Origin: Paraspadella gotoi
Lineage: Eukaryota; Animalia; Chaetognatha
Assembly: GCA_051294375.1 (NCBI GenBank)
Contig: CM119265.1
Location: 18,524,631-18,588,630, forward strand
Reading direction: 5' to 3'
DNA: 64,000 nucleotides
Position numbers and translations under genes: made by a program. Each line of letters opens with the position of its first letter. Positions within the stretch are counted from its first letter, which is position 1. Below the pieces are notes generated by a model that saw only the letters and a program-made list of their open reading frames with translations, had not been told where the DNA came from and searched no databases. This document shows positions 1 to 64,000 of this stretch, one piece after another.

Positions 1-36
1 TAATTTCCTAACCTCGATTTATTTGTTTATCATATA

Positions 37-674
37 CAGGGACTTCAATCTGGTATGATACGAAAAAATATAATCGAAACAAAGAGCAATCAGGTAATAA
101 AATTTTTTCATACTAATTAAAAAATATTTGATTTTTTTAAATTGTGTTTTTTCCTTTCTGTTTCATTGTGATTTGATTTAGAACAAAGTTTGAAGAGAGA
201 TTTAACAACGATTTTTATTTCATAGTGAAACGGACATGTTTCGACTCGTATCTTTTTATGATTAATAAGATCCTGTAGCAAATATATAAAAAATATATAT
301 TAAAAATAAAAATTTCAGTTTGGAAAAAAAAATCATAAAAGACGACTTTAATGATAATTAATAATAAATAAGCAAGGTTTTATATGAAATGTTTTTTTAC
401 AATAACAAATCATTAAACTGACTTTTTATCACCAAATTTGTTTATTTTTATATCAGATAACTTTATAATCAGCCTTAAAAATTATTAAATTATTAAAAAC
501 TTAATATTTGAACAAAAAAGAAAAGTAGCTGTGCGCTGGAGACCCACTGTTATTATACTATTGATTTTTGAACATAATAGTTTTCTAACTAATAAATGGT
601 ATAAAAATAATATACAGTGAAAGAATTACAAGTTTAATCAAGTCTTTTTGTATCGCTCCAGCTTGAAGTCCCTG
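37..674. mobile_element. MITE, Tc1/mariner-like (TA target-site duplication)
   Basis: TA|CAGGGACTTCAATCTGGTATGATACGAAAAA at 35-67 is an imperfect ~30-bp inverted repeat of TTTTTGTATCGCTCCAGCTTGAAGTCCCTG|TA ending 674-676; AT-rich non-coding interior. Confidence 0.8.
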
Positions 675-1162
675 TAGAGGTTTTTACATTAGGAAACGGA
701 AAATTTTATCCGAATGAACGACCTTTATTTTTTTTTAAAATATAACGTTCGTGACCAAATAGAATTTGTTAAGGGGAAATGTAAGATAATCGTCAAAAGA
801 CAAAGGTTTAAAAACATCCAATTGGTTGAACAGGATTTGTCGAAATGAATGAAACCAGATAAAAGTTAACTTAATGCAAATAAATATTGACTTATGAGTC
901 ACCAATGTAAATGGACGAACAAAAATAATGTCGGTAAAATTTTACTTTCGCCGACCGGGGTTTTGGCGTCTTATATTATTTAAAAATAATTATTTAAAAA
1001 AAAAAAAGATTATTACCCAAACCCTAAACCCTATTAACCCTATAGTATAGGCCTATACGGTAGGGCAGCAAGAATGTGAAAGAAACAAAAGTGCCATCTC
1101 TGAAACCTATATAATCTTAAGTATACCCATGAAACTTTTAATGTGGTAAGGCAACAAAGTTA

Positions 1163-1637
1163 AGGGTAACCGCACTCAATGGGGTGGTTCAAAAATTTAG
1201 AGCGAGTACATGCTCAGACGAAAATTCATACATTTTATACTTTCAATGGACAAAAAATTGTGTATATGGCTCTATACCCTAGTAATTATTTTTTTAATAT
1301 TTATTTATAGATAGGAAAGGCAAAAAAAAATTGAGATATTTTAAATTTTCAGATAGCTCATAAAAAGTTGTCTACACAAAGTATAATTCTTTTTTAAATA
1401 TTTTTATGATATGTAGGTTAAAAATGAGAAAAACACAAAAAAATAATAGTCATCATCTTTCGCTGATTTTATCATTTTTTTTATTTTCATTGAAAAAACA
1501 TAAGAATTTTTTAAAGCTGTAATTATATTTCTAGTTTAACTTTTTATGCTCTATCAGAACCCATCAAAAAATTTTAAGATTTCAATTTTTTTTTCTCTAT
1601 ATAGTAATATAATAATTTTAACTAAGCGAGTACCCTC
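1163..1637. mobile_element. Interspersed MITE-like repeat (second copy at ~54535-54990)
   Basis: GGGTAACCGCACTCAATGGGGT...AGATAGCTCATAAAAAGTTG...AACTTTTTATGCTCTATCAGAA is co-linear with the VPS13 intron-1 copy; short AGGGTA/TACCCT terminal inversion and internal inverted repeats. Confidence 0.7.
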
Positions 1638-1862
1638 AGAAGAAAGCATTTTTGATTAAAAATATTTTAATACTATATTTTATCAAAGCAATATTTTTTT
1701 AAATGCTAAAAATATTTAAGGAGTTTTAATGAATATACTTACAATTTGAATGTCTATATATCTATCATTATCTACAAAGCATAAACTTTAATTTAAGACC
1801 ATTACCAACTTTCTACGATTTTTCGTTATTAAATTATAAGAAAAATTATAATAAAAAAATTA

Positions 1863-34190
<32,328 letters not shown>

Positions 34191-34339
34191 TTTGATTGGT
34201 CAAAATTATTAAATAAGCTTTGCTATTTAAAGCGCAGGAGTTGTCATACTTTAAAAGAACGATTCTAATTCTTTGCTCGTGTCATGGTTTCAGAGTCTAT
34301 TCAGTCGGAGAGGAAATGCCATCCAAATGAAAGTTAACG

Positions 34340-34420
34340 TCAAAAGCGCTAGCGGTTCGGGACGTGGCGTGGGTCGCGCGCGCGCGGAATCCTTGGCCCT
34401 GCGCTGGATTCGGGTTTGCT
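34340..34420. promoter_or_regulatory. CpG-rich island upstream of WDR47 start (likely promoter)
   Basis: GGGTCGCGCGCGCGCGG CpG cluster ~190 nt upstream of the WDR47 ATG in otherwise AT-rich DNA. Confidence 0.4.
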
Positions 34421-37400
34421 CATCGTGAACTTAAGAGCAATAAACAAGAACTCGGTAAAATTTTACTTTCGCAGACTGGGATTTTCGCTTTTTTAAGTTA
34501 ATGTTTAAATAATAAAAAAATAATAAAAACTATTCCCCATTTTAATTCTAAACCTTTTTAACCTTAATTTACCTTTAATGCTAAATTACTCTTAATCTAT
34601 ACTTTTCCTAAACTCCCTTAACTCTAATCTGTGAATGTAAAATTATGCATAAAAAATAAAATAAAAACTATTAATCATTTTTTTTGGTTCTTATAAATAA
34701 TATTTAAAAAATTTATTATATAAAAAAATCTTAAAAGCACAAGGATCGTCGTAATCGCATAAGGAAAATCTGGATTGACGACAAATTTTGATACTAAAAA
34801 AAATAAAATTTGAGAAAAGAAAATTAATTTATAAACAAAGAAAAATTCAACTTTGCGATTGTCAATTTAAAATAATAATAAAGTACTGAGGAAAATTAAA
34901 GTTACAGTTTCTGAAAAAAAAGAAAAAGCATAAAAATGTATTTTTATAAATTATTTTTAACTTCAACCATTTTTAAATTATAATTCATTGAAATAATGAA
35001 AGACCCCCAACAATGATGTCGTCGGCGATTCGCGCATAAAGCGCGTGGTTTGCGCTTCGGCCTCTATGGGCTTAACCCTGTACCTAATCCATTCCTTCAG
35101 CTCGTAACATCGCTAACAAATATCGTTTAACTTTAACCCAAAACCGGACCCTGATCTAAACCTTAACCCGAGCCAATTTCCCTGGCTTTGCGATTTTACC
35201 ACTACCAGCAAACTTTTCATCCTTAACCCAGGCCTTATACCGAGCAAAAACCCTAACCCTAGTGAAGTCACTAACCAATTAAAAAAATATGTTATATAAT
35301 TATAAATATAATAAAATATCAAAAAAATAATGATAATAATCCTAATCATGTAATCTGTATAAAAGGAAAAGAGTTAATATAAATTAATACATAATGATAA
35401 TCAATTAAAATTAATTAGAGTTTAAACCAATGCTTTATTAAACAAACCACAAATAGGAGACGTTGACAGTTTCAGTACTTCAAGAATTTGAATCCAACAA
35501 TAAAAATATATGAAAGCTTAAAATTAGGGACCAACTCCATAGATAATATAAAATTTTGACTATTAGCAAAGTTTTTTTAGTTATCTTGACTAAATATTTT
35601 TATGCGATAACAAATTATTAATGTAATAATAATTGATTGATATAATAATAATTGATTAATATATAATAATTGATTAATATAATAATAATTGATTGATGTA
35701 ATAGTAATTGATTATTGATTCAATGATAACCAAATATTGATACGATGATAACTAAATAATGGATGCGATGATAACCAAATGATGGATGCGATGATAATCA
35801 TTCATTGATCCGATGATAATCATTCATTGATCCGATGATTATCATTCATTGATCCGATAATAATCCTTCATTGAAGCTATAATCATTTATTGATATGATA
35901 ATAGTCATTTATGGCTGCGATAATAAATATTTATTGATGCAATAATATTTGATATTCATTAATACGATGAAAATCATTCATTGATGCGATAAGTTATTGA
36001 TCGTAAATAAAACAAACAAATACATATATGGGTAAGAAAAAAAAAGGAAAAAAAAAAGAAAAAAAAATAGAAGCTGGACAGCCGCTGCAGAGTTTAAGTT
36101 AAACTTTAACTCGTTTTAAATGAATCAGAAGAAGCAGCAACGGAAAAAAACGAGGTTTATATATATAAAAATTATTTTGTAAATAAAACAAACAAATAAA
36201 TGAAGGAATATGAAACTTAACAAGACCTCAATGATGAAAAGACATATCTAAATATTTAACTTCCTATAGTTACCTCAAAAAAAATTTCCGTCATATGCCC
36301 TGCGTGTTCGAACCGTTTTACTTTAGGATTTAGGATGCTTATTACAATATTAGTTAAAAGTTAATTAACATCTGAGAATAATTGATAATTTTATTTATAT
36401 TTATAATTGGAGCTAAAATTTAAAAATTAAAATGGAAAGGGAGACAACGTATAAATTTTTAAACATGTGAAGTAACGGAAAGAAATTTAGAAATTTTTAA
36501 AGTTTAAATATTAGAAATTTAACGCCTATGGCATTTAAATTATGCTTTTTCTCCATCCGTGCCGGTGTCTGAGGATTGCAGTTTTCCAGATTGCTGTCAT
36601 GATAATTGAAAGAGCGGCCAATACAAGTGGTTCTGCAGATTCGTCCTCTCTTTCAAAAGGCTTCAACTCGAGGCCGACATCAAAACAAACCGGCGGATCC
36701 AAAAGACCACGGCCCACGCCAGGCCCAGGCCGACTCAACAGGACCAGGCCTCTCTTAAAAACATTACTGCTTCCACCTCCTTTATTTAATTCGGTATTTG
36801 TTATTTTCCATTGCATTTTAACATCTCGAAGGTTAATTTTTCCTTTTTTTAAAAATAATTCGGCGGTCAGACTGCTTTTTGTTTGTTAATCGTTAGGCAT
36901 TTGTTAAGCGGGAAATTCTGCTGATATCTTTTCCAACGATTATCTACTGGCTACGGTATTACTGTATATATCCGCATCTTTGCCAGTTTCTATTCTCGTA
37001 TGTTGCAAGTTAGAACTTCATTCATTCAATTTATGAATAATTAATAAATATAAAAGTTTGATTATGACTCCAATATGAGGACGTTCGCATTTCCTCCTGG
37101 ACTTGGGAATGCAAATGTGCTGAAAAAAAAAGCACTTTAACGAGTTCATGGACATAATGACATTATCGCCTGTTATATTTATTCGTTCTTGCTACCTTGC
37201 AGTGTTGATTTTACTTTTTTTACTTTTAATCCTTCATAAACCGGGACCTCGAGCCAATAACTCAAGTTGGCATTCCTGGAGATTAATTTAATACGCTCCA
37301 GAATTCTCTGGGAAAACGAAAAGCAAGGATCCAGGATTGCCCTCAAGTTTATTCTAGCAGTTTCCTATAATTAAAACAAACTTTAAAATTTTAATTAATT

Positions 37401-37443
37401 TGTTCTCATCGTTGCTCTTATCATTTACATTGAATAATCAGCA

Positions 37444-38206
37444 TTCCTGGAGATCAATACGCTGTGGAGGTATATGGAAAAGGAAGAGCAAGCTTTTTCT
37501 TAAAGAATTAATGGGAAAAAAAGAAATAATGGAAAAGGATAATTTCTCCGAAAAAAAATTAAAGGAATTCAGATATTATAATTTTTTAATATTTATTATT
37601 TTTGTTATATATTTAGGTAAAAATTAATGTTATGATAAATTATGGTTAAGAATAAATTAATAAAAAAAATAAATTAGGGTTAAGGGTAAGTTAAGGTTAG
37701 GGGTCAGTTAGGGTTACGGGTAAATTAAGGTTAAATTTAAAATTAAGTTTTAGCTTAAAAATTTAAATAATTTAAAAGAAATATTTTAATATTAATAAAT
37801 TTATAAAAAAAAATATATATAATATATAATATTTATAAAATAACCATTTTTTTATTTATGATTACAACAATCATTTTATAATTCGGAGAGAGAAAGGATA
37901 TGAAAGTTAATATTTAAATATTTTTTAAAACTATCAAAACTGGTTGATAAAGGTTCGAAGAACAAAAACCGAAAAATCTGAATTATTAAATGATTGTTGT
38001 AATCATAAATAAAAACTTTATTACTTAGTAAATATTTAATAAAGTAACGAAAAAAAAATATTATAAATACTAATATTTAAAAAAAAAATCCTTCGCCGTG
38101 AAGCTTATCATCGTTTTTAATATTGTTTCTTTTCCGTAAAGAAGCGAATTTTATTTTATTTTATTTTTTTTCCCATAAGCCTCCAGAGCGTATTCAACTC
38201 CGGGAT
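37444..38206. mobile_element. MITE with ~35-bp imperfect terminal inverted repeats
   Basis: TCCTGGAGATCAATACGCTGTGGAGGTATATGGAA vs TCCCATAAGCCTCCAGAGCGTATTCAACTCCGGGA; internal TTAGGG-like array ~37675-37735. Confidence 0.7.
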
Positions 38207-38300
38207 CGCCGAATAATCAAAATTGTTATTATTTTTAATTCTGGCTTAGTTTTTTTAAATTTTCAGTGAAAGAGATATTTTTTTAAAAAAAAATTGTACA

Positions 38301-38950
38301 ATGCGAGCGTTAATTCAAAGAGTTTCTAAGGCCAGCGTCGTTGTGGATAATACCGTCGTCAGTACTATAAAAAATGGCATCTGTGTTCTTTTGGGAATTT
38401 GTCGAGAGGTGATTCTTATTAATTATAGGCCGAATTTTTAAAAAACAATTACATCTATTTAATGTTGTTGTTGGTTTTTTGTAGGATACTTTTGCAGATG
38501 TGGAGTATATCGCTCGAAAATTGTTGAATTTACGACTTTTTGACGACGATCATGGAAAGCGCTGGGCAAAAAGCGTTAAAGATAAAAATTTCGATATTTT
38601 GTGCGTCAGTCAATTTACATTACACGCAGTTTTAAAGGGTAATAAACCGGATTTTCATCAGTCAATGGATGGGACTATAAGTAAGCCTTTGTTTGATTCG
38701 TGTATTAATCTTCTGGAACAAGGCTACAATGCGGAGAAAATCAAAACTGGTGTAAGTTATTTCTTATTTCAGTATTAACAGTATCAAACTGAATGCATTT
38801 AAATATATTTTTTAGGTATTTGGTGCAATGATGCAAGTCGAAATTACAAATGATGGTCCTGTCACGATATCCTTGGATTCTAGTCACATTGAATTTAAAC
38901 AGAAAAATGGCACGTTTCTTGACCAAATGCGTTGTAATTTAATGATCTAA
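38301..38950 (+). CDS. DTD1: D-aminoacyl-tRNA deacylase 1 (domain; probably fused to downstream AIMP3 exons)
   Basis: Exons 38301-38408 (MRALIQRVSKASV), 38485-38751 (LRLFDD, SQFTL, KGNKPDFH), 38816- (FGAMMQVEITNDGPVTI; catalytic Gly-Pro intact). Unspliced read-through stops at TAA 38948-38950. Confidence 0.95.
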
Positions 38951-38988
38951 TATCAGTTAGCACGAGAATAATTACGGTCGTTCTACAG

Positions 38989-39615
38989 GAAAAGTATCCA
39001 GAGGGCCTACTCAAACTACCGCTCAATCAAGAGAAATGAAGGATGGCAATACTTCCCAAGAGAAAGAAGAAACACGAATTGTAAATAAAAGGATAAAATA
39101 CTTTATTAATCATAAGTATATGAATTAGGATCATGTTTTTATAGGTAAATGATCATGAATCTGGAAATACTTTTGTTGATCATTGGAACGAACGTCTTCA
39201 GGCCTGCGCAACGATTTTAGGAGCGCAAATTAGTTTTCCTATAGAATCGGTTCTCACTACTCTAAAAGCCATGGCAGCAGATTACGATGCTGACCTTCTT
39301 GGAAAATCTGATGAGGAACACGCTCTAGTTGATCAGTGGATTTACTATGGGATTGAGCGCTTTGACGAAAATGCCAAAGATTTCCCGTCTATGAAAGAAA
39401 TTGACGATTATCTTTCTTCGAGAGTGTTCTTTGTCGGGCACAACTTAACGATTGTTGATATTTTTGTATTCGTATGTCTGCATCAACGAGTATCACTGTT
39501 CACGCTCCTGGAGAAAGAAAATTTATTAAACTTACTCAGATGGTTTGCTTGGGTACAAAAGTCTTTCCACACAACATTATCCCCAGTTGTTTTTCAGCGA
39601 TCTCTGTTGTACTGA
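38989..39615 (+). CDS. EEF1E1: AIMP3/p18 GST-like scaffold of the multi-aminoacyl-tRNA synthetase complex
   Basis: Exons 38989-39080 and 39145-39615 (phase-0 GT-AG). LLGKSDEEHALVDQWIYY, YLSSRVFFVGHNLTIVD, EKENLLNLLRWF and SPVVFQRSLLY parallel human AIMP3 LLGSTAEEKAIVQQWLEY, YLEDKVYLTGYNFTLAD, EKEKYLNVSRWF and SSVVFIKNRLY (recalled). Confidence 0.85.
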
Positions 39616-39801
39616 TGTTATTATACTTCTAAAATATTTTTGAAGTTACCTGCTTCGTTGAATAACATGTATTCGTGTTGTTCGCTGAGGTCTGCCATGG
39701 ATGCTCGTAGCTCAAACTTGAGCATTTGCTGTGTTGAACATTAGCCTTATTTATTATTTTAAAATTTTGTGTTTTAGATTCTATTTAAATATTCAGACAA
39801 A

Positions 39802-42800
39802 ATGAGTTTGTCTTTCGGAGCTCCTGCATCAGCTCCCGCTGCGTCAATGGCACAGCCATTGTTTGGGACGACTACCTCAACAACATCCACAGTAGCACCA
39901 ACTTTTCCCTCGTTTGGTTTTGGCGCAACAAATCCAGCAACATCGACAACTGGTAATAGTAATAATAATTTCGATCTTATGTGCGGTAGTGTGTAATAGG
40001 TAAAGTTTTTTTTTTACCACACTCTTACGGTAGGTGCTACAAATTTGTTTTCCAAGCCGGCAACGAACACCGTGACATTCGCTCCTCAGCCACAAACTTC
40101 TACGGGATTCACCTTTGCCTCACCTGCACTTAGCGTCGCTCCCGCTCCCATTGTAACCTCATCCATTCCCTCGGTCACAGCGCCTACAATCACGACGGCA
40201 CAGCCAAAGGTCGGTCTCGGGGGTGTTAATCCCGAGTCAAACTCCTTAGGATTTTCATCGGGAAGTGCTGGCCCCTCCGGTTCCGGAACCGACACCAGCA
40301 AGACGAATGAACAGCAGTCACTGAAAGAGCAGGAAATTCCAGCTTCGCTTAAAGCGGAGGTCACTTCCTTTAAGGAGCATGTCAAACGCGTTAAGACTGT
40401 TCGCGAAAATATCGCCCGTTTTTCAGCGAAGCCTTTCCACAAGGTTTTGGAAGATGTGAACGCTATGAGCAAACTCTTAGCCGAACTGAGCAACAATCTT
40501 CATAAAAATGTGACTACGGTGGAGAAGCTTCGGTTTGACACGCACCGCGATCTGAAAAACGCCGAGATAGCTGTCCGCACTCGCGATACGCCGCCAGGAC
40601 TGCAGTATGAGAACGTGGCCCCAATGACCTATTTTCAATACATGGTTGACGACTTCGAAGCCAGAATGCAGACCTATCGGCAACAGATAGAACAGTTGGA
40701 GAGTTACTTAGCCGTCTCCACCGGTATTCAAGCGACCACGCTTTCTCCGCAAACGTTGGCGACGCTCATTCAGCAAATTCAGGATTCCTTTATGCAAATT
40801 GCCGGTGAGGTCCAGCGACAATTACTTAATTTTATAGTCATGATTCTTGTAGTATTAGTGTCTAGTAATAGTTTATAATTGATTCGGTCTTGCATACCAG
40901 ATGGAAAATAATAAAACAAAGTAGATTTAATAATTTATTCATTGTGAAAGAGCAATTACTTAGTAAATGAATTGTGGGAGTCCTTTGAAACCGAATAACA
41001 AATCAATGTGTAAAGTATTTACAATAATTTATGTATATTTTATATATATGTATATTGTATAAACGTATCAAGCAAACGAAAGAAATAATGAAAAGTCGAA
41101 TATAGTATTTAATATTGTACTTATGTACATTAACGAAATAAAATATTTAGGTCGAGCAGGTAGCATCAACGTTGCTGGTTGAGGCTATTTATTGCCCAGA
41201 CGGATCGATGATCCAAGGTGACCCGATTCGAAGTCGTCCAGGGAATGATAGTCGATAATATTTTTGCCTAATTAGGTCAACTTCAAGTCGTTCACGAGAA
41301 AATTCAAACGCAGAAAGAACATTATCTTAACTACCGAAAGTTCATTCTTGACGATGAGAGTGACATTTTCGCTAGCGACAGCTCAAAGCCCTCAAGTAAG
41401 AGAGGAGGACGCCAGTCGTTGGCCTCCACGGGCCCGCCTCCCTTCGGGTCAACGTTTGCTCAAAAATCCACGATGGCGTCGATCTTTGCAGCATTGCAGG
41501 CCACTCAGCAACCCGCCGTAACTCAACAGCAAGTAGTTAGTATCAAAAATAATTTTTTGTTGAAAGAGTTCTTTTTAATATGTTCATTGTTAAACTAATT
41601 TTCTGATTAAATGAAATGTATCAGATGCCCACTGCGACGCCGGGCACGATGCCATTCATCAACCCTGGTTCCACCGGCAACGCCGCTCCGCCAACGCTAT
41701 CGCTTGGAGCCTCGAAACCGACAGATCTATGGGGAAAAATTCAACAGAATCAACCTCCTTTTGGGGCAGTAGGCGAGTTTTAAAAATTGGGTAGTTACTA
41801 ATTAGGGGCTATTCTGATCGGTGCTAATAGGATTAGTTTAGTGCCACACAGACAGGACAAATTACCGCTTCAGAACTTCGGATCTACTGGTGGGTTAAAA
41901 ACCAATGGGGCGCGAACCCAAGGCCGCTTTGTGGGAAGAGAGAATGCTCGCTCTTACGCCACTGCTGCTTCGCCGATGGAATGAAGCGGATAGTGAATAA
42001 GTGAAGTAACTTAATATGTTGCCACATTAGTTATTAGTTAATTATTTTTATTAATTTTTTGTGCTCCTATTTTCAGAAGACAAAACTCTTTCTTCTCTCC
42101 ATAATATTATTAATTTATTTATTATTTAATTAATATTAGATCTAATAATTAGTATTTTATGTAAGATATCTTTTGAGGCAAAATGATTTTGTTTCACAAC
42201 GAATTTTATTTTTATCATATAAACGTACATGTTTCGTTTATATGATAAAAATAAAATTCGTTGTGAAACAAAATCATTTTGCCTCAATACATATAACAAC
42301 GAAAAAGAAAGGTTATTACCACTATGTAAGATATCTTACACTTTTCAAAACTTTTCAAAACTTTTCAAAAAATTAGTCTATTGTAATAAAAGTTTTTGTA
42401 CATCAAGAAAAGTAATTTAATGGAATATTGAAAAATATGAATACACATGATATTTTAAGCTATTAATTACCCTATTAAAAGCAGCAGACCCTTAAAATTT
42501 CGCTAATCTTTGCAATACAAGAACGCTTTGCAGCGTTTAAAATCAGTTGTATTCATTGTAACTTGATAATTGAATAACATATCTTGCTGAAGTGAAAGTG
42601 TTTTACTTAGTTTCATAGCCTTTTTTATAAATTCGCCTCAGGAAATGCCTCAGCCTTTACCAATTCATCTTTCAACGCGTCTGGCGCCGGCGGTTTTGGC
42701 TTGCCCGCTTTGTCGCAGACCTCTTACAACTCTGCTGGGACTCTTTTTGGAGCGAATCCCAACGCGGCTACAGTTTTTGGCACTCCAGCCACAGCCCCGT

Positions 42801-42847
42801 TAACCCTCGCAAAACCTCCCGCAGGAAATAAGAGAGGAAAAAGATAA
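39802..42847 (+). CDS. NUP58: Nucleoporin p58/p45
   Basis: Exons 39802-39952, 40034-40804, 41276-41532, 41625-41772, 42642-42847. FG-rich termini, VGLGG, LKNAEIA.RT..TPPGLQYEN.AP..YF, YRQQIEQLE, YLNYRKF, C-terminal KPPAGNKRGKR typical of metazoan Nup58. Confidence 0.92.
41800..41975 (-). mobile_element. Probable tRNA-derived SINE fragment in NUP58 intron
   Basis: Minus strand shows A-box-like TGGCGTAAGAGCG and B-box-like GGGTTCGCGCCC about 30 nt apart. Confidence 0.4.
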
Positions 42848-42993
42848 ACGTGTTTCCCTGAGACTTTTTATAGCTGATCTTTTAAAATTTTTGTCCATCT
42901 GTATAGAAACTATTTTTGGATTTAATATACTTTTTGCATCTGGAAAATAGTGTTTCAAACGACGGATTAACTAAAGTTGAAAGACCCAGAAAA

Positions 42994-45900
42994 ATGGGAA
43001 TACCAAAATTTTATCGATGGATAAGCGAACGATATCCTTGCTTGAGCGAGGTGGTGAAGGAACACCAGATCCCCGAGTTCGACTGTCTATATTTAGACAT
43101 GAACGGCATTATTCACCAGTGCTCTCATCCCAACGATGACGACCCTCACTTTCGCATCTCAGAGGAGAAGATTTTTAAGGATATCTTCCATTACATCGAG
43201 ATCTTGTTTCGCATGATCAAACCCAAGCGGTCTTTCTTTATGGCCGTCGACGGCGTGGCTCCACGGGCCAAAATGAACCAGCAACGCGGTCGCCGTTTTC
43301 GCGCGGCCAAGTGCGCCGAGGACGCCGTCAAGGAGGCTTTGGAAAAGGGGGAGGACCTGCCCGCAGAAGAGAGATTTGACTCCAACTGCATCACGCCCGG
43401 TACCGGCTTCATGGCAAAACTACAAGAACAATTAAAGTACTTCGTTACACGAAAAATGACAGAAGACAGGTTAGTTAGAACTCTTCGAATTTTAAACGGA
43501 TTTCCAATCGGAGTGAAAAGATTTGTTATTACTCTTAACTGACTCAATATGATTGATATTTGATCATTTCATTAGTTAGAAAATATAAAATAAAAAGGGC
43601 TGTCATTGTGGCTGTGAAAAAGTTTTAAAACATTCTGATTGCTCAAATTTTTAAATTTTTAAATTTTTAAACATTTTTTATTTTCATAAAAATATATCTT
43701 ACAACAATAAGGTGCTATTCATATGCAAAAATTTTCTTTTTTTGAAATTCGACCATGGCATTAATGAGCGCATAACTAAGAAACTTAGCAAGCTGGACCA
43801 CTGGGAGTTAAAAAATAAAAAACTTCAGAAATTTTTTTTACTAGGGTGCAAAATTTGAAGTTGCTATAATTAATAATTTAGCCACAGTATCTTTTCATTT
43901 CACTCGCATTTGAAATCCGTGTATCTTGCGAATATTTTTTAGTAATTTTATTTTTGAATATTTGTTAATTTTATCAAAAAAAACAAAACTTTTTTTTAAA
44001 ATAACGGAAATAGAACTTCTTTTAATTTATTACTTCATGCTCATCCTTTTTGGTAACAGATCTTGGCACGGAGTGGACGTTTACCTCTCTGGTCACGACT
44101 GCCCAGGCGAAGGGGAGCACAAGATCATGGACTTTATCCGATGGAAGAGATCGCACCCCGACTACGATCCCAACACCCGACATTGCCTCTACGGTCTGGA
44201 CGCCGATCTCATCATGCTGGGCCTCTCCTCACACGATCCACGTTTCTCGCTCCTGAGGGAAGAAGTGCGATTCGGCAAGCAAGCTCAATCGAAGCGCATC
44301 ACCGCGCCAGAAGAGACCACTTTCCATTTGCTACATCTGGGTCTCATGCGCGAGTATATTGAGATGGAGTTTGCTGACATTTCAGTTCAAGTCACTCACT
44401 TCGACATCGACAAGCTCATCGATGACTGGATCCTCATGGCCTTTCTCGTCGGGAACGACTTCATTCCTCATCTGCCACATCTTCACATTCACCAAGACGC
44501 TCTGACGATTCTCTTTGGGATCTATAAGAAAGTTATGCCCAAATTAAAGGGTTATATCAATGAGGGGGGTCGTCTCAATCTGGAAAGATTCCAGACGTTC
44601 ATGGAAGAGCTGGGCAAGTGGGACGAGGACACCTTTCGCGACGAATGGGAGGATCTTTCCTGGCTGGAGGGGAAAAAGGCGATGAAAGGGATGGAAGAAA
44701 ACTCGAAGAACGAATCCAAGAAGCAAAAAACTCTGGAGAGCGCCGCTCCGATCGATACCAGCAATCCTTTTGCTATGTTGGACAAGCAGCGTCTAGAAGA
44801 GGCCATGGCCGAAGATCCAGACGAAGAGCTTGAAGACTTTGGGTTTGGGTCCCCGCAAATTGTTCAACGAGTCGGGGAGCTCCCGGGTGGAACCTCCGCC
44901 GCAGATCTTACCGACGAGGAGATGTTTCAGATGGAGTTCGCGCAGCACAAGTCTCACTACTACATGGACAAGATGGGATTCAAGGAAGTGACGCCTGTTG
45001 TGCTGCACGAACAAGCAGTCACCTATGTGACTGCGATTCAATGGAATCTCCTTTATTACTACGACGGTTGTTCGTCGTGGGGATGGTTTTATCCTCATCA
45101 TTACGCCCCTTTCGCTTCAGACATCAAAGGATTTAAACACCTTAAGATCGAATTCGAGTTCGGAAAGCCGTTTTTGCCGTTCCAGCAGTTACTTGCTGTT
45201 TTGCCCCCATACTCTAAAAAGCATCTTCCCTCTGCCTATCACTCCCTCATGACGGAGCCAACTTCGCCCGTTATAGACTTCTATCCAACAAATTTTGACC
45301 TGGATCTCAACGGAAAACAACAGGTTAGAAAATTTGATAACGAGACCATCCATTAGTAGAGCGTAGTGAAAGTATTTTATGAAAATTCTAAAAGTCAATT
45401 ATGAACAACGTACCACCAGTGAACTCTTAATGTACGTGTAGTAAAAAAATAGATTTTTTTAAATTTTCGCAGTATGCGATATTTATATATAGTACGATCC
45501 TTGCTATCCCACTATTAAAATTTCAAAAAAGGCATTTTTTAATTTTGATGGCAGATTCGTAAAAAGTTGATAAAAAAATCATTTCGATGTTCTGAGATGA
45601 TATAAGTGACTTAGCGAAAAGATAATGGGGGGCGACCGACAGACCGACAAAAGGAATTATAGAGCCGAAATCTGCTTATCAGCAGAACCGACTAAAAATT
45701 ATAAATGGGAAATGTAGATTTCTGAAAGAGGAATCTATATGTATAAGACTATAAGGTTTTTAAAAAATCGGTTATTCAAGAGGTTAATAATACGTTTTTC
45801 TTCTTCTCTCGCGCTCTGTTTGAGTATTTTTTAAAAATCATTGCTCGCAAGTGGATAGGTAAATTTTAACTAAATTTTACCAATATTTCCCTTTTTTATG

Positions 45901-48900
45901 AATATTATAGACTCGTAATCTTTTTCATAATAAAGGAATCTAACAAGATTTATTTAGGAAGTTTGTGGGTATCCTCTTTTTTTTTTATGCACGGGACTGT
46001 ACAAAGTTGTTCATTCCTTTCTTTTAGAATTCCATAAAAGTCAAATTTAAAAATTTTACTACCCTTTAACTAGTAGTCGGGTATTGTGACGAGTTCGCTC
46101 CGCTTATAAATATAACTATTTTAGTTATGACCTGGTGGGCCATTGAGTAAAGCCATTAAGCTCGTGACCATTAGGTACCTGAATCGATTCCCGGCCGTAA
46201 ACCGCCTTGGGGGCCTTGAAAACCCCCAAGCCCGGTTCCAAGCCAGGACCCGTTCCATTGCTGGCGAGTTAGCTAATGAAGTTAGTGTGGTTGTATATTC
46301 ACACCGCCTCACATCCACCATTGTTCAGCCAATCCCATTGGCTGAGATGGGGAACGCGCAATCCCAAGCGTTACGTTCCATCCACAGTTCCATTCCACAG
46401 TCCTAACGACTTCCCTCTGCGTTGGCAAAGCGAGACCGTCCTAGGGTAACCGCGCCAGTGGAAGGCGGATTGCCATATTAGCCCACTTACCGTCTTATAC
46501 ACAACCATAAACTGGAAAATATCAGTTTTTGTAATTTACATATCAATGAAATAGACATATATTGGTTATATATATATATTGATTGTACCAATTTCATATT
46601 AAATTATTAATTTTAACAGGATTGGGAAGCCGTGGTTTGCATACCATTCATCGAAGAACGACGCTTGTTGGCCGCCATGTCGACGGTGGAAGGAAACTTA
46701 CAACCCGAGGAGCGTCGGCGAAATTGTCATGGACCCGCTTTATTATATCAATATTCCAAAACGTCTCTCGGACTTTATAAATCGTCGCTGCCGGGCGCTT
46801 TACCAGATATCAAAGACAATCACGCAGCTGTCACTCCCATACCTCGGGAATCTATGTTGCTGCCTGGACGCGACATAATCAAGGGAGCCATCCCAAATCC
46901 GCGTCGAGACGTATACTTTCCCGGTTTTCCCACTATGCGTCATCTGGATTTCACCTTTAGACTGAAAAAGGACAACGTGAAGGTGTTTCAGCAGCCGTCG
47001 AGAGGGGAGACAATGTGCTTGCTATTAAAAGACTTTCGAGCGGACGCAACGGTTGATGCTGTCGCTGATATTTGCCTCGGACGGGTCGTCTTTGTTTGCT
47101 GGCCTCATTTGCAGGAAGCGTTGGTCGTGGGCGTTTGCGACGGCGCTCGAAGAATTGCCTTGCGGGAAAAGAATTCTAAACCAGTGGTCAATGGAGCCAA
47201 TGATAATTCACAGGTTCTGTTTATGAAAGTTACTGAAATTTCCCAAATGTCGCTTCTGTTTTTGTTAAAAATACCCAGGGACATTTCATCAATTTAGCTT
47301 ACATAATAGTTAACAAATGTTAACAGTTTATGTGAACATATTTTATTTTTTAATTTTTAGAATGGGAACTCGCAACCTTCTTCTGGTCTCGGCGGATCGG
47401 AAATTGGGTGTGTGGCCAATCTTCCACCTGATCAGCGTATTAAAGTTCAGGAAGATCTGACGCAAAACGAAAACCACAAATGGCAAGTGGAGGCCAATCA
47501 ACTTTCCGATCGCTACAAAGATCGATTCGGCATCGACGTCGGGCCGATGACAGCAGTCACTCTTTACGTCTGCCCCTTGGTCGGTCGAAAGTACGTCATG
47601 CACAGCGGGGGAACACTCATCACGTTACAGAAGCAGTGGGCCTCCGTCGCCGTGGCATCACTGTGGCAGACCACCCTAGCTGATCTCAAAATTCAAGAAA
47701 GCTGGTGAATTCTAAATATAGGCTGGACAGCGACTTTTCCCTTTCGGCTTAAAAGTTAACCGTTTCCTTTTACGACAGCGTAACGAAATTTACCCAAGTT
47801 GAGGAACTCTACAGTCAAGGAAGCACCGTTTTTATGCTCGGAAGCCCGCATTACGGTTCGGAAGGAACCGTCAAAGAAATCGACCAAGTTTCTGGAAGAG
47901 TAAGGGTAGCCTTTCAAATTGTGGAGGAACCGGATCTAAATCAAATAATCAGAGATCAGCGGCGATTGCAGTTAAGGTGTGTTCAATAATATTGGTTACA
48001 TTTTTGTTTGGGTTTAACTACAGAAGTTAATTTTTCCTAACAGGTACATGCCCGGTTATGTGGCCGCACAGCAGTTAAGCATTTCTCCCCATCTCATTTC
48101 CCGAATTACTGGCTCAATCTACATCGCCCGCCACAATGAAGAGAAAAACACCGAACAAAAGATCAACATCGGACTTAATCTCAAGTTTAGCAAAAGAAAC
48201 AAAGAAATTCCCGGGTTCACCAGAAAGTCCAACAATAACGGCGGAGTGTGGGAATATTCCGAAAAAGCTGTCGAGATTATCGGGTTCGTTTTTTTCTTTT
48301 TGTCAGCTTCAACCGTGATTCTCTTAAACACTTTTCTGTCTGTCGGTCTGTGGACATTACGTTAATTAAAATGAGATTAAACTTTGTCACGGAAAAAAGA
48401 TACTATCATTTTCATAATATTTACGGAGATCAATGGGAAACGACAAACAGTTCAATTTCAATGATAAAGAGGCAAAGATAAGAAGCAGGATTATTTGGAG
48501 CATTTAGTTTGACCTAAACTAATCGTTTAGCGTAACGAAAATAACATAAAGTTAATAAATGAAGAAAGTATACACGTATACATGTATTGTATGGTGATTA
48601 ATGATAATTTACTATGATTCAGTGGAATACTGGGACGTGGCTTTTTTTCCCCGGGACTGCCGCGAGCGATGATATTCAAATTAATAATCTTTTTTTCGAA
48701 ACTTTCAGGGACTATATGGATAATTTTCCGGAAGTCTTTAACGGAATCGCGAGAGCGTCGAACAGCGACGTCTACGACGAGGACACTATCTGGTCCGGCT
48801 TAGTGAAAAGCAGGTTTGTATTTCTTGTTTTTCAAGTTTTATACACTAATGATCGTAAAATTAATATTCGGTAAATTGTTTTTCAGGCTCCAAGAACTAC

Positions 48901-51900
48901 AAAACTGGTTGAAAGAAGCCCCTTGTCACGGCATCGAGCAGACACCCTGTGGGACGGAACGCTTAGACGAAGGGATAATTCGCGCTATTGAACAGGAGGT
49001 TGACGCCGCCATTGAGAACGCGGATGACTCTAATCGAAAAGCAAAGAAAGTGGTTATGCGCGTTCGACCACATCTTCTCCATCGACCTCTTGGGTCACTC
49101 GGTATCTCACAAATTCCAGATCCAGCAGCCGCATATGGGATTTTCGACCGGATCGTCAATGTCAGAGAAGGTGGGTGACATCTTTTTTTTTCTGGGGAAA
49201 GGAATATTCTATGGCAACAGCCAGGTTGCCTGTAATGCCCATTAGGATGGGGCATCTCACTGTTGGCTTTAGGGGCTACCGACCCTCAGTGACGCCTCCT
49301 GTCACCATAGGACAGTCTCGCGTTGCCAACACAGAGGGAAGTCGTTAAGAATGTAGATGGATCGTAACGCTTGGGATGGTGCATTCCCCTTCTGAGCCAA
49401 TGGGATTGGCTGAATGAAGCTGGAGGTGAGGCGATGTAAATATACCGCCACAATTCACAACTTTATTTTAGGTACGATTGCGAAAAAAGGTTGACAAACT
49501 TGAAGCTTTATATATCCTTTCATATTAAACTGAACGACAGAAAAAAGCTGTTCTTTTTAGCAGAAAGTTTTATTTGATGAAAAAACATATACAGAAGGCT
49601 TCATATTAGAAAAGGCTCTCCCGTTTTTTCGAACCGAGAATCGGTTCCGATTAGACCTACTTCGGTGAAATTTTTCATGAATTAACTTTGGGGCAATAGA
49701 AATTTGCCCTATGACCCGAGATATGGGCCCCACAGGGGTCAGCCCAGGCGAGCAAAAAACGGGCAAAAATTTTGTTTGTGTTAATTTTTTTATCCTGATC
49801 AGTTTGACAAAAAAAAACATTTCCAGGATCATAAACATAAGAGGTTCATGTCAGCTTTCGAGTGAAGAGCAAAAATTAGATCTAAAATGTACTAAACTTT
49901 AAATGGAGACTAATCAATTTAAAGTTATGAAAATTAATTCTAAAATGGTTTTTCTACAAAGTTCTACAAGTACATAAAAGCAATTGATATCACGAAAAAA
50001 TTTACTTTTAGAGAAAAAAAAATCTTTTTGGTCATTTTTCCCCCTAGGGCCCTGTATCTTAGCTCGGGGGTAAACTATTGAAAATCGCCTCGATAGTCCC
50101 ATTGGGATGCTGTATGAAAAATATTATAGAATTTGGTTCAGTGATTTGGTCAGAACCGATACTCGGTCAGAAAAACGGGGAGAATTTTGTACCATGTGTA
50201 ATTAACTACGGATAAACGGAAAACAAAACTTTCTTAGGATACTCTGTACCTCTCGGCCTTCGGGGCACGGTGGTGGGAGTAACCCAAGCCATTCAGGAAG
50301 CAGATCGTGTCTACGAAGTTCTCTTTGATCGGGAGTTTATGGGCGGACTCTCGGCTCGCGCTTCTGGCCCTCGTATCTATCGCCTTCCACTGACGGCGAT
50401 GATCAATTTGTCTCACGGGCAGCGACGCGAGCCAGCCGCCTTTCAAGTCATGCGACCCACAGCCGTTGTTCATCCCGTGAACTCCGTCCCCGCACATTCT
50501 GAAAATTCATTTTCATATCCTCGCGAGGTGTCTAGAGCATCCGGAGTCTGGAATAAAAAAATGACCGCTGTATCGCGGGAAGATTCTTTTGGCTCTACGG
50601 CGCCCGGTGCTTACCCGAACGATCGCGGAGGAAACCCTTCCGTTTCACGTGCCCCTCGCGGGTCGAAGGAAAAAACAGTAAGTTCAGGAAACGCTTTTTT
50701 TGCTAAGTGTACTATCAAGTGTTAGTTTCACTATTTGCATTACTTTTTCAGACAAGAAAAGTGGAAATCGTGGAAAAAGTGAGCACGTCGATGAAACCAA
50801 AGATAGACATCAAAGATCTCTTTAGTCAGACTCAACAAAATAAAGCAGAATCCGTTTCTGTAGCAACTCTGGCTAAAACTGAATCGAAAACCGATTTTGA
50901 TAAACTCATCCAAGGTTAGTATTCGTAATTTGTACTTCTGCAGGTAGCATTAATACTCAATTATGGGTTAGAATTATTTTTAATATTTCTTGATCACCGA
51001 TCTTCGTAGCTTTGAAACTGTGAAAGCTGTGAAACGAACTCGAATAAAATGACTTGAAATATCGTTTAATATTTTCGCATCATTTAAATTTAAATGGCCA
51101 AGCTACTACTGATTTAATATAACTCGTTTAGGTCTAAGTAATATGAAAACGAAAGATGACGCAACCGACGAGCAACATATCGCGCGCAAGGAACAGTCGG
51201 ACATGTTAAAAAAAATTCTAAACATCCAGTCAAAGTCGAGCGACATCTCGCCGTTAGGAATTCCAACCGCCGCTAACGTTTCCTCCTCTTTTTCCGCATC
51301 ATCTGCATCGTCCTCCTCCATTCCCAGTACGGGCGCATCCTCCCCACCCAATCGTCGCTCAGAAAATGTGGCTAAGTTGGAAGATTACTTGGCTCACCAA
51401 ATGAAGGTCAAAAGCAAACCCCGGTTCGAGGTCTTGCCTGGTCCGAGTCCCGGAACTCACGTGGCCGTCGTGACGGTCGATTGTCTCGAGGGTCCGATGA
51501 CGCTGCGCAGCGAGCCGAAGCAGTCGACCGATTTCGCCGTTGATGTGGCTGCATCTATGGCGCTGCAGACGCTAATGATAAAAAACATCGTCCCGGGGTG
51601 GCAAATGGCTCAGTCGGCTAGTGCCGGACCCCAAGGAGTTTCCAACGAGTTGGAAACTAACTCTGCCCGTTTACTGCCGTCTCCCGGATCTGCTTTTACT
51701 GCCGTCCAATCTCCCCAGCAACAGTTCCCGACTCCACCGCGTCTTTATATGCAGTCTAGCATGCCGCCGCCTAACACTTTTATAGGGTTACCGGCTCGAA
51801 TGCTCCCCATTACAACCCAACACCAATCGAGCGTCCCTCATCTATCTTTCCATTCGGACGGTATTTTTAAACAACCGCCGCCCGCAACAGCTGTGAGTTT

Positions 51901-52902
51901 CGTCCCGGGAGCAGCCGCCCCCGTTAGTTTTCCGGGGTCGTATCCTTGGCAACTAGGAATGACCAGACCCATAAAAGATCCAAATCTGGCCTCAGTGGGC
52001 GTCTCCTCTCGTCAGGGCGGGTCTGGCATACCTCCCTTATTCGTTCCCCTGCAGGTGAGGCCGAGCTTTATGGGCTATACGTAATTACGCACAGTTTATT
52101 TGGTTACTGTGACATTATTACCATGTTTAACCAGAGTAGAAAGAATTTTATTTCTAAGATCTACTGTTCGAAAAATTTAGTTCTCAAAAGAATAGTCGCA
52201 TTTTTTAATGATTGAAATATTTTAATCAATAACTGTAACCTAGTTTTGTCTATAGTGGTAGATTTCATGCAATCTTTAACTTTGTTTTGTCTTTAGTCTT
52301 AGCTTTTTTGATGCTCATGCATTTACTGAGTCAACTTCGTTGAATTCGAAATTAAACGCACATATTATTCTTACTGTTGTGAGATTTGCACGAATAAATC
52401 TGATTTGAAAATTGTACGTATGATAAAACGATTCGGATCGAGTTCTTACTTCGGCTTATCCAGAAATTCACAATTTTTTTACGATATAATAAATCCGTCT
52501 AATAAATCCGTCTGCTTGTCAGGTTTCAAAAAAAAACCGAGCGCGAGATCGCGTCTCGGAACGCGATTCAACCGAGGAGCGAGAGGCTGTCCCGGCGCTG
52601 CATGATCATTCCCAAACGCTTGCTAGCGGAAATTTACATCCCGCGTTGGAATCAGCGATTTCTACCAATGTGCCACCTCCCGTTGAAGGATATGTCCCAG
52701 ACGCACCTCTGATCTCCACGGATGTCTCCCAATCTGACCAAACGAACGCCGTCAAAGGTTTGCTTTTTGATTCTCAAATTTCATTTATAATTTATTGACA
52801 AATAATTTTTTATTATTTTCAGTAAAACAAAAGAATAGTGGTTCACGACGGTCGAAAAAGAAATCTCGCGTGGCCGCCAACTTCGGAGGGGCTGAAAGTT
52901 GA
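42994..52902 (+). CDS. XRN1: 5'-3' exoribonuclease 1
   Basis: 13 GT-AG exons: 42994-43469, 44060-45323, 46620-47213, 47361-47704, 47779-47976, 48044-48283, 48709-48813, 48887-49170, 50238-50677, 50752-50914, 51132-52054, 52523-52757, 52823-52902. MGIPKFYRWISERYP, YLDMNGIIH, DGVAPRAKMNQQR, PGEGEHKI, YGLDADL, GNDFIP, INIGLNLKF, VPLGLRGTV, FVPLQV, C-terminal RVAANFG. Confidence 0.97.
43505..43921. mobile_element. Truncated copy of the 32339-33250 element
   Basis: Shared AACTGACTCAATATGATTGATATTTG..AAAAGGGCTGTCATTGTGG..TGAAATCCGTG|TA. Confidence 0.8.
46123..46495 (+). mobile_element. SINE-like repeat in XRN1 intron 2
   Basis: B-box-like GAATCGATTCCCGG near 46181; the body 46287-46450 is homologous in inverted orientation to 49303-49452. 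Confidence 0.6.
49210..49460 (-). mobile_element. Inverted copy of the 46123-46495 repeat, XRN1 intron 8
   Basis: Reverse complement shares CGCCTCAC..TTCAGCCAATCCCATTGGCT..ATCCCAAGCGTTACG..TAACGACTTCCCTCTG.GTTGGCAA.GCGAGAC. Confidence 0.75.
49617..50183. mobile_element. MITE with ~35-bp imperfect terminal inverted repeats
   Basis: TCTCCCGTTTTTTCGAACCGAGAATCGGTTCCGA vs TCAGAACCGATACTCGGTCAGAAAAACGGGGAGA. Confidence 0.65.
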
Positions 52903-54308
52903 AGATTGGTGTACTTTGTACCCATTTCAATTGTTAATTGACTTTAGATTTATACGCTAAACGATGTTTTTATTCTTTTAGTTATACTTCTTGATTTTTT
53001 TTTATTATGATAATGTTTGTAAACATTTGTTTTCACTTTCGCGAAATAAAATACAAAATCAATTTTACGCTTTTGAGCACTATAGCTCTATGGCCTGAAA
53101 TCTAAAATTTCATCGTTCCGATAAATAATTCTCATTGTTTTACACTGTTTTACAAACGTAAGCTATAAGGGCTCTAACAATTATGTTTTGTTAATTTCGC
53201 ATTTAAACTTTTAATGCAAGTTGAACTGCATTATTTGTGAGCGTAGGGATGATTTTGTTTAATTTTAAATAAGTTAGCATAATACGATTTTGTTTGGATT
53301 CTGGTTAATGACTATATTGTAGGTTCATCCTTGTTAAATACACCTTCATGTTCAACTCGTGTTTATTTTTTTTAGGGGTGGATATAATAACTTCGATTTT
53401 AATTTCTTTTGTTTAATGTAGCGTAACTTGCTAGAAAAACGCTGCGCATAGTTAATCTCACAAAATTCTTTTTTTATTTTCTCTGTTTAACATTTAAAAG
53501 GAAAACGTTGGAAGCTACCTTTTTTTGGACTCGAATAATTCGTGTGCTTTTCATTACAAATAGTTCCTTTGTGATTTCTAAGGAAGGTTTTGAGGAAGTT
53601 TAAACTTGTACCTCTGTTTGTTGATGATGATTGTACTGAATCAACCTCGTTGTATTCGAATAAAATCGCATATATATAATATTATATATAATATAAAGAA
53701 GTTATAAAACCGGTTTACAGGATATTTTACTAAAAGGACTTTAAAATTCATCGATTGGCACGAAACTAAGTGATAAGTAAGGTTAATTTTTAACCAGGTA
53801 ACCTGATAACCCAGTTTAATTTCAATTCGGCCTCGGCCCTCTTTCGTTGGCAGCGGTAAGCAAAAAAGCTGTTCCTTACAGAAAAAAAGTCATGTGATGT
53901 TTTCGTAATAATTGTTCCAGCTACTAATAACATTGACGTAAGTTATGTTGTCAAACATTAGATAACGTTTTCCATTGACCTCACGTTGTTATAACATATT
54001 TTAATGATAGCCCCATTTATAATGGTCAACTTTCTGGTTTTGAGTTTTTTAATAAACAATTTTTCTTAGATGTTATTCTTTCGTCTTGCCTCAAAACTCT
54101 CGGCAGTGTGCAAACATTGCTCGCCAAACTTTGGAACCTTGCCTCTCGATCTTTAAACATTTTATGGAATTCTTCCTTTTATCTACATAAGAGTTCGTCG
54201 TGCAACTTGAGAATGGAATTCGTAAAACTTAAAAAATAGGTGCCAAACCTTTTCACTATTCGAACTTTCCTGAAAGGAAAACCAATTAACAACTAAAAAT
54301 TGGCCAAA

Positions 54309-57300
54309 ATGGTTTTTGAGTCCATCATCGTGTCGGCGCTGAATCCGATTCTAGGAAAATATATCGAGGATCTTGACGCAGGACAATTGAGAGTGGGAAT
54401 TTTGGGCGGGGACATCAAATTAGAGCACCTCAAACTCAAGGCCAACATATTGGCCGATCTCGATTTACCGATATCGGTCCATACAGGTAACTCGTGTGAT
54501 TATTTACGCGACTCAAGGTTTTATCCCTTATACTAGGGGTAGCCCCACTCAATGGGGTGAGTCAAAAATTTTAAATGATTACATGCTCAAACGAAAATTT
54601 ATACATTTTGAAGTATACTTTCAATGGAAAAAACATTTCTTATGTGGCTCTATACCCAAAAATTTAATTTTTTTAATATTTATTTATAAATGGGAAAGGC
54701 CAAAATTTTTCTTTGATAATTTTTAAATTTTAAGACCAGATTCAGATAGCTCATAAAAAGTTGTCGACACAAAGTATAATTTTTTTAAAAATATTTTCAT
54801 GATAAGCGAGTCAAAAATAAGAAAAACCGTAAAAAATCATCATTATCTTTCGCTGATTTTATAATTTTTTTATATTTTCACATAGAAAACGTAAGAATTT
54901 TTTAAAGCTTTAATTATATTCCTTGTTTAACTTTTTATGCTCTATCAGAATCCATAAAAACATTTTTAGATCTCAAAAAAAAAATTTTNNNNNNNNNNAG
55001 ATCTAAAAAAAAATTTTATAATATAAAAAAGACAAGTAATATTTAATCTATTAATCAAGACGTATAATGTAAATTTTTTTTGAAAATGATTGCTTAAATA
55101 TTTAGTCAAGACAACTAAAAATACTTTGCTAATAGTCGAAATTTTTTATTATCTCTTGAGTTGGTCCCTGCTTATACGTAAATGGGGTGGGGTGAATTAT
55201 TCTCTGTCCCTTCCCCAGGGTATCTCAAAAAATTGGTGGTGAAAATTCCGTGGAAGAACCTCTATACGGAACCCGTTGTCATCAACATCGAAGGTCTCTA
55301 CCTACTGGCGACGCCAAATTCCGCATCCGAGTATGACCCAGCGGCTGAGGCGGCGTCCTTGCTGCAAACAAAAAAGGATGCCATTTCGAGGTTTTTTCCT
55401 AGAAAATTGTTTTAACGTAATAAATACATTATAACTTCTACGTATATATTATTAACGTTGAATCATCGATGCAGGTACGAAGCCTCGCGATCGCCGCCGC
55501 TTGAAGCCGCAGTGCCGTCTACACCCGGATTTACGGAAAAACTCGTCACTCAGATCGTGAAGAACGTGCAAATTGTCATCAACGACATTCATGTAAGATA
55601 CGAGGATGTGGTCACGGACCCAGATCATCCGGTCTCGGCTGGGGTTACGCTGAATCGACTCACGGTGAGACGAAACGAAGTCCCTCGTAAAATTTTTTGC
55701 CCAACGGGTTCGGTGACTGACGATTCTTTCCAAAATATTTAGTTTCAAACGTGTGACGAAAATTGGAGCCCAAAGATAATGGCCGACATGTCGACGCAAA
55801 TCTATAAACTGATCAGCATGGATTCGCTAGCGCTCTACTGCAACGCAATCGATTCAGAGACGACGCTTTCTCATCGCGGTGTCGGGTTGGAGGCAGTTTT
55901 GGCGCCCATGCAGAAATTAATAGCCAGGACAGACTACTGTCCCAAGGGCATGAAGTAAGCGGACACTAATTGGGTTAGAAATTGGTGAAAGTTTACGTTC
56001 GACATAAATGTTACGTTCCATCATAAACGCAGGTATCTCGTAAAACCGATAACGATGACTTCTCACGCAACGATCGAGACTCGGCCGGAACTAAAAGAGT
56101 TTAAAGTTCCCAAGGTCAACCTCGACATCTCTTTTCGCGAAATCGCCTTCACTTTTCATTCCACTCAATTCGAACAGGTTTGACTTGCACCCTATCAGGC
56201 ATTGAGCAATGAGCATTGCTTTATTATCGAAATTTCCTAGGCTGTCGCCTTTGGAAGCGCCGTAGACCAAATGATGGTGGCCAAAGAATACAAAAGATAC
56301 CGACCCGCGGTAAGCTTTCTCGTTTTTTTTTTTCTGACTTTCTTTATTATAGAGATTTTTTTGACCAGGCTAATTTACGTAACAATTATTCGCTATTGTG
56401 GCGTTTCGCAATAGAAGCCATTATGGAAGAACACATCAAGCCGAAGCATCGGCAGTGGACGTGGGAGTTTATGTCCGAAAGGTACTGTATTTTCGTTAAA
56501 TATTAGTTGTCGTAATATTTTAGAGTTTTTAAGAGAAAACAAAGAGTATTTGAATTTGTTACAACGATTTATTTATCACATGTAAGAGTTGTTAAAAAAT
56601 ATTTACTATAAAACTTGCAGAATAAAATTGAGAAAGCACTATCAATCGGCGTGGACACGAAAATTGTCCCGGAAAAACCCATCTAAGGAATTGTTAGCGG
56701 AGATTGAAGTCCTCGAATCCAATCCAGCATTGGACGTCTTTAACATCATCATCGCCAGACAAATTGCCACAAAAGAATACGAAATGACGTCCAAGAAGAA
56801 AAAAGGTACATATTGCGATTTTTTTATATTTCGTTTAAATATCTTGGCCTTTTTTGTTTAGTTGTTATATCTATGTGTTTTAAGTACATGTATTAAAATT
56901 TTTAAGATAATTTACAGTTTTCAAAAGGTCCAAAGCTCAAAAAGGTAGGTTAATGAATGGATAATTATTATATTGGTTGTACCAATTTCATGACAAAATC
57001 TAATATATATAAAATCTAATAATACGGTGGTGCCAGTTGTATTATCCAACGACCCTACCCAATACCCATAATCTTGAAAATCAAAATCACGCGTGGGGTG
57101 AAAGAGAATTTACCTCACCGTAAGTTCTTCAGTTTCTACAAAGGAGTCGGGACGTTCCTGATACTTTATTCTATTTCAGGAGATGAAGACAAGTCTTGGG
57201 GTTCTTGGATGGGTGGTTGGTTCAAAAACAAAGAGAAGGAGAAGTCGCCTTCGCCCGAAAAGACGAAGCAAGAAGGCGGCGTTGAAGCCGTCATGAATAA

Positions 57301-59591
57301 CATTTCGGCGGCGTGGACGCCTGAGGAAAAAGCCAAATTGTTCCAAGCCATCGGTTACGATGAAACATCAGGTAATTTCGCCCTTTGTACTGATACGAAA
57401 ACACTTATGTCGGAAAGAAACTTCAGTGGATTCGTTCATCAGTTTATTCATCAGGAGATTCATATATGAACGGACATTTATATATTTACGGACTGACGAA
57501 AACACTTGATTAAACTCGTGGCGGAGTCACTTTTCTTCATTTTTTGCTTTCAAATTTTAACCGTTAATTTTCCACGCTGATTGTGTAGTTATATGACATA
57601 AAAATAGTGAAATGACTTTCGTTTCGTAAAAATAAAATGTTTGTAATAAAAAGTCAGTTTGATGATTTGTTATCACAAAAGAAAATTTTCGTGTAAAACC
57701 TAACTTATTTACGAGTCGACTTTCATAATTTTTTTTCCCCAAGTTGAAATTTTTTTTTTTTAATATATTTTAAAGGGAAAACGTGATGATTATGATCGAG
57801 TATTATTCCTAATATAACAAGTTTAAGCAAACAATGTCGGATCTGCTTGGGTTAATTAAGCGGTAATCAGCTAATCAGGTAATAAATGATGATAATTCTT
57901 TCAATTTGTGATCCTAACTGATCATAACAGATCGTATCATACCAAATTATTAAGGGATTAAACTGAACCGTTATTAACTATTATTATTTTTTAAAATTGC
58001 ATCTTTTTTCAATTTAATTAATTAGGTGAGTAATCATAAATAATAAAAATTTAAGTCAACTTGACTTTGGTTTTTTTCATTCAAACTTATTTCTTTTCTT
58101 CGATTCCGTCAAAACTTGATATTCTGCTCAATCACACACTTTCCTACCCACACACAAAATTTTATCTCATTCTGTTAATCCAATTATTAATAATTCAAGT
58201 AATTATGAGTTAAAATAAGTAAAAAGATTCAAGTAAATGTGACTTATGTTTTTTAAATTTAAACTCATTTCCACTCGCACAATTCTATCGAAACTTTATA
58301 TTTAGCTCAATCAAATATTTTCCTACCGACACACAAAATTTCATTTCAATCCAACCATCCAATCATGAGTAATTGAAATTTTTTGCTAAGTGGGGACGGA
58401 CGGACGGACCTACTTACAGACGGACGGACATATTTTTTTTTTTTTTTTGCATAATTTATTATAATTTGATGTTCAGACATCATTTAAGTCAAAGACTGAC
58501 AAAATTGTGAGAACGGACCGACAAAGTGAATTATAGAGTCGGAATCTGCTGATAAGCAGATCCGACCAAAAAAAAAATATTCTGGTTCATGATACATATA
58601 CTACTAAAAAATTACTCATTTTAATAGAAACTTAAGGATCAATAGTAAAGTCCTCTTCAAAAGGAAAAATTTTGCTTCTTCAGAAATTTACCATCTCTTA
58701 TTACATACAGATAGAGATGAGCATCGTTCGAATCGAAGCTCCGATCAAGATTCCTTATATTCACTTCTATTCAAAACTGCATAGTCACGGCCCAAAAAAA
58801 TTATATCAATATGGGCAGATTTCGAAAGCTTGCGTCTGGGAAGCCAATGGAGGTAGAGCGCGATCAAAATCCCATTTTATCATGCCCAAAAATGGTATTT
58901 AAATAGACTGGTCAGGTCGTTTTTCCCTATTCCAAGAAAACCTCCTGGCTCTTGAGTAAAAAAGACCAAATCATACATATTAGTACAGTTTCCGAAACCT
59001 ATTGTCTTCTCTACATGATGAAAAAAAGCAAAATTAAAATTCTTGCAATCTTAATTGCTTGATAAAGCAATCAAATGAACTGGTTTTTTAGGTGAAAACT
59101 GCATAGTCAAGCCTTCATTTTTTTCAATTTTGAACACAATTGACAGAAACTGTATTGATTTTACTATTCAAATCAGGTAGAGCGCGGGCTTAATTCAAAA
59201 GCGTTTTCTCATAAAATGCAAATTTAAAAAAAGTCCAATAAAAACTTATTAAAAACAAAAATCGTCGCCACAGTGTTGCTTTTGAGTCCCAAATGCTAGA
59301 AAAATAAATTTTTAATTTTTTTATATTATTATATAATATATAAAAATATTTATATAAATATAGTTATAGTTTTAAAATTAAATTTTTTATTCAATCTGAG
59401 AAAGGTAATACTATATATTATATATATATGTATAAAAAAATATATATTTACAATAAAATTAACTAATTTTTTAAACTGCGAGTTTTTTTTATTATAGTAA
59501 ATTAAAAAATATAAGATTAAAATAAAATTTTAATTTTAATAAAAATAAATAATCATATTAATATAATAATTTAAAAATTTAATTTTTTAAT

Positions 59592-59627
<36 letters not shown>

Positions 59628-59694
59628 TTATAATAATAATAATAAATAAAATAAATTTTTTTTTTTAAATTTTATTTTTTTAATTAAATTATTA

Positions 59695-59741
<47 letters not shown>

Positions 59742-62700
59742 ATCTGATAATAATATTATATTTTATTATAAAATAATTTTATTTTATTTATTATTTTAAT
59801 ATTCAAATAATTTTTTAAAAAAATATTTTTATAATTCATATATAATAAAAAATTATTTTTAACTGAACAGGATTTTTCTGAAAAATTCAGGCCCAGGATC
59901 TCACTGTGCGCCGGTTCTAAAGCTTAGTACTACGCATAGTACTAATCTTTGTTGGATCAAAACGAGCTCGATTTTAAAGAAAAGTTGATCGGTTTTAAGA
60001 GCGATTTTTGCGATTGCTTTTTGGCGATTACTTTCGAACGGATTGTCGGATTATGATGAAATTATGCTTGTAGATAATGTTTGCAATTGTTTATCGAACG
60101 CTACCAAATTTGATATAAAATAATGAGTTGTTTAGAAACGATGCTCATCCCCAATACAGACTATCCTAGCTTAGAATGTTACGAAATAGTGGTAAAAAAA
60201 GTCAAGTATTTTTCTATTAGTATGAAAAAAATTTATAACCTTATCGCTCTTTGTTTCGATTATATATCTGATATTTTTACTCGTTTTTTACTCACAGACG
60301 ACGTCACCAGTGATCGTCCCTTAGATTACGAGGAATTCGTCCTTAAATTCAAGCTATCTTCTTTCTGCCTTCACCTTATCTGTGATACTGCGCCTAAACC
60401 TTACCAAGTCAGTCTTTTGAAGTTCTGATCTCAATTTGCCTTTGTCTGCCTCATTATTAAACTCTTTTTAACCCGTTAGTTGTCCAAAGTCATCCTTCGT
60501 GAAACTGTGTCCAGCTTGTCCGTGCGGACGTCCAACAATGGCATTCGGCTTAGCTTGGACATAACCGACGTCCATATCACTGGCAAGGGTCCTATTCGAT
60601 GTATTGATGCGACGTCGGCAGAGGCGGTTGCTGCTTCGCTCGTTCGCCCCGTCGACGAATTGACCGTTCAATCCAAGCCTCTTGTAGCAGTTGTGGTCCA
60701 GACAAAGCCGCTGGACCAGAAGGCGGATACCGTCATCCGCATCGAAATGTGCTCTTTCGAGGTCAACATGGACATCCACACGGCCGAGGCCGCCATTAAC
60801 TTCATGGAACCCATGAAAGTACGTACAATTTTTTTATTTGGCATGCAACAAGGGGATGACCATTGATTACAAATTATTATTTATTACTTCGCTGAAACTC
60901 TGACGTTCTTCACGGTATGATATGACAGAACAGTACGTTCACGGATCGTCTTGAGGCGGCGGCACGCGACGTCAAGACGAACATAAAAAATGCCTCGGAA
61001 ATCGCTATGAAAGAAGCCATCGAAAGCCACGGTTTCGTCAAAATAGACGTTCTTATCAAACCTTCCTGCGTGATACTCGCTGGTAAATGAAATTTTTTTC
61101 GCGCCTTTAATTCCGTTCTCATATCGCCTCCTTTTGTCCAGAAAAGGGAGTTTTCGACGAAAAGCTCCACAAGATGCTCGTCCTTCAATTGGGTCAGCTG
61201 CATCTTAGGTCGGAACACAACGGAATAGATCCCTCTGAAGCTGAAAGTCTTGATTTCGAACAATTGAAGTCTCGAGCCTATGACAGATACACTTTAGACA
61301 TGGAAAGCCTGCAAGTCATGGCGGCCAACCCTGGAGATCCTTGGAGAGATAGATTAAAGGCTGGTATGTGTCAACTTGTTTTTTTTTTGTCCTAACTACT
61401 AACTATTTTTTTTTCTATTGCTTTTTTTTTATTGTCGTCGTTAATTTTATGGCATGTTTGATAAATTAAACTAGGTGACTGTCATAAATTTTTCTTTTTT
61501 TATGAAATTGGTACAACCAATATAACCAATATTATATTTCAGGTAACTCTTCTATGCATGTCTTGCCCGCCACATCGGCACAACTCCAACTCGGGAAATG
61601 TCTGTTGAATACCGATCCGCGTCTCGCCAAAATTCAATTATCTGGAAAACTACCTTCATTACAGGTTCATGGAGAAGTTTGATTTCTGGTCACTGGCCAA
61701 TAATTTTTATAATTTTTATATTGGTTGTACCAATTTTATAAAGGCGTTGATAATTTTTTCAATTTTATCAGCTATTCGTCAGTCCGATGGTTATCAAAAT
61801 TATAGGAGAGGTGATTATCAGCATTCCGTTGGACAAAATTCAAATGTCAGCGATGGAACCTGAACAGGAAGAATACCCTGACACCAGAGATTTTGGAGAA
61901 ACAAGAAAGAAGATGTTGAAACGAGGTTTTCAATCCAACCTTCAGCCTATAGAGGTTAGGGTTGATGCTGTTATCCTTTTAATGATTCCTCTTAGTCCTA
62001 ACGACTTATGCATTTTTTAATTTGGCAACACTGATTGATTCTTATGCTTCTTGGATTTGTGGTGATGTCTATTTTTATTTTTCATCTTTAAAATTATATT
62101 TTTTCATAAATACTTTTGTACATGTTTTTAGAATCGCGCTCAAAAGCTCTGGAAGCAGGGTTTGAATAGGCAGCGTGTTATAAATCGGTTTCACAAAATC
62201 ATAATGGTATTATAAATGTTTTCGTGTTAAATTTGTATAATATGTACATAAACAGTGGTAATTTTATATTCCATGGGAACTGGGAAATCTAAATTTTTGT
62301 TGCGCCGTTTCATATGAATCTTTAATAGAGCAAACGTCTACATAGTACCTACTGTGGTGGACTAAAATCCAGCAACCGTTCATCAGTGACCATTGGTGCA
62401 GGAGGCTAGTCATTCCCCTCCTAACCCAAAGGTCCGGGGTTCTAGCCGGGTGGTCGCCTCGCAGTTAAAAGGGACGGGGCACTTAACCCGCCTGTAACAC
62501 GGTGTTACAGCCTGATTCAAAGCTCAGAGACTGCTGATATAGAATGGTTCTGTCACTAACTCATAACAATTATTACTGTCTCTTCATTGGTGAGCTCGAC
62601 TTTCGAACATAGCAACAACAACACTTTCAGGTGACATGCTTTAACCTGGCAACGCACTTTCTGCCAACAACACATCAGGCGACATGCCTCAACTTGGTGA

Positions 62701-63518
62701 CGAACTTTCCACAACCAATTCACTGAAGAGACGCAACAGACTTATCCCTAGGGGAGGGGGGATGTATGGTGGATTAAAATCCACAAACCATTTATCAGCG
62801 GCCATTAGTGCAGGAGGCAAGTCATTCGCCTCCCAACCGAAAGGTCCAGGGTTCTGTCCCGGTGCTCGCCTAGCAGTTAAGAGGGATGGGGCGCTTAACC
62901 CGCCTGTAACACGGGGGTTACAGCCTAATCCGAAGATCAGGGACTGCTTATAATTATATTGAACGGTTCTGTCACTAACTCATAACATTTATTACTGTCT
63001 CTTTAGTACATATGAATACATGCAACTTCTCTGGTAACGCTTTAAAAAAAGAATTCTATTACCGTCTGACTTTTTTGGGTTCGTTTGTTCGTACACTAAA
63101 TTGTTGTTTATAGTGAAAAATTTAAGGAGCCTGCATTGGGAAATTTAGGGCGACACTTTACTTTCTATAAACGCATGAATACTCGAGCTTTCTTTGATAT
63201 AGTTTGCGGTCAAAATATTTTCTGTTTGTTCACGTTCTCAATTCTTTTCCTACTAGGAACGACCCAATTCTCACAAGGCCAACCTGATAAGCGCCGAGCA
63301 CTTGTTGGCCGTGGACGCGGCGACGACCCGTCGTAAAATCAGTATCATGCCGAAGATATTGGACGAAGACGAAGACGAAGTTGACGAGGCCGCGACGGCC
63401 ACGGAAGCGCCTTCGTCGTCGCTGCTCGAAAAGAAAGAATCGCTGGAGGAAGAAGTTACAGACTTAGAATTCGAGATGGAAATCGTCCAACTTCGATTGC
63501 TGTATTCCAACGTTCTTG
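54309..63518 (+). CDS. VPS13: Vacuolar protein sorting 13 A/C-like lipid transfer protein, 5' part; continues beyond window
   Basis: Chorein_N start [130 protein letters not shown]; about 17 in-phase GT-AG exons traced to 63518. Confidence 0.93.
54989..54998. other. Assembly gap (10 N)
   Basis: Run of n inside a repeat copy, flanked by duplicated AGATCT.AAAAAAAAATTTT. Confidence 0.99.
57830..58575 (+). mobile_element. Non-autonomous Helentron/DINE-1-like element
   Basis: Subterminal inverted repeat GTCGGATCTGCTT / AAGCAGATCCGAC, (GGAC)n tract ~58394-58430, 3' hairpin and A-run. Confidence 0.7.
59590..59740. repeat. (TAA)n / (TTA)n inverted microsatellite
   Basis: (ATA)n array followed after a short spacer by (ATT)n, in near-pure AT sequence. 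Confidence 0.85.
62354..62580 (+). mobile_element. tRNA(Gly-like)-derived SINE
   Basis: Acceptor-stem pairing GTGACCA (62386) / TGGTCGC (62451-62457), A-box-like TGGTGCAGGAGG, B-box-like GGTTCTAGCC; three copies in window. Confidence 0.8.
62765..63000 (+). mobile_element. tRNA(Gly-like)-derived SINE, second tandem copy
   Basis: GCGGCCA...TTCGC-CTCCCAA-CCGAA (CCC anticodon-like loop)...GGGTTCTGTCCC...TGCTCGC, then the shared body. Confidence 0.8.
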
Positions 63519-64000
63519 GTATTTTCATTCTTTGGCTTATGCTACATGGGTGGGGACCATAAATCTGGACAAAATTTTAAAAAATCATTACTCTATTGTT
63601 AAGGATTTTCGAAATATGAATAAAGATTCAAATTATGCTCTTTCTTAACTTTTAGCCGATACATTAATTGTTTTGAATTTCTTTGATAAAATACTTATTT
63701 TGATGCAACAAATCCAACTGCTCTGTTTTCTCCGCGCGGTTTGGAAGAAAACTGTTTGATTACTTATTGTTTAATCACAATGTCTACAAATCCAATTCTA
63801 AAAAATGCCATATAAAATTATTAATAAAAATGGTTATTTATAATATAAGAATGATTTTGGATGGTATGCATTATATTTTTGTAAAAAAAATATTGAGGTA
63901 GTAGGGAAGGTTCGGGTAAGTTACTATTATAGTCCAATTAGCTGAAATTAAATGACATTAAAGAGAAGACATACTAATATTTTTCAGTGGTTATTTTTGA

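Follow-up and report, generated by a model that had tools for sequence, protein, structure and literature searches.

A spliced, conserved DTD1-AIMP3 fusion gene that probably anchors a D-aminoacyl-tRNA deacylase at the multi-synthetase complex

A single spliced gene in the window (the whole 64-kb stretch of DNA analysed, which is AT-rich and has short introns) encodes the D-aminoacyl-tRNA deacylase DTD1, a linker and the scaffold protein AIMP3 in one reading frame, and this fusion is conserved in other sequence types. The AIMP3 end probably docks the dimeric deacylase on the GST core of the multi-synthetase complex, where D-aminoacylated tRNAs would be cleared near their source; both binding and activity are what we infer from the gene product. 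In earlier descriptions, DTD1 edits in trans as a free-standing dimer, and AIMP3 is a small scaffold without enzymatic activity. The two families are known and their fusion is the new element; no description of it was found in the open-access literature, where gene tables in supplements, including those of chaetognath genomes, may already list the architecture.

The gene comprises five coding exons on the forward strand. Exon 1 (38301..38408) encodes DTD1 residues 1-36 including Arg7, with a Pfam Tyr_Deacylase match at 1-34 (E 3.5e-9). It is followed by the 76-nt GT-AG intron 1 (38409..38484) and by exon 2 (38485..38751), which provides the DTD1 core with the SQFTL motif (Pfam E 4.2e-23) and has human DTD1 (2okv) as its top PDB match (E 7.4e-25). 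Behind intron 2 (38752..38815, 64 nt, GT-AG), exon 3 (38816..38909) contains the last part of DTD1 (positions 125-144 of the Pfam profile), including the Gly-Pro motif NDGPVT, and the start of the linker. The fusion intron, intron 3, is a 79-nt GC-AG intron in phase 1 (38910..38988). Exon 4 (38989..39080) encodes the charged linker, including an ATG at 39036, and intron 4 (39081..39144, 64 nt, GT-AG, phase 0) separates it from exon 5 (39145..39615), which encodes the GST-like domain of AIMP3 (p18, EEF1E1) without its N-terminal beta-strand segment and with the Arg of the last helix kept. All four introns are spliced out in a transcript-type contig. Joining the five exons gives 1032 nt and a product of 343 aa with a single terminal stop, in the order intact DTD1, charged linker, AIMP3, which reproduces the open frame predicted in the initial annotation. 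No further copies of DTD1 or AIMP3 were detected within the 64-kb window.

Intron 3 has the donor AATG/GCACGT at 38910 and the acceptor TTCTACAG ending at 38988; a TCTAAT at 38946-38951 overlaps an in-frame TAA (38948-38950) within the intron. An open frame is also obtained with 27 donor/acceptor pairs of the region and on its own is therefore poor evidence for a GC-AG intron. Among these frame-opening pairs, the pair 38910-38988 is singled out by a contig of run X1 from Logan (length 2585 nt, depth 260; shorter side 93 letters). The four predicted introns are missing from this contig as skips of 76, 64, 79 and 64 nt, and a further skip of 81 nt falls in a downstream Nup58-like gene. The 79-nt skip can be placed in three equivalent registers, of which only 38910-38988 has splice-type ends (GC..AG). 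The donor, the TCTAAT motif, the acceptor and the intron length proposed from the bare sequence are all present and coincide with an exact 79-nt skip, and the likewise proposed GT-AG intron at 39081-39144 is skipped as well; a check of the junctions 38909/38989 and 39080/39145 had been suggested, and one X1 contig contains both.

The locus contig was obtained from X1 alone among the three runs compared, X2 and X3 aligning nothing. The RNA status of X1 is a guess in the run record, and X1 is possibly the source of the window itself; the five clean intron skips in the contig imply that X1 represents spliced RNA. This evidence is an assembled contig rather than reads, in which rare isoforms are invisible. 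It establishes that the spliced form exists, and other forms may occur beside it.

The DTD1-AIMP3 fusion is conserved across sequence types. When 365 stored proteins and the window model were analyzed together, both domains occurred in 10 proteins, namely the window model and nine proteins of five other types (P0151; P0001/P0271; P0154; P0153/P0273; P0246/P0274/P0275), drawn from three sources (JGI, Logan and merc). The search for proteins combining Tyr_Deacylase with a GST-like domain, recommended in the initial annotation, thereby returned the same architecture in five other sequence types. Among 1.84 billion representatives, the top match of exon 5 was P0001 (371 aa, residues 208-371). In a search of longer proteins from the DTD side, P0151, P0001, P0153 and P0154 ranked first or close to first, and P0246 was likewise among the matches listed (best 120 of 343). 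With a profile of the fusion, no additional fused cluster appeared among the matches listed (best 120 of 1292), and none of the best 80 of 530 DTD loci from a scan of metagenome contigs had an AIMP3 match. Word searching of longer proteins with the AIMP3 exon gave 0 of 495 candidates, a sensitivity miss as judged by the later fusion matches. Several shorter proteins that might have represented separate genes, P0152 (190 aa) and P0002/P0270/P0272, were judged to be fragments: P0152 and P0270 both cluster with full fusions, and P0272 seems to be an exon preceded by translated intron sequence.

The linkers are 45-95 residues long, 36-42% charged and poorly conserved. In four of the five other types (P0151, P0001, P0153/P0273 and P0246) the stretch from the end of DTD to the second AIMP3 helix contains no Met, which rules out a separate start of AIMP3 there; a linker Met is present in P0154 and in the window.

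The DTD1 half is complete. DTD1 is known as a homodimer with a cross-subunit Gly-cisPro that acts on both D-aminoacyl-tRNA and Gly-tRNA(Ala). Each of exons 1-3 scored above the Pfam cut-off for Tyr_Deacylase (PF02580), and the fusion proteins P0151, P0153 and P0246 reached 173-181 bits. DTDs are distinguished from ATDs by SQFTL, N-x-GPVT and Arg7 as opposed to PQATL and TNGPYTH, and are homodimers with cross-subunit active sites, according to parts of PMC5802732. Arg7, SQFTL and N-x-GPVT occur in all six fusion types (NDGPVT in the window), so by sequence their motifs are of the DTD and not of the ATD type. The fusion thus shares with human DTD1 (2okv) the full domain and its three motifs, and the C-terminal AIMP3 domain is present only on the fusion side of the comparison. 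Source-named DTD1 rows had no GST-like Pfam domain among the matches listed (best 120 of 343 and best 120 of 1292), and stand-alone fungal DTDs are listed in part of PMC4301749.

Other extended DTD1 proteins were encountered in the same searches. Echinoderm and hemichordate DTD1 proteins (P0155, P0156, P0161, P0237, P0284, P0295 and P0300; 318-353 aa) carry PF02671, which we take to be the PAH domain, a different C-terminal addition in another lineage. P0277 from Darwinula (447 aa) has three Tyr_Deacylase stretches, possibly tandem copies or an annotation artefact; the DTD1-containing Diadema proteins P0167-P0169 are 1423-1575 aa long, and P0264 (487 aa) combines Tyr_Deacylase with PF00026.

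In phylogenetic trees of the DTD part, of the AIMP3 part and of both combined, the window model, P0151, P0001, P0153 and P0154 formed one long-stemmed clade. Its support was 100 SH-aLRT in the AIMP3 tree (43 rows), 100/100 in the combined tree (17 rows) and 99 SH-aLRT in the DTD tree (93 rows), for which only a quick search was run and from which P0253 and P0266 were dropped as too short. The stem branch of the clade measured 1.18 in the AIMP3 tree, and in the DTD tree the clade fell outside the tunicate, insect, vertebrate, coral and mollusc groups. Identities within the clade are 39-73% for AIMP3 and 69-86% for DTD, which indicates that the fusion has persisted through a long divergence. P0246 fell outside this clade in each of the three trees, and every one of the 200 bootstrap trees of the combined set likewise excluded it. 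Together with P0274/P0275 it carries a full-length AIMP3, which grouped weakly with the AIMP3 proteins of Owenia and Tubulanus (86 SH-aLRT). These placements suggest that P0246 may represent a second, independent fusion origin. A single origin was not rejected by AU tests of the AIMP3 tree (p 0.59, the constrained tree being better by 4.1) and of the combined tree (p 0.33).

The second half of the protein is recognizable as AIMP3 both by sequence and by predicted fold, being closer to EEF1E1 than to EPRS, EF1B-gamma or GST enzymes. Exon 5 matched human EEF1E1 with an E value of 5e-17, compared with 4e-7 for EPRS. Among the top 20 AIMP3-side matches looked up, all 16 source-named clusters were from animals, and 14 of the 16 were titled EEF1E1/AIMP3 or GST C-terminal domain protein. 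The model of the AIMP3 part, built from a 72-row alignment, had a pLDDT of 90.5 and was all-helical with no strands; a model of the full-length fusion from an 8-row alignment (pLDDT 54) was set aside. Foldseek found the AIMP3-part model closest to human AIMP3, and VIA-align gave Z 18.4 and rmsd 2.4 with 142 aligned for 2uz8, against Z values of at most 14.4 for other GST-like chains. Human AIMP3 (2uz8, 4bvx, 5bmu) is accordingly the top match in sequence and fold, sharing helices 2, 3 and 7, which are present in the window model, and the Arg of the last helix. The motif RWF occurs in all six fusion types, in the window within a predicted helix at 128-140; conservation of its Arg across the 72-row alignment is 90% or higher.

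The fusion copy differs from unfused AIMP3 in its position behind DTD1 and, in the window's clade, in a deletion and a drifted helix-3 motif. All five clade members are missing 20-23 residues between the first and the second helix relative to unfused AIMP3s, in line with the loss of about 20 N-terminal residues suspected earlier, which holds against most of them. From the model and the known fold, we take the missing residues to correspond to the N-terminal beta strands of the GST fold; the window's clade therefore lacks a complete GST-like fold with N-terminal strands, and P0246 keeps the segment. All 11 unfused AIMP3s and P0246 have the Glu of the helix-3 W-L/V-E motif, compared with only one of the five clade members. 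AIMP3 contacts MetRS via helices 2 and 3 (interface 1) and EPRS via an Arg stack of helix 7 (interface 2), as described in part of PMC9136112. Because of the deletion and of the helix-3 Glu being kept in only one clade member, the MetRS contact of AIMP3 in the window's clade may be altered or lost.

If the window's clade and P0246 do represent two independent fusions, these could point, in the manner of a Rosetta stone, to DTD1 working at the multi-synthetase complex of animals in general. The DTD dimer of the window's clade would then make AIMP3 bivalent, so that two GST cores become cross-linked and a new assembly rule takes the place of the lost beta-sheet. We consider this extended proposal doubtful.

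The fusion gene lies in an operon-like context. On one strand, the window region 38267-42994 contains DTD1-AIMP3, the Nup58-like and an XRN1-like gene, and the X1 contig covers the first two. A spacer of 186 nt (39616..39801), crossed by the contig, leads from the stop of the fusion to the start of the Nup58-like nucleoporin gene (39802..42847, forward strand; Pfam Nucleoporin_FG2, E 2.7e-43), and the XRN1-like gene starts at 42994, 146 nt past Nup58, on the same strand (Pfam XRN_N, E 1.5e-62). A chaetognath genome study, as far as set out in part of PMC12460157, assigned same-strand genes less than 250 nt apart to operons, and the stop-to-start gaps of 186 and 146 nt fall within this limit. 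With this spacing and a long-branched animal clade that lies outside the tunicate, insect, vertebrate, coral and mollusc DTD groups, the host is probably a chaetognath. Six gene names had no match in a part of the supplement of that study. Directly before the 5' end of the contig, which aligns from 38267 with two letters left over and one mismatch, an acceptor-like TTTTCAG is located (38260..38266, forward strand), a weak hint at a possible spliced-leader trans-splice site. The 5' end of the contig, with its two spare letters, had no clear match to the leader ends in Table 3 of PMC2481426. The locus may record the conversion of an operon into a fusion gene by way of a GC-AG intron: two operon-like neighbours would have been joined once a weak GC donor was cis-spliced to a downstream acceptor.

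How the fusion protein might work can be outlined from its two halves. All DTDs dimerise, and the DTD parts of the fusion would do likewise, giving two AIMP3 arms per dimer on flexible charged linkers. AIMP3 could then bind the GST domain of EPRS via the kept last-helix Arg of interface 2, and perhaps MetRS via interface 1. Tethered in this way, the enzyme would strip D-amino acids off freshly charged tRNAs before their uptake by EF1A. AspRS mischarges D-Asp, marine invertebrates have high levels of free D-amino acids, and the most plausible substrate within the complex would be D-Asp-tRNA from the nearby AspRS. This synthetase sits on the AIMP2-EPRS-AIMP3-MetRS GST core (PMC6760448, in part).

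Tethering is favoured by the spliced contig, by the DTD motifs and RWF in six of six types, by the recovery of the same clade from both domains and by the AIMP3-like fold. Against it stands the degradation of the AIMP3 part relative to other animals, with its 20-23-residue deletion and the mostly lost helix-3 Glu, as well as the variable length and low conservation of the linker. TyrRS and AlaRS are the classic sources of the errors that DTD corrects. Part of PMC4394549 names nine synthetases in the vertebrate complex, and neither of the two is one of them, which weakens the need for tethering.

The same features can be explained by a passive collapse of the operon, in which neighbours were fused by a splicing change that was tolerated, DTD stayed a free enzyme and AIMP3 became vestigial or stayed outside the complex, or the linker is cut. 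The operon-like gaps to unrelated genes and the continuation of one contig into Nup58 fit this course of events, and since the gene cluster is shared with the unrelated Nup58 and XRN1, the adjacency of DTD1 and AIMP3 may be an accident. The long AIMP3 stem branch, the deletion, the drifted helix 3 and the variable linker point in the same direction. However, the C-terminal helices, RWF and the terminal motif of AIMP3 have persisted although identity between the types is only 39-73%, the domain is still confidently modelled as AIMP3, and P0246 is a similar fusion with an intact AIMP3. We therefore regard passive collapse as unlikely. Even less of a case can be made for a chimeric assembly or a chance frame joining two separate genes. 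That the locus was found in one run only, as a contig, that a two-gene contig does not prove a single transcript and that 27 splice pairs open the frame would all be compatible with such an artefact, but the stretch spliced out at the junction is a genomic intron bounded by GC..AG, the identical order of the two domains recurs in proteins from JGI, Logan and merc, and both domains recover the same clade. This reading is already largely refuted and scarcely credible.

The gene might also have a dual output, with the GC-AG intron acting as a switch between the fusion and separate proteins. Splicing would give the fusion; retention of intron 3 would yield DTD1 alone (169 aa), ending at the in-frame TAA, and trans-splicing at 38988 would allow AIMP3 alone (171 aa) to start from the ATG at 39036. 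Because the stop within the intron and the internal ATG are retained, both separate frames are intact and separate proteins are possible in the window species; GC donors are weak splice donors, and the linker of P0154 has a Met as well. On the other hand, depth falls to a similarly low level in intron 3 and in intron 1 (bins of 59 and 68 against 260), although contigs drop rare variants. A scan for five AATAAA-type motifs found none in intron 3, and the linker Met is absent from four of the five other types. On this balance a splicing switch is very unlikely, and a tethered deacylase produced as one fusion protein remains our preferred explanation.

Parts of the arrangement have precedents elsewhere. 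By analogy, the closest functional one is the complex of Trypanosoma brucei, in which MCP3 is likewise a trans-editing deacylase within a multi-synthetase complex; it edits Ala-tRNA(Pro), its promiscuity being limited by a complex member (PMC11286415, in part). MCP3 has an INS/YbaK-type domain instead of the DTD fold and no AIMP3 fusion, and belongs to a protist rather than an animal. The nematode MetRS-p43 (PMC4394549, in part) likewise combines a complex scaffold and an enzyme in cis within one animal lineage, but there a synthetase is joined to AIMP1/p43, whereas here a proofreader that is no known complex member is joined to AIMP3. The archaeal ThrRS likewise has a DTD fold fused in cis to the charging machinery (PMC7373986, in part); its DTD-like domain edits for one synthetase, in contrast to the canonical DTD1 and the non-enzymatic scaffold of the present fusion. 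A link of AIMP3 to editing has been reported in mice, where it is tied to homocysteine editing by MetRS (PMC12259467, in part). If the tethered reading is true, the fusion would anchor proofreading inside the tRNA-charging complex. As a natural and conserved fusion it offers a ready test of whether the multi-synthetase complex serves as a fidelity hub with proofreading beside charging, and the strand-less AIMP3 indicates which parts of the scaffold are dispensable.

Elsewhere in the window, degenerate TTAGGG-like tracts, possibly parts of a repeat element, are found upstream of the fusion gene at about 37670-37760 on the forward strand and at 35070-35270 and 34540-34630 on the opposite strand. 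Further coding stretches include a WD40 exon (1860-2216, reverse strand), a C2H2 zinc-finger frame (13404-14717, reverse strand), a patatin-like phospholipase in one long frame of 693 aa (26080-28161, forward strand) and a VPS13-like gene from about 55416 on the forward strand. An assembly gap of 10 N is located at 54989-54998, far from the fusion gene.
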